This document shows positions 1 through 64,000 of a stretch of DNA of 64,000 nucleotides, in pieces. The stretch comes from Alphaproteobacteria bacterium. GTDB taxonomy: Bacteria; Pseudomonadota; Alphaproteobacteria; UBA828. The stretch spans positions 1 to 64,000 of the forward strand of contig CAXXVO010000020.1 in NCBI GenBank assembly GCA_963422645.2, read 5' to 3'. A program made the position numbers and the translations under genes. Numbering within the stretch: the stretch's first letter is position 1; each line of letters begins with the position of its first letter. Below the pieces are notes generated by a model. That model ran no database searches. It saw nothing but the letters and a program-made list of their open reading frames with translations, and was not told the origin of the DNA.

Positions 1-345
1 CAGCACGCGTAGAGGCGAGGCTAAGTACGCGTCGAGATCGCCAAAGAACAGGATTGGCGCGGCCGGTGTGACGCGCGACGGCAATCTGGAAGCGCGTTCG
101 AATGCGCGCCAAGCCAGCGCCACTGACGGGGAAAGGCGTTGCCTCCACTCGCTCGCAGTGGAGGTTCCGCTCGGCGGGGAATCGATCATTCAGGGCTGTC
201 TCGCGTCTGCAGCCCTCAGGAACTCTAGGGTGGACATGGCGCCTTGGCGGAAGCTTAGTTCGGGCGGTCGCGCCAGACCATAGCCCCAACGACCTCACGT
301 ACCATCGCACCCGCGCTTGCCGTTGACCAGTGTACCCGGCTCAAG

Positions 346-1595
346 TCAGAATTGACGTTCGGCCATTCGCTCAGCCTCGGCCCTCGGCATTTCGCCTTCG
401 AATTGGAGCATGGCCGCTCGCTCGTCGGCGTCAGCGACTATGTCGTCGAACGGATTTGGATGGTGGTTGTCGACGTTGTCGTGTGTGGCCGCGGGGTTTC
501 CATCCGTCACAGCGTCACAACCGGCGCGCACCGTAGGGTTTGGCCGATTCCCATCCGTCACAGTGTCTGGGCTTGTGACGGATGCGCAATCGTCGAGAAC
601 TGCGCTCAGCCTTGGTTGTGACGCTGTGACGGATGGCTTCCGGGGTTCTTCAGGGGCGGGGATGCCATAACGCTTCCATGTGGGTTCGAAGCTTTCGCGC
701 TTGTAGCCCTTGGCCGTCAGCTTGTGGTTCAGGCGAATTGTGCCCGGAGCGATGCCGAAACCCTTGAGAAGGCTTGCTAGGCCGCGCGCCGTTAGCGAAT
801 TGCCTCGCGAATACTCGGCCCACGGACGCCCCTCCATGGCGACCAGGGCCGGGAGAATCGCAGGCGAACACGGATCGTAGCGTTCATTGGACTTGCCAGT
901 CGGCAGTTGCGCGGGGTTCCCGGCTTCCTCGAACAGCTTACGTATGTCGGCAAGCAGCATTTCGCGAATGCCCGTCTCGGAATCGACTTCGGCGTTGACG
1001 GCCTCGCAGGCCCGGTATGCGCGGCCGGTTGTTCCCGCCCATTCGCCTCCGGCGACTTCACCAATGGCCAGGAGCGCCTCCCAGGCGTCGCGGGCTCGAT
1101 CGTGCAGTGCGGAAGGGAAGGCAATGCCGTTGCGGCGCTCCAAGACCGCATAGGCGCTATCGTCGGTCCACCGGGCGAGCTTCTGATTCAGAGCCTCGAC
1201 GGCTTGCCTGTCACGGTCACGCCAATGTGGCATGTCGCCAGTCGTTGGGGAGCGCCGTTCAAGCCGCACTGTGACCGCGCGATCTGCCACCGTGTCAGGC
1301 AAGTCTCCGATTCCGCTTATGGCCTTGGGACACCAGGTTCTGAAGAGACGCGGTTCGTGATCTTCGCCTACCGTGCGGATGACGAACGCCATCTCTCGTC
1401 TCTGAGAGCCGTTGACGATACCCCGCAGTTCAGGATCGTCGCTCATGAAGGTGTCAGCTTCGTCCAGAATCAGGGTGGGCTCGTGCAGTGCGATGATGCG
1501 GAACATTCCCGCCGGCGTAATCCGCCCGGACACTGTCAGCGATCGCAAGGCGAGCGTGCCGGCAACCTCCATGAGCAAACTCTTGCCGCAACGCT
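346..1595 (-). pseudogene. 3' part of Toprim + DUF3631 primase/helicase, split by IS110
   Basis: Walker B LILDEAD and C-terminal AKGYKRESF typical of DUF3631; joins 3364-4465 in frame (2352 nt total) when the IS110 is removed. Confidence 0.85.
500..636. repeat. Nested inverted iteron-like repeats (putative replication origin)
   Basis: Perfect 23-bp IR CCATCCGTCACAGCGTCACAACC (500-522 / 614-636) and inner 11-bp IR CATCCGTCACA (552-562 / 574-584). Confidence 0.7.
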
Positions 1596-1758
1596 TGCCG
1601 TGAAACAGATTCTGGCGAGGGACGCGCGGTGACGCTCCAACCCCGAGGTCACGGCGTTGGCTGAGACCGCCAGGGTCGGCGCGGCGGAGACGAGCGGTGG
1701 ACTTCCCCGATGTGGTCCGAAGCGGTCCCGCGTAGCCGGCTGACGAGATGCGGGCCGC

Positions 1759-3009
1759 TCAGGCGGCCTTGAGTTCCGCGCCTACGGGCTCGATGTAGCC
1801 GTAGCGGCGGAGCATGCGGATCCACCGAGGAGCGTTGCGCTTGACCATCAGAGCGTCGTAGTCGGCCGTGCGGTCGTAGTAGGGCCTGCCGGTCTTGAGC
1901 ACCACATAGATGATGCGCAGCATCTTGTGAGCGCCGGCGACGATGGCGCGCTTGTAGCCGCGCCGGGCGGCGAGGGCGCGGTGATGAGCCTCGAACTGGC
2001 ACCCCTTGGTTCGGGCCGCGCCGTGGGCACACTCGACGAGGCAGGCGCGCAGGGTCTTGGAGCCCATGCGGGTGCGTGCGTTGCGGCGCTTGCCCCCGCT
2101 CTCGTTGTTGCCGGGGCAGAGCCCGGCCCAGGCGGCGAAGTGCTCCTTGGAGGCGAACACGCCGATGTCGGGGCCGATCTCGATGAGGATGGTCGAGGCG
2201 GCGGTGCGGTCGATGCCGGGGATGGTGGTCAGCAGACGGAGCTGCTCCTCCCACGGTGTCATCTGCCCGTCGATCTTCCTGGTGTAGGACGCGATGCGCG
2301 CCTCAAGCGCGTCATGCTCCTCCAGCAGGTCGTTGAGCATGAAGCGGTCGTTGTCGCCCAGGCTCAGGGTGAGCGCCTCGCCGAGCCCCTCCAGCTTGTT
2401 CGCAACGTGGCTGGTGAGCGAGGCGAGGATGACCTCGCGCGCCGTCCCCTGCGCCAGGCCGTCGAGGATCTTCCGGCCGTTGACGCCGAAGACGTCGGAG
2501 AGGATGCCGCCGATGCGCGCACCGGCGCGGTCGATGATCTTCTGCACGCGGTTGCGCACGGCGGAGCGCTGCCTGACCAGGACGCGGCGCTGGCGGCTCA
2601 GTGCGCGCAGCTCCCGGAACGGCTCAGGCGGAACGTGGGAAGGCGTGCAGAGCCCGAACTGGCACACGCAGGCCAGCCACACGCTGTCCGCCACGTCGGT
2701 CTTGCGCCCCTTCAACTGCTTCACCTGACGCGCATGCACCAGGATCGCCTCGAGCCCGGCCGCCTCCAGGGCCGCGAAGGGCGCCTGCCAGTAGACCCCG
2801 GTCCCTTCCATCACCGCAGCCTCGACGCCGTGACCGGTCAGCCACGCGACCATCTCCTCCAGACCGCTCGGCAGCGTGCCGAAGCAGCGCGTCTCCACCA
2901 CCGGCTCACCCTCGCCCTCACAGAGGCGAACCGTCGCGGTGATCTCCATCTTGTGCACGTCCAGACCCGCCGCGCGCGGCCGGACGACGTGCAAGCCTTC
3001 CGTCTTCAT
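1759..3009 (-). CDS. IS110 DEDD recombinase
   Basis: GLDVHK / VMEGTG / KTDVAD (DEDD) and C-terminal GNNESGG serine motif; GAGGAGG RBS before ATG 3009. Confidence 0.95.
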   Translation of the reverse strand: MKTEGLHVVRPRAAGLDVHKMEITATVRLCEGEGEPVVETRCFGTLPSGLEEMVAWLTGHGVEAAVMEGTGVYWQAPFAALEAAGLEAILVHARQVKQLKGRKTDVADSVWLACVCQFGLCTPSHVPPEPFRELRALSRQRRVLVRQRSAVRNRVQKIIDRAGARIGGILSDVFGVNGRKILDGLAQGTAREVILASLTSHVANKLEGLGEALTLSLGDNDRFMLNDLLEEHDALEARIASYTRKIDGQMTPWEEQLRLLTTIPGIDRTAASTILIEIGPDIGVFASKEHFAAWAGLCPGNNESGGKRRNARTRMGSKTLRACLVECAHGAARTKGCQFEAHHRALAARRGYKRAIVAGAHKMLRIIYVVLKTGRPYYDRTADYDALMVKRNAPRWIRMLRRYGYIEPVGAELKAA

Positions 3010-3074
3010 CGCCTTCCTCCTCATTTGCGCTCTCGCCACGGCGGCGTACGATCACGCCGTGGCATCGCCACGGT

Positions 3075-3251
3075 GGAGGCGGGGACAGCGGTCGGAAGAA
3101 CACGCATCCGACGAGCGGGTGCGGTGCAATTTGCCGCGCGTCCACGGCCACGGGCCGGGTACAATACGGGGTGCGGAGCCGGCCGCCGGAAGCAGTTTTG
3201 TCATCGGGAACTACGTCACCGATATAACGACGCTCACACGTCCCCACCTCC
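3075..3251 (-). ncRNA. Putative IS110 bridge RNA, copy 1
   Basis: 12-bp closing stem GGAGGTGGGGAC/GTCCCCGCCTCC enclosing two internal loops that match target and donor junction sequences. Confidence 0.7.
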
Positions 3252-3363
3252 GCCAATACCCATCCTGACACGGCAAATGGGTGCAAGCGCAAGGAAAACG
3301 TCAGCCGAACCGCTCCTGTTTCATGCCACGGGGTGGCTCAGAACCGCGGGGACCATGACTGTT

Positions 3364-4465
3364 TTGTCGCACTCGTCACGTTAAGAATGGTCGACAGATC
3401 AAGCCGGCTGTGAAGGAAGGTATGGGCGATCCACAACGCCACGGCGACCGCCTTCTCGTCTGACATATCAACGTAGCGCCGGATCAGTCCGGCGATGTCC
3501 GTGAGCAACGCCTCACCGTCTACCGGTTCTGGCCACGGCTCGGGTTCGTTCCACTCGATGCGGCGCCCTTGAAGATGGTCACCTTCGCTGCCGCTGCGCT
3601 CGCTTCGTACAAGCTTGTCGAGGTGGGTGACGCGAACGCCCAAGCGCACGGCTTCGTCCGTGCGTGCCCGCTCGTATTCCAGCTCAGGCAGCGCCGCGAG
3701 CCGCGCAATCGCCTCTTCATCAGTCTCGGAGGCGTCGGCATTCATGGCTGTCGCGGCATCGGGTTCCCAAACTGTTGCTTCTGCCTCGATACGCTCGCGC
3801 GTCGCCTCAACGCCGTCCTCTTCGAGCGAGTCGGCGATGTCTCGCCCATCGTCGCCAGATGGCAGGTGGACGCGCACGGCGCATCCCATAGACGCTAGAC
3901 GTTCGGCGATGCAGCTCATTGCCTCGCGACCCGGTTCGTCGGCATCCGCCAACAGCAATACGTCGCGCCCGGCTAGCGGTTCCCAATCGGCCAACCTCCA
4001 CGCGCCCGAGCCGCCGGCCCAGGTAGTGGCGGAGTGGTCTGGGAACACGCGCGTCGCCGCGTCGACACACCGCTCGCTTTCGGCGACGACGACACTCTTG
4101 GTGGGTCCTTCGAGAACTGTTGGCAGGTTGAAGAGCGGCCTGGGCGCCGGCGTGGCCTTGAGCACCCATCTGGTGCCGATCCAGGTGGCCGGGCGTATGA
4201 CTTTGCGACCGTGCGGGTCCTCGTTCTCCCATCGGGCCACGTGGAAGGCGACTTCGCCGTCTGCTGTGAGGTAGGACCAAGTTCCCACCGGGTCGCCTTT
4301 GGCTTCGGTCGGACGCAACCGCGACCAATCCAATTCGGGCGCGTCGGCCGGTGCCGGGACGATCGGTTGAGGGCCTTCGCTCTTATCAGTGGGCGCAGTG
4401 CGCTCTGCCGCTTGGAGCTCGTCAACCGTGAACGGCTCGAACATGCCGTCGCTGGGGCCGGTCAT
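3364..4465 (-). pseudogene. 5' part of Toprim + DUF3631 primase/helicase, split by IS110
   Basis: Toprim motifs (RPLFNL, VVVAESE, LLLADADEPG); broken inside Walker A SAT|KRCGKS. Confidence 0.85.
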
Positions 4466-4869
4466 GCCTCCACCCCGAGCATGCGAGCCAGCGACCGTGC
4501 CGCTTCCGATTGAGAACAACCCCGCAGGTACGCCGCCAGCGAAATGGGGTCTCGACCGCGAGCGTCGGGGAGAGCAAAGTCAGACCAGAAACCGTTGACA
4601 AGGTTGATCTTGAACGAGCCTGGCCGGCGGTCCACTCGACGCGGATTGCGCGCCTCCCACTCGCGGCCTACACGCCGTCCGTCCGGCAGCCAGCGGGCGC
4701 AAAGCACAGGAAGGCGGGCCAGCGCCGCCGCGTTGATCGCGTCGAAGTCTACCGCGTTGCGACGACCGGCGGTGTGGGCTAGGGTTCCGGCGTGCTCTCG
4801 ACGATGCTGAGACACGCCGCGCCCGTTCCGGATGGCACCTCCGGGCGGGCGCTTCCATTTGCGGGACAT
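4462..4869 (-). CDS. Primase N-terminal-like small protein
   Basis: WLPDGRRVGREW..RNPRR.DRRPGSFKIN..G.WSDFA..GRDPISLAAYL; stop overlaps the primase ATG; start uncertain. Confidence 0.7.
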   Translation of the reverse strand: MSRKWKRPPGGAIRNGRGVSQHRREHAGTLAHTAGRRNAVDFDAINAAALARLPVLCARWLPDGRRVGREWEARNPRRVDRRPGSFKINLVNGFWSDFALPDARGRDPISLAAYLRGCSQSEAARSLARMLGVEA

Positions 4870-4873
4870 GAGC

Positions 4874-5077
4874 TCATGCCCTGGCTGAACCGGCCCGCTC
4901 TCTCGCGTCGAGCCAAGCCTCGATTTCGGCCTTCCTCCACCCGACGCTGTTGGGTCCAAGCCGAATCGGCTTCGGGAAGGGGTCGTCTTCGCGAGCCATG
5001 AAGACGTAAATTCTGCTTCGGCTGATGCCGGTTAGGCGAACAACATCGCGCAGGCGGAGAATCAACGGCTCGGTCAT
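4874..5077 (-). CDS. AlpA-family regulator/excisionase
   Basis: ILRLRDVVRLTGISRSRIY..FPKPIRLGPNSVGWRKAEIEAWL. Confidence 0.9.
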   Translation of the reverse strand: MTEPLILRLRDVVRLTGISRSRIYVFMAREDDPFPKPIRLGPNSVGWRKAEIEAWLDARERAGSARA

Positions 5078-5211
5078 CACAGGTATTCCTTTCTCCTTCG
5101 GACGCGGTGACACGCGTCAGGCAAAGGAGGGAATACAACCGGTGGTGTCAGTCGGTCGTGGAACAGAGGCTCGACAATCTGTCCAACGGGATCGACCAAG
5201 GCTCTGCAGAG

Positions 5212-7090
5212 GTAACTGCCCAGGTTCTTGCTGTGAAAATTCTCTGGGATTCGGCACAACGCTACCCACGCGACGCCCGTGTGCTCCTCTGGGGTCGCCG
5301 GGTTTCACAGCTCACGATGCCCCTCTTGCGGACTGCGACCGGTAAGCTACCCCGATGTGGCCCGAAGTCCGCCCGCGCGACGGGCACCGATTTTCATTCT
5401 ATGGGGTGGTCCAGCACGGCGTCGACCATGATCGTTTATGAGAATGGCTCCGCTGTTGGAGAACCCGTGCCAGGTGAGCTTACGCGCACTTGACGGTGGC
5501 GATGAGCCGATCCGATGGGCTGGTCAGGGCTTCGATGATATTCCAGCCCTGCTTTCTGGCGGTGGTGATGACGCTGCGCAGGATGGCGAAGTTCTCGGCC
5601 CCCTGCGCGGACCGGAAGCCCCCGGAGATCTTCTGGCGCAGCTTCATCATCCGAAGGTCGCGCTCGGCCTCGTTGTTCGTGAACCCGACCTCGAGGTCGA
5701 TCAGGAACCGGAGCACCGCGCATTTGTGGTCGCGCAGCCTCAAGGCCGGATTGTGACCGATCCTTCGCTTCCGGCGCTTCTTCCTCTTGCCCGGCGAGAA
5801 CGGTGGTTGGCTCTCGTGAAAGGCCAGCGCATCGGCGATGATCTCGTCGTATCGGCGCTCGATCAGCGCCACAAGCCTCGCCGGAACGGCGATATCCTTG
5901 TCCAGCGCGATGCGGGCGGCGTGATTGGCTCGGCGCAGGAGCTGCTGCATCCGCCGGGCCCAAGCCTCCCCTTCGATGTCCACCAGCGCCTGCAACTCCC
6001 GCAGGTGATGGGCGTTGCACAGGCCGTGCTCCACCCCTTCCATCGCGAAGTACGGCTTCCAGTGATCGTGCACGACGATGCCGGAGACACCCGAGAGCAG
6101 GGCGCCGCGCTTGCCGCTGACCCGGTACGCCGCCAGCAGCGGCGTGCAGATCACATGAAGCCACTGCGTCTGACCGCCGATCCGCAAGCCGGTCTCGTCC
6201 ATGTGTTTCACCCGCGCCGTGCCCGCCGCCAGGTCCTGTATGTGCAAGGCCGCGTCCCGCAGCCGCTCGGCCGCCCTCTCGCTCATCGTCGCCAACGTCG
6301 CAGCCGTCACCGGCGCGCCGAAGAGCTCGGCCATCACCTGCGACAGCCGATCCTCCGGCAGGAAGTGAGCGTGCTGAAGGTAGACCGCCACCCCGGCAAT
6401 GCGCGGGCCGTACTGCACCGGCGCCGACACCCCGTCGGGGAACGCCGCCCGGGTCATCGTCCCGCAATGCCCGCAGCACTTGGCATGCGCCCGGTGCTCG
6501 GTCACCTCCAGGGGGCTCGGCTCGGGCAGATCGAACACCTGGCGGGCGACGGGCGTTCCCGCCCTGGCCGCGTCCGAAAGCGGCGAACCGCATCCCTTGC
6601 AGGAAGCCGGGACGTGATCCTTCACCCGATCCGGGTGATCGGCGCGGCGCAGCGTCTTGCCCTTGTGGCCGGGCTGGCCACCGGGCTTGCGGCCCGATTT
6701 GCCGCGCAGGCTTCGGGTTCGCCGCTTCGAATTCGGCTTCCTCAGCCCATCGCTCGAAGGCGGCTTGCCGCTGTTGAGGCCGAGACGGCGCTCCAACTCC
6801 TCGATGCGCTCGACGAGACGCGCGACTTGCTCTTCCAGCCGCGCGTTCTGCTGCCGAAGCCAGGCATTTTCCTCCCGAAGCCGGGCGTTCTCCTCCTCCA
6901 GGCGGGCGATCTTCTGCGCGGGCGTTTCGGGCGCTGCTCCCGTCGAAGGGCCGCGCGGCGACTCGGGATTGCTCATGTCGTTGTTGAGTCATTTCCCGAA
7001 ATTCCCGTCAAGCCCTTTCCACCAACTCCGAACGAGAAACGCCTCAATCCACTGGCCCAAAATGACAAATCAGACGACCTGGGCAGTTAC
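5212..7090 (-). mobile_element. Single-ORF IS66-family element (ISBst12-like), type A, copy 1
   Basis: 14-bp IRs GTAACTGCCCAGGT at both ends; flanks share no TSD. Confidence 0.9.
5480..6976 (-). CDS. IS66 TnpC transposase
   Basis: Coiled coil, KPPSSDG, Zn finger, HMDETG, CNAHHLREL, FTNNEAERDLR. Confidence 0.93.
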   Translation of the reverse strand: MSNPESPRGPSTGAAPETPAQKIARLEEENARLREENAWLRQQNARLEEQVARLVERIEELERRLGLNSGKPPSSDGLRKPNSKRRTRSLRGKSGRKPGGQPGHKGKTLRRADHPDRVKDHVPASCKGCGSPLSDAARAGTPVARQVFDLPEPSPLEVTEHRAHAKCCGHCGTMTRAAFPDGVSAPVQYGPRIAGVAVYLQHAHFLPEDRLSQVMAELFGAPVTAATLATMSERAAERLRDAALHIQDLAAGTARVKHMDETGLRIGGQTQWLHVICTPLLAAYRVSGKRGALLSGVSGIVVHDHWKPYFAMEGVEHGLCNAHHLRELQALVDIEGEAWARRMQQLLRRANHAARIALDKDIAVPARLVALIERRYDEIIADALAFHESQPPFSPGKRKKRRKRRIGHNPALRLRDHKCAVLRFLIDLEVGFTNNEAERDLRMMKLRQKISGGFRSAQGAENFAILRSVITTARKQGWNIIEALTSPSDRLIATVKCA

Positions 7091-7421
7091 GAAATTTCAC
7101 CGTCCAGTGAGCCAATAGCCTCGGGATCGGCTTTCGCTCCTCCGCTAGCCGATCTACGACCAGTCTGAGCGTCAAGTCCCGTACTCGTTCGTCGGAGTGA
7201 TCGATCACGGGTATGTAGTCGTCACCAGCCGAGAGAACCTTCGGCCACGTATGCTTCGCCAGCTCCTGCGCTGCCTCCAAGACTGCATCCTCGTTGAGGG
7301 GCTTCATGCGGCAAAGCATCCGTTGGAAGTCCGGATTCGCTCGCAGTTTGTTCTTCAGCCCCTCGAACGCTTTCGCTTTCAGCTTGTCCACCGCCGCCTG
7401 TTGCTCTCGCTTGTCTGCCAT
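7091..7421 (-). pseudogene. Satellite hypothetical gene truncated by IS66
   Basis: ORF runs into the IS66 IR at 7090; same position (integrase-X-alpA) as 51204-51731. Confidence 0.6.
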
Positions 7422-7422
7422 G

Positions 7423-7705
7423 ACGCACCTTCGGTACGACGGCGCCGCCCGTGCCGTCAGGGTAAGAGGCTCACTGATCCATGAGCGAGCGGCGACCCTC
7501 GAAGAGGTCGGTCCGTTGGTGGGCGGCCTTGACCTTGATTCGTACCGTGTGGGCGAGGTGCAATTCTATGGAAATTCGGCGCGTGACTAGCCATAGAAAC
7601 GCGCAGCAACGGGCCGTGCTTTCGTACAATTTTTTGGGCACTCGTAGGATAGCCGTACGGCGCGCTATCGAGGCCCAGGTCGCGCATGAGTTTGGACAGC
7701 GTCAT
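7423..7705 (-). pseudogene. Degenerate duplicate of integrase 3' end
   Basis: MTLSKLMRDLGLDSAPYGY.. and 7423-7558 align with the C-terminal coding part of 7702-8925, with stops/indels. Confidence 0.75.
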
Positions 7706-8925
7706 GCGCCGCGACGCACCATCGGCACGACGGCGCCGGCCGCGCCGTCCAGGTAAGAGGCCCATTGATCCATGAGCGTGCGGCGGCGCTCGAAGAGGTC
7801 GGTGCGGTTGTAGGCGGCCTCGACCTTGTCGCGCACGATGTGGGCCAGGGCCGCCTCCATTGCGTCGCGCGGGGCGTTGGTGCACTCCGACGCCCAGTTG
7901 CGGAAGCTCGACCGGAAGCCGTGCGGCACAGCTTCAAGGCCAAGATCGCGCATGAGCTTTGACAACGTCATGTCCGACAGCGGCTTGCCCGTGCGCGTGC
8001 CAGGGAAGATGAAGCCGCTTCCGTCATCGATCGCCCGCGCCTCGCCCAGGATCGTCATGGCACGGTCGCAGAGCGGCACGCGGTGCTCGATGCTGGCCTT
8101 CATGCGCGCCGCCGGCACGGTCCAGGTCGCAGCGTCTTTGTCGATCTCATCCCAGGTAGCGAGCCTGACCTCGCCCGAGCGTGCGGCCGTCAGAATCAGG
8201 AACTCGAAGGCCAGCTTCACGGCGATCCCGGCGCCCGAGCCCCGCACTGCCTCAATGGCAGCCGCGACCTCGCCATGCGGCAACGCTCGATGATGGCGCT
8301 TGGACTTGCCACTATGCCGTGGGAGCGCTGCGCCGATGGCGTCTCCGGCCGGGTTATCGGCTCGGTAGCCTTGCGCCACGGCCCACTTCATGACCGTCGA
8401 GATGCGCTGGCGCACACGCCGCGCCGTCTCCGGCTTCTCGTTCCAGATCGGCATGAGGACCGCCATGACGTCGGCGGTGCTGATGTCCGCGACGGAGCGC
8501 TGGCCCAGGCGTGGGAACACGTAACCGCGCAGTGTGGCTCCCCACTGGGCGGCATGTTTCTCGTTCCGCCAACCGTGCCGGTGAAGGTCGATGACGATTG
8601 CGGCGGCTGCCTCGAAGGTCGGGATGTTGGTCGTGTGGCGTCGCTGAGCGAGAGGATCGCCGCCTTCGCGCGCAATCTTGCGGTTCACCAGTGCGGCCTC
8701 CCGCGCTTCGGCGAGAGAGACGAGCGCGCATCCGCCCAGCCCGAGGGTGCGTTGGCGCCCGTGAATGACGAGTCTTTGCCCCCACCGCTTGGCGCCGGAG
8801 GGATCGACCTTCAGGAAAAGCCCGTTGCCGTCGTAGTAGCGGCCGGGCTTCGAGGTCTTGCGCACTAAGGTCGAGGTCAGCCTCTTCTCGGGATGCTTGC
8901 CCTTTGGTTTTCGACCGTCCGCCAT
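7702..8925 (-). CDS. P4-like tyrosine integrase
   Basis: Arm-binding N-terminus (YYDGNGLFLKV), TAARSGE, HGFRSSFR, LAH, AAYNR; AGGAG RBS before ATG 8925. Confidence 0.95.
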   Translation of the reverse strand: MADGRKPKGKHPEKRLTSTLVRKTSKPGRYYDGNGLFLKVDPSGAKRWGQRLVIHGRQRTLGLGGCALVSLAEAREAALVNRKIAREGGDPLAQRRHTTNIPTFEAAAAIVIDLHRHGWRNEKHAAQWGATLRGYVFPRLGQRSVADISTADVMAVLMPIWNEKPETARRVRQRISTVMKWAVAQGYRADNPAGDAIGAALPRHSGKSKRHHRALPHGEVAAAIEAVRGSGAGIAVKLAFEFLILTAARSGEVRLATWDEIDKDAATWTVPAARMKASIEHRVPLCDRAMTILGEARAIDDGSGFIFPGTRTGKPLSDMTLSKLMRDLGLEAVPHGFRSSFRNWASECTNAPRDAMEAALAHIVRDKVEAAYNRTDLFERRRTLMDQWASYLDGAAGAVVPMVRRGA

Positions 8926-9066
8926 ACTGAAAACTCTCCTTCCCACTCCCTATTAGAAACGGGATTATACGGGACGGGGCGGAACAGCGCAAGACAGGGG
9001 TGTTCCAATAAACACGTTGATTCACGTAGTTATTGAAACGTCTCAGAACGGGACGGAATACGAAAA

Positions 9067-9087
9067 TGGCAGACACCCCATCCGCCA
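9067..9087 (+). other. Putative att site (duplicated tRNA 3' end, probably tRNA-Ser)
   Basis: TGGCAGA-CACCCCA-TCCGCCA: imperfect 7-bp IRs around a 7-bp overlap, ending in CCA, upstream of the integrase. Confidence 0.65.
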
Positions 9088-9102
9088 CCGGGGGAGCGGG
9101 AC

Positions 9103-9630
9103 TCACCGGGCGACCGCGTCGCCGTCCAGGTAGCGTTTGGGCCAGGCGATGCCCTGCCAGGTCTGGATGCGTACGGGGTCGAGGCGGATCAGCCAGCGCT
9201 TCCAGCTCATGGTGGGCTCCAGGTAACTCGGGCCATTCTCGCCATAGTACCGAATGGACATGGCACGGGCGATCTCCACCCAATGGCCGCCCACATTGGG
9301 CCGCTCCACGATCGCTGCCTCGCACTGGGCGAGAAAGCGGCGTTGCACGCCGGTATCCGAGGCGTGATCGGCAGCCGAGGATTCGTCGATCGTCACCGCG
9401 CAGGCGGCGCGCGCTTCGAGATAACGCGCCCAGGCCGAGCGCGCGCGCGGGACGACCCAGAGCGCCTTGCCGTCCCACTGGTACCAGCAGGGCACCACGT
9501 AGGGCCAATCGTTGTCGTCGAGACAGGCGACGCGAGCGAGGAAGGGCTCCTCCAGGAAGCCATCGATCTCCTCTGCGCTCATCCTGCCGATCTTGCCGCG
9601 CCAGCTCTCGTCGGATTTTTGCGGGCTCAT
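9103..9630 (-). CDS. Pyridoxamine 5'-phosphate oxidase-like flavin-binding protein
   Basis: FLEEPFLARVACLDDNDWPYVVPCWYQWDG; GGAGGA RBS. Confidence 0.8.
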   Translation of the reverse strand: MSPQKSDESWRGKIGRMSAEEIDGFLEEPFLARVACLDDNDWPYVVPCWYQWDGKALWVVPRARSAWARYLEARAACAVTIDESSAADHASDTGVQRRFLAQCEAAIVERPNVGGHWVEIARAMSIRYYGENGPSYLEPTMSWKRWLIRLDPVRIQTWQGIAWPKRYLDGDAVAR

Positions 9631-9682
9631 CGTTCCTCCGTCACCGCGCGAGCGGCATCCCGTTCCGGATCCGGGCGTGACC

Positions 9683-10714
9683 TCACCAGCTCTCGCCCTC
9701 CAGGTCGGTGCCCATGTGGAACAGGCAGTCGCCACGCTCGACCCGCCCTGGGATGCGCTTGCAGACGACCAGGCCCGTCGCATCGAAGTGAACCTCCGTC
9801 GGCTCCCGCCACGGCGTCTCCGGCGTGTGGATCAGCCCCGCGAGCTGGCCCTTTTCCACCTCGGCGCCGAGCTCGACCACCGGCTCGAACAACCCGTCCT
9901 CACTGGCGTAAGTGAAAAACTCCCACGAGGCTGCGGTGAGCAGGCGCACCTCCGCCGCCGGCTCCTCGTCGTCCTCCACCGGGCCATGCCAGACACCGAC
10001 GTGGCGAAGCACACGCTTGGTGCCGGCCTCGCAGATGCGAAGGCACTCGGGCGTCACCGTGCCGCCCCCGCCCATCTCGGTGGCCAGCACCACCACGCCG
10101 CGCTGGATCGCCGCCCTCATGTTGGTGGCGCCCATGCCGCCGGTTGACGGGAAGAGAAAACCGTAGGGCGCGCCGAATACCCGGCCGAGCTCGATGATCC
10201 GGGCCTGCGTCGCGTCCGGTATCGCCGCATCGCGGAGCACCAGGGTGGGCAGGTACATGAGCGAGCTTCCACCGGAGTGGAGGTCGAGCATGTAGTCGGC
10301 GCGGGGGGTGAGCTCGCCGTCGATGTAGTGGGCGAGCATCTCGGTGAGCCGCCCGTCGCTCCTGCCGGGGAAGACGCGGTTCAGATTCATGTCGTCGACG
10401 GGCGATGTCCTCATCCCCGCCTTTGCGGCCGGGTAGTTGGCCATCGGCAGGATGATGATTCGGCCGGTCACGTCGGCAGGATCGATGGTGCGGATGAGCT
10501 TGGTCAGCGTCACCTGCCCCTCGTATTCGTCGCCGTGCACGCCCGACGTGAGCAGCACGGTCGGCCCCTCGCCATTCTTGATGCAGACCAGCGGCACGGG
10601 CAGCCAGCCGTAGGCCGAGCGGTGGACGGAATGGTGCAGGCGCAGATGATCGCACTGCTTCCCGTCCCGGTCGAAATCGATTTGCGTGCTGAGCCGCGTG
10701 CCCGACTCCTCCAT
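9683..10714 (-). CDS. Succinylglutamate desuccinylase/aspartoacylase family (DoeB-like deacylase)
   Basis: GVHGDEYEG, NLNRVFPG, LDLHSGG, TEMGGG. Confidence 0.88.
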   Translation of the reverse strand: MEESGTRLSTQIDFDRDGKQCDHLRLHHSVHRSAYGWLPVPLVCIKNGEGPTVLLTSGVHGDEYEGQVTLTKLIRTIDPADVTGRIIILPMANYPAAKAGMRTSPVDDMNLNRVFPGRSDGRLTEMLAHYIDGELTPRADYMLDLHSGGSSLMYLPTLVLRDAAIPDATQARIIELGRVFGAPYGFLFPSTGGMGATNMRAAIQRGVVVLATEMGGGGTVTPECLRICEAGTKRVLRHVGVWHGPVEDDEEPAAEVRLLTAASWEFFTYASEDGLFEPVVELGAEVEKGQLAGLIHTPETPWREPTEVHFDATGLVVCKRIPGRVERGDCLFHMGTDLEGESW

Positions 10715-10868
10715 GGTGTCCCTCCCTGTTCGATCCCAGACATATCCAGTTTGACCGTTTCGGGGCGGCGGCGGCAATGGCCGCACACGCTTGCCACTGT
10801 CGTCCCGGTTTGACGCGGGGCGCCGGCGCCGCCAGTCTCCGCCCCGAAGCCACACGGGAGGAACAGCA

Positions 10869-11192
10869 ATGGCGCTCTATGAGATGAGGACGTACACGTT
10901 TCAGGTCGGCAAGCTCCCCGAGGCCGTCGCGCTCTATCGGGACGAGGGCTGGCCAATACTGGAGAGGGAGGGCTTCGGCGCCAATCTGGTCGGCTATTTC
11001 GTTGCCGATACTGGCACCCTCCACCGGCTGGTGCACCTGTGGAAGTTCGACGACGATGCGGCTCGCCGCGCTCACTGGGCACGGCTCTTCCAGACCGAGG
11101 AGTTTATGCGCTTCGCGGGAAAGATCCGCCCGAATATGCTGAGCCAGGAGGTCGTACTGCTTAACGAAGCCCCCTTCGGCCCCCATCCATAA
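10869..11192 (+). CDS. NIPSNAP-family protein
   Basis: LYEMRTY, LVHLWKFDD..ARR; GGAGG RBS. Confidence 0.88.
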   Translation: MALYEMRTYTFQVGKLPEAVALYRDEGWPILEREGFGANLVGYFVADTGTLHRLVHLWKFDDDAARRAHWARLFQTEEFMRFAGKIRPNMLSQEVVLLNEAPFGPHP

Positions 11193-11224
11193 CGGTCGAG
11201 CGAGCCGGTCGGCGGGAGAAGGGC

Positions 11225-12049
11225 CTACTTCTTCATCTTGGCCAGGATGGTCTCGACGCGCTCCAGCGCGGCGCGGGCATTCGCCGCCTCTTCGCGGACG
11301 GTCCTGAGCGTCTGTTCGTCTTCGCTTTCGTCGCCCCTGACGGGCCTGACCTCGAGGCGCGCGTCGTGCAGATTGTTGATCACGACCGCGATCACGAGGT
11401 TGATCATGATCACCGCCGCCAGCATCACGAAGCTCACGAAGAAGAGCCACGCCATCGGATGGAGCTCCATCGCGACGTACATGATGTCGGTCCAGTCCTC
11501 GAGCGTCATCACCCGGAAAAGCGAAAGCAGCGCGATGCCGAGGTCGCGCCAGTGGGTCGGGTCGTGGTCGCGGAAGAGGTGCACGCCCGCGATCGCGTAT
11601 ACGTAGAAGACGGCGGAGAGCAGCAGCATCACGTGCCCGAGCCCCGGCAGGGAGCGGATCAGGGTCGAGACGATGACGCGGAGCTGCGGCACCACGGTCG
11701 CCACCCGCAGCACCCGGAGCAGCCGCGCGAGGCGGGCAATGAGGGCGAACTCGCCGGCATCCGGCAGGAAGGCGAGGACCAGGATGACGAAGTCGAAGAG
11801 GTTCCAGCCGTCCTTGAAGTAGCGCTCGAAGCGCGGTGCGACGGCGGTGAGCTTGATCGCGGCTTCGATCACGAAGATCGCGAGCGCCACGTGGAAGGCC
11901 CACTGGATGGCGTAGCCGAAGCTGGCGTTGAACGCCTGGCTCGTCTCCAGCCCGAGGCCGAGCGCGGTGATCAGGATCATCGCGATGATCAGCCCGTTGA
12001 ACGCCGGCGCCGCCACAATGCGCGCGCACACCCGCCTCAGTCCCTTCAT
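11225..12049 (-). CDS. Bacterial voltage-gated cation channel (BacNav family)
   Basis: WNLFDF, S4 RLARLLRVLR, pore MTLEDWTD, C-terminal coiled coil. Confidence 0.9.
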   Translation of the reverse strand: MKGLRRVCARIVAAPAFNGLIIAMILITALGLGLETSQAFNASFGYAIQWAFHVALAIFVIEAAIKLTAVAPRFERYFKDGWNLFDFVILVLAFLPDAGEFALIARLARLLRVLRVATVVPQLRVIVSTLIRSLPGLGHVMLLLSAVFYVYAIAGVHLFRDHDPTHWRDLGIALLSLFRVMTLEDWTDIMYVAMELHPMAWLFFVSFVMLAAVIMINLVIAVVINNLHDARLEVRPVRGDESEDEQTLRTVREEAANARAALERVETILAKMKK

Positions 12050-12150
12050 GTGAGATCGCTCCCGTGATCGCTGCCGGCCTCACCTCCAGGAGGCCGGTGG
12101 GGAGCGCGTCCGGGCGGCGCCGCGAACCGCCCCCAATCCCTTGATTCGAT

Positions 12151-12226
12151 TGGTACGCCCGCCTGGACTCGAACCAGGGACCCTCTGATTAAAAGTCAGA
12201 TGCTCTACCACCTGAGCTACGGGCGC
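12151..12226 (-). tRNA. tRNA-Lys(TTT)
   Basis: 76-nt cloverleaf, anticodon arm TCTGA-CTTTTAA-TCAGA, CCA end. Confidence 0.96.
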
Positions 12227-12349
12227 GCCGCGGCGGCGAACGATAGGGAGGCACCGCTGGGGGGTCAAGCGGTCCTCCTTGTCCTGCCCGCTCACGCTGT
12301 GGCCGCGGCCGTTTCGGCGCCCGCGCCGGGACTGTAGAGTGTCACCGCC

Positions 12350-13516
12350 ATGACGGAAGCCAAGACACCGGCCCTGCTGCCGACCGGCCTGCGCGACCTG
12401 CTGCCGCCCGAGGCGGGCGCCGAGGCCGCGCTCGCCGAAGCGCTGCTCGCCTGCTTCGCCGCGCAAGGCTACGAGAGGGTCAAGCCACCGCTCGTCGAAT
12501 TCGAAGACAGCATGCTGAGCGGCGCCGGCGCCGGGCTCGCCGACCAGACCTTCCGCCTGATGGACCCGGCCTCGCACCGCATGATGGCCGTGCGCAGCGA
12601 CCTCACGCCGCAGATCGCGCGCATCGCGGCCTCGCGGCTCTCGCGAAGCCCCCGGCCGCTTCGCCTGAGCTATGCCGGCGAGATCCTGCGCGTGCGGGGC
12701 GGCGAGCTGCGGCCTGAGCGGCAGTTTCGCCAGGTGGGCTTCGAGCTCATCGGCATTGGCGCCGGCGCCGCTTGCGATGCTGAGGTCATCCTGCTGGCGG
12801 CCAACGCGCTGCGCGGACTGGGACTCGAAGGCGGCCTCTCCGTCGATCTCAACGCGCCGACCCTGGTGGCGTCGCTCATCGCCGAAGCCGGTCTCGACGC
12901 CGAGCGCGCCGGTCGTCTCCGCGATGCCCTCGACCGCAAGGACGCGGTGGCGGTCGGGGGGATCGGCGACGGTGTGGCCGCGCAGCTGGTCCAACTGTTG
13001 CGGGCCACCGGTGCGGCCGAGACGGCAATCGAGTCGCTGGCGCAGCTCACGCTGCCCGGCGAGGCGACGACCGCGCTCGCTCACCTGCTGGAGGTGGCAA
13101 CGCTGCTGCGCGAGGCAGCGCCGGAACTTGCGCTCACCATCGATCCCATCGAATGGCGTGGCTTCGAATACCACACCGGCACCAGCTTCAGCCTGTTCGC
13201 GGGCGGCGTGCGCACCGAGCTCGGCCGCGGCGGCCGCTATTCGGTGGGCGACGCCGGTGCGAAAGGGGAGGAGGCCGCCGGCTGCACGATCTATGTCGAC
13301 ACGGTGCTCCGCGCCGCGCCCGCGCCGCCGGCGCCACGCCGTGTCTACCTGCCGCACGGCACGCCGCGAGCCGATGGCGCCGGACTGCGCGACGACGGCT
13401 GGGTCACGATCGCTGGCCTCGCGCCCGATGGAGACCCCGCAGCCGAGGCCGCGCGGCTCGGTTGCAGCCACCTGTGGCAGGGCGGCACCGCCAGCGCCAT
13501 CGGCGGAGAGGAGTAG
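12350..13516 (+). CDS. hisZ: ATP phosphoribosyltransferase regulatory subunit
   Basis: [40 protein letters not shown]; upstream of purA. Confidence 0.92.
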
Positions 13517-13518
13517 TC

Positions 13519-14811
<1,293 letters not shown>

Positions 14812-15020
14812 GCTGCACGACCAAGGGGTCACGTGAACAGATGGAAGTCCCGCACGGGCCATCGTTAGGACTCTGAGCGCGACAAGCTACAAGTCAAAAT
14901 TTGTGCGGGATTCGCCGGGAATAAGCGGGATGGGTGAGATTCCAAGTCGCTTCATGACGAGGCCCCGCACCGCGTCACGTTGCCGAAGCGCGTGCGCCAG
15001 GATCGCTCAGGAACCGGCGG

Positions 15021-15956
15021 TTAGCTGTGCAACGTCCGGGTGGTCTCCCGCAGGATGTCCGCGAAGGTCTGGCTGACCAGCGTCAGCTGCACGCCGCGGC
15101 GCGTCACCAACTCCATCTTCGTATTGAGGCGGTAGGTCTCGGGCAGGATGCTGTGCATGCGCCCGCTCTCCACCCACCTTGCCGCGTAGGTGACGGGCAG
15201 ATAGCCGATGTGCCAGCCCGACAGGATTAGGAACGCCACGCCTTCGATCTGGCGTGCCGCCGCGCTCGACTGCAGGTCACCGGTGAGCGGTGCGACCTGC
15301 CGCTCGGATAGATAGGCGCGGTGAGCAAGATCGGCCGTGTGCACGTCGTCGCGGTCGAGCTGGTGAGGAGCCCGGTCGAAAAGTGGGTGACCAGCACCGC
15401 AGTAGAGTTCGACCGGGTCGTCATAGAGTGCTTCGTAGATCAGGCCCGGACGGTGCTGGTGGAACACGCCGATTCCCAGATTGACCCTGTTCTCGAGGAC
15501 GGCGCGCTCGATCTCGTCGGGCGCCAGAGTGTGGAAGTGAATGTGGACTTGCCGGGCCCTGCCCCTGAAGGCCCGGAGCACGTCCGCCAAAGGATAGCAA
15601 CGCTCGGTGGCCCAATTGTCGATCGCGGCGATCGATAGCTCGCCAACCAGTTCGCCGCGCAGCGCGCCCACGGTAGTACGAAAGCTCTCCAGTGCGGTCG
15701 CGAGGTGCTGGCAGGCCTCGTAGACGATCCGGCCCTTGTCTGTCAGGCGGAAGCCGGCCCGCCCCCGTTGGCAAAGGCGCATGCCGAGGCGCTTCTCCAG
15801 ATCGGTGATCTGGCGGCTGATGGTCGACTGGCCGACGTTCAAAGCAACCTGCGCTGCAGCGAACCCGCCGCACTCCACGACCGTCATGAAGACCGCGAGC
15901 ATGTGGAGATCGGCCTTGTGGAGACGCGGGGTCGTGGTGGTGCCTGAGGGCATCAT
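15021..15956 (-). CDS. LysR-family transcriptional regulator
   Basis: HTH GGFAAAQVALNVGQSTISRQITDLEKRLG; divergent from a transporter gene across an AT-rich spacer. Confidence 0.92.
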   Translation of the reverse strand: MMPSGTTTTPRLHKADLHMLAVFMTVVECGGFAAAQVALNVGQSTISRQITDLEKRLGMRLCQRGRAGFRLTDKGRIVYEACQHLATALESFRTTVGALRGELVGELSIAAIDNWATERCYPLADVLRAFRGRARQVHIHFHTLAPDEIERAVLENRVNLGIGVFHQHRPGLIYEALYDDPVELYCGAGHPLFDRAPHQLDRDDVHTADLAHRAYLSERQVAPLTGDLQSSAAARQIEGVAFLILSGWHIGYLPVTYAARWVESGRMHSILPETYRLNTKMELVTRRGVQLTLVSQTFADILRETTRTLHS

Positions 15957-16210
15957 GTTTGCCTATATCTGCATATTAACATTCTATGAATGATGTTTTT
16001 TCTATCTGAAAGCAACCCTACCATACAAGCAATAACGAAGGGATCGCGGCGGAGGCGACACCATGCCTCAAGGCAACGCGGGTCGAGGCGGCGAGCGACG
16101 ATGTGCCCGAACGCGATCGGCGTGAGGTTCGGGGCGCGCTGGTAGAGAGCCGCGGGGCGCGCCGTGGCGGCGGACGGTGGCTCTAACCTGATGAACCGAA
16201 GGAGAAGACG

Positions 16211-16383
16211 ATGAAGACAATCAAGTGGCGCCGTAGCTTGTATGCGGCCCTGCTTCTCATCGGCATTTCGCCCGTCATCGGCACGACTTCAGCTCAGACT
16301 GCCGATGTCGTCGTCGGCGTTCCCAACTGGCCGTCAGCAGTGGCCACGGCGAACATCCTCAAAGTGGTGCTGGAGGACAACCT
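16211..16383 (+). pseudogene. Truncated glycine-betaine-type ABC substrate-binding protein
   Basis: Signal peptide plus DVVVGVPNWPSA..ANILKVVLEDNL, cut by IS end at 16384. Confidence 0.7.
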
Positions 16384-16471
16384 CAGACTTCCTGACCTCT
16401 GCTGATTTTAGGTGACACGAGCCGCGCGGATTCCGAGGCCCCGTCGATGTCGTAGACTATGCGCAGACGGG
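16384..16471 (-). repeat. Terminal 88 bp of the CAG element (left arm)
   Basis: Reverse complement of 19023-19110 and of the 3' end of the full copies. Confidence 0.92.
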
Positions 16472-16673
16472 TGTCAATCGGCTTTCAATACTGACCCCCG
16501 ATCGGCGTGCAAAATTGACCCCCCTGAGTGGCACGGCGGAGGTTGTCCCGGTAGCCAATAGGGGGGACCCGCGCGGCTTCGTGTGGCGCCCTGCGCTACG
16601 CGGAGCGAAGCCGCGTGGGGGGTCCCTGTTGGCCCACCGGGGCAACCGGGCCGCAAGGGAGGCCGGCGGCGGG

Positions 16674-17402
16674 TCAGGAGCGGTTCTTGAAGCGCCAGCT
16701 CTCGTTGCCGGTCTCGATGATCTCGCAATGATGGGTGAGGCGATCGAGCAGCGCTGTGGTCATCTTGGGGTCGCCGAAGACGGATGGCCATTCGCCGAAG
16801 GCGAGGTTTGTGGTGATGACGATCGAGGTGCGCTCGTAGAGCCGGCTCATCAGATGGAAGAGCAGCTGCCCACCGGCCTGGGCGAAGGGCAGGTAGCCGA
16901 GCTCGTCGAGGATGACGAAGTCGCGGCGGACGAGCTGGTCTGCAGTGCGGCCCTGGCGTCCGGCGCGAAGCTCGGCCTCGAGGAGGTTGACCAGGTCGAC
17001 GACGTTGTAGCACCGGCCGCGCGCGCCCTTGCGGATGCAGGACCGCGCGATGGCGACGGCGAGATGGGTCTTGCCGGTACCGGTGCCGCCGACCAGCACG
17101 ATGTTGCGTTTGCCCTCGAGGAAGCCGCCGCCGGCGAGCTCCTGGATCAGGGGCTCGTTGACCGGCGAGGCGGCGAAGTCGAAGTCGGCCAGCTCCTTGA
17201 CCGTCGGCAGCTTGGCGGAGGCCATCTGGTACTTGATCGAGCGGGCCCTCTTGTCGGCGATCTCGACCTGCAGCAGCGTACCGATGATCTGTTGCACCGG
17301 ATGGCGGCGCTTGAGCCCGTCGGCAAGGATGTCGTCGTAAGCGGCGCGCATACCTGCGAGCTTCAGCTGGGTCATCATCTCCAGCACATCATGACGCTCC
17401 AT
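16674..17402 (-). CDS. istB: IS21 helper ATPase
   Basis: [26 protein letters not shown]. Confidence 0.95.
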
Positions 17403-18903
17403 GACCGGCCTCCCTCAGGCTGTCGTAGCGCTGACAGTCGGCTACCGGCTTGTGGCGAAGCTGCAGGCCCTCGGGCGTCGGGATGATTGCCGGCGGTGCC
17501 GGCTGGCGCTGCCGGGCGAGGATGTTGAGCACCACGTCGGCGCTGCAGGCACCGCAGTCGAGCGTCTCGGCACAGGCCGCCTCAACCGCCTCCAGTCCGT
17601 CCTCCAGCACCGCCGCGAGCACCTTGACGAACTGCCGGTCGCCGTCGTCGTGGCCCGCGAGCCGGGTTCGCAGGCGGCCGAGCGCGTTGGGCAACTGCCA
17701 GTCCTTGAAGGGCGCGCCATTGCGTAGCGCGCCGGGCTTCCGCGTCAGGATCGGCACGTAATGCCACGGATCGTAGACGAACCGGCCGCGCCCGAAGCTG
17801 CGGGGGTGCTCGGCAACGGTCTCGCCGTCCTGGCGGATGACGATCCGATCGGCATAGGCCCGCACGTCCACCGGCCGGCCGACGGCGCGGGCCGCGACGC
17901 TGTACTGGTTGTTGTCGAAGCGCACCAGACAGGTCTTCGAGACCGACACCTCGCTGGCATGGAAGCCGTCGAAGGGGCCGCGATACGCCATCAGGAAGGG
18001 CTGCTCCTCCTCGAACACCTGCCACACCGTCTTGCCCGGGATTGTCGGATGCGGATGCTTCTTGGCGTCCTCGATGCACCGATCCATCAGCCACTCGTTG
18101 ATCTCGGCGTAGGAGCGGCCCCGCGGGATGGGCACGAACAGGCGGCCGCGAAGGTCACCCACCTGCTTCTCGACCTGCCCCTTCTCCCAGCCAGCCCCTG
18201 GCGTGCACGCCACAGGCTCCACCAGATGGTGCGAGCACAGCTCCTGGAAGCGGCGGTTGTAGTCCCGCTTCTTGCCCACGAAGATCGTGCTCACCGCCGT
18301 CTTCATGTTGTCGTAGATGCCCCGCCGGCAGACCCCGCCGAAGAAGCGGAAGGCACGCTCGTGCGCCTCGAAGACCATCTCCTGGCTCTCGCGGGGAAAG
18401 ATCTGGACCAGATACATCCGGCTGTGGCACAGCCGCATGTGCGCCGCCTTCACCCTGGTCGTCGCGCCCGACAGACGCGCGTACTCGTGGCTCCAGTCGA
18501 ACTGGTAGGCCTCGCCGGGATCGAAGATCAGCGGCACATAGGCCTGCGCCGGCGACAACAGCCGCCACCGGCGCCGCCAGGCCCTGGCATAGCGGCGAAC
18601 CGCGTCATAGCCGCCCTTGTAGCCCAGCGACACAAGGTCTTCATGAATCCGCAGAAGAGACAGCCGATCCTTGCGTGCCTTCTTCTCGTTGGCCTTCAGC
18701 TGGCGCTCAAGCTCCTCCACCCACAGCCCAAGCTTCGGCATCGGCTGGATCTTGCGCTCGTAGCTGTGCGAGGTCGCATCGCCCCGCACCACCTTGCGTA
18801 TCGTGTTCTTGGAAACCCTCAAATCCCGGGCGAGCTTCTTGATCGGAACGCCCTTCACCAGATGATCCCGACGGATCTTCGCGATCGTTTCCACAACCAG
18901 CAT
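17389..18903 (-). CDS. istA: IS21 transposase
   Basis: [27 protein letters not shown]. Confidence 0.95.
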
Positions 18904-19022
18904 CTCCCCCACCACCCCGTCCGTCCAAACGACGAGGTGTGTTCATGGACACAAATCCAAGGGGGTCAATTTTGGACGCCGATCACCCCCAATAGGGGGT
19001 CACTTTTCCACGCTTAACAACA

Positions 19023-19110
19023 CCCGTCTGCGCATAGTCTACGACATCGACGGGGCCTCGGAATCCGCGCGGCTCGTGTCACCTAAAATCAGCAGAGGTC
19101 AGGAAGTCTG
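19023..19110 (+). repeat. Terminal 88 bp of the CAG element (right arm)
   Basis: Ends GAGGTCAGGAAGTCTG; mirror of 16384-16471. Confidence 0.92.
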
Positions 19111-19600
19111 AGAATTGGCCTATGTCGGGGTAAATGTCGTCGCTGAGTACCGACTTGGCACGGTGGGCCAGGAATGCGCTGGGCGCGGGAATGCACATCT
19201 TCGGGTTGTGGCGGACATGCGCCTTCAGGAACCTGAAATGCTCGACCATCGGATGTTCGGCGCCATAGGCGAGGCGGGCGGTCGGCCTGTGCGCCATCGC
19301 CGGATGCTTGGTGCCCTTGAAGCGCTGCACGCCGGGCGTTTCGAAGGTTTCCACGTTCTCGAAGGACCGGAAGAAATCCCGGCTCCAGAACTTTCGACGG
19401 AATTCGCCGTCGGTGATCGATTTCAGTCCGATTGATTCCTGTTTGTCGATGACGCGCAGGATCTCGCGGTCCTCGATCTCCTTGAGTTGCTCGGCGGAAA
19501 GTTCGCCGCTTTCAAACTTGGCGCGCGCCGAATTGACGGCTTCCGGGCGCAGCAGGCTACCCACATGATCGGCTCGGCACGGCGGCACCCTGCGTGTCAT
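19111..19600 (-). pseudogene. Truncated cobalamin-independent methionine synthase II-family gene
   Basis: RADHVGSLLRP, ITDGEFRR, PKMCIPAPS; cut by IS end at 19110. Confidence 0.85.
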
Positions 19601-19856
19601 GGATGTAACCTCCTCGAACGGGCATTCAGGACGAACTAAAGGAAAATTGGAATTCGCGCCCAGGCTCCATCGCCGCTAACGCCAGTACACCGCATTACCC
19701 CCGATAACCGTTATCGCCGTCAAGAAGGGCCATCAATGGCCTGTCCGATTTGGTGGAGGCTTAACAACGGCTGCGATCATGAAGCTCCCGCCGCGCCGTC
19801 GGTAGGATGGACCGGGAGCGAAAAGTGGAAAATCGCTCCGAAAAATGTGGCAAACT

Positions 19857-22371
19857 CAGACTTCCTGACCTCGTGATGCTGGCTGTTCTGGGCAGCGTGC
19901 CGGGAACTCCTTGAATTCTGATACATTTCGGTTGTTTCAGGCGGTTTTTCGCTGGGTGTCGCGCCCGAGGTCTGATATTATAATTTGATACCAATTGCAC
20001 GGTCTCAACCATGCCCAGTACCCTCCCAATGTGCCCTCCAGAGGCGGTCTCGATCGGCAACAGCTGCTTCGCCGTCCTGATCTCGGACGACACCTTCACC
20101 TACTTTTCCAACCTCATTCCCTTTGACAGCCACGCCGCCGATGACCGCACGGCCATGCTCTTGCGGATCGGCCGCCTCGCGGCGATCAGCGCGGTCTCGC
20201 CGCAGGAACTGGCTGACGCTTTCGCTGTCTCGCGCGCGACGGTGCAGCGCGCACGACGGCGCTACCTGGCCGAGGGCGAAGCGGGGTTCATGAAGCCCCG
20301 GCGCGGTCGCGGGCCGTCGGTGTTCACTCCGGAGTTGGCGGAGAAGGCGACGGCGTTGCTGGCATCGGGCCTGAGCGGCTCTGCGGCGGCCCGGGTTCTC
20401 GGCGTGTCAGCGCCATCGGTCAACAAGTGGCGCCGTCAGGGACTGATCGGCAACACGGAGGCGGATGGGGAGCCCGGACGCTCAGCGCTGGCTGCGCCGC
20501 CTGACGCGGGTGCGGCTCCTGAAGGCCGTGTCGATGAAGAGAGTACCGGTGCCCCGGGGCCGGAGACGGCGCCGGGGCTGGAAGCGCAGCCGCAAACGGA
20601 TCGCAGCGCGCGCGATCGGCGGGACCGGCAGGCGCCGATGGGGCGTGCGACTTGCGATGTTCCGGCTCGGGTTCTGGCCAGTTGTGGACAGGCGGGGCCG
20701 GTCGAACCGCAGTTCGCCGCCGCCGCCCGCGGTGTCCGCTTCGGCGGCGTGCTCGCCGCCCTGCCGGCCCTGCTGAAGGAAGGTCTTCTCTCCGAGACCG
20801 GTCTCCTGCCATTGCTGCCGAAGGGCTATTACGGCTTGCCTACGATCCTGCTCTTCCTGGCCTTCATGACCTTGGCGCGGGTGCGCAACCCCGAGAGCCT
20901 GCGCTACCAGGCGCCGGGCGAATGGGGCGCCATTCTCGGCCTCGATCGCTGCCCCGAGGTCAAGACGCTGCGCCGCAAGATCGCTCTCATCGCCGACGAC
21001 GAGGCCGGCGTGCGGGCGTGGCAGCTCGCCCTTGCCAGGCGCTGGCAGGCGCCGACGAGCCGGAGCTCTGGGCGACGCTGGCCATCGACGGGCACGTCAA
21101 GGTCTACTCCGGCCGCAAGGGGCGCTTGCCCAAGCACTTCGTCTCGCGCGAGAAGCTGTGCCTGCCGGCGAGCGCCAGCTACTGGATCAACGCTCTGGGC
21201 GGCAAGCCGCTGCTCTGTCTGCACAAGCCGCTGGACCCGAAGATGGTCGCGGCCATCGAAGCCGACGTGGTGCCGGCGCTGCAGGAGCTTGGGATCGTTG
21301 GCGCCGGGGCGCCGGACCTGACCGCCGAGCATCCCGGCCAGCCGGCGCTCACCCTGGTCTTCGACCGCGAGGGCTGGAGCCCGGATCTGTTCCGCCGGCT
21401 GGCGAGGCGCGGCGTCGCCTGCCTGACCTGGCACAAGAACTTCAGGGGCGAGGACTGGCCGGCCGAGGACTTCGGCGCGATGACCGTTCCCATTCACGGA
21501 CCGGCGGCGGACGGCAGCGCCACCATGCGGCTGGCTGAGAAGCCGGTGACGTTGCCGAACGGCTTCAGGGTGCGCCAGATCCGCCGCCTGCTCGACAACG
21601 GCCGTCAGGTGCCGCTGATCACCACCGATCCGCACAAGCCGATGGCTGAGGTTGCGGGCGCCATGTTCTCGCGCTGGTCGCAGGAGAACTTCTTCAAGTA
21701 CATGCGTGACGAGTTCAATCTCGACGCCCTGCCGACCCACGAGCTCGAGCCTCTCGATCCCGCCGCCATGGTCGTCAACCCGCTGCGGCGGGCCTATGAC
21801 AAGGCAATCCATCGCCTCGACCGCCAGCTTGGCCGCCTGCGCAACCGCATCGCCGACACGGCCCGGAAGAAGCAGCCGACGGCGGAACTCAGGAGGGAAG
21901 TCAGGGACCTCCAGGATGTCCGCGACATCGTCAGGGCCAGCCGCAGGGAGACGCCCAAGCACTGCCGGGCCGGCGCGACCTCGACGAAGCCGAGCAGCTC
22001 GATGCCTTGCCCGCGCGCGAGCGCCTCCTCCTCGACGTCATCCGGATGATCGCCTACCGCGCCGAAACCCGCATGATGCTTCCCGTCATGCAGGCGCAGG
22101 GCCACAAGCCCCATCCCCGGAAACTGCTTCAAGCGCTGCTCACCGCCGATGCCGACATCCTGCCGGATCCTGGCAATGGCCTCCTGCGGGTCCACATTCT
22201 TGGCCTCGCAAACGACGCCTGCGACCGTTGGATCGATGCGGTTCTGAGCGACCTGAACGCCACCGAAACGGTCTTCCCCGGCACCCGTCTGCGCATAGTC
22301 TATGACATCGACGGGGCCTCGGAATCCGCGCGGCTCGTGTCACCTAAAATCAGCAGAGGTCAGGAAGTCTG
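19857..22371 (+). mobile_element. Unclassified DDE IS (CAG element), copy 1
   Basis: 16-bp perfect IRs CAGACTTCCTGACCTC; flanks AAACT / AGTCT. Confidence 0.9.
19979..19984 (+). promoter_or_regulatory. Putative -10 box of CAG-element transposase
   Basis: TATAAT about 30 bp upstream of the ATG in all three copies; -35 weak. Confidence 0.45.
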
Positions 22372-22372
22372 A
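20011..22372 (+). pseudogene. CAG-element transposase with two frameshifts
   Basis: N-terminal HTHs, IDGH / FDREG / RWSQENFFK; extra GC at about 21049 and 21975. Confidence 0.8.
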
Positions 22373-22671
22373 GTCTACGTGGTACGGAGCGGTCCCGGAT
22401 CGTATGGGGCCGTTTCCGGCCGTTCGATTTTGGCGCACATTTTGCGGCTGCTCCGAGTGGCCGACTAGCCCACTCCCCACATCTTGCTGGCCGGCGGTCG
22501 CGCACGTCACCCCAAACGCCCAAGCCAACATTTGGCCACCGCTTCGGCGCAAGTGGATGATTGGATGTGGAAAATTTCAATTGTCCACTCTGCCACGCGA
22601 GGTGGCAAGAGTGCCATGACCGCGCGCTGGGTGCGCCGGGTACCACCTGCGGGCACCACATTGGATATTTC

Positions 22672-23109
22672 GTAACTGCCCAGGTACCCCCTCTCTCTTA
22701 TGGAACAAGCCAGTTCCTTTTGCGTCAACGCCCCCACGCCGCGGGGGTGCCTACTCTCTTGAGCGCGAGAGGATGATGAACGCCGCGTCGCGAACAAGAT
22801 GAGAGGACAGCGATACTCAGGATGAGCCGGAGAAGTTCAGGAGCGCAGTATAGGGATCAGCTGCATCGGTTCCGGGTGCGCCAGGATTTGCAGGATGTTC
22901 CAGCCTTGCTTTCGAGCGGTGACGATGACGCTGCGCATTCCGGCGAAGTTGCAGGCGCCTTGCAGGGAGCGGAAGCCGCCTGAGATCTTCTCATGCACTT
23001 TGTTCATACGGATGTCACGCTCCGCCTCGTTATTCGTGAACGGCGTGCGCAGGTCGGTGAGGAAGCGCAGGCAGCCCTCCTTATGCTTTTGAAGGCGGCG
23101 CGCGAGGTT
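22672..23109 (-). mobile_element. 3' fragment of IS66 type B
   Basis: Matches about 56714-57151 including IR GTAACTGCCCAGGT; cut by CAG element copy 2. Confidence 0.9.
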
Positions 23110-25622
23110 CAGACTTCCTGACCTCGTGATGCTGGCTGTTCTGGGCAGCGTGCCGGGAACTCCTTGAATTCTGATACATTTCGGTTGTTTCAGGCGGTTT
23201 TTCGCTGGGTGTCGCGCCCGAGGTCTGATATTATAATTTGATACCAATTGCACGGTCTCAACCATGCCCAGTACCCTCCCAATGTGCCCTCCAGAGGCGG
23301 TCTCGATCGGCAACAGCTGCTTCGCCGTCCTGATCTCGGACGACACCTTCACCTACTTTTCCAACCTCATTCCCTTTGACAGCCACGCCGCCGATGACCG
23401 CACGGCCATGCTCTTGCGGATCGGCCGCCTCGCGGCGATCAGCGCGGTCTCGCCGCAGGAACTGGCTGACGCTTTCGCTGTCTCGCGCGCGACGGTGCAG
23501 CGCGCACGACGGCGCTACCTGGCCGAGGGCGAAGCGGGGTTCATGAAGCCCCGGCGCGGTCGCGGGCCGTCGGTGTTCACTCCGGAGTTGGCGGAGAAGG
23601 CGACGGCGTTGCTGGCATCGGGCCTGAGCGGCTCTGCGGCGGCCCGGGTTCTCGGCGTGTCAGCGCCATCGGTCAACAAGTGGCGCCGTCAGGGACTGAT
23701 CGGCAACACGGAGGCGGATGGGGAGCCCGGACGCTCAGCGCTGGCTGCGCCGCCTGACGCGGGTGCGGCTCCTGAAGGCCGTGTCGATGAAGAGAGTACC
23801 GGTGCCCCGGGGCCGGAGACGGCGCCGGGGCTGGAAGCGCAGCCGCAAACGGATCGCAGCGCGCGCGATCGGCGGGACCGGCAGGCGCCGATGGGGCGTG
23901 CGACTTGCGATGTTCCGGCTCGGGTTCTGGCCAGTTGTGGACAGGCGGGGCCGGTCGAACCGCAGTTCGCCGCCGCCGCCCGCGGTGTCCGCTTCGGCGG
24001 CGTGCTCGCCGCCCTGCCGGCCCTGCTGAAGGAAGGTCTTCTCTCCGAGACCGGTCTCCTGCCATTGCTGCCGAAGGGCTATTACGGCTTGCCTACGATC
24101 CTGCTCTTCCTGGCCTTCATGACCTTGGCGCGGGTGCGCAACCCCGAGAGCCTGCGCTACCAGGCGCCGGGCGAATGGGGCGCCATTCTCGGCCTCGATC
24201 GCTGCCCCGAGGTCAAGACGCTGCGCCGCAAGATCGCTCTCATCGCCGACGACGAGGCCGGCGTGCGGGCGTGGCAGCTCGCCCTTGCCAGGCGCTGGCA
24301 GGCGCCGACGAGCCGGAGCTCTGGGCGACGCTGGCCATCGACGGGCACGTCAAGGTCTACTCCGGCCGCAAGGGGCGCTTGCCCAAGCACTTCGTCTCGC
24401 GCGAGAAGCTGTGCCTGCCGGCACGCGCCAGCTACTGGATCAACGCTCTGGGCGGCAAGCCGCTGCTCTGTCTGCACAAGCCGCTGGACCCGAAGATGGT
24501 CGCGGCCATCGAAGCCGACGTGGTGCCGGCGCTGCAGGAGCTTGGGATCGTTGGCGCCGGGGCGCCGGACCTGACCGCCGAGCATCCCGGCCAGCCGGCG
24601 CTCACCCTGGTCTTCGACCGCGAGGGCTGGAGCCCGGATCTGTTCCGCCGGCTGGCGAGGCGCGGCGTCGCCTGCCTGACCTGGCACAAGAACTTCAGGG
24701 GCGAGGACTGGCCGGCCGAGGACTTCGGCGCGATGACCGTTCCCATTCACGGACCGGCGGCGGACGGCAGCGCCACCATGCGGCTGGCTGAGAAGCCGGT
24801 GACGTTGCCGAACGGCTTCAGGGTGCGCCAGATCCGCCGCCTGCTCGACAACGGCCGTCAGGTGCCGCTGATCACCACCGATCCGCACAAGCCGATGGCT
24901 GAGGTTGCGGGCGCCATGTTCTCGCGCTGGTCGCAGGAGAACTTCTTCAAGTACATGCGTGACGAGTTCAATCTCGACGCCCTGCCGACCCACGAGCTCG
25001 AGCCTCTCGATCCCGCCGCCATGGTCGTCAACCCGCTGCGGCGGGCCTATGACAAGGCAATCCATCGCCTCGACCGCCAGCTTGGCCGCCTGCGCAACCG
25101 CATCGCCGACACGGCCCGGAAGAAGCAGCCGACGGCGGAACTCAGGAGGGAAGTCAGGGACCTCCAGGATGTCCGCGACATCGTCAGGGCCAGCCGCAGG
25201 GAGACGCCCAAGCACTGCCGGGCCGGCGACCTCGACGAAGCCGAGCAGCTCGATGCCTTGCCCGCGCGCGAGCGCCTCCTCCTCGACGTCATCCGGATGA
25301 TCGCCTACCGCGCCGAAACCCGCATGATGATTCCCGTCATGCAGGCGCAGGGCCACAAGCCCCATCCCCGGAAACTGCTTCAAGCGCTGCTCACCGCCGA
25401 TGCCGACATCCTGCCGGATCCTGGCAATGGCCTCCTGCGGGTCCACATTCTTGGCCTCGCAAACGACGCCTGCGACCGTTGGATCGATGCGGTTCTGAGC
25501 GACCTGAACGCCACCGAAACGGTCTTCCCCGGCACCCGTCTGCGCATAGTCTACGACATCGACGGGGCCTCGGAATCCGCGCGGCTCGTGTCACCTAAAA
25601 TCAGCAGAGGTCAGGAAGTCTG
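23110..25622 (+). mobile_element. CAG element, copy 2
   Basis: Same IRs; flanks AGGTT / AAACT. Confidence 0.9.
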
Positions 25623-25623
25623 A
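23264..25623 (+). pseudogene. CAG-element transposase with one frameshift
   Basis: ORFs 23264-24574 and 23905-25623 join at about 24302 (extra GC). Confidence 0.75.
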
Positions 25624-25672
25624 AACTAGGGCAATAGTGCTTGCAAATAATCGGCTAAGTCGTTGAAAGGAA

Positions 25673-25748
<76 letters not shown>

Positions 25749-25843
25749 CCAAATTCCCTGGCGCGCCGCGCGGCGGGTGATTCCTGGGCATTCCGCCGCC
25801 CACGACGCATGTGGCGCAACAATTAGCGACGACCTGCCGTGGG

Positions 25844-26161
25844 TCAAGGCTCGGGTTGTGCCGGCGCCGCCTTGTCGATGCCGACCACCAGGGCGGCATC
25901 GTCGTCGGAATCGATATCGGCGATCACCTCATCGCTGGCGTCGTCGGTCTCGTCCACCGCTGCTTTGATGCCGGTGCCCACGCTGGCTGGCGGCGGCGAC
26001 GGTTCCGGCTGCGCCGGCGGCCGACGGCGATTCGGCCGAGGCGTCTCGACTTCGATCTCGGTGCCGCACTTGGGGCATGCGATTGGTTTGCGATGCAAGT
26101 CGTAGAACTTCACGCCGCAACCCATGCAGGTACGCTTGGCGCCCCATTCCCGCTTTGCCAC
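25844..26161 (-). CDS. FYDLN-acid (TIGR02300-like) Zn-ribbon protein
   Basis: WGAKRTCMGCGVKFYDL..CPKCG with acidic tail; usual position divergent from aroA. Confidence 0.88.
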   Translation of the reverse strand: MAKREWGAKRTCMGCGVKFYDLHRKPIACPKCGTEIEVETPRPNRRRPPAQPEPSPPPASVGTGIKAAVDETDDASDEVIADIDSDDDAALVVGIDKAAPAQPEP

Positions 26162-26349
26162 GCCCGTGCCTCCCTTTCTTGATTTAATTGTGGCCGTCGC
26201 CAATGCCAGTTTGGCGCGCCCCTGTCAAAATCAATTTTTGTTATGGATTCGGCGCCGCTTGACGCCGCCCGGCGCTGTGCTAGAGACGGGGCTTGTCCCA
26301 GCCCATGTCCAGGCTTCGCGCGCGCCGCGAGCACTGCGCCGGAGAGCAC

Positions 26350-27678
26350 GTGCCGAACCCCCTGATCTCGTCGGCTGCCGGCCCTCTGAAGGGAACTTGC
26401 GCCCTGCCCGGCGACAAGTCCATTTCCCACCGTGCGCTCATGCTCGGCGCGCTCGCGGTCGGCGAGACGCGGGTAAGCGGTCTTCTTGAGGGGGAGGACG
26501 TCGCGGCGACCGCGGCAGCGCTCCGTGCCCTCGGGGCAACCATCGAGCGGGCCGATGACGGAAGCTGGCAGGTGTCGGGCGTCGGTGTCGGCGGGCTGGC
26601 CGAGCCAAGCGAAGTGCTCGACCTCGGCAACTCCGGAACTGCGGTGCGCCTGCTTGCAGGGATCTGCGCAAGCCACGGGTTCACCACCTTCATGACCGGC
26701 GACGCCTCGCTCCGGCGGCGACCGATGAGCCGGATCATCGAACCGCTTGAGCGAGTGGGCGCCCGCTTCGAGGCTCGCAGCGGCGGGCGCCTGCCGCTCG
26801 CGGTGATCGGCGCCGACCAGCCGCTGCCGATCGAGTATCGGCTGCCGGTGCCGTCGGCGCAGGTGAAGTCGGCGGTGCTGCTCGCCGGCCTCAACGCACC
26901 GGGGGAGACCCGTGTGATCGAGCCCGCGCCGAGCCGCGATCACAGCGAGCGCATGCTGCGCCGCTTCGGCGCACGCGTCGGCGTCGAAACCGATCGCGAC
27001 GGCGGCAGCGTCATTTACGTCTCCGGCTACCCGGAGCTCGAGCCCTGCACGCTGACGGTGCCGGGGGACCCGAGCGCTGCGGCCTTCCCCCTCGCTGCCG
27101 CACTGATCGTGCCGGGCTCCGACCTCGCGATCCGCAACGTGGGCGTCAATCCCGGCAGGATCGGCCTGCTGGAGACCCTGCGGGACATGGGTGCGGCGAT
27201 CGAGATGGGCTCCGCGCGCGAGGAGGGCGGCGAGCCGGTGGCCGATATCGCCGTGCGCGCCGGCCCCTTGCGGGCGGTCGAGGTGCCGGCAGAGCGGGCG
27301 CCGCGCATGATTGACGAGTATCCCATCCTGAGCGTCATCGCCGCCTGCGCAGACGGCACCACGCGCCTGAAGGGCCTCACCGAGCTTCGCGTCAAGGAGA
27401 GCGACAGGCTGGGCGCGACTGCTGCGGGCCTGCGCGCGGCGGGAGTGAGCGTGACGGAGCGGGACGACGGGCTCGACATCGAGGGTTGTGGCGGCCCGCC
27501 GCCCGGCGGCGGCCTGGTCGCGACCCATCTCGATCATCGCATCGCCATGGCCTTCCTCATTCTCGGGATGGCAAGCGAAAAACCCATGACGGTCGACGAC
27601 GGGTCGATGATCGGCACGAGCTATCCGGGCTTCGTCGCCGACATGAACCGTCTGGGAGCCTCGATTGCCGCAGAGTGA
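26350..27678 (+). CDS. aroA: 3-phosphoshikimate 1-carboxyvinyltransferase
   Basis: PGDKSISHR, GNSGT, SAQVKS, RVKESDR, DHRIAM. Confidence 0.97.
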   Translation: MPNPLISSAAGPLKGTCALPGDKSISHRALMLGALAVGETRVSGLLEGEDVAATAAALRALGATIERADDGSWQVSGVGVGGLAEPSEVLDLGNSGTAVRLLAGICASHGFTTFMTGDASLRRRPMSRIIEPLERVGARFEARSGGRLPLAVIGADQPLPIEYRLPVPSAQVKSAVLLAGLNAPGETRVIEPAPSRDHSERMLRRFGARVGVETDRDGGSVIYVSGYPELEPCTLTVPGDPSAAAFPLAAALIVPGSDLAIRNVGVNPGRIGLLETLRDMGAAIEMGSAREEGGEPVADIAVRAGPLRAVEVPAERAPRMIDEYPILSVIAACADGTTRLKGLTELRVKESDRLGATAAGLRAAGVSVTERDDGLDIEGCGGPPPGGGLVATHLDHRIAMAFLILGMASEKPMTVDDGSMIGTSYPGFVADMNRLGASIAAE

Positions 27679-28318
27679 GCCGGCGCCGCTGATCATCGCG
27701 GTCGACGGGCCGGCGGCGGCGGGGAAGGGAACCCTCGGCCGCCGCCTCGCGGCGCACTACGGGCTGCGCCACCTCGATACCGGCGTGCTTTATCGCGCGA
27801 CGGCACTCCGCCTGTTGCGGTCCGGCGGGGATCCGGCGCGGGAAGGGGAGGCGGCGGACGCGGCGCGCACCGTCACCGAAGCCGACCTCGACGATCCGGC
27901 GTTGCGTGGCGAGGAAGTGGGGCAGACGGCTTCGGTGGTGGCGGCCCACGGAGCCGTGCGCGGGGCTCTGCTCGACTATCAGCGGAGCTTCGCCGCCGGG
28001 CCGCCGGGCGCCGTGCTGGACGGGCGGGATATCGGCACCGTGGTCTGCCCGGACGCGCGGGTGAAGATTTATCTGGAGGCGAGCGCCGAAGTGCGGGCCA
28101 GACGCCGCCTTTGTGAGTTGCGGTCAAGGGGCGTCGAAGGTATAGAATCTCGTGTTTTGGATGAAATTATCGCTCGCGACGTCCGCGACAGCCGGCGTAG
28201 CGCCGCACCCTTGAAGCCGGCGGCAGACGCAAGTCGGATCGATACCACCGCTCTCGGACCCGATGAGGTGTTCGGGCAAGCGGTGGCGATCGTCGACTCG
28301 CGTCTTCGTTCCTCGTAG
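27665..28318 (+). CDS. cmk: Cytidylate kinase
   Basis: IAVDGPAAAGKGT, LDGRDIGTVV. Confidence 0.96.
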   Translation: MPQSEPAPLIIAVDGPAAAGKGTLGRRLAAHYGLRHLDTGVLYRATALRLLRSGGDPAREGEAADAARTVTEADLDDPALRGEEVGQTASVVAAHGAVRGALLDYQRSFAAGPPGAVLDGRDIGTVVCPDARVKIYLEASAEVRARRRLCELRSRGVEGIESRVLDEIIARDVRDSRRSAAPLKPAADASRIDTTALGPDEVFGQAVAIVDSRLRSS

Positions 28319-28427
28319 CGACGGGTATCGGAACCCCCGCCGAGGCGCCGCGCCCACCCAATCAATGCCGCGGCCTATGCCGGGCAAGCCTTGCGCGAGA
28401 GCGCTTACCGATGATGCTGGAGATCAG

Positions 28428-30182
28428 ATGACGGCAGAGACAGCAGAAGCAACAGAGCAGGCCACTGCGGCGAAAGAGTCGTTCGCGGACATGCTCGACA
28501 CCTTCCTCGACGACACGCCCCGCTTCGAGGGCGGCGTCGTCAAGGGCACCATTCTCGCAATCGAGAACGACGCCGCCCTGATCGATGTCGGGCTCAAGGT
28601 GGAAGGTCGCGTTCCGCTCAAGGAATTCGCCGCGCCCGGGCAGGCGGCCGAGGTGAAGGTGGGCGACGAGGTCGAGGTCTATATCGAGCGCTTCGAGACC
28701 GCGCGCGGCGAGGCCTCGCTCAGCCGCGAGCGGGCGCGCCGCGAGGAGGCCTGGGAGAAGCTGGAGCAGGCCTACAAGGATGGCGAGCGGGTCACAGGCG
28801 TCATCTTCGGCCGGGTCAAGGGCGGCTTCACGGTCGATCTCGACGGAGCCGTGGCGTTTCTGCCGGGAAGCCAGGCGGATATCCGGCCGGTGCGCGACAT
28901 CGCGCCCCTGGTGGGCACCGACCAGCCCTTCCAGATCCTCAAGATGGACCGCCGCCGGGGGAACATCGTCGTCTCCCGCCGCGCGGTGCTGGAGGACACC
29001 CGGGCCGAGCAGCGCAACGAGCTGATCGCCAACCTCCACGAGGGGCAAATTCTCGAAGGCGTGGTCAAGAACATCACCGACTACGGCGCATTCGTCGATC
29101 TCGGTGGCGTGGACGGCCTGCTGCACGTGACCGACATCTCGTGGCGCCGGGTCAACCATCCGTCGGACGCCCTGCAGATCGGCCAGACCGTCAACGTCCA
29201 GGTGATTCGCTTCAATCCCGAGACCCAGAGAATCTCTCTCGGCATGAAGCAGCTCGAAGCCGACCCTTGGGAAGGGGTCGAAGCGAAGTATCCGGTCAGG
29301 ACGAAGTTCACCGGCCGGGTGACGAACATCACCGATTACGGCGCGTTCGTGGAGCTGGAGCCGGGTGTCGAGGGCCTGGTCCATGTCTCCGAAATGAGCT
29401 GGACCAAGAAGAACGTGCATCCGGGCAAGATCATTTCGACCAGCCAGGAGGTCGAGGTGATGGTGCTCGATGTCGATCCCGAGAAGCGCCGCGTGAGCCT
29501 CGGCCTCAAGCAGTGCCTGGACAATCCCTGGATCGTCTTCGCCGAGTCCCAGCCGGAGGGCTCGGTCGTCGAGGGCGAGATCAAGAACATCACCGAGTTC
29601 GGTCTCTTCGTCGAGTTGACGGGCGAGATCTACGGCATGGCGCATCTCTCCGATCTGGACTGGCTGACGCCTGGCGAAGAGGCGCTCAAGCGCTTCAAGA
29701 AGGGCGACGAGATGAAGGCCAAGGTGCTGACCGTCGACGTCGAGAAGGAGCGGATCGGGCTCGGGCTCAAGCAGCTCGACGACGATCCCTACCAGGGCGC
29801 GGACGCCCGGCGCGGCAAGACGGTGACCTGCACGGTCACCGCGGTGCACGAGCACAGCGTCGAGGTCGAAATCTTCGGATCGCTGCGGGGCGAAATCAAG
29901 CGCTCCGATCTCGCCCGCGATCGCGACGAGCAGCGACCCTCGCGCTTTGCGCCTGGCGACAAGGTGGACGCCAAGCTGCTGCAGATCGACCGCAACAGCC
30001 GGCGGATCACGCTCTCCATCAAGGCTCTCGAAGTGCAGGAAGAGAAGAAGGCGGTGCAGGATTACGGCTCCACCGACAGCGGCGCCAGCCTCGGCGACAT
30101 CCTGGGTGCCGCGCTCGATCGCAAAACTCAGGAAGAGGCCGCGCGTGCCTCGGAAGCCGAGGAATCGGCCGACGAGAGTTGA
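28428..30182 (+). CDS. rpsA: 30S ribosomal protein S1
   Basis: Repeated S1 domains (NITDYGAFV). Confidence 0.98.
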   Translation: MTAETAEATEQATAAKESFADMLDTFLDDTPRFEGGVVKGTILAIENDAALIDVGLKVEGRVPLKEFAAPGQAAEVKVGDEVEVYIERFETARGEASLSRERARREEAWEKLEQAYKDGERVTGVIFGRVKGGFTVDLDGAVAFLPGSQADIRPVRDIAPLVGTDQPFQILKMDRRRGNIVVSRRAVLEDTRAEQRNELIANLHEGQILEGVVKNITDYGAFVDLGGVDGLLHVTDISWRRVNHPSDALQIGQTVNVQVIRFNPETQRISLGMKQLEADPWEGVEAKYPVRTKFTGRVTNITDYGAFVELEPGVEGLVHVSEMSWTKKNVHPGKIISTSQEVEVMVLDVDPEKRRVSLGLKQCLDNPWIVFAESQPEGSVVEGEIKNITEFGLFVELTGEIYGMAHLSDLDWLTPGEEALKRFKKGDEMKAKVLTVDVEKERIGLGLKQLDDDPYQGADARRGKTVTCTVTAVHEHSVEVEIFGSLRGEIKRSDLARDRDEQRPSRFAPGDKVDAKLLQIDRNSRRITLSIKALEVQEEKKAVQDYGSTDSGASLGDILGAALDRKTQEEAARASEAEESADES

Positions 30183-30226
30183 GGCGCGCGCCGTGACCTC
30201 CTTCTAGTCTATCGTCCGGGAGGGAG

Positions 30227-31138
30227 ATGGCGAGCCTGGATCCCGACAGGTTGCTGGACCGCCGCCGTCTCAAGCGGGGCGTCGCAATCTGGCGCGCCCT
30301 TGCCATCGTTGCGCTGGTTGCCGCGATTCTGGTCGGGGCGGCGCCCTTCGTCTTCGACGATGGCGAGCGCGTCGCCCGACTCTGGGTCAACGGGCTGATC
30401 GAGGATAGCCCCAGGCGCGACCGCCTCATCGCCGATCTTCGAGACGACGATGAGGTGAAGGCGGTAGTGCTGCGGCTCGACTCCGCCGGCGGCACGGCGG
30501 TCGGCGGCGAAGCGCTCTATCTCAGCCTGCGTTCCCTCGCCGAGGAGAAGCCGGTGGTCGCCGTTCTCGGCACCACGGCGACCTCTGCGGCATACATGGC
30601 GGCGCTCGCCGCAGATCACGTGCTGGCCCGCGAGGCGTCGATCACGGGCTCGATCGGAGTCCTGTTCCAGACCGCCGAGTTCTCCGCGCTCCTGGAGGAG
30701 ATCGGGGTGCGTGCGGAGGCGATTCGCAGCGGGCCGCTGAAGGCGAAGCCCTCGGTCTACGAGCAGCTGGACGACCCGACTCGCCAAACCATGCGGAGCG
30801 TGGTGAGCGACACCTACGAGTTGTTCCTCCGCCTTTTGATGGAGCGCCGCTCGCTCGACCGCGAAAGGGCGCTGCCGCTCGCGGACGGACGCGTCTTCAC
30901 CGGCCGGCAGGCGGTGCAGGCGGGTCTGGTCGATGCCATTGGCGGCGAAGAGGAAGCGCGTGCGTGGCTCGCGCAGGCTCACGGCGTGCCGGAGACCATT
31001 CCGGCTGCGGATGTGGTGACCGGTGAGGAAGGCGGCCTGCTGGGCACCATCGATGCGGCGCTCAAGCGGACCCTGCCGGTGCGAACGCTCGCCCTTGACG
31101 GCCTGATCGCCGTTTGGCACCCTGAGTTATCGGACTGA
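30227..31138 (+). CDS. sppA: Signal peptide peptidase (S49)
   Basis: LDSAGG, SAAYM, TGSIGV, DGRVFTGRQA. Confidence 0.93.
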   Translation: MASLDPDRLLDRRRLKRGVAIWRALAIVALVAAILVGAAPFVFDDGERVARLWVNGLIEDSPRRDRLIADLRDDDEVKAVVLRLDSAGGTAVGGEALYLSLRSLAEEKPVVAVLGTTATSAAYMAALAADHVLAREASITGSIGVLFQTAEFSALLEEIGVRAEAIRSGPLKAKPSVYEQLDDPTRQTMRSVVSDTYELFLRLLMERRSLDRERALPLADGRVFTGRQAVQAGLVDAIGGEEEARAWLAQAHGVPETIPAADVVTGEEGGLLGTIDAALKRTLPVRTLALDGLIAVWHPELSD

Positions 31139-31204
31139 AATGGCGGCGTTCTCGGCCCTTCAGCACACGGGTCGAGAGCACGCGTGCGGTGGGGTAATAC
31201 GAGA

Positions 31205-31492
31205 ATGACCAAGTCCGAACTCATCCAGCTGCTGGCGGAGAAGCACGCCGACCAGCACCTCTATCACCGCGATTACCAACGCGTGGTGAACCGGATTTTC
31301 ACGGAGATCAGCGATGCGCTGGCCCAGGGCGACCGGGTGGAGCTTCGCGGTTTCGGTGCGTTTTCGGTCCGCCGGCGGGGCGCGCGGGTCGGCCGCAATC
31401 CGCGTACCGGTGCGGCGGTGCGCGTGGACAAGAAATTCCTGCCCTTCTTCAAGACCGGCAAGGAGCTGCGCGAGCGGATCAACGGCGAGTGA
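31205..31492 (+). CDS. ihfB: Integration host factor beta
   Basis: [33 protein letters not shown]. Confidence 0.95.
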
Positions 31493-31587
31493 GCATCGCG
31501 GCCTGAACCGCGCGCGGCGGTCAGGGAGCACGACCGCCGAAAGTCGCGCCCGAGGGCCCGCGCGACGCGGCGCAGAAGAGCAAGCTC

Positions 31588-31944
31588 ATGAGGATACTCG
31601 CCTGGGCGATCGCAGGGGCGGTGGCGGTGATCGTCATCGCCTTCGCCGTGGCGAACCGCGGCCCCGTGACGATCAGCGTGGCGCCGCTTCCCTACAAGCT
31701 CGATATTCCGATGTGGGCGCTGGCAGTGGGGGCGCTGGTGGTGGGGTTCCTGACCGGTGCCCTGGTCCGCTGGCTGCTCGACCATAAGGTGCGCCGCATG
31801 GCGCGCCGGGGCCGCAGGCGTGCACGCGTCCTGGAACAAGAGCTCGCCGGCGCGCGCAAGAAGCTGGACGAGGCGGTGCGCGCCCAACGGGCGGCGGTTC
31901 CGACGGCCGCGCGCGTCTCTCTCACGCCCAAGGATCTCGCCTAA
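31588..31944 (+). CDS. lapA: LapA-family membrane protein
   Basis: FAVANR motif, two TM helices, coiled-coil tail; follows ihfB. Confidence 0.8.
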   Translation: MRILAWAIAGAVAVIVIAFAVANRGPVTISVAPLPYKLDIPMWALAVGALVVGFLTGALVRWLLDHKVRRMARRGRRRARVLEQELAGARKKLDEAVRAQRAAVPTAARVSLTPKDLA

Positions 31945-31994
31945 GCCTGATGTCTCGCCAGCGACATGGTGAGAAATGCGGGGTAGGGTAGGCC

Positions 31995-32669
31995 ATGTCT
32001 GTTGAGGTCAAAACCTGCGGACTGAGCGACCGCCCCGCCGTCGATGCGGCGCTGGCCGGCGGCGCGCGCTTCCTGGGCTTCGTGTTCTTTCCGCCCTCGC
32101 CGCGCGACGTGGCGCCCGGCTGTGCCGCGGCCTCGAGTGCGGGCTTGCCGGAGGGCGTCGCCACCGTCGGCGTCGTCGTCGAGCCCGACGACGAGTTTCT
32201 CGACGCTATACTTTCTGAGATGCGACTCGACTATATCCAGCTCCACGGAAACGAGAGCCCGGCGCGGGCGGAGGCCGTTCGCGCGCGCACCGGGTGCAGA
32301 ATCATCAAGGCGATCAGCGTGTCCCAAGCATCCGACATTGCCCGTGCCGACGACTATGGCGAGAGCGCTGACCTGATCCTGTTCGACGCCAAGGCGACGG
32401 CCGACGACACCCGCCCCGGCGGCAACGCGCGGAGCTTCGACTGGCAATTGTTCGAGACCGCGCCGCCGCCATCGACCGGGTGGCTGCTCTCCGGCGGTCT
32501 GGATGCCGACAATGTCGGCGAGGCGATCAGGATCACGGGCGCCCGGGTGGTCGACGTGTCGTCCGGCATCGAGTCCGCGCCGGGGCGCAAGGACCCTGAG
32601 AAGATCAGCGCTTTCCTCGCCGCCGCGGCGGCGGCTGCGGCGCCGATACCGAATGAGGCACAGGCATGA
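31995..32669 (+). CDS. trpF: Phosphoribosylanthranilate isomerase
   Basis: [26 protein letters not shown]. Confidence 0.96.
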
Positions 32670-33877
32670 GCGCACGCGGCGCCAATCGGCCCGGCCCCGA
32701 CGCGGAGGGGCACTTCGGCATTTACGGCGGACGCTACGTCGCCGAGACGCTGATGCCGCTGATCCTCGATCTGGAGAAGGCCTACGAGGCGGCGAAGGAC
32801 GATCCCGAGTACACCGCGGAGTTCGAGCGCCTGCTCAGCCACTACGTCGGCCGGCCCAGCCCGCTCTATCACGCCGAGCGCCTCAGCGAACACCTTGGCG
32901 GCGCGCGCATCTACTTCAAGCGGGACGAGCTCAACCACACCGGCGCGCACAAGATCAACAACTGCGTCGGCCAGATTCTGCTGGCGCGCCGCATGGGCAA
33001 GACCCGCATCATCGCCGAGACCGGGGCCGGCCAACACGGTGTCGCGACGGCGACGGTCTGCGCGCTCTTCGGCCTGCCCTGCACCGTCTACATGGGCGAG
33101 ACCGATATCGAACGGCAGCAGCCCAACGTCTTTCGCATGAAGCTGCTGGGCGCCGAAGTGGTGCCCGTGGACTCAGGCTCGCGCACGCTGAAGGACGCCA
33201 TGAACGAGGCGCTGCGCGATTGGGTGACCAACGTCGAGACGACCTTCTACCTGATCGGCACCGTCGCGGGCCCGCATCCCTATCCCGCCATGGTGCGCGA
33301 CTTCCAGTCGGTGATCGGACAGGAGACCCGCGAGCAGATCATGGCGGCGGAGGGCCGGCTGCCGGACACGCTGGTCGCCTGCGTCGGCGGCGGCTCCAAC
33401 GCCATCGGCCTGTTCCACCCCTTCCTCGACGAAGAGGGCGTGCGCATGGTCGGCGTCGAGGCCGCCGGCCACGGGATCGAGAGCGGCAAGCACGCCGCGT
33501 CTCTGTCCGCCGGCTCTCCGGGCGTGCTGCACGGCAACCGGACCTATCTGCTGCAGGACGAGCACGGCCAGATCATCGAGGCGCATTCGATCTCCGCCGG
33601 GCTCGACTATCCGGGCATCGGGCCGGAGCACGCGTGGTTGCGCGACTCGGGCCGCGTCAACTATGTGGCGATCACCGATGAGCAGGCGCTCGATGCTTTT
33701 CACCTGTGCGCGCGGCTTGAGGGGATCATTCCCGCGCTGGAGCCCGCCCACGCGCTGGCCCATGTGGCGGAGCTGGCGCCGGGCCTGCCGAATGACCACA
33801 TCCTCGTCATGAACATGTGCGGCCGGGGCGACAAGGATATCTTCACCGTCGCCGATACGATGGGTGCAGCGCTGTGA
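32666..33877 (+). CDS. trpB: Tryptophan synthase beta chain
   Basis: [25 protein letters not shown]. Confidence 0.98.
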
Positions 33878-34713
33878 GCGGGCGGATCGAGCGGCGCTTC
33901 ACCGCGCTCGCCGAGGAGGGCCGGGCCGGGCTCGTCACCTTCACGATGATGGGCGACCCGGACATCGAGACTTCCTACACCATCCTGGAAGGGCTCGCCG
34001 AGGCCGGTGCCGATGTTATCGAGATCGGCTCGCCCTTCACCGATCCGATGGCCGATGGGCCGGTGATTCAGCGGGCGGGCCAGCGCGCGCTCCGCGCCGG
34101 CATCACGCTCGGCAAGTCGCTTGAGCTGGCGCGGCGCTTCCGGGCGCAGGACGACACGACGCCGCTGGTCCTGATGGGCTACTACAATCCGATCTACATC
34201 TATGGCGTGGAGCGCTTCCTGAACGATGCGCTGGAGGTCGGGCTCGACGGCATGATCGTGGTCGATCTGCCGCCAGAGGAGGATGCCGAGCTGTGCCGGC
34301 CGGCGCTCGACGCGGGGCTCTCCTTCGTGCGCCTGGTAGCGCCGACGACCGACGAGGCCCGTCTGCCGGCCGTCCTGACCAACACCAGCGGCTTCGTCTA
34401 TTACATCTCGATCACCGGGATCACCGGCGCGGCCGGCGCCACCACCGCCGCGACGCAAAAGGCGGTCGACCGGCTGAGGCGCCATACGGCGCTGCCCATT
34501 GCGGTTGGCTTCGGCATCAAGACGCCGGATCAGGCGGCGGAGGTCGCGCGGGTGGCGGACGCTGCGGTCGTGGGTTCCGCCCTAATCTCGGCGATCGAGG
34601 AGGCGTTGGACGCGGACGGCGGGGCGACGGCCGCCTGCCGCGATAACGCGCTCGCGCTGGTGCGCGCGCTCGGCGAGGGCGTGCGCGCGGCGCGGCAGGA
34701 GGCTGCATCGTGA
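33874..34713 (+). CDS. trpA: Tryptophan synthase alpha chain
   Basis: [25 protein letters not shown]. Confidence 0.97.
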
Positions 34714-35645
34714 GCTGGCTCGACCGATTCTCGCGCCCCAAGGTGAGCGGCCTGTTCCGCAAGACCGACATCCCCCAGGACCTGTGGGAGAAGTGCGAGA
34801 AGTGCGAACAGATGATTTTTCACCGCGAGCTGGAGAGCAATCTCCGGGTCTGCCCGCGCTGCGACCATCACATGCGGCTCGGCGCCGAGCCGCGGCTCGC
34901 GCAGCTCTTCGACGAGGAGAAATATCAGAGTATCGAGCTGCCGGCGGTGGACGAGGATCCCCTCCGCTTCCGTGACCGCAAGCGCTATGCGGACCGCCTG
35001 CGCGAGGCGCGCAGCAAGACCGGCCATGACGACGCCATCGTGGTCGCTCACGGCCAGATCGGAGGCTCGCCGGCGGTCGTCGCCGCGTTCGATTTCGGCT
35101 TCCTCGGCGGCTCGATGGGCACCGCCGTCGGCGAAGGCCTGCTGGCCGCGGCCCGGCTCGCGGTGCTGCAGGAAGCGCCACTGATCGTGATCCCGTCCTC
35201 GGGCGGCGCACGGATGCAGGAGGGCGTGCTCTCGCTGATGCAGATGGCGCGCACCACCATCGCGGTCGACGAGCTGAAGGAAGCGGGCGTGCCCTATATC
35301 GTCCTTCTGACCAATCCGACGACCGGCGGCGTGACCGCCTCCTTCGCGATGCTCGGCGACATCGCCATCGCCGAGCCGGGAGCCGTGATCGGATTCGCGG
35401 GCCCGCGCGTGATCGAGGAGACGATCCGGGAGCGGCTGCCCGAGGGCTTTCAGCGCGCCGAATACCTGCGCGATCACGGCATGGTCGACATGGTGGTGCA
35501 TCGCCGCAAGCTGCGCGAGACCCTGTCGCTGCTGCTGTCGCTGCTGCGCGAGAAGAGGCCCGCGGCGGAGATCATCGCCCTGCACAGGAACGCGCCCGAC
35601 ACGGGCGGGGGCAGGGACCTGCCTGCATCGGCCAGCGCCGAGTAA
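34710..35645 (+). CDS. accD: Acetyl-CoA carboxylase carboxyltransferase beta
   Basis: LWEKC Zn finger, [23 protein letters not shown]. Confidence 0.97.
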
Positions 35646-35690
35646 GCGGCGCGCGGTCGCGTTCTCCGCGGCCTGCGCGTGCCGAGTAAA

Positions 35691-37001
35691 ATGAGCGTGG
35701 CGTCCAAGCCGGCAGCGCCGCGCGAAAGTGACGCGATCCTCGCCCGGCTGCTTGACCTCCATCCAAAGGCCATCGATCTCTCGCTTGGGCGTATGACCCG
35801 GCTGCTCGATGCGCTCGGCAACCCGGAGCACGCCATGCCGCCGGTGATCCACGTCGCCGGCACCAACGGCAAGGGCAGCGTTGTCGCCTATCTCGAAGCG
35901 ATGCTGCGCGCGGCGGGTTACCGGGTGAACAGCTACGTCTCGCCGCACCTGGTTCGCTTCGCCGAGCGGATCAGGCTGGACGGTGTGCCGATCGCCGAAG
36001 ACTCGTTGCGCGGCAGCCTCGCCCATTGCGAGGCGGTCAACGAGGGGGCGCCGATCACCTACTTCGAGATCACCACGGCGGCGGCGTTCCACGCCTTCGA
36101 GCGCGATCCCTCCGATGTGCTGCTGCTGGAAGTCGGGCTCGGCGGCCGGCTCGACGCCACCAACGTGATCGCCCGCCCGGCGCTCACCGTCATCACCCCG
36201 GTCTCCATCGACCACACCCACTTTCTGGGCGAGACGCTCCCGCTGATTGCCGCCGAGAAGGCCGGAATTTTGAAACGGGGTGTGACTGGCGTGATCGGGC
36301 GACAGGAGGCGGATGCCGGCGCGGTCATCGAGGGTGTTGCCGAGCGAGTCGGCGCACCGCTCGCGCGGCTGGACCGGGAGTGGTCGTTCGAGCGCGCTGC
36401 GGAGCAACTGGTCGTCCGAGACGCCAGCGGCGGCGGGCGCTACCCGCTGCCGGGGCTCGCCGGCGGCCATCAGGTCGAGAACGCGGCGCTTGCCGCCGTC
36501 TGCGCGCGGCTGCTTCCCGGCATCGATGTCGGCGACGACGCCATCGCCCAAGGGCTGCGTCAGGCGCGCTGGCCGGGGCGGCTCCAGCGCATCCCCTGGG
36601 ATGGCCTCGCCGAAGGCTGGGAGCTCTGGGTCGATGGCGGCCACAACGAGGCGGCTGCGATGGCGCTCGCGCGCGTCGCCGAGAGCTGGACCGACCGGCC
36701 CCTCGACCTCGTGGTCGGCATGCTGAACACGAGGCCGCCCGAGGATTATCTCAGGCCCTTAGCACCCTTCGTGCGGAGACTGGCGGCGGTGGCGATTCCC
36801 GATCAGCCCGCGAGCAGGGCGGCGGACGAGATCCACTCGGCCGCGCGCTCCTTCGATATTGCTTCGGAGACGGACAGCAGTGTCGGCGCGGCCGTCACGC
36901 GCCTCTCGTCGGGCGCGGCTAAGCCCAGCCGCATCCTGGTGTGCGGCTCGCTCTATCTCGCTGGCGACGTGCTGGCGACAGCCGGCGTGCCGGCCGCTTG
37001 A
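35691..37001 (+). CDS. folC: Folylpolyglutamate/dihydrofolate synthase
   Basis: HVAGTNGKGS, EVGLGGRLDATN, DGGHN; start uncertain. Confidence 0.96.
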   Translation: MSVASKPAAPRESDAILARLLDLHPKAIDLSLGRMTRLLDALGNPEHAMPPVIHVAGTNGKGSVVAYLEAMLRAAGYRVNSYVSPHLVRFAERIRLDGVPIAEDSLRGSLAHCEAVNEGAPITYFEITTAAAFHAFERDPSDVLLLEVGLGGRLDATNVIARPALTVITPVSIDHTHFLGETLPLIAAEKAGILKRGVTGVIGRQEADAGAVIEGVAERVGAPLARLDREWSFERAAEQLVVRDASGGGRYPLPGLAGGHQVENAALAAVCARLLPGIDVGDDAIAQGLRQARWPGRLQRIPWDGLAEGWELWVDGGHNEAAAMALARVAESWTDRPLDLVVGMLNTRPPEDYLRPLAPFVRRLAAVAIPDQPASRAADEIHSAARSFDIASETDSSVGAAVTRLSSGAAKPSRILVCGSLYLAGDVLATAGVPAA

Positions 37002-37011
37002 GCGGAGGAGG

Positions 37012-37332
37012 CTAGACCGCGCCGCGCAGCCACTCGGCGAGCTTGGCCTTGGGCAGCGCGCCGACCTTGGTGTCGGCGACCTCGCCGTTCTTGAAGAGGA
37101 TCAGAGTCGGAATGCCTCGGATGCCGTACTTCGCCGGCGTCGAGGGGTTCGAGTCCACATCCAGCTTGGCGACCGAGAGCGAGTCGCTCATCTCGCCGGC
37201 GATCTCTTCGAGCGCAGGCGCGATCGCCTTGCACGGACCGCACCAGTCGGCCCAAAAGTCGACCAGCACCGGGCCCTCGGCGTTGAGGACCTTCTCTTCG
37301 AACTCGCCGTCTGTGACGTGGGTGACGCTCAT
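37012..37332 (-). CDS. trxA: Thioredoxin
   Basis: WCGPC, GIPTL. Confidence 0.97.
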
Positions 37333-37419
37333 GGATACTCCTCCGGGGCGGCAGCAGTCGGAATGTAGGGAGCGCTCGGGGGCCCGTCAACGGGGCCCAT
37401 GGTCGTTACTCGAACGCGG

Positions 37420-37713
37420 TCATTGTTCTGCCAGGAGCGCGGTCGCGATGGTGCGCCATTCGCGGCGCAGCGCCAGCTCCGACGCCGGGCGGCCCGCGCG
37501 CCGGTACCAGTAGCCCGCGTTGCGAGGGTCGCCCTCGACCCGGTGGAGATAGGCGTGGACCCAGGCGCCGGCCGCCCCCTTGTCCGCCTGGGCGAGGCCG
37601 TGGGCTTCGTCCCACGCGCCCTTCGCCTCCTGCCAGAGCGCCTGGAGCGGCTTGCTCAGGCCGTCTGGCGGTGCGGCGCCCTCGAGCGATTCTTCGAATG
37701 TGGCCATGTCCAT
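37420..37713 (-). CDS. Conserved hypothetical protein
   Basis: WDEAH..AQ..WVHAYLHRVEGD..NAGYWY. Confidence 0.8.
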   Translation of the reverse strand: MDMATFEESLEGAAPPDGLSKPLQALWQEAKGAWDEAHGLAQADKGAAGAWVHAYLHRVEGDPRNAGYWYRRAGRPASELALRREWRTIATALLAEQ

Positions 37714-37744
37714 GACGCGTCTCCCATGAGTCCTCACCCCGCTG

Positions 37745-39868
37745 TCACGCGGTGCCGTCCGCGCTCGGGGCGAGGGTGATCTCAAAATTACCGTAGGTAT
37801 CGACCGTGAGCGTTTGTCCCGGGTGAACCACGACCGTGGTGACCTCGGTGTCGATGACGGCCGGCCCCTCGATCCGGTTGCCCGGCACGAGCCGTGCGCC
37901 TTCGAAGATCGGGGTCTCGGCCCGGCGGCCCCACGACGCCCAATAGACCGAGCGAGAGGGACGCTTGGCCTGCGGCGCGGGCTCGGGGTCAAGCAGGTCC
38001 GCCGTCGACAACAGGGGCTTGCGCGTGATGCCCGAGGCGCGGCAACGGAAGGTGACGATTTCCAGCTGCGCGCCCGGCAGCGCGGCGCCCCGGCCATAGA
38101 GCGCCTCGTAGCGCTGGCGAAACTCCTCGTGGAGCGCGTCGATCCGGTCGGCGGCGACGGTCTCGCCATCCAACTCGACCTCGACCTCGTTGATTTGCCC
38201 CTTGTGCCGCATATCGAGGGTGAAGCGGTAGCGGCGATCCGCCGGGGCCACGTCGTCCGCCGCGAGATCGGCGGCGCCCCGCGTCTTGAGCTCAGCGAGC
38301 ATCGCGTTGATTTCTGCCGCATCGAAGGGCGAGCGCATGATGTTGACGCGCTCGTGGACGTGCAGCAGGTCCGCCGCCGCCGCGCCGAAGGCGCACCAGA
38401 CAGAGGCGGTCTCGCGCTGGGGGACGATGACCGTGGAGACCCCGAGTTCCTGCGCGAACACCCCCGCGTGAGCCGGCCCCGCGCCGCCGAAGGCGAAGAG
38501 CACGAAGTCGCGCGGATCGTGGCCCTTCTGAATCGTCACCTTGCGAATCAGGTCGGCCATCTGAAATTCGGCGATGCGGGCGATGCCGCTCGCGGTCTCG
38601 TCGAGGCCCAGGCCCAGGCGCTCGCCCATGGGCGCGAGTGCGTGCGCCGCGGCATCGCGGTCCAGCGTGATAGCGCCGCCCGCGAAGTTGTCGGGGTCGA
38701 GATAGCCGAGGACCAGGTCCGCGTCCGTGACCGTCGGTACCGTGCCGCCCCGGCCGTAGCAGACCGGGCCGGGATCGGCGCCGGCGCTCTCCGGTCCTAC
38801 GCGAAGGGCGCCCGTGGCTTCGTCGAAGCGCGCCATGCTGCCGCCGCCCGCACCGATCACCTGGATGTCCACCTTGGAGAGGTAGTACTCGTACTGGTGG
38901 ACCAGGCTGCGGTAGGAGAACGCCGGCTCGCCGCCGTGGATGATGCCGACGTCGAAGGATGTGCCGCCCATGTCGGTGGTGATGACGTTGTCGTAGCCCA
39001 TGATGCCGCCGGCGTAGCGCGAGCCGGTGACGCCGGAGACGGGGCCCGAATCGAGGGTGAGCAGGGGCGCCGCCATCGCCTTGGCGACGGGGATCGTGCC
39101 GCCCGCGCACTGGGTGATCTGCAAGGGGTGGTGATAGCCGAGATCGGTGGTGCGCCGGTCCATGCGGGCGAGATAGCCGGTGACCAGCGGGCCGATGTAG
39201 GCATTGAGCGCGACGGCGGCGGTGCGCTCGTACTCGCCCCACTTGGGCACCAGCTCCGACGAGCATGTGGCGAAGAGGTCCGGCGCGATGCGCTCAACCA
39301 TCGCTTTGACCCGCTCCTCGTGCTCGGGCGCGAGGAAGGACCAGAGGAAGCAGATCGCGATCGCCTCGACGCCGTCCGCGACCAGCCGGCGGATCGCCTG
39401 CTCAGCCTCCTCCTCGTTCAGCTCGACGACGACCTTGCCGAAGCAATCCACCCGCTCCGACACGCCTTCGACGAGATACTTGGGGACGATGGGGTCGGGC
39501 TTGCTGCTCTCAGGGATATGAACGACGAGGCGGATGTCGCGGCCGGTGAGCCCGCGCGAGCCCCGCATGATGTGGATGACGTCGTTGTGGCCCTTGGTGG
39601 TGATGAGGCCGACCCTGGCGCCCCGCTTCTGAATGATCGCGTTGGTTCCGACCGTGGTGCCGTGGGCCAGCACCGCAAGCTCACGGCAGAGCGCATCCAG
39701 CGGCGTGCCGAGCTTGCCGGCGACGATGTCGATGGCGGCGATCAGCCCCTCGCCGAAATCGGAGGGTGTGGAAGGCGCCTTGCCGGTGGTGACGCGGCCG
39801 GCCTCGTCCACCACCACGCAGTCGGTGAAGGTGCCGCCGATGTCGATACCGCAGAGATAGGTGCTCAT
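37745..39868 (-). CDS. Hydantoinase/oxoprolinase A subunit
   Basis: GIDIGGTFTD, HGTTVGTNA, DMGGTSFD, SAGADPGP. Confidence 0.93.
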   Translation of the reverse strand: MSTYLCGIDIGGTFTDCVVVDEAGRVTTGKAPSTPSDFGEGLIAAIDIVAGKLGTPLDALCRELAVLAHGTTVGTNAIIQKRGARVGLITTKGHNDVIHIMRGSRGLTGRDIRLVVHIPESSKPDPIVPKYLVEGVSERVDCFGKVVVELNEEEAEQAIRRLVADGVEAIAICFLWSFLAPEHEERVKAMVERIAPDLFATCSSELVPKWGEYERTAAVALNAYIGPLVTGYLARMDRRTTDLGYHHPLQITQCAGGTIPVAKAMAAPLLTLDSGPVSGVTGSRYAGGIMGYDNVITTDMGGTSFDVGIIHGGEPAFSYRSLVHQYEYYLSKVDIQVIGAGGGSMARFDEATGALRVGPESAGADPGPVCYGRGGTVPTVTDADLVLGYLDPDNFAGGAITLDRDAAAHALAPMGERLGLGLDETASGIARIAEFQMADLIRKVTIQKGHDPRDFVLFAFGGAGPAHAGVFAQELGVSTVIVPQRETASVWCAFGAAAADLLHVHERVNIMRSPFDAAEINAMLAELKTRGAADLAADDVAPADRRYRFTLDMRHKGQINEVEVELDGETVAADRIDALHEEFRQRYEALYGRGAALPGAQLEIVTFRCRASGITRKPLLSTADLLDPEPAPQAKRPSRSVYWASWGRRAETPIFEGARLVPGNRIEGPAVIDTEVTTVVVHPGQTLTVDTYGNFEITLAPSADGTA

Positions 39869-39908
39869 GGAAACTCTTGGGGACGTTCCTGGGCGCGGGG
39901 TGAAGGCG

Positions 39909-40106
39909 TCAGTCGAAGAGCGCGACGGCCTTGGTCCAGCCGCCCGGCAGCTGGTCCTCGGTGAGGCCCGGAAAGAGCTCGCACATGAGCGCCGCGTTCT
40001 CCTTGCCCGTCACGTAGCGAATCGAGGGCCGCATGAAATTCGGGTCCACGACCGTCTCGTTGTCGAGGGGTTGGGAGATATCGACGATCTTGGACGGCAG
40101 CTTCAT
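39909..40106 (-). pseudogene. Internally deleted cyclase (kynurenine formamidase-like) gene
   Basis: Family N-terminus (IVDISQPL..LFPGL..QLPG) fused directly to family C-terminus (GWTKAVALFD); metal-binding core absent. Confidence 0.7.
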
Positions 40107-40207
40107 CAAGGATTTTCCTTGGGGCTGCCCCTTGTGCCCAAGGGGCGCGCCGGAGTCGAGGGAGAGATTCTTTATCGGATTGGGTGTGGGCGCGTTAGAA
40201 TGGCGCC

Positions 40208-40426
40208 ATGGCCATCGTACGCACAATCCTCTGGTCGCTGGCAAAGCGTGCCGCCACGGACCCGCGCGTGCAGAAGAAGGCGGGGCAGGCCTTGCGCACT
40301 GTCGACAAGAGCATGGACAAGGCCGCCGACAAGGTCGCGGACGTCGCCGCCGCCAAGGACCCCGTGCGCGAGGCGGGCAAGATGCTCGGCGCCTTATTCT
40401 CCGGCGAGGAGCGGCCCAAGCGCTGA
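40208..40426 (+). CDS. Small hypothetical protein
   Basis: 72-aa ORF with GC3-rich codons filling an intergenic gap. Confidence 0.55.
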   Translation: MAIVRTILWSLAKRAATDPRVQKKAGQALRTVDKSMDKAADKVADVAAAKDPVREAGKMLGALFSGEERPKR

Positions 40427-40449
40427 GGGCTCGCCGTTGCCGGTCCATC

Positions 40450-40536
<87 letters not shown>

Positions 40537-40545
40537 CAGGTCAGA

Positions 40546-40632
40546 TGGTGCGGCTGAGAGGACTCGAACCTCCACGGGGTCGCCCCCACAGCGCCCTCAA
40601 CGCTGCGCGTCTACCAGTTCCGCCACAGCCGC
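40546..40632 (-). tRNA. tRNA-Leu(GAG)
   Basis: 87 nt, long variable arm, anticodon GAG, CCA end. Confidence 0.95.
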
Positions 40633-40713
40633 AAGACACCCAAGTTCGAAGAGCGGGCGGGGCGGAGAAAACAGGGTAAGGCGGCGTCTTGTCAAGCCAC
40701 CATCGGTAGTGGG

Positions 40714-41727
40714 CTACGCGCGGCCGCGGCGTCCGGCGCCGGCCTCGGGCTTGAAGGGGCGGGCGAGCAGGCCGCCGACCGCGTCCTTGATCGAGGCGCC
40801 CCGATGAAGCACCGCGTGCACGGCACCCGCGATAGGCATCTCCACCCCGAGGCCGCCGGCCATGGTCATGACCGCCGGCGCACTGGTCACACCCTCGGTT
40901 ACGGCTTCGCGTGCGCCGAGCACCGTGCCCGGCTCCGCGCCGGCGCCCAGAGCGCGGCCGAAACTGAAGTTGCGCGACTCGTCGCTGGTGCAGGTCAGCA
41001 CGAGGTCGCCCAGGCCCGAGAGGCCGGCGAGGGTCTCTGCACGCGCGCCCCTGGCGGCAGCAAGCCGCGTGAGCTCGGCGAAGCCGCGCGCGATGACGGC
41101 GGCGCGGGCGTTGTCGCCCAGGCCGCGGCCGATGGTGATGCCGGCAGCGATCGCGATGACATTCTTCACCGCGCCGCCGATCTGCACGCCGATCAGATCG
41201 TCCGTCAGATAAGGGCGGAAGGCCGGGCCGCCGAGCGCGTCCACCACCGCCTGGCCCAGGCGCGCGTCCTCACAGGCGAGAGAGACGGCGGCAGGGAGGC
41301 CCTGGGCCACCTCGCGCGCGAAGGTGGGGCCGGAGAGCGCGGCGAGGGGCAGCCCCGGTGCTGCGCGGCGCAGGGCGTCGCTCAGCAGCGCGCCGGTCTG
41401 CCGCTCGATCCCCTTGGCACAGACCACGCAGGGCGGCATGCGGTCGGCAGCTTGGGTCAGCTCCTCCACGATGGCGGCGAGATTCTGGGCCGGCGTCACC
41501 AGGAGCAGGAGATCGGCGTCCGCGGCTTCGCTCAGATCGTCCGTCGCCCGAATCGCCGGGTCGAGGGGGACGCCCGGCAGGAAGCGCCGGTTCTCGTGAT
41601 GGTCGTTGATGGCGGTGGGGACGTCGGGCTCGCGCGCCCAGAGCGTCACCGTGCGGCCTGCGCGCGCCGCCACCGTCGCGAGCGCCGTGCCCCACGCACC
41701 GCCGCCGATCACGCCGATGCGCTTCAT
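40714..41727 (-). CDS. gpsA: NAD(P)H glycerol-3-phosphate dehydrogenase
   Basis: GGGAWGTALA, SGPTFA, GGAVKNVIAIA, GLGDL, SRN. Confidence 0.96.
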   Translation of the reverse strand: MKRIGVIGGGAWGTALATVAARAGRTVTLWAREPDVPTAINDHHENRRFLPGVPLDPAIRATDDLSEAADADLLLLVTPAQNLAAIVEELTQAADRMPPCVVCAKGIERQTGALLSDALRRAAPGLPLAALSGPTFAREVAQGLPAAVSLACEDARLGQAVVDALGGPAFRPYLTDDLIGVQIGGAVKNVIAIAAGITIGRGLGDNARAAVIARGFAELTRLAAARGARAETLAGLSGLGDLVLTCTSDESRNFSFGRALGAGAEPGTVLGAREAVTEGVTSAPAVMTMAGGLGVEMPIAGAVHAVLHRGASIKDAVGGLLARPFKPEAGAGRRGRA

Positions 41728-41832
41728 CGTCTCGCACTCGCCAGCGAGAGTTCGGGGCCCATGGGCTCACAATGTGGGAGCGCGCCACATCGGAAGCAAG
41801 GCGCCAAGTCGATCGAACCTGCGCTCACGCAG

Positions 41833-42687
41833 CTAGGGCAGCCGGTAGAAGGAAATCGCGTTGTCGCGGAAGAGATTTCTCATCTCGCTCTCGGAGCTGC
41901 CGCTTATCGTCCATTCGACGATATCGACCCAGTCTTCGTACGCATGCGTCAGCTCGGACACCGACCAATCGCTGCCGAACATGACGCGATCGATGCCGAA
42001 GGCGCCGATGGCGTGATCGAGGTAGGGCCGCAACTGCTCCCGCGTCCAGTTGTCGTGATCCGCCTCGGTTATGACACCCGAAATCTTGCAGCAGACATTG
42101 GGGAAGGCTGCCATGGCGCGAAGATCCTTGCGCCAGGGGTCGAATTCTCCCGCTCGAATCGGCGGCTTGCCGATATGGTCGAGTACGAAGCGGACATCGG
42201 GGCAGCGTCGCACCAGCTCGACGGCGTTGGCGAGCTGACGGTGGTTCACGCAGATGTCGAAGCTCAGGTCGTACTTGGCCAGCAGCCTGACGCCTTCGAT
42301 GAAGCCCGGCTGCAGGCAAAAGTCGATGTCGGGCTCGAACTCGATCAGCCGGCGAACCGCCTTCACATGCTCCATGTCCGCAAGCTGGGCCAATGCGCCC
42401 TCGATTTGCGCGCCCTCTTCCAACGACACCGAGGCGACGATGCCCCGCAATTGCGGCGTCGACTCGAAGAGAGACGAGACCCACTCCGCCTCGGCCATCT
42501 GATGCGGCTTGTCGATCCAGACCTCCACGAACACGATTCGCTCGACGGGTAGGGTGCCGATGGCGGCCTGGAAGTCGGCCGGCAAGTGGGGGCTGTTGAG
42601 CTTCGGGACGTCCTTCATCCATGCGTAGGGGAAACGTCGCGTGTCGTAGAGATGGACGTGGGCGTCGACGATTGGAAAACTCGCCAT
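41833..42687 (-). CDS. Amidohydrolase-2 family (lactonase-like)
   Basis: VDAHVH, LDHIGKP, CKISG, MFGSDW. Confidence 0.9.
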   Translation of the reverse strand: MASFPIVDAHVHLYDTRRFPYAWMKDVPKLNSPHLPADFQAAIGTLPVERIVFVEVWIDKPHQMAEAEWVSSLFESTPQLRGIVASVSLEEGAQIEGALAQLADMEHVKAVRRLIEFEPDIDFCLQPGFIEGVRLLAKYDLSFDICVNHRQLANAVELVRRCPDVRFVLDHIGKPPIRAGEFDPWRKDLRAMAAFPNVCCKISGVITEADHDNWTREQLRPYLDHAIGAFGIDRVMFGSDWSVSELTHAYEDWVDIVEWTISGSSESEMRNLFRDNAISFYRLP

Positions 42688-42871
42688 CCTCCCCTCCCTG
42701 TCGTTGTCCGCCTGCCCGGAGTGCGTCAGGCAGGTTCTTGCTGTTGGTTGCGGGCGGTCTCTTTCATGCCCGCGGGCAATCCGCCGATACTATGTCGAAA
42801 CGATGCTCGGCGCGTCATGCCGGTGGTTGCTTGAAAACCTGTCGGACGATGCCAGGGCAGGGGAGGGCTGC

Positions 42872-43690
42872 ATGATGCACATTGTTGCGGGAATTGGGCG
42901 TCTGCTTGCCGTTGCGCTCGGTGTCGTTGCGGCGGACTCCGCTTCATGGGCCGATACGCCCTTCGAGATGGTGGAGATCCCGGGCGGCAGCTTCGAGATG
43001 GGCGATGCCGACGGCCGGCCGGACGAAGAGCCCCGGCCCGTCACTGTCGCGCCGTTTCGTCTCATGCAGTTCGAGGTGACGAACGCCCAGTTCGCCACCT
43101 TCGTCGCCGAGACCGGGCACGTGACCGATCCGGAGCGGCGCGGCTTCGGCTATGTCTGGCCGGGGCGCTGGGTCAAGGTGCCGGGCGCAGACTGGCGGCA
43201 TCGCAGCGGGCCAGCGTCGAATCCCATCGGCCTCGACGACCATCCGGTGGTGCAGGTGAGCTGGCAGGACACCCGCGCCTTCTGCCGCCACCACGGGCTT
43301 CGTCTGCCGAGCGAGGAGGAGTGGGAGTTCGCCGCGCGCGGCAGGGACGGGCGCATCTTCCCCTGGGGCGAGGGGGCGCCGGACGAGGGCGGCGCCAGGC
43401 GCGCGAACTACGGCTCCACCGAGTGCTGCGCGGCGGACATGACCGACGGCTACCACGAGACCGCGCCCGTCGGCTCCTATCCCGCCGGGGTCTCGCCCTT
43501 CGGGCTTCACGACATGGCCGGCAATGTCTGGGAGTGGACGTCGAGCCCCGACGGCGACACCGGCAAGTACGTCATTCGGGGCGGCGGTTGGGGCAACAAT
43601 CCCTTCTGTCTGCGGGTGAGCTACCGCCACAAGAACCCACCCGACATCGGTCTCGACATGGTGGGTTTTCGCTGCGCCGGCGATCTCTAG
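42872..43690 (+). CDS. Formylglycine-generating enzyme (FGE-sulfatase) family protein
   Basis: EVTNAQF, RLPSEEEWEFAARG, DMAGNVWEW, GFRC; signal peptide. Confidence 0.9.
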   Translation: MMHIVAGIGRLLAVALGVVAADSASWADTPFEMVEIPGGSFEMGDADGRPDEEPRPVTVAPFRLMQFEVTNAQFATFVAETGHVTDPERRGFGYVWPGRWVKVPGADWRHRSGPASNPIGLDDHPVVQVSWQDTRAFCRHHGLRLPSEEEWEFAARGRDGRIFPWGEGAPDEGGARRANYGSTECCAADMTDGYHETAPVGSYPAGVSPFGLHDMAGNVWEWTSSPDGDTGKYVIRGGGWGNNPFCLRVSYRHKNPPDIGLDMVGFRCAGDL

Positions 43691-43693
43691 GCC

Positions 43694-43868
43694 GAGAGCG
43701 TTTCCGTTTTGCACGAAAACGCTCTCGCAATTTATCGCTCACGGCAACCGGCAATTCTATGGTTCCGCGCGCCTGTCGGCGCGACCCGGCGCCTGCGCGG
43801 GCGCGCCGCTTTCGCGGCGGGCCGCGGTCGCGACCTATCACGCGTCCGTCAATGACGGACACGCTCTC
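43694..43868. repeat. Intergenic palindromic/MITE-like element
   Basis: Terminal IRs GAGAGCGTTTCC / GGACACGCTCTC, each end also forming its own hairpin; between convergent genes. Confidence 0.5.
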
Positions 43869-43885
43869 AAGGATTCATGAGGAGC

Positions 43886-44959
43886 TTAGGCCTTTCGCCC
43901 CAATCGCCCCGGCACGCCGGCGCCCTGCGCCAGCCCGGCATCTTCGTCGAGGGGCCAGCGCGCGCGCGGCGATGCGTCGAGCGGGTCGGTGAGGCCACGC
44001 GCGAGCCGCTCGATCCCGGCCCAGGCGATCATCGCCGCATTGTCGGTGCAGAGCCTGGGCGGCGGGATGTTGAGGGCGAGGCCGCGAGCCGCCGCCAACT
44101 CTTGGATGCGGCGCCGAATCTCGCTGTTGGCCGCGACGCCGCCTGCCACCACCAACGCCGTCGGCTCCACCTTCGACTCGCGGAGCAGCGCGATCGCGTT
44201 CGCCGTGCGGTCGGCGAGCACGTCGGTGACCGCTGTCTGGAACGACGCCGCAAGGTCGGCGCGGCCGCGCGCCGATGGCGTGCCCATCGCCTGAACGGCG
44301 TGGAGCAGTGCCGTCTTGAGTCCCGAGAACGAGAAGTCGCACCCGGGCCGGCCGAACAGGGGCCGGGGCAGGGAGACGCGAGCCGAGTCGCCGTCCCTGG
44401 CTGCGCGCTCGATCGCGGGACCGCCCGGATAGCCAAGCTCCAGCAGCATCGCCGCCTTGTCGAAGGCCTCGCCCACCGCGTCGTCGATGGTGGTGCCGAG
44501 GCGCCGGTAGCGGTCGACCTCCTCGACCAGAAGCAGTTGGCAGTGCCCGCCCGAGACCAGCAGCAGCAGATAGGGGAACTCGAGGTCGGGCGCGATCAGC
44601 CGGGGGCTGAGCGCGTGCCCCTCCAGATGGTTGACCGCGAGCAAGGGCTTGTCGTGGACGGCGGCGATCGCCTTGCCGGTCATGAGCCCGATCATGACCG
44701 CGCCGATCAGGCCGGGTCCGGCGGTGGCGGCCACGCCGTCGAGCTCGGCGAAACCGACCTCGGCCTCCTCCATCGCGCGGGCGATGAGGCCGTCGAGATG
44801 CTCGACGTGGCTGCGCGCGGCGATCTCCGGCACGACACCGCCGTAGGGCGCGTGGTCGGCGCATTGGGAGAGCACGATGTCGGACAGCACCCGGCGCTCG
44901 CCGGTGACGACCGCGGCTGCCGTCTCGTCGCAGCTCGTCTCGATGCCGAGGACGATCAT
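43886..44959 (-). CDS. tsaD: tRNA threonylcarbamoyltransferase
   Basis: [29 protein letters not shown]. Confidence 0.97.
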
Positions 44960-45080
44960 GGGCGCGAGCCTTAGCCGACGGAGGCCGGCGCCGCAACGAT
45001 CCCGGCCCTGTGCGGCCTGAAAGCACTCGCATCGGCCGGGTCCGCTGTGTAGAAGAGGCGCGACGCTCCGATTCGGTGCC

Positions 45081-46025
45081 GTGGACGTGCGCCTGCCAAT
45101 AGTCGTCGGGACGCGGGGCAGCCCGCTCGCAATCGCTCAGACCCGCCACGTCTGCGACCTGCTGGTTGCGGCTCATCCGGCGTTGGCCGAGGGCGGTGCG
45201 CTGGTCACCGAGACAATCACCACCTCGGGCGATCGCTTCACGGATCGCCCACTCGCCGAGATCGGCGGCAAGGGACTCTTCACCAAGGAGATCGAGGAGG
45301 CGCTCAAGGACGGGCGCATCGACCTCGCCGTGCACTCGATGAAGGACGTGCCGACCTGGCTGCCGGAGGGGCTGGAGATCGCCGCGATCCCCGAGCGGGA
45401 GGACCCGCGCGACGTGCTGATCTCGCGCCATGGGACGCACCCTGCCGGCCTTGCCGACCTGCCGCAGGGTGCGCGGGTCGGGACAGGGTCGCTCCGCCGC
45501 CAGGCGCAGATTCTGGCGCGCCGCCCCGATATCGACATCGTCCCGATGCGGGGCAACGTCGGAACCCGGCTGCGCAAGGTGGCCGATGGCGCGGCCGACG
45601 CCACGCTGCTGGCCCTGGCCGGCCTCAAGCGGCTCGGCGAGGTGGTCGACGGGATGGCGGTGCTGGAGCCGGCGGAGATGCTGCCGGCGGTGGGTCAGGG
45701 CGCGCTCGGCATCGAGTGCCGGACCGACGACGAGCGGACGCAGGAGCTGCTGCAGCCCATCGTCGATGCGGTGACGACCGCCGCCCTCCAGTGCGAGCGG
45801 GCGCTGCTGGAGGTGCTCGACGGCTCCTGCCGCAGCCCGATTGCGGGTCTCGCCGTGGCGGATGACTCGGGCGGGCTCCGCCTCGATGCCCTGATCGCGC
45901 GGGCCGACGGCAGCGTCTGCCATCGACTCGAGCGGGCCGGGGCCATGGCGGACGCGCCCGCCCTCGGCCGCGACGCCGGCGCCGCGCTACGTGCGGCCGG
46001 CGGACCCGCTTGGTTCGAGGCATGA
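45081..46025 (+). CDS. hemC: Hydroxymethylbilane synthase
   Basis: [30 protein letters not shown]. Confidence 0.97.
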
Positions 46026-46777
46026 GCGGCGGCCGCCTGCTCTTGACCCGCCCGCGCCAGGATTCTCTCGTGCTCGCGGATGAGCTGGCGCGTCATGGCG
46101 TCGAGTCGCTAATCGAGCCGATGATGACGATCCGCATCGACGACGATGCGCGACTCGACCTTTCGGGCGCCCAGGCGATCCTGCTCACCAGCGCGAATGG
46201 CGCGCGGGCGCTCGCGGCGGCGTCGCCCGACGAGGAGGCGCGCCTGATCCCGGTCCTGGCCGTGGGCTGCGCCACCGCGCACGCCGCACGGGACGCGGGC
46301 TTCCCTGCGGTGACGGCGGCGGACGGCGACGTGGATGCGCTCGCGGCGCTCGCCACGGCCCGGCTCGATCCCGACTCCGGCCGCCTCGTGCACGTGGCCG
46401 GCCGGGTCAGCACGGGCGATCTCGCGGCCCGGCTGCGCGCCGCCGGCTTCGAGGCGGAGCGCGCGCCTCTCTACGACGCGGTTGCCTCGCACGCCTTGTC
46501 GGCGCCCGCCCGCCGGGCGCTGGAAACGCGAAACCTCGCCGGCGTCGCGTTATTCTCTCCCCGCACCGCGCACCTCTTTGCTAAGCTCGTGCACGAGTCG
46601 GGGCTCGACTCGACGGCGCGGACACTCACCGCGTTCTGCCTGAGCCAAGCGGTGGCCGAGGCGGCAGCAACCCTTTCCTGGCAGCGTATCTGTGTGGCCG
46701 CCGCGCCGCGACAGGACTCGCTGGTCGCCAGTGTGACGAGCGCGCTCGCACCGGGCCATTGCGGCGACAGGCGGTAG
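46022..46777 (+). CDS. hemD: Uroporphyrinogen-III synthase
   Basis: LLTRP, LTSANG, FSPRTA; coupled to hemC. Confidence 0.9.
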   Translation: MSGGRLLLTRPRQDSLVLADELARHGVESLIEPMMTIRIDDDARLDLSGAQAILLTSANGARALAAASPDEEARLIPVLAVGCATAHAARDAGFPAVTAADGDVDALAALATARLDPDSGRLVHVAGRVSTGDLAARLRAAGFEAERAPLYDAVASHALSAPARRALETRNLAGVALFSPRTAHLFAKLVHESGLDSTARTLTAFCLSQAVAEAAATLSWQRICVAAAPRQDSLVASVTSALAPGHCGDRR

Positions 46778-46836
46778 AGATGGGCAAGAGACGGCCCAGG
46801 CGCCGAAGGGAGCGCAGCAAGCGCAGCGAGAGGCGA

Positions 46837-48357
46837 ATGGCAGCGGGCAACGACGATGGCCAGAAGCCGCCGGAGGGAGGCCGTCAGACGGTGATCTGGC
46901 GGCTGCCGGCGGCGGGCCCATCGGAGAGCACGGACGCTCCCGAAGTGCCCGACACCCCCGACGCCGGGGCGGACCGCCCGAAGGGTCGCCGTGGCCCTCT
47001 GCTGGCGGCCATAGGCCTTGCTGCGGCTCTCGTTTGTGTCGGCCTCTACACCGCTTGGTCGGAGTTCGGATCCGACATCTTCGGCACGGGAGGCGATCCG
47101 GATGTCGTCGCGGCTCCGTCGGCGGCGCCCGCTGTGCAGGCGAGCGGTGAGGGTCTGGCGGGCGGGGGCACGGCGGCTTCTCCTCCTGCCGACGCAGATG
47201 GCGCTCCGCTCGCCGTCGCAGAGCAGGAGGACGAGAACGCCGAAGCTGGTCCCGTGGAGGTGGCGGTCCCGGCCGCCGCCGCTCCGCAGGACGACGAGAC
47301 CGATCCACCGGAGACCGCTGCAGTCGAGCCGGCAGTGCCGGCAGTGGATCCCCCGTCGCCATCGCCGTCGCTTGCCGCCGATGACCAGCCGGCGACTGCG
47401 ACAGTTGCCTCGGCGCGCGCCGAGGAGCCGGCAGTGCCCGGTGGCGCCGCTGCTGCCGAAGCAGCCGGCGATGCGCTTCCCGACACCCTTCCTGCCGCCC
47501 CGTCGCCTGCCCAAGCCGATCTCGGGGCCGACACGCCGGGCGTCGAGACACTCGGCATGCTCAGTGCCCGATTGGAGGCCCTGGAGGCGCGGTCCGATGG
47601 CGCCATCGGCGCCGGCGCCGCGGTGATCGCCCTGGAGCAGCGGATCCGCGCGCTCGAGGACGATCCGACGCGCGAGCCCCTCGGTGAGGCGCTCGCCGCG
47701 TGGGGAGAACAGCGCGCGGCGCTGGAGGCGGCGCTCGCCCAGGTGAGCGCGCGGCTCGCCCGCTTCGAGGAAGTGGCGGCGCAGCAGGCCGCCGCCGACG
47801 GGCGCCTGGTGACGCTGGTGCTTGCGACCGGCGAGCTCTCCGCCGCTCTCGGCTCTTCCCGGCCCTTTGCGTCGGCGCTCGACTCGATTCGCGGGATTGC
47901 CCCTGAAGACGCGGAGATCGAAGGCGCTCTCGCGCGGCTCGCGCCCTTCGCCGCCACCGGCGTGCCGACGCTCGACGGGCTGAGCGCACGCTTCCCCCAG
48001 GCCGCCAATGCCATCGTCCGTGGCACAGCGGCGACCGAGGAGGAGGGGTGGATCGACGAGACCGTCACCAGGCTGAGCCAGCTGGTGACGATCCGGCGGA
48101 CCGGCGGCGCCATCGACCCCGCAAGCCTCGACGGCCGCCTGGTCGAGGCCGAGGCGGCGCTCAAGGCCGGCGATCTGGAGCGGGCCATCGGCATCGTCGA
48201 GCCGCTGACGGGGGATGCCGCCAAGGCCGGGAGCGCGGGGCTCTGGCTGCGCGACGCCCGCGCGCGCCACGAGGCCGACGCGGCGCTCGCCGGCCTCGTC
48301 GCCACGGTGCACGCGCGCATCGGCGCCCGTTGGGCAACGACCGGTGGGACCCCATGA
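46837..48357 (+). CDS. COG4223 / mitofilin (Mic60)-like membrane protein
   Basis: N-terminal TM, Pro/Ala/acidic linker, coiled coil, mitofilin-like C-terminus; between hemD and hemY; start uncertain. Confidence 0.8.
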   Translation: MAAGNDDGQKPPEGGRQTVIWRLPAAGPSESTDAPEVPDTPDAGADRPKGRRGPLLAAIGLAAALVCVGLYTAWSEFGSDIFGTGGDPDVVAAPSAAPAVQASGEGLAGGGTAASPPADADGAPLAVAEQEDENAEAGPVEVAVPAAAAPQDDETDPPETAAVEPAVPAVDPPSPSPSLAADDQPATATVASARAEEPAVPGGAAAAEAAGDALPDTLPAAPSPAQADLGADTPGVETLGMLSARLEALEARSDGAIGAGAAVIALEQRIRALEDDPTREPLGEALAAWGEQRAALEAALAQVSARLARFEEVAAQQAAADGRLVTLVLATGELSAALGSSRPFASALDSIRGIAPEDAEIEGALARLAPFAATGVPTLDGLSARFPQAANAIVRGTAATEEEGWIDETVTRLSQLVTIRRTGGAIDPASLDGRLVEAEAALKAGDLERAIGIVEPLTGDAAKAGSAGLWLRDARARHEADAALAGLVATVHARIGARWATTGGTP

Positions 48358-49736
48358 TCCGCATCATCGCCTTCGTCGTCGCGGTGATCGTCGTGGCGGC
48401 GGCCGCGACCTGGATTTCGGAGCCACCCGGCCGCGTCGAGATCGCCTGGGGCGACTACATGGTCGAGGGCTCGCCGGGGGTGCTCGCGGCTGCCATCGCC
48501 GTGGCCGCAGCGGTCGTTCTGGCGATCACGGCGGTCGTGCGCTTCGTCTGGATCGGCCCCCGCCGGGTCGCGCTGGCGCGGCGCCGCCGCCGCGAGCGGC
48601 TCGGCTATCGCGCGCTCACACAAGGGCTGGTTGCCGCGGCAGCGGGCGATCCCAAGCGGGCTCGGCGCTTCGCGCGGCGCGCGGATGCGCTGCTGGAGGA
48701 GCCGCCGCTGACGCTTCTGCTTTCGGCCCAGGCGGCGCAGCTAGAGGGCGACGACCACGCCGCGCGCGGCTATTTCGAGGCCATGCTCGATCAGCCCGCA
48801 ACGGAATTCCTCGGCTTGCGCGGCCTGCTGGTCCAGGCCGAGCGCACCGGCGACACGGCCGGGGCGCTCGAGCTTGCCGAACGCGCCTTCGCGCTCAGGC
48901 CGGAGACGCCCTGGGTGCTGACGGCGCTGCTGGAGATGCAAACGCGCGCGGGGCGCTGGTCGGATGCGCTCGGCACGGTCAAGCAGGCCCGGCGCCACGG
49001 CGCAGTAAGCGAGGAGGTCGGACGCCGACGCCAGGCGGGACTGCTCTTCGAGCGCGCGCGGGCGCTGCGCGAGCAAGGCGAGGTCAGGGAGGCGCTCCGC
49101 ATCGCCGACGAGGCGCGGACGGCGGATGCGAGCTTCCTTCCCGCCGCGGTGCTCGGCGCGGGCCTCGCCAAGGAAGCCGGCCGCGATACGGCGGCTCAGC
49201 GGGCGGTGACGGAGGCCTGGCGCCACTGTCCCCACCCGGCGCTCGGCCGGCTCTTCCTCGCGCTGAACGCGGACCGCTCCGCCGCGGAGCGGCTGAAGCG
49301 GGTCGAGACGCTGGTCGCCGACAACCGCGACCACGCGGAAAGCCTCATGCTGCTCGCGAATCAGGCGCTCGACGCGAAGCAGTGGGGGACCGCGCGCCGG
49401 CACCTGGAGCGCGCCGCTGCCGAGCGCCCCACGGCCGTCGTCTACCGCCTGCTCGCGCGCCTGGAGGAAGCGGAGACAGGGGACGGGGCGGCGGTTCGCC
49501 GGCGCCTTCAGCAGGCGAGCGAGGCGCCGCCCGATCCGGCCTGGCTCTGTACCCGCTGCGCCAGCGCGAGCCCCGCGTGGTCGATCGTCTGCGATCGCTG
49601 CGGCGCCTTCGATTCGGTCGAGTGGCGCTCAGCCCCCCGTGCCGAGCCCGGCGCGTTGCCGCAGGAGCCCGCCGCCGCTACCGACGATGACGAAGAGCAG
49701 CCGGTGGAGGCCGCCGCCGGCACCGCCGCCGAGTGA
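48354..49736 (+). CDS. hemY: HemY-family TPR membrane protein
   Basis: Two TM helices, LLLSAQAAQ, FLGLRGL, C-terminal W.C..C..W..C..C. Confidence 0.88.
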   Translation: MIRIIAFVVAVIVVAAAATWISEPPGRVEIAWGDYMVEGSPGVLAAAIAVAAAVVLAITAVVRFVWIGPRRVALARRRRRERLGYRALTQGLVAAAAGDPKRARRFARRADALLEEPPLTLLLSAQAAQLEGDDHAARGYFEAMLDQPATEFLGLRGLLVQAERTGDTAGALELAERAFALRPETPWVLTALLEMQTRAGRWSDALGTVKQARRHGAVSEEVGRRRQAGLLFERARALREQGEVREALRIADEARTADASFLPAAVLGAGLAKEAGRDTAAQRAVTEAWRHCPHPALGRLFLALNADRSAAERLKRVETLVADNRDHAESLMLLANQALDAKQWGTARRHLERAAAERPTAVVYRLLARLEEAETGDGAAVRRRLQQASEAPPDPAWLCTRCASASPAWSIVCDRCGAFDSVEWRSAPRAEPGALPQEPAAATDDDEEQPVEAAAGTAAE

Positions 49737-49821
49737 GCGTCGCCGCAGGAAGGCAGCGTCGTCCCGCGATTGGCGCCTTTACAATGCGGCGTGCCTTGAC
49801 GATAGTCCGGCGCGGAACCGG

Positions 49822-49897
49822 GCCGCAGTAGCTCAGTCGGTAGAGCAATGCATTCGTAATGCATGGGTCGGGAGTTCGAATCTCTCCTGCGGCACCA
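49822..49897 (+). tRNA. tRNA-Thr(CGT)
   Basis: 76 nt, anticodon arm ATGCA-TTCGTAA-TGCAT, CCA end. Confidence 0.96.
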
Positions 49898-50035
49898 GTC
49901 CCCGGTTCCAAACCTTCCCGTAAAATATCAAATTGCCATACAAAACAGTCTCTTAATAGAAGACTCTGTGCTTGACCGTTCCGCTCAATTCCCTTAGGTT
50001 CCCTGACTAAACTATGGGAAACGCGTGGGGAAAGC

Positions 50036-51211
50036 ATGAATCGGCTGACGGTGACGCAGGCGCGCGCACTCAAGAATCGGGGCATGTACCGGGCTGATCC
50101 GACCCTCTACCTGAACATCGCATCGGGCGGATCGAAGAGCTGGATACAAAGACTCACCATCAACGGTCGGCGCCACGACATCGGGCTCGGCTCATTCGAG
50201 CTGGTGACGATGGCTGAAGCGCGGGACAAGGCATTTCAGAATCGTCGGATCGTGCAGGCCGGCGGCAACCCGCTCGTCGAGAAGCGTAAGGCCAGGGTGC
50301 CGAGCTTCCGCGAGGCGTCCAAGGCAACGTTCGAGGCCAACCGGCCTCGATGGCGCAACGCCAAGGTCGCGTCGAACTGGATGCAGCAATTGGAGCGGCA
50401 CGCATTCCCCATCATCGGCGACATGCCGGTGGACAAGATCGGCCGCGAGGATGTGCTGCGGGTGCTGACGCCGATTTGGACCAGCAAGCCGGAGGTCGGT
50501 CGCAAGGTGCGCCAGCGTGTCCGTGCGACCCTCCGTTGGGCTGAAGCTCATGGGCACGTCCAGACCAACGTCGCGGGCGATGCCATTGACGGCGCGCTGC
50601 CGCGCCAGCCCGCCGTCAAGGCTCATTTCCGGGCTCTGCCCTACCGGGAGATCGGCACCGCACTCGCAACCGTCGAAGCGTCCGGTGCATCCCTGGCAGC
50701 CAAGCTGGCACTGAAGTTCGTTGTGCTGACCGCCTGCCGCAGCGGCGAGGTTCGGCTTGCCGAGTGGAGCGAGATAGACGCGGTGTCGGCGACGTGGACG
50801 ATACCGGGATCGCGCATGAAGAACGGCACCGAACACCGTGTGCCGCTAAGCGATGCTGCGGTGGAGGTGCTGGAACAGGCGCGCCCATTGAGTGGTGGGC
50901 GGGCTCTCGTATTTCGCTCTCCGCGGTCTCCGAACCGCGCCTTGTCGGACATGTCACTCACCAAGGTTCTGCGAACAACCGGCCTCGCCGAGAAGACTGT
51001 GGTGCATGGTCTCCGGTCGACGTTCAGAGATTGGTGCGCTGACACGGGCAAGCCACGTGAGCTCGCCGAGGCAGCGCTGGCGCACACCGTCGGCGGTGTT
51101 GAAGGAGCCTATTTCCGAAGCGACGTGTTTGAACGACGCCGCGTTCTCATGCAAGCGTGGGCGGACTTCGTAACCGGCGGCACCGGCACCGTGGTGAGGA
51201 TGCATGCGTAG
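50036..51211 (+). CDS. P4-like tyrosine integrase
   Basis: TACRSGE, HGLRSTFR, LAH, GAYFR; clear homolog of 7702-8925. Confidence 0.95.
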   Translation: MNRLTVTQARALKNRGMYRADPTLYLNIASGGSKSWIQRLTINGRRHDIGLGSFELVTMAEARDKAFQNRRIVQAGGNPLVEKRKARVPSFREASKATFEANRPRWRNAKVASNWMQQLERHAFPIIGDMPVDKIGREDVLRVLTPIWTSKPEVGRKVRQRVRATLRWAEAHGHVQTNVAGDAIDGALPRQPAVKAHFRALPYREIGTALATVEASGASLAAKLALKFVVLTACRSGEVRLAEWSEIDAVSATWTIPGSRMKNGTEHRVPLSDAAVEVLEQARPLSGGRALVFRSPRSPNRALSDMSLTKVLRTTGLAEKTVVHGLRSTFRDWCADTGKPRELAEAALAHTVGGVEGAYFRSDVFERRRVLMQAWADFVTGGTGTVVRMHA

Positions 51212-51731
51212 TTCAAATCGTGGGCTTCGGCTGCGCCCCGCTTTTCAGAAGTTGCCGGGGCCGTCGTACAACGTGTTGGACTGGCCCGGTGATAGCGAGG
51301 AACAGGCGCGTGCCATCCGAAGACTGGCGTTCATGGCGAGCGATGAGGCGCAGACCTTCCGGCTACGGGCATGGGCCTTCGACGCATTGGAAGACATTGC
51401 CCGCAAGGATATTCGCGGACAGGGCCTGGAAGACAGCGCCCGCGACGCAATTCGGGAGCTTGCCGTTGCCGTTCTTGCGGGCGAGGTCGTCCGACCCAAG
51501 CGCGGCAAAGGGCGTAGTCCGGATGAGAACCAGGAGCGCAATGACCGGATCGTCCGGTTGACCGCTTGGCTTGTCTTCAGGGAAGGCAAGCCCGAAGCCG
51601 ACGCTATCGAGACGGTTCGAAAATCTGTTCCCCGCGCGGGAGGTGGAACACTCACCGCCGATCACATTGGGCGCATCATCAAGAGGCATGGCCCAATCGA
51701 GAAATATCGGAATCAAATCCTCCCCATTTGA
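51204..51731 (+). CDS. Satellite hypothetical protein
   Basis: Overlaps integrase stop; lies between integrase and alpA. Confidence 0.65.
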   Translation: MRSSNRGLRLRPAFQKLPGPSYNVLDWPGDSEEQARAIRRLAFMASDEAQTFRLRAWAFDALEDIARKDIRGQGLEDSARDAIRELAVAVLAGEVVRPKRGKGRSPDENQERNDRIVRLTAWLVFREGKPEADAIETVRKSVPRAGGGTLTADHIGRIIKRHGPIEKYRNQILPI

Positions 51732-51794
51732 TTCCATTCAACCCTAGCGGGCACTTGCGGCAATATCCGGGATGACCAAGACCCGGAGGACGCC

Positions 51795-51995
51795 ATGAAT
51801 GACGACCGCCTACTCCGCCGCGAAGAGGTCGAGACCCGCTGCGGGATCGCCCGTTCGTCCATCTATAGATTGATGCGCTCCGGCCAGTTTCCCGAACCAG
51901 TCAGGGTCGGCCCGCGCGCCGTGCGCTGGCCTGCATCCGAGATCGAAGAATGGCTGCGCGCTCGCCCGCGTGCGACTGGTGAAGTCGCCCATTAG
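51795..51995 (+). CDS. AlpA-family regulator/excisionase
   Basis: LLRREEVETRCGIARSSIY..FPEPVRVGPRAVRW; GGAGG RBS. Confidence 0.92.
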   Translation: MNDDRLLRREEVETRCGIARSSIYRLMRSGQFPEPVRVGPRAVRWPASEIEEWLRARPRATGEVAH

Positions 51996-52045
51996 ATTTG
52001 AACACTAGGTCGACCCGAAAGCACGGCAGTCCGTCTCGCCATGAG

Positions 52046-52137
52046 TGTTGATCGGCGCACAGGTTCGGTGCCGATCGGCGCGGTAGCTCATTGATTTGGC
52101 TGGATTACGGGGGGTCAACAAAGCGTGCTTAACAACA
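52046..52137. mobile_element. 92-bp IS21-type miniature element
   Basis: TGTTGATCGGC...CCGATCGGCG and GGGGTCAACAAAGCGTGCTTAACAACA resemble the two ends of IS21 16472-19022. Confidence 0.6.
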
Positions 52138-52842
52138 CGCCAGGGCGGCTTCGCGTTGATCGCCGGCGAGCCCGGCACCGGAAAGAGCGTGGCGTTGCGC
52201 GTGCTCGCCGACCGCCTCGGCCGCTCGGACGGGCTCAGGGTCTGTGCCATCACCCACCCCTCTTCCAGGCTGTCCGACTTCTACCGCGAGATCGGCGGGA
52301 TGTTCGGCGTCGACCTGATGTACAACAACCGCTGGGCCAGCTTCAAAAACCTGCGCGAGCGATGGCTCACCCATGTCGACGACACCCGCATGCGGCCCGT
52401 GGTGCTCATCGACGAGGCCCAGGAGCTGCTGCCCTCGGTGATCTCCGAGATCCGCCTGCTGGCGTCCACCGACTTCGACTCGCGCGCCATCCTCTCGGTC
52501 GTCTTCGCCGGCGACAGCCGCCTGATCGACAGGCTCCGCCAGCCCGACTTGCAGCCCATCGCCTCGCGCCTGCGCCAGCGCCTGGTCATGACCCAGGCAG
52601 ACGCCGGCGACCTCGCGGCCCTGCTCGACCATCTGGTCGAGCAGGCCGGCAATCCGGGCCTCATGAGCGCAGAGCTCAAGGACACCCTGGTCACCCACGC
52701 CGGCGGCAACCCCAGGGCGCTTACCGTCATGGGCGACATGCTGCTCGCCGCCGGCGCCGAGAAGAACCGCGAGGTTCTCGACGAGAAGCTCTTCATGGAG
52801 ATCCTGGGCGAGCCCGCCAAGCCGAAGAGGGCACGGCGGTGA
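52138..52842 (+). pseudogene. ExeA/TnsC-like AAA ATPase, 5'-truncated
   Basis: GEPGTGKS, VLIDEAQ, ASRLR, GGNPR; N-terminus replaced by the mini-element. Confidence 0.85.
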
Positions 52843-53837
52843 AGGGCTTCCCGACACGGGCGCCGATGCAGCTCGAGGATCGCCCCCGGGCGCAACAGTG
52901 GATGGTGGACACGCTGTGGGCCGAGCAGGCCGTGGGCATCGTCGGCGGCGAGCCCAAGTGCGGCAAATCCCTGCTCGCGCTCGATCTCGCCGTCGCCGTG
53001 GCCACCGGCGTCCCATGCCTGCGCCACTACCGCCCCAGCGCAAGCGGCACCGTGCTGCTCTTCGCCGCCGAGGACGCCGGCCACAGGGTGCGCAAGCGTC
53101 TGCAGGGGATCGCCCGCGCCGCCGCCACCCCCTTCGACGAACTCGACATCGCCGTCATCGACGTGCCCACCCTGCGTCTCGACCGGCCCGGCGACCGTCA
53201 ACGCCTGCAGCAGACCGTGGAGCGCATCGAACCGCGCCTCCTGATCCTCGATCCCCTGGTCCGCCTGCACAGCGTCGACGAGAACGCCGTCGCAGAGATC
53301 GCCCCCATCCTCGGCTTCCTGCGCGAACTGCAGCGCCGCTTCGAAACCGCCGTCCTCCTCGTCCACCACGCCCGCAAGAGCGGCGGCACCCGGCCGGGGC
53401 AGGCCCTGCGCGGGAGCAGCGAGCTGCACGCTTGGGGTGACTCAAATCTGTACCTGCGCCGGCGCGACAAGAAGATCGTCATGACGGTCGAGCAGCGCGA
53501 CGCCCGGGGCCTCAACGACATCGAGCTGGAACTCGTCGACGGCGGACATGGGCCGGCCTTCCGTCTGCACCAGGACGCGGCAGATGAAGACAGGCACGAG
53601 CCCGCCACCGTCGAGCAGCGCGTCTTCAAGGCGATCGAGCAGGCCGAAAAGCCGCTCTCGAAAGCCCAGATCCGCTCACGCGCCGCTGCCCGCAACGCCA
53701 CCGTCGTTGCCGCCATCGAGAGCCTCACCAGGGAGGGGCGCATCGAACGGGCGCCCAGGGGTGGCTATCGCCTCGCAGCCGCCGAGGCGCACCGGGAGCC
53801 GCAATCCCCTGCCGCCATCAACGGAAGTGCGGGATGA
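52839..53837 (+). CDS. AAA_25 / RepA-like (SF4) helicase-type ATPase
   Basis: GGEPKCGKS, AAED, LILDP, VHHARK, RGSS; C-terminal wHTH; GTGA overlap with upstream gene. Confidence 0.85.
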   Translation: MKGFPTRAPMQLEDRPRAQQWMVDTLWAEQAVGIVGGEPKCGKSLLALDLAVAVATGVPCLRHYRPSASGTVLLFAAEDAGHRVRKRLQGIARAAATPFDELDIAVIDVPTLRLDRPGDRQRLQQTVERIEPRLLILDPLVRLHSVDENAVAEIAPILGFLRELQRRFETAVLLVHHARKSGGTRPGQALRGSSELHAWGDSNLYLRRRDKKIVMTVEQRDARGLNDIELELVDGGHGPAFRLHQDAADEDRHEPATVEQRVFKAIEQAEKPLSKAQIRSRAAARNATVVAAIESLTREGRIERAPRGGYRLAAAEAHREPQSPAAINGSAG

Positions 53838-53898
53838 GGCGTTCCCGTTCCCGTTCCCGGAACTCTTAAGCGTTGAAGGGTACAGGAACGGGAACGCC
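53838..53898. repeat. Inverted repeat with GTTCCC tandem units (ori-like)
   Basis: 14-bp IR GGCGTTCCCGTTCC (53838-53851) / GGAACGGGAACGCC (53885-53898); three tandem GTTCCC. Confidence 0.65.
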
Positions 53899-53939
53899 GT
53901 CAGCCTCCCTTCCAAGCAGACCTTCGCCGGGACCCGGCA

Positions 53940-54809
53940 ATGAGCGGCGGCGATCCCCTGGCCACCTGCCGCAACATCCCCCTCGACCGGGTCGCCGCCG
54001 CCCTCGGCTACCGCAGAGACCCGACCGACCGGGCGCGCTTCAAGCGCGGGGGCTCGGTCATCAGCATCAACGGCGAGAAGTTCTTCGATCACCTGCGCGG
54101 CACGGGAGGGGGTGGCGCCATCGACCTCGTCATCCATGCGACGGGATGCCGCTTCCCGGAAGCCCTCCGCTTCCTCGGAAGCCATGAGGGGCGGAGGGAG
54201 ATCACCACCATCCCAGCCGCCCCGCGACGCCTGCGGCTGCCAAGGCCCAGTCCCCGCGCCTGGCCCAGGGTCCGGGACGCCCTCATCCGCCAACGCGCTA
54301 TCGGCACCGACGTGCTCGAAGCCTGCCACGGCCGAGGCCTCCTCTACGCCGATGACAGGATCAACGCCGTCTTCATCTGCCGAAACGCCAGCGGGCACAC
54401 GACCGGCGCCGAGATCCTCGGCACCGCGCCGCAGCCCGGAACAAAACGCTTCAGGGGCATGGCCCCGGGATCGCGCAAGGCGCGTGGCGGCTTCTGGCTC
54501 CACTGCGACCGAAACCAGCCCGCCCTCGTCATCCTCACCGAGAGCGCCGTCGACGCCATCTCTGCACGAAGCCTGCGCGTCGAGGGGACGCGCGAGAACG
54601 GCGCCGTCGTCGCCTCAACCGCCGGCATCGCCAGCTCGGTCCCGCCCTGGATCAAGGAGTGGAAGCCACGTCGCATCGTCTGTGCCTACGACGCAGACAG
54701 CGCCGGCGACACTGCCGCCGAGCATCTCGTGCTCAACGATCCAAGGGTGAAAAGGTTGCGCCCACGACACGCCAAGGACTGGAACGAGATGCTCCTGCGG
54801 TCTCGATGA
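53940..54809 (+). CDS. DUF3991/Toprim primase-like protein
   Basis: GGGAIDLV, LYADDR.NAVF, LTESAVDAIS, CAYDADSAG, KDWNE. Confidence 0.85.
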   Translation: MSGGDPLATCRNIPLDRVAAALGYRRDPTDRARFKRGGSVISINGEKFFDHLRGTGGGGAIDLVIHATGCRFPEALRFLGSHEGRREITTIPAAPRRLRLPRPSPRAWPRVRDALIRQRAIGTDVLEACHGRGLLYADDRINAVFICRNASGHTTGAEILGTAPQPGTKRFRGMAPGSRKARGGFWLHCDRNQPALVILTESAVDAISARSLRVEGTRENGAVVASTAGIASSVPPWIKEWKPRRIVCAYDADSAGDTAAEHLVLNDPRVKRLRPRHAKDWNEMLLRSR

Positions 54810-54836
54810 AAGCCAGGCCACTCACCGCTCTCGCAG

Positions 54837-54908
54837 ATCAACCAAGCGCCGCATCACGAACATCAAATAATCCGAAAACCGCACCATCAAATGCTGGGCG
54901 CACGCTCA
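54837..54908 (+). repeat. Putative transposon right end
   Basis: ATCAA(C/A) units at 54837, 54862, 54886, terminating in CA at 54908 where the methylase reading begins abruptly. Confidence 0.5.
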
Positions 54909-55451
54909 CCTGCCGTGCGTTCGATCGGCATCGACCGCGATGCGCAGGCGCTCGAGGCCTTCGTCTGCGACTACCCGGTCGATCTGGTTCACGGCTGTGC
55001 CCATGACTTCCTGGCCTCGTTCCCGTTCCTGGGCCCGGAGCTGGTTTACAGCGATCCGCCCTATCTGCACGCGACCCGCCGCTCGGCGCAGCGCTACCGC
55101 TTCGAGTACGAGGAGGCCGGCCACGTCGCGCTTCTCGCGCTGCTCAAGGCTCTGCCCTGCCAGGTCATGATCTCGGGCCATCCGTCGGCGCTCTATGACG
55201 AGGTGCTGGCGGGATGGCGCCGGCTGGCGCTGCAGGTCACGACCCAGGGTCTGGTGCGAACCGAGGTCGTCTGGTTCAACTACGCCCCCGACCGGATGCA
55301 TTGGGCCAGCCACGCAGGCCGGAACTTCACCGACCGCCAGCGCATCAAGCGCAAGGCAGCCAACTGGGGCCGGCGCTACCAGGCCTTGCCGCCGGGCGAA
55401 CGCCTCGCCGTGCTCGCCGCCATGATGGCCGTCGAGGCCGAAGACACGTGA
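54909..55451 (+). pseudogene. DNA adenine methyltransferase, 5'-truncated
   Basis: Catalytic DPPY, MISG, RTE..WFN; SAM-binding N-terminus missing. Confidence 0.8.
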
Positions 55452-56986
55452 CGGTGTCGCACTGGCACGAAGACCTCGCCGCCCGTAACGAGGCCTTCTG
55501 CTGCCTGAAGGAGCTTCTCGAGCCATCATCCCTCGCAACCACTGTCGTCGTTGCCGTCCGGGAATGGGGGCAGGGGCTGCTGCGATCAGCCACCGCGCTC
55601 GCCCGGGAAAATGCCGCACTCGAGCAGGAGAACGCGGCCCTGCGCGAGCGCATCGCCGAACTCGAGCGCAGCGCGGCCCTCAACAGCACCACAAGCAGCA
55701 AGCCCCCCGCCAGCGACGGGCTCAAGAAGAAAAGCGGAGCCCAGAGGCGCACCCAAAGCCAGCGCGGAAAGTCCGGCGGGCCCAGTGGCGGCCAGCCCGG
55801 CCACAAGGGAACCACCCTCGCGCGGAGCGACAGCCCGGACCGTGTCGTCGATCACCACCCCTCCACCTGTTCCGGCTGTGGCGTCGAGCTCTCGGACGCC
55901 GACCGGCAAGGCGCGCCCGCCTGTCGGCAGGTCTTCGACGTACCCGAGCCGCAGCCTCTCGAGGTCACCGAACACCGCGCCCATCGCTGCCTCTGCGGCG
56001 CATGCGGCACGCTGACACGAGCCGCCTTCCCGCCGGGCGTCACCGCCCCGGTCCAGTACGGCCCTCGCATCACCGCTTGGGTGAGTTACCTGCTGTACGC
56101 CCAGTTCGTGCCCGAGAAGCGTCTGGCCGAACTCATGAGCGACATCTTCGCGGTGTCCATCTCCACTGCCACGATCGCCGCCATGGGCCGGCGCACAGCG
56201 CAGCGCTTCGAGGGCTTCCTCGACCATGTCGCCGATCTGATCCGCACGCAGGCGCCGGTCAAGCACCTCGACGAGACCGGCCTGCGTATCGCCGCCCGTA
56301 CCCGCTGGCTCCATGTGCTGTGCACCCCGTTGCTCACCGTCCTGCGCATCGGCGAGGGACGCGGCGATGTCGAAAAGAACCTGAAAGGCATCCTCGTCCA
56401 CGACGACTTCGCCCCCTACTTCACCATCAAGGGCGTCCGCCACGGCGCCTGCAACGCACATCACCTGCGCGAACTCCAGGCCCTGATCGACATCGAGAAG
56501 GAGGAGTGGGCGGCGAGCATGCACCGCCTGCTTCAGCGCGCGCGCAGGGCCGCCCGCTTCGCCCGTGAGAAAGACCGTCAAGTCCCCGCCTCCCTGGTGG
56601 CCCGCATCTCAAGGGCATGGGACCGTATCCTCGAAGAAGCCATCGCCTTCCATGAGGCCCAACCGCCGCTCCAGATCGCAAAGCGAGGGCGAAAGAAACG
56701 CCGCATCGGCCACAACCTCGCGCGCCGCCTTCAAAAGCATAAGGAGGGCTGCCTGCGCTTCCTCACCGACCTGCGCACGCCGTTCACGAATAACGAGGCG
56801 GAGCGTGACATCCGTATGAACAAAGTGCATGAGAAGATCTCAGGCGGCTTCCGCTCCCTGCAAGGCGCCTGCAACTTCGCCGGAATGCGCAGCGTCATCG
56901 TCACCGCTCGAAAGCAAGGCTGGAACATCCTGCAAATCCTGGCGCACCCGGAACCGATGCAGCTGATCCCTATACTGCGCTCCTGA
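55448..56986 (+). CDS. IS66 TnpC transposase, type B
   Basis: SSKPPASDG, HLDETG, CNAHHLREL, FTNNEAERDIR; GTG overlaps methylase TGA; right IR ends 57151, no left IR seen. Confidence 0.9.
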   Translation: MTVSHWHEDLAARNEAFCCLKELLEPSSLATTVVVAVREWGQGLLRSATALARENAALEQENAALRERIAELERSAALNSTTSSKPPASDGLKKKSGAQRRTQSQRGKSGGPSGGQPGHKGTTLARSDSPDRVVDHHPSTCSGCGVELSDADRQGAPACRQVFDVPEPQPLEVTEHRAHRCLCGACGTLTRAAFPPGVTAPVQYGPRITAWVSYLLYAQFVPEKRLAELMSDIFAVSISTATIAAMGRRTAQRFEGFLDHVADLIRTQAPVKHLDETGLRIAARTRWLHVLCTPLLTVLRIGEGRGDVEKNLKGILVHDDFAPYFTIKGVRHGACNAHHLRELQALIDIEKEEWAASMHRLLQRARRAARFAREKDRQVPASLVARISRAWDRILEEAIAFHEAQPPLQIAKRGRKKRRIGHNLARRLQKHKEGCLRFLTDLRTPFTNNEAERDIRMNKVHEKISGGFRSLQGACNFAGMRSVIVTARKQGWNILQILAHPEPMQLIPILRS

Positions 56987-57151
56987 ACTTCTCCGGCTCA
57001 TCCTGAGTATCGCTGTCCTCTCATCTTGTTCGCGACGCGGCGTTCATCATCCTCTCGCGCTCAAGAGAGTAGGCACCCCCGCGGCGTGGGGGCGTTGACG
57101 CAAAAGGAACTGGCTTGTTCCATAAGAGAGAGGGGGTACCTGGGCAGTTAC

Positions 57152-57182
57152 GAATTTTCACAGCAAGAACCTGGGCAGTTAC
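57152..57182 (+). repeat. Isolated 31-bp right end of IS66 type A
   Basis: Identical to 58990-59020. Confidence 0.9.
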
Positions 57183-59020
57183 GTTTCTCGTTCGGAGTTG
57201 GTGGAAAGGGCTTGACGGGAATTTCGGGAAATGACTCAACAACGACATGAGCAATCCCGAGTCGCCGCGCGGCCCTTCGACGGGAGCAGCGCCCGAAACG
57301 CCCGCGCAGAAGATCGCCCGCCTGGAGGAGGAGAACGCCCGGCTTCGGGAGGAAAATGCCTGGCTTCGGCAGCAGAACGCGCGGCTGGAAGAGCAAGTCG
57401 CGCGTCTCGTCGAGCGCATCGAGGAGTTGGAGCGCCGTCTCGGCCTCAACAGCGGCAACAGCGGCAAGCCGCCTTCGAGCGATGGGCTGAGGAAGCCGAA
57501 TTCGAAGCGGCGAACCCGAAGCCTGCGCGGCAAATCGGGCCGCAAGCCCGGTGGCCAGCCCGGCCACAAGGGCAAGACGCTGCGCCGCGCCGATCACCCG
57601 GGTCGGGTGAAGGATCACGTCCCGGCTTCCTGCAAGGGATGCGGTTCGCCGCTTTCGGACGCGGCCAGGGCGGGAACGCCCGTCGCCCGCCAGGTGTTCG
57701 ATCTGCCCGAGCCGAGCCCCCTGGAGGTGACCGAGCACCGGGCGCATGCCAAGTGCTGCGGGCATTGCGGGACGGTGACCCGGGCGGCGTTCCCCGACGG
57801 GGTGTCGGCGCCGGTGCAGTACGGCCCGCGCATTGCCGGGGTGGCGGTCTACCTTCAGCACGCTCACTTCCTGCCGGAGGATCGGCTGTCGCAGGTGATG
57901 GCCGAGCTCTTCGGCGCGCCGGTGACGGCTGCGACGTTGGCGACGATGAGCGAGAGGGCGGCCGAGCGGCTGCGGGACGCGGCCTTGCACATACAGGACC
58001 TGGCGGCGGGCACGGCGCGGGTGAAACACATGGACGAGACCGGCTTGCGGATCGGCGGTCAGACGCAGTGGCTTCATGTGATCTGCACGCCGCTGCTGGC
58101 GGCGTACCGGGTCAGCGGCAAGCGCGGCGCCCTGCTCTCGGGTGTCTCCGGCATCGTCGTGCACGATCACTGGAAGCCGTACTTCGCGATGGAAGGGGTG
58201 GAGCACGGCCTGTGCAACGCCCATCACCTGCGGGAGTTGCAGGCGCTGGTGGACATCGAAGGGGAGGCTTGGGCCCGGCGGATGCAGCAGCTCCTGCGCC
58301 GAGCCAATCACGCCGCCCGCATCGCGCTGGACAAGGATATCGCCGTTCCGGCGAGGCTTGTGGCGCTGATCGAGCGCCGATACGACGAGATCATCGCCGA
58401 TGCGCTGGCCTTTCACGAGAGCCAACCACCGTTCTCGCCGGGCAAGAGGAAGAAGCGCCGGAAGCGAAGGATCGGTCACAATCCGGCCTTGAGGCTGCGC
58501 GACCACAAATGCGCGGTGCTCCGGTTCCTGATCGACCTCGAGGTCGGGTTCACGAACAACGAGGCCGAGCGCGACCTTCGGATGATGAAGCTGCGCCAGA
58601 AGATCTCCGGGGGCTTCCGGTCCGCGCAGGGGGCCGAGAACTTCGCCATCCTGCGCAGCGTCATCACCACCGCCAGAAAGCAGGGCTGGAATATCATCGA
58701 AGCCCTGACCAGCCCATCGGATCGGCTCATCGCCACCGTCAAGTGCGCGTAAGCTCACCTGGCACGGGTTCTCCAACAGCGGAGCCATTCTCATAAACGA
58801 TCATGGTCGACGCCGTGCTGGACCACCCCATAGAATGAAAATCGGTGCCCGTCGCGCGGGCGGACTTCGGGCCACATCGGGGTAGCTTACCGGTCGCAGT
58901 CCGCAAGAGGGGCATCGTGAGCTGTGAAACCCGGCGACCCCAGAGGAGCACACGGGCGTCGCGTGGGTAGCGTTGTGCCGAATCCCAGAGAATTTTCACA
59001 GCAAGAACCTGGGCAGTTAC
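57183..59020 (+). mobile_element. IS66 type A, copy 2 (first 50 bp missing)
   Basis: Near-identical to reverse complement of 5212-7040. Confidence 0.92.
57247..58752 (+). CDS. IS66 TnpC transposase, type A
   Basis: As 5480-6976 with 3 extra codons (NSGNSG) and a few substitutions. Confidence 0.93.
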   Translation: MSNPESPRGPSTGAAPETPAQKIARLEEENARLREENAWLRQQNARLEEQVARLVERIEELERRLGLNSGNSGKPPSSDGLRKPNSKRRTRSLRGKSGRKPGGQPGHKGKTLRRADHPGRVKDHVPASCKGCGSPLSDAARAGTPVARQVFDLPEPSPLEVTEHRAHAKCCGHCGTVTRAAFPDGVSAPVQYGPRIAGVAVYLQHAHFLPEDRLSQVMAELFGAPVTAATLATMSERAAERLRDAALHIQDLAAGTARVKHMDETGLRIGGQTQWLHVICTPLLAAYRVSGKRGALLSGVSGIVVHDHWKPYFAMEGVEHGLCNAHHLRELQALVDIEGEAWARRMQQLLRRANHAARIALDKDIAVPARLVALIERRYDEIIADALAFHESQPPFSPGKRKKRRKRRIGHNPALRLRDHKCAVLRFLIDLEVGFTNNEAERDLRMMKLRQKISGGFRSAQGAENFAILRSVITTARKQGWNIIEALTSPSDRLIATVKCA

Positions 59021-59134
59021 GAAACAGTCATGGTCCCCGCGGTTCTGAGCCACCCCGTGGCATGAAACAGGAGCGGTTCGGCTGACGTTTTCCTTGCGCT
59101 TGCACCCATTTGCCGTGTCAGGATGGGTATTGGC

Positions 59135-59311
59135 GGAGGTGGGGACGTGTGAGCGTCGTTATATCGGTGACGTAGTTCCCGATGACAAAACTGCTTCCGG
59201 CGGCCGGCTCCGCACCCCGTATTGTACCCGGCCCGTGGCCGTGGACGCGCGGCAAATTGCACCGCACCCGCTCGTCGGATGCGTGTTCTTCCGACCGCTG
59301 TCCCCGCCTCC
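59135..59311 (+). ncRNA. Putative IS110 bridge RNA, copy 2
   Basis: Closing stem 59135-59146 / 59300-59311; target loop about 59151-59196; donor loop about 59215-59262. Confidence 0.7.
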
Positions 59312-59376
59312 ACCGTGGCGATGCCACGGCGTGATCGTACGCCGCCGTGGCGAGAGCGCAAATGAGGAGGAAGGCG

Positions 59377-60627
59377 ATGAAGACGGAAGGCTTGCACGTC
59401 GTCCGGCCGCGCGCGGCGGGTCTGGACGTGCACAAGATGGAGATCACCGCGACGGTTCGCCTCTGTGAGGGCGAGGGTGAGCCGGTGGTGGAGACGCGCT
59501 GCTTCGGCACGCTGCCGAGCGGTCTGGAGGAGATGGTCGCGTGGCTGACCGGTCACGGCGTCGAGGCTGCGGTGATGGAAGGGACCGGGGTCTACTGGCA
59601 GGCGCCCTTCGCGGCCCTGGAGGCGGCCGGGCTCGAGGCGATCCTGGTGCATGCGCGTCAGGTGAAGCAGTTGAAGGGGCGCAAGACCGACGTGGCGGAC
59701 AGCGTGTGGCTGGCCTGCGTGTGCCAGTTCGGGCTCTGCACGCCTTCCCACGTTCCGCCTGAGCCGTTCCGGGAGCTGCGCGCACTGAGCCGCCAGCGCC
59801 GCGTCCTGGTCAGGCAGCGCTCCGCCGTGCGCAACCGCGTGCAGAAGATCATCGACCGCGCCGGTGCGCGCATCGGCGGCATCCTCTCCGACGTCTTCGG
59901 CGTCAACGGCCGGAAGATCCTCGACGGCCTGGCGCAGGGGACGGCGCGCGAGGTCATCCTCGCCTCGCTCACCAGCCACGTTGCGAACAAGCTGGAGGGG
60001 CTCGGCGAGGCGCTCACCCTGAGCCTGGGCGACAACGACCGCTTCATGCTCAACGACCTGCTGGAGGAGCATGACGCGCTTGAGGCGCGCATCGCGTCCT
60101 ACACCAGGAAGATCGACGGGCAGATGACACCGTGGGAGGAGCAGCTCCGTCTGCTGACCACCATCCCCGGCATCGACCGCACCGCCGCCTCGACCATCCT
60201 CATCGAGATCGGCCCCGACATCGGCGTGTTCGCCTCCAAGGAGCACTTCGCCGCCTGGGCCGGGCTCTGCCCCGGCAACAACGAGAGCGGGGGCAAGCGC
60301 CGCAACGCACGCACCCGCATGGGCTCCAAGACCCTGCGCGCCTGCCTCGTCGAGTGTGCCCACGGCGCGGCCCGAACCAAGGGGTGCCAGTTCGAGGCTC
60401 ATCACCGCGCCCTCGCCGCCCGGCGCGGCTACAAGCGCGCCATCGTCGCCGGCGCTCACAAGATGCTGCGCATCATCTATGTGGTGCTCAAGACCGGCAG
60501 GCCCTACTACGACCGCACGGCCGACTACGACGCTCTGATGGTCAAGCGCAACGCTCCTCGGTGGATCCGCATGCTCCGCCGCTACGGCTACATCGAGCCC
60601 GTAGGCGCGGAACTCAAGGCCGCCTGA
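59377..60627 (+). CDS. IS110 DEDD recombinase
   Basis: Same protein as 1759-3009. Confidence 0.95.
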   Translation: MKTEGLHVVRPRAAGLDVHKMEITATVRLCEGEGEPVVETRCFGTLPSGLEEMVAWLTGHGVEAAVMEGTGVYWQAPFAALEAAGLEAILVHARQVKQLKGRKTDVADSVWLACVCQFGLCTPSHVPPEPFRELRALSRQRRVLVRQRSAVRNRVQKIIDRAGARIGGILSDVFGVNGRKILDGLAQGTAREVILASLTSHVANKLEGLGEALTLSLGDNDRFMLNDLLEEHDALEARIASYTRKIDGQMTPWEEQLRLLTTIPGIDRTAASTILIEIGPDIGVFASKEHFAAWAGLCPGNNESGGKRRNARTRMGSKTLRACLVECAHGAARTKGCQFEAHHRALAARRGYKRAIVAGAHKMLRIIYVVLKTGRPYYDRTADYDALMVKRNAPRWIRMLRRYGYIEPVGAELKAA

Positions 60628-60814
60628 GCGGCCCGCATCTCGTCAGCCGGCTACGCGGGACCGCTTCGGACCACATCGGGGAAGTCCACCGCTCGTCTCC
60701 GCCGCGCCGACCCTGGCGGTCTCAGCCAACGCCGTGACCTCGGGGTTGGAGCGTCACCGCGCGTCCCTCGCCAGAATCTGTTTCACGGCAAATCCTCCCA
60801 TTTGCGCATAGTTT

Positions 60815-63329
60815 CAGACTTCCTGACCTCGTGATGCTGGCTGTTCTGGGCAGCGTGCCGGGAACTCCTTGAATTCTGATACATTTCGGTTGTTTCAGGC
60901 GGTTTTTCGCTGGGTGTCGCGCCCGAGGTCTGATATTATAATTTGATACCAATTGCACGGGGTCTCAACCATGCCCAGTACCCTCCCAATGTGCCCTCCA
61001 GAGGCGGTCTCGATCGGCAACAGCTGCTTCGCCGTCCTGATCTCGGACGACACCTTCACCTACTTTTCCAACCTCATTCCCTTTGACAGCCACGCCGCCG
61101 ATGACCGCACGGCCATGCTCTTGCGGATCGGCCGCCTCGCGGCGATCAGCGCGGTCTCGCCGCAGGAACTGGCTGACGCTTTCGCTGTCTCGCGCGCGAC
61201 GGTGCAGCGCGCACGACGGCGCTACCTGGCCGAGGGCGAAGCGGGGTTCATGAAGCCCCGGCGCGGTCGCGGGCCGTCGGTGTTCACTCCGGAGTTGGCG
61301 GAGAAGGCGACGGCGTTGCTGGCATCGGGCCTGAGCGGCTCTGCGGCGGCCCGGGTTCTCGGCGTGTCAGCGCCATCGGTCAACAAGTGGCGCCGTCAGG
61401 GACTGATCGGCAACACGGAGGCGGATGGGGAGCCCGGACGCTCAGCGCTGGCTGCGCCGCCTGACGCGGGTGCGGCTCCTGAAGGCCGTGTCGATGAAGA
61501 GAGTACCGGTGCCCCGGGGCCGGAGACGGCGCCGGGGCTGGAAGCGCAGCCGCAAACGGATCGCAGCGCGCGCGATCGGCGGGACCGGCAGGCGCCGATG
61601 GGGCGTGCGACTTGCGATGTTCCGGCTCGGGTTCTGGCCAGTTGTGGACAGGCGGGGCCGGTCGAACCGCAGTTCGCCGCCGCCGCCCGCGGTGTCCGCT
61701 TCGGCGGCGTGCTCGCCGCCCTGCCGGCCCTGCTGAAGGAAGGTCTTCTCTCCGAGACCGGTCTCCTGCCATTGCTGCCGAAGGGCTATTACGGCTTGCC
61801 TACGATCCTGCTCTTCCTGGCCTTCATGACCTTGGCGCGGGTGCGCAACCCCGAGAGCCTGCGCTACCAGGCGCCGGGCGAATGGGGCGCCATTCTCGGC
61901 CTCGATCGCTGCCCCGAGGTCAAGACGCTGCGCCGCAAGATCGCTCTCATCGCCGACGACGAGGCCGGCGTGCGGGCGTGGCAGCTCGCCCTTGCCAGGC
62001 GCTGGCAGGCGCCGACGAGCCGGAGCTCTGGGCGACGCTGGCCATCGACGGGCACGTCAAGGTCTACTCCGGCCGCAAGGGGCGCTTGCCCAAGCACTTC
62101 GTCTCGCGCGAGAAGCTGTGCCTGCCGGCGAGCGCCAGCTACTGGATCAACGCTCTGGGCGGCAAGCCGCTGCTCTGTCTGCACAAGCCGCTGGACCCGA
62201 AGATGGTCGCGGCCATCGAAGCCGACGTGGTGCCGGCGCTGCAGGAGCTTGGGATCGTTGGCGCCGGGGCGCCGGACCTGACCGCCGAGCATCCCGGCCA
62301 GCCGGCGCTCACCCTGGTCTTCGACCGCGAGGGCTGGAGCCCGGATCTGTTCCGCCGGCTGGCGAGGCGCGGCGTCGCCTGCCTGACCTGGCACAAGAAC
62401 TTCAGGGGCGAGGACTGGCCGGCCGAGGACTTCGGCGCGATGACCGTTCCCATTCACGGACCGGCGGCGGACGGCAGCGCCACCATGCGGCTGGCTGAGA
62501 AGCCGGTGACGTTGCCGAACGGCTTCAGGGTGCGCCAGATCCGCCGCCTGCTCGACAACGGCCGTCAGGTGCCGCTGATCACCACCGATCCGCACAAGCC
62601 GATGGCTGAGGTTGCGGGCGCCATGTTCTCGCGCTGGTCGCAGGAGAACTTCTTCAAGTACATGCGTGACGAGTTCAATCTCGACGCCCTGCCGACCCAC
62701 GAGCTCGAGCCTCTCGATCCCGCCGCCATGGTCGTCAACCCGCTGCGGCGGGCCTATGACAAGGCAATCCATCGCCTCGACCGCCAGCTTGGCCGCCTGC
62801 GCAACCGCATCGCCGACACGGCCCGGAAGAAGCAGCCGACGGCGGAACTCAGGAGGGAAGTCAGGGACCTCCAGGATGTCCGCGACATCGTCAGGGCCAG
62901 CCGCAGGGAGACGCCCAAGCACTGCCGGGCCGGCGACCTCGACGAAGCCGAGCAGCTCGATGCCTTGCCCGCGCGCGAGCGCCTCCTCCTCGACGTCATC
63001 CGGATGATCGCCTACCGCGCCGAAACCCGCATGATGCTTCCCGTCATGCAGGCGCAGGGCCACAAGCCCCATCCCCGGAAACTGCTTCAAGCGCTGCTCA
63101 CCGCCGATGCCGACATCCTGCCGGATCCTGGCAATGGCCTCCTGCGGGTCCACATTCTTGGCCTCGCAAACGACGCCTGCGACCGTTGGATCGATGCGGT
63201 TCTGAGCGACCTGAACGCCACCGAAACGGTCTTCCCCGGCACCCGTCTGCGCATAGTCTACGACATCGACGGGGCCTCGGAATCCGCGCGGCTCGTGTCA
63301 CCTAAAATCAGCAGAGGTCAGGAAGTCTG
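60815..63329 (+). mobile_element. CAG element, copy 3
   Basis: 16-bp IRs and perfect 5-bp TSD AGTTT. Confidence 0.92.
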
Positions 63330-63330
63330 A
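60971..63330 (+). pseudogene. CAG-element transposase with one frameshift
   Basis: Same extra GC at about 62009. Confidence 0.75.
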
Positions 63331-63409
63331 GTTTGTCATGACTTCGTGGACGCCCAGTCAGCGTCATCGGAACAGTCAGCCGTCTCGTCGTAAACCCTAA
63401 TCCTCTTGG

Positions 63410-63900
63410 CCGGGGTTCCCCATATGGAACCCTCCCAGCCCGTTGAGTGTGACTCGAAGCCGCTCGACGTGCAATTCGCCTTCGGATGACGGCCATCTTC
63501 GCGTCGATCCGGATGATTGAGGACCAATTGGCGGCGTTGGTGGCGCGGAATGGCATCTCTTGCCGGCGGCGATCCGGGCGCACCGATCCTGTCGGCGGCG
63601 AGGCGAAGGAAGGGGGTGCCGTTGCTCATGCTGGAGCAGGCTTGGGTCTGAGCCGGTCGATACGGCGCAGGATATCAGCGAACAGCTCACGAGGAATGAC
63701 AACCTCGGCCATCTGGAACGTGACGTAGCGCCCGTGGCGCACGATCTTCGCTCCGATCTTGATGAGCTTCTCTCGCAGGCTGGTCAGTGACCACTCTTCC
63801 ACGGCATCGGGCAGCGCGAGGGTGCGCATGAAGTTGCCGAGGTTGTAGGCGAGCGCGTGAAGCTGGAGGCGAAGGGCATTGTGGTCGAACCTGCGGCACG
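63410..63900 (-). mobile_element. IS1380-family 3' fragment
   Basis: NALRLQLHALAYNLGNFMR..WSLTSLREKLIKIGAKIVRHGRY; end ..ATATGGGGAACCCCGG. Confidence 0.8.
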
Positions 63901-64000
63901 GCCGGAACGGCGATATCCTTGTCCAGCGCGATGCGGGCGGCGCGATTGGCTCGGCGCAGGAGCTGCTGCATCCGCCGGGCCCAAGCCTCCCCTTCGATGT
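63901..64000 (-). mobile_element. Internal fragment of a further IS66 type A copy (runs off window)
   Basis: Matches about 5880-5979 almost exactly; fused to the IS1380 fragment. Confidence 0.85.

Follow-up and report, generated by a model that had tools for sequence, protein, structure and literature searches.

An IS110-family insertion sequence with a predicted upstream guide RNA whose guides are ordered as in IS1111-type seekRNAs

The window, a stretch of 64,000 nucleotides from an alphaproteobacterial (UBA828) contig, carries two copies of one IS110-family insertion sequence that are identical across 1770 bp. Copy a is on the plus strand (59022-60791). Copy b is on the minus strand (1595-3364), has its RNA region at 3074-3252 on that strand, and splits a Toprim / DUF3631 gene. 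Genome-wide, 48 copies were found: 46 have the full 1770 bp and 100% identity, one of the remaining two matches across 1769 bp and the other is 98% identical. The length of 1770 bp includes A's common to the flanks, and the unique body of copy a is 59025-60789. Its left junction (59022-59029, plus strand) consists of an A run, containing the AA core, and then the right-donor half ACAGTC. Its right end (60784-60791, plus strand) consists of the left-donor half CACGGC followed by AA. A subterminal inverted repeat is formed by TGAAACAG (59063-59070) and CTGTTTCA (60778-60785), both given on the plus strand; it is 8 bp long in the element and 6-8 bp long in relatives, with one half 42 nt inside the left end. 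The non-coding ends measure 355 nt on the left and 164 nt on the right.

The recombinase gene (59377-60627, plus strand) encodes 416 amino acids from an ATG behind GAGGAGGA, or 426 from a GTG at 59347, and its start codon aligns across all homologs. DEDD_Tnp_IS110 (PF01548, E 1.9e-23) and Transposase_20 (PF02371, E 4.6e-21) domains are present in the one protein. The G-x-x-P-x-x-x-x-S-G motif, described in PMC11187229 and reading GLCPGNNESG here, is almost invariant among 10 relatives. Search with the protein returned 6986 relatives at E <= 1e-20, none of them bearing an IS name. The PDB relatives are IS621 and ISCro4 only, and plasmid annotations of relatives say 'IS110 family' and give no element name. 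The IS621 protein itself is distant (E 6e-16). The clade with recombinases of 415-450 amino acids was found in Alphaproteobacteria, Gammaproteobacteria, Binatia and Vicinamibacterales MAGs. One plasmid-borne transposase of 340 aa, whose gene is followed by a long gap, aligns to the recombinase only within residues 225-388. A 446-aa element from enterobacterial plasmids was considered as a benchmark and dropped, because it is single-copy in its record and the 25 best matches listed represent one context, so that its ends could not be mapped.

The copies occupy 37 places, which reduce to 33 distinct insertion sites. The left-flank consensus of these sites is (G)ACAAAA, with G at 17/33, A at 29/33, C at 33/33, A at 32/33 and then A at 33/33 three times. 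The right flanks agree only in A-A-(A/G), where the consensus ends. The target consensus that the first-pass annotation had anticipated from the genomic copies exists on the left flank and has no counterpart on the right. Copy a was said there to fit one guide only, and this is correct: its left-flank site, ACGAAA, is the only one of the 33 with a G at that position. Four empty paralogous sites were also found, and they show that the left-flank motif belongs to the target. The same four sites set the circle junction as CACGGC-AAA-CAGTC. Empty targets carry A4 or A3 and junction sums are 7 or 6 A's; the donor therefore supplies exactly three A's. Donor and target have a short core in common, and no target duplication extends beyond it at the four empty sites. 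The AA/TT core (AA on the gene strand) and the three-A circle junction CACGGCAAACAGTC that had been predicted fit all four sites and 6 of 11 tandem junctions.

In the assembly, complete elements also stand in head-to-tail arrays. At the left junction of an inserted copy, all 7 nt of the left-target guide described below are still matched. Where the right flank begins with A, the left-donor guide likewise stays fully matched at the right junction.

An RNA of about 180 nt is predicted in the left end on the gene strand (59134-59312). It is bounded by the stem P1 (59134-59142 with 59304-59312), and was modeled from 35 distinct homologous non-coding ends, whose proteins share 37-97% identity, by RNAalifold and by counting pairs. 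Three truncated sequences (L046, L096 and L086) were omitted from alignment A2. The six-helix fold is kept in these homologs, with 95.8% of 1490 cells paired compared with 36-49% when the partners are slid. The homologs are related to each other, so these cell counts exceed the number of independent events. Compensatory changes on both sides are seen in 20 of the 43 pairs, and the covariation score was reached by 0 of 500 shuffles. The closing stem of the first-pass annotation corresponds to P1 and is kept in homologs, with compensatory changes in 6 of 9 pairs. The helices contain 153 G-U cells and 31 A-C cells, which favours the gene strand for the RNA. The fold of the single sequence is not unusually stable (z = -1.33); the evidence for an RNA structure is therefore comparative. 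An Rfam scan of 58900-60900 gave six chance-level matches, none reaching the gathering score.

The predicted target-binding loop (59151-59196, plus strand) is an internal loop closed by P2 (59151-59155 with 59192-59196) around hairpin H1 (59165-59181), in line with what had been drawn as loop 1. In P2, both partners are changed in 12 of the 35 sequences at pair 39:94 and in 19 at pair 40:93. On the 3' side of H1 lies the left-target guide GACAAAA (59184-59190, plus strand; its single occurrence in the element). Its sequence is in the sense of the left flank's top strand, meaning that pairing would be with the bottom strand, and is identical to the consensus of the 33 sites. Across homologous loci, the nucleotides of this 3' segment show covariation with the left flank, being identical at 151 of 240 positions compared with 66.0 +/- 9.6 expected, a value reached in 0 of 20,000 permutations. 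Of 63 loci, 54 entered this test; L086 and L056 were excluded by hand, and the others had no left window or no guide. The three positions before AAA match the flank in 39, 38 and 35 of 40 pairs, and an unbiased column-by-position scan recovers the same columns (MI 1.58 and 1.33, identity 0.96). Natural reprogramming is seen within one genome, where L048 has guide ACACCAAA and flank TCACCAAA and L050 has guide AACGCAAA and flank GACGCAAA; L079 (AACCAAA) and L082 (AAACAAA) are a further case. The variable part of the guide is only the 3-4 nucleotides before the AAA common to the family.

The 5' segment of the target loop, UCGUUAUAU (59156-59164, plus strand), is hypervariable in homologs and contains a candidate right-target guide, CGUUAU, that would pair with the top strand. 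At 44 loci, 125 of 222 positions form Watson-Crick pairs with the right flank, compared with 83.4 +/- 12.1 expected (0 of 5000 permutations); L034, L048 and L050 were left out after failure of the hairpin anchor. This signal is driven by a few lineages whose own targets are repeats. All 6 positions pair in the P1 group and likewise in L091/L093, and 5 of 6 do so in L062/L066 and L039. Within the genome studied, the full predicted target with both halves is absent, and the three sites with one mismatch are all unoccupied. Comparison of 15 occupied with 310 free sites shows no significant difference in the base following ACAAAA. CGUUAU pairing is slightly higher at occupied sites (3.67 vs 3.16), with p = 0.010 when wobbles are counted and p = 0.07 when they are not. 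By these comparisons the 5' segment pairs with the right flank in some lineages, and CGUUAU is barely used by the studied element.

The donor region (59198-59300, plus strand) is predicted to be a three-way junction in place of the plain internal loop first proposed as loop 2. The long-range stem P3 (59198-59207 with 59291-59300) encloses H3 (59223-59247) and H4 (59264-59282), with compensatory changes in 6 of 9 pairs of P3 and 4 of 6 pairs of H4. The left-donor guide CGGCAAA (59250-59256, plus strand) is identical, in the same sense, to the element's right end together with the A run. Its only variable position, G or A, agrees with the right end in 26/26 sequences and 10/10 distinct pairs. 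Where a guide G faces a top-strand A, the pairing would be an rG:dT wobble, which can form only if a sense RNA binds the bottom strand. Both guides of this sense named in the first-pass annotation, GACAAAA and CGGCAAA, are supported. The IS621 order would be regained if each of them were the 5' side of a loop built on a hairpin further downstream; this alternative was rejected because P2 and P3, with their compensatory changes, place the guides 3' of H1 and H3.

For the other donor half, the candidate guide ATTGT (59221-59225, plus strand) has its last three bases inside the predicted stem H3. It pairs with the left end in the studied element only: in homologs, the corresponding variable positions in fixed register give 33/96 compared with 33.4 expected, that is, no covariation. 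An unbiased scan of all columns for a right-donor guide found none consistently identical or complementary to the left end. The string TTTGCCGTG (59109-59117), 9 nt long and reverse complementary to the right end, was considered as a donor guide and rejected, as it is not conserved in homologs.

We propose that the element is an active IS110-family insertion sequence whose left end would encode, on the gene strand, a bridge (seek) RNA about 180 nt long; we put the probability of this reading at about 0.85. The copy number, target motif, empty sites, conserved fold and guide-flank covariation are direct results of the analysis. As the first-pass annotation had suggested, fold and covariation support the view that the left non-coding end encodes a bridge-type guide RNA in which one region reads the target and another the donor. 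The RNA would be produced and bind the recombinase, and strands would be exchanged at the core. It would consist of the closing stem P1 and two DNA-reading regions. The target region would be the internal loop between P2 and H1, and the donor region the three-way junction closed by P3. On the top strand, CGUUAU could base-pair from the last A onward, reaching into the right target half; some relatives use this pairing, and the studied element hardly does. The circle junction CACGGC-AAA-CAGTC would recombine with a target xACA-AA-(A/G) inside an A run to yield the observed junctions.

The same strings can be read differently. In the arrangement originally put forward, an IS621-type layout turned around and reading the opposite DNA strand, the long guides would be the 5' loop segments GCGTCGTT and ATTGT, and they would read the gene-distal flank. 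All the quoted strings are indeed present at the positions reported for them; the right flank of copy b aligns with GCGTCGTT if one mismatch and two wobbles are allowed, and ATTGT pairs with the left-end ACAGT with one wobble. However, this layout predicts a long conserved match in the gene-distal flank, which is missing at the 33 sites, and the fit of GCGTCGTT to the target of copy b is no better than chance, since the right flanks have no consensus beyond the A run. Positions 59153-59155, which belong to GCGTCGTT, lie in P2, a stem with compensatory changes, and the variable 5' segment is CGUUAU instead. The long, core-containing and covarying guides are the 3' segments, and the ATTGT-type positions show no covariation with the left end. 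Hence the fold and covariation of homologous ends uphold the six helices and the left-target and left-donor guides and go against GCGTCGTT and ATTGT; the turned-around layout is highly improbable.

Two further readings concern the nature of the folded molecule. It could be a cis-regulatory leader controlling translation or stability of the recombinase mRNA, with incidental matches to the flanks: the fold is on the gene strand, immediately upstream of the start codon, and no separate promoter or terminator was found. The search for a promoter used the E. coli-type sigma-70 consensus and gave none in the left end or at a tandem junction. Yet a leader gives no cause for loop bases to covary with DNA outside the element or with its far end, and we regard this explanation as scarcely credible. 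That the guides work as DNA, through a folded single strand of the element end in an IS200/IS605-like manner, is very unlikely too, even though sequence comparison alone cannot separate RNA from DNA and single-strand intermediates are reported for IS110 elements in recent preprints. The 153 G-U cells suit RNA helices, and relatives with the same recombinase type have been shown to use RNA that co-purifies with the protein (Durrant 2024, PMC11208160; Siddiquee 2024, PMC11187229).

The bridge-RNA reading places the element close to known systems while differing from each. As in the account of IS621 in PMC11208160, the recombinase is of the DEDD + Tnp20 kind and the RNA is encoded upstream of its gene, in the left end; one region of the RNA reads the target and another the donor, the target loop being variable and the donor loop conserved, and both strands of each DNA are read around a common two-base core. 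In contrast to that account, the order within the loops is reversed here, with the left-half guides 3' of H1 and H3; a three-way junction replaces the donor internal loop; the core is AA within an A run instead of CT; the recombinase has 416 instead of 326-328 amino acids; and no right-donor guide was found in the studied element. IS621 is described there as rebuilding a sigma-70 promoter across the circle junction, whereas a scan for E. coli-type promoters gave none here at a tandem junction or in the left end. The donor-binding bases of many IS1111 members are placed in a multi-loop in the same source.

The seekRNAs are described in PMC11187229. ISEc21, of the IS110 type, likewise has an upstream non-coding region with short matches to both target strands, but there the bottom-strand match is 5' of the top-strand match, and here the opposite is predicted. 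The IS1111-type seekRNAs of ISEc11, ISPa11 and ISKpn4 have the top-strand complement 5' of the bottom-strand match, as here. The predicted guide order, top-strand match 5' and bottom-strand match 3', is thus the reverse of that of IS621 and ISEc21 and the same as that of IS1111-type seekRNAs. Subterminal inverted repeats are also common to IS1111-type elements, being short here (6-8 bp) and 7-17 bp there. However, the non-coding region of the IS1111 type is downstream of the transposase gene, not upstream, and its transposases have 330-350 amino acids instead of 416. Whole elements arranged head to tail appear as well in an IS110 tandem-duplication study (bioRxiv 10.64898/2026.08.14.744561); in that account insertion regenerates no target, whereas the studied element keeps the full left-target guide match. 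The texts searched, as far as their accessible parts go, contain no statement of a reversed guide order in an upstream-encoded RNA.

A more tentative possibility is that the clade of this element represents a third layout of IS110-family guide RNAs, encoded upstream as in IS110 and ordered as in IS1111. Only the left target and the left donor would be firmly read by the RNA, through 3-4 free bases and a fixed A run, and the right donor half would be read by the protein or by the subterminal repeat. Junctions that keep full half-sites could then recombine again, giving head-to-tail arrays and bursts of copy number.

To our knowledge, bridge and seek RNAs are the sole guides that program a recombinase for both partners. 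The division into IS110 and IS1111 types has been linked to which strand each loop side reads. Existing catalogues list bridge RNA variants by the thousand, and this layout may therefore already be among them. The 33 sites in one genome, together with their empty paralogs, constitute a natural experiment. As judged from these sites, specificity probably rests on about 6-7 bases of one half-site. This would fit half-match recombination, which has reportedly been described recently for IS621, and suggests why tandem arrays form. An upstream RNA with IS1111 order and a junction-type donor region would uncouple guide order from the position of the RNA gene, which would be useful for tracing the divergence of IS110 and IS1111 and for choosing scaffolds.

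A 1770-bp element is present twice in the window, as identical copies at 59022-60791 (+, copy a) and 3364-1595 (-, copy b). Each contains one long ORF of 416 aa, starting in copy a at the ATG at 59377 with a GAGGAGGA box ahead of it, and matching DEDD_Tnp_IS110 (E 1.9e-23) and Transposase_20 (E 4.6e-21). The non-coding ends measure 355 nt on the left and 164 nt on the right. In the left end, the first-pass annotation had read a bridge-type RNA with its guides, and all the strings it quoted are present where it placed them. Copy b (1595-3364) splits a gene into parts 346-1578 and 3338-4519 (minus), the N-terminal part with a Toprim_3 match just below cut-off and the C-terminal part with DUF3631. 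Read by eye, the empty insertion point falls within codons for A-T-K-R-C-G-K-S, a sequence resembling a P-loop. Copy a starts a few bases past an IS66-family element (57247-58752, +; PF03050, E 8.9e-39), and a further copy, on contig C8 at 774879, adjoins the same IS66-type end in reverse orientation.

In the genome (5.9 Mb, 23 contigs) the element is present in 48 copies: 46 are full 1770-bp versions at 100% identity, one matches over 1769 bp and one is 98% identical. Pairing of the 48 left and 48 right ends gave 37 places and 33 distinct sites; six of the 37 places are head-to-tail arrays (2, 2, 2, 3, 3 and 5 copies). Across the 33 sites, the last seven flanking bases up to the IS body are G (17), A (29), C (33), A (32), A (33), A (33) and A (33). 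The left flank of copy a (58994-59021; ACGAAA) is the sole exception at the fourth of these positions. Right flanks have A at the first (33/33) and second (32/33) base and either A (24) or G (8) at the third, with no clear preference beyond it. Within the element, the string GACAAAA is found only at 59184-90. Genome-wide, 32 of the 417 ACAAAA sites adjoin the element and 8 of 570 ACAAAG sites are occupied; the motif is therefore required, yet far from saturated. The genome is also rich in repeats, represented in the window near 56810: genome-wide, a 25-nt string around TGAACAAAGTGC is found 66 times and another around GGAACAAAACGC 23 times. Of the roughly 40 members of a REP-like family (...GCCGTGAGCGACAAAG...AGAGCGTTTCCG), three are occupied by the element.

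For four sites, empty paralogs were found in the same genome: GCGAC-AAAA-CGCTAG, CTCAC-AAAA-TCCCGG, GGAAC-AAAA-CGCTTC and TGAAC-AAA-GTGCAT. Their occupied counterparts have 4+3 or 4+2 A's, so that three A's are added by the element in every case. These data fit a putative circle junction, CACGGC-AAA-CAGTC, with exchange of two bases (AA) within the A run, the exact register of the exchange not being readable from the sequence.

The fold of the RNA was derived from homologous ends, 57 related loci from genomes and 15 from metagenomes. These gave an alignment of 35 distinct versions, with proteins that share 37-97% identity with the recombinase of the element. RNAalifold on this alignment yields six helices on the + strand: P1 (59134-42/59304-12), P2 (59151-55/59192-96), H1 (59165-81), P3 (59198-207/59291-300), H3 (59223-47) and H4 (59264-82). 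The target loop, loop 1, is an internal loop leading from P2 to H1, and the second, donor region is a three-way junction within P3. Standard pairs fill 95.8% of 1490 cells, and sliding the partners by 1-3 columns lowers this to 36-49%. Two-sided changes occur in 20 of 43 pairs, with a covariation score reached by none of 500 shuffles. G-U cells outnumber A-C cells (153 vs 31), so it is the gene strand, not the complementary one, that can adopt the fold. The single-sequence thermodynamic fold is unremarkable (z = -1.33) and no Rfam family matched the region. Directly 5' of P1, the stretch 59121-59133 (columns 8-17 of the alignment) looks like a -10 box lacking a -35 box; a promoter consensus scan found none there. 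Most relatives at 57-68% identity have GAGAAT or CACAAT in this stretch, and close relatives GGTATT or GGGAAT.

Guides were compared with flanks delimited by end features independent of them, namely the first CATGG at the left end and TTTCA-N-GCAA at the right end. The left-target comparison used 40 distinct guide/flank pairs, drawn from 54 of 63 loci and comprising 22 guides; the six bases preceding the constant AAA in the 3' segment of loop 1 were set against the six that precede the AAA of the left junction. Identities reach 151/240, against 66.0 +/- 9.6 with permuted guides (0/20,000 permutations). Agreement in the 40 pairs falls from 39 at position -1 to 38, 35 and 24 at -2, -3 and -4, and is at chance level at -5 and -6. 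An unbiased scan of all columns picks the same ones. In two genomes with two variants each, the guides differ and the flanks differ to match. The left-donor guide behaves likewise: a right end in CACGGC or CACAGC goes with CGGC or CAGC in the loop in 26/26 sequences and 10/10 distinct pairs. One position further out, a guide G faces a top-strand A or G, and would bind the bottom strand by an rG:dT wobble or by Watson-Crick pairing. The same side rule with another core appears to hold on a plasmid of a cultured Alicyclobacillus fastidiosus strain (L106:640-790; recombinase 45% identical). There, the presumed left flank ...CACATAAG|AC... reappears as ...GTACATAAGAC... directly 3' of a hairpin in the upstream region; downstream, the gene looks rearranged.

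Among homologs, loop 1 has a hypervariable 5' segment. With its 3' base paired to the last A of the run, Watson-Crick pairs with the right target number 125/222 against 83.4 +/- 12.1 (0/5000 permutations), a signal that comes from a few lineages (6/6 in the P1 group and L091/L093; 5/6 in L062/L066 and L039). In the element itself this segment is CGUUAU, and the left guide proposed in the first-pass annotation (59153-60) is not supported. CGUUAU is only weakly indicated as the element's own right-target guide. The full target it predicts is absent from the genome and three one-mismatch sites are unoccupied; pairing averages 3.67 of 6 at occupied and 3.16 at free sites (p = 0.010 with wobbles, p = 0.07 without). 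The bias in the base after ACAAAA between occupied and free sites is not significant. As to the right donor, there is no covariation with the left end (33/96 vs 33.4 expected) and no column stands out in the scan. The ATTGT formerly assigned to this role pairs with the left end in the element only, and its last three bases fall in predicted H3. In one related MAG copy (L051), the right end CTGTTTCACGGCAA is immediately followed by a second ACTGTTTCACGGCA, a duplicated right-end fragment.

Homologous ends thus bear out two guides by covariation, a third in part of the family, and not the right donor. Because target logo, empty sites, conserved fold and this covariation concur, we retain the original assignment of a bridge-type guide RNA system of the IS110 family, with expression and activity as predictions from sequence.

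The junctions left by insertion may account for the arrays. The left one, xACAAAA, is still a full match to the left-target guide, and where the right flank starts with A (24/33) the right one, CGGCAAA, fully matches the left-donor guide. Either could recombine again with a circle and so yield head-to-tail arrays joined by three A's. Such a route agrees with half-match recombination as outlined for IS621 and with the tandem IS110 modules reported in a 2026 preprint (bioRxiv 10.64898/2026.08.14.744561). Arrays of complete copies outside the window include L008-L010 (C16:27177-32482), L017-L021 (C11:48113-56956) and L023-L025 (C10). At one locus, two empty versions exist alongside occupied ones with 1, 2 and 3 copies, the latter on three contigs. 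Among 11 IS-IS junctions, six have three A's, like the inferred circle junction, and five have four, one more than conservative exchange allows by arithmetic from the empty sites. The extra A may stem from slippage of the register within the A run or from an error in the homopolymer.

The label "IS621-type layout" is not supported. The predicted long core-containing bottom-strand guides follow the hairpins on their 3' side, and the predicted top-strand guide precedes them, which is the IS1111 order with the RNA upstream of the gene. Siddiquee et al. (PMC11187229) report for ISEc21 the same order as in IS621, and for IS1111-type seekRNAs the reverse, top-strand complement first, with the RNA downstream of the gene. 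The element also resembles IS1111 in its donor bases in a multi-loop (cf. section 12 of Durrant, PMC11208160) and in having a short inverted repeat of subterminal position, with one half (TGAAACAG, 59063-70) 42 nt inside the left end and the other (CTGTTTCA, 60778-85) 6 nt inside the right end. The first variable base of the repeat agrees in 16/16 relatives; over six bases, agreement is 38/102 against 26.6 +/- 4.5 (reached by 35/5000 permutations). The repeat may serve as a site for a protein or form a stem spanning the circle junction. However, with 416 aa the protein falls in the size class that PMC11187229 gives for the IS110 subgroup, 395-455 aa, rather than that of IS1111, 330-350 aa, which speaks against IS1111 membership. 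So does its full-length alignment with a 446-aa plasmid transposase having a long upstream gap, whereas a 340-aa one with a downstream gap aligns at the C-terminus only. Siddiquee et al. (PMC11187229) also mention rare members with the non-coding region on the unusual side, guide order not given. Large catalogues of bridge RNA models may already include a reversed order upstream of the gene, and the guide RNA of this element is a variant of the known bridge RNA kind.
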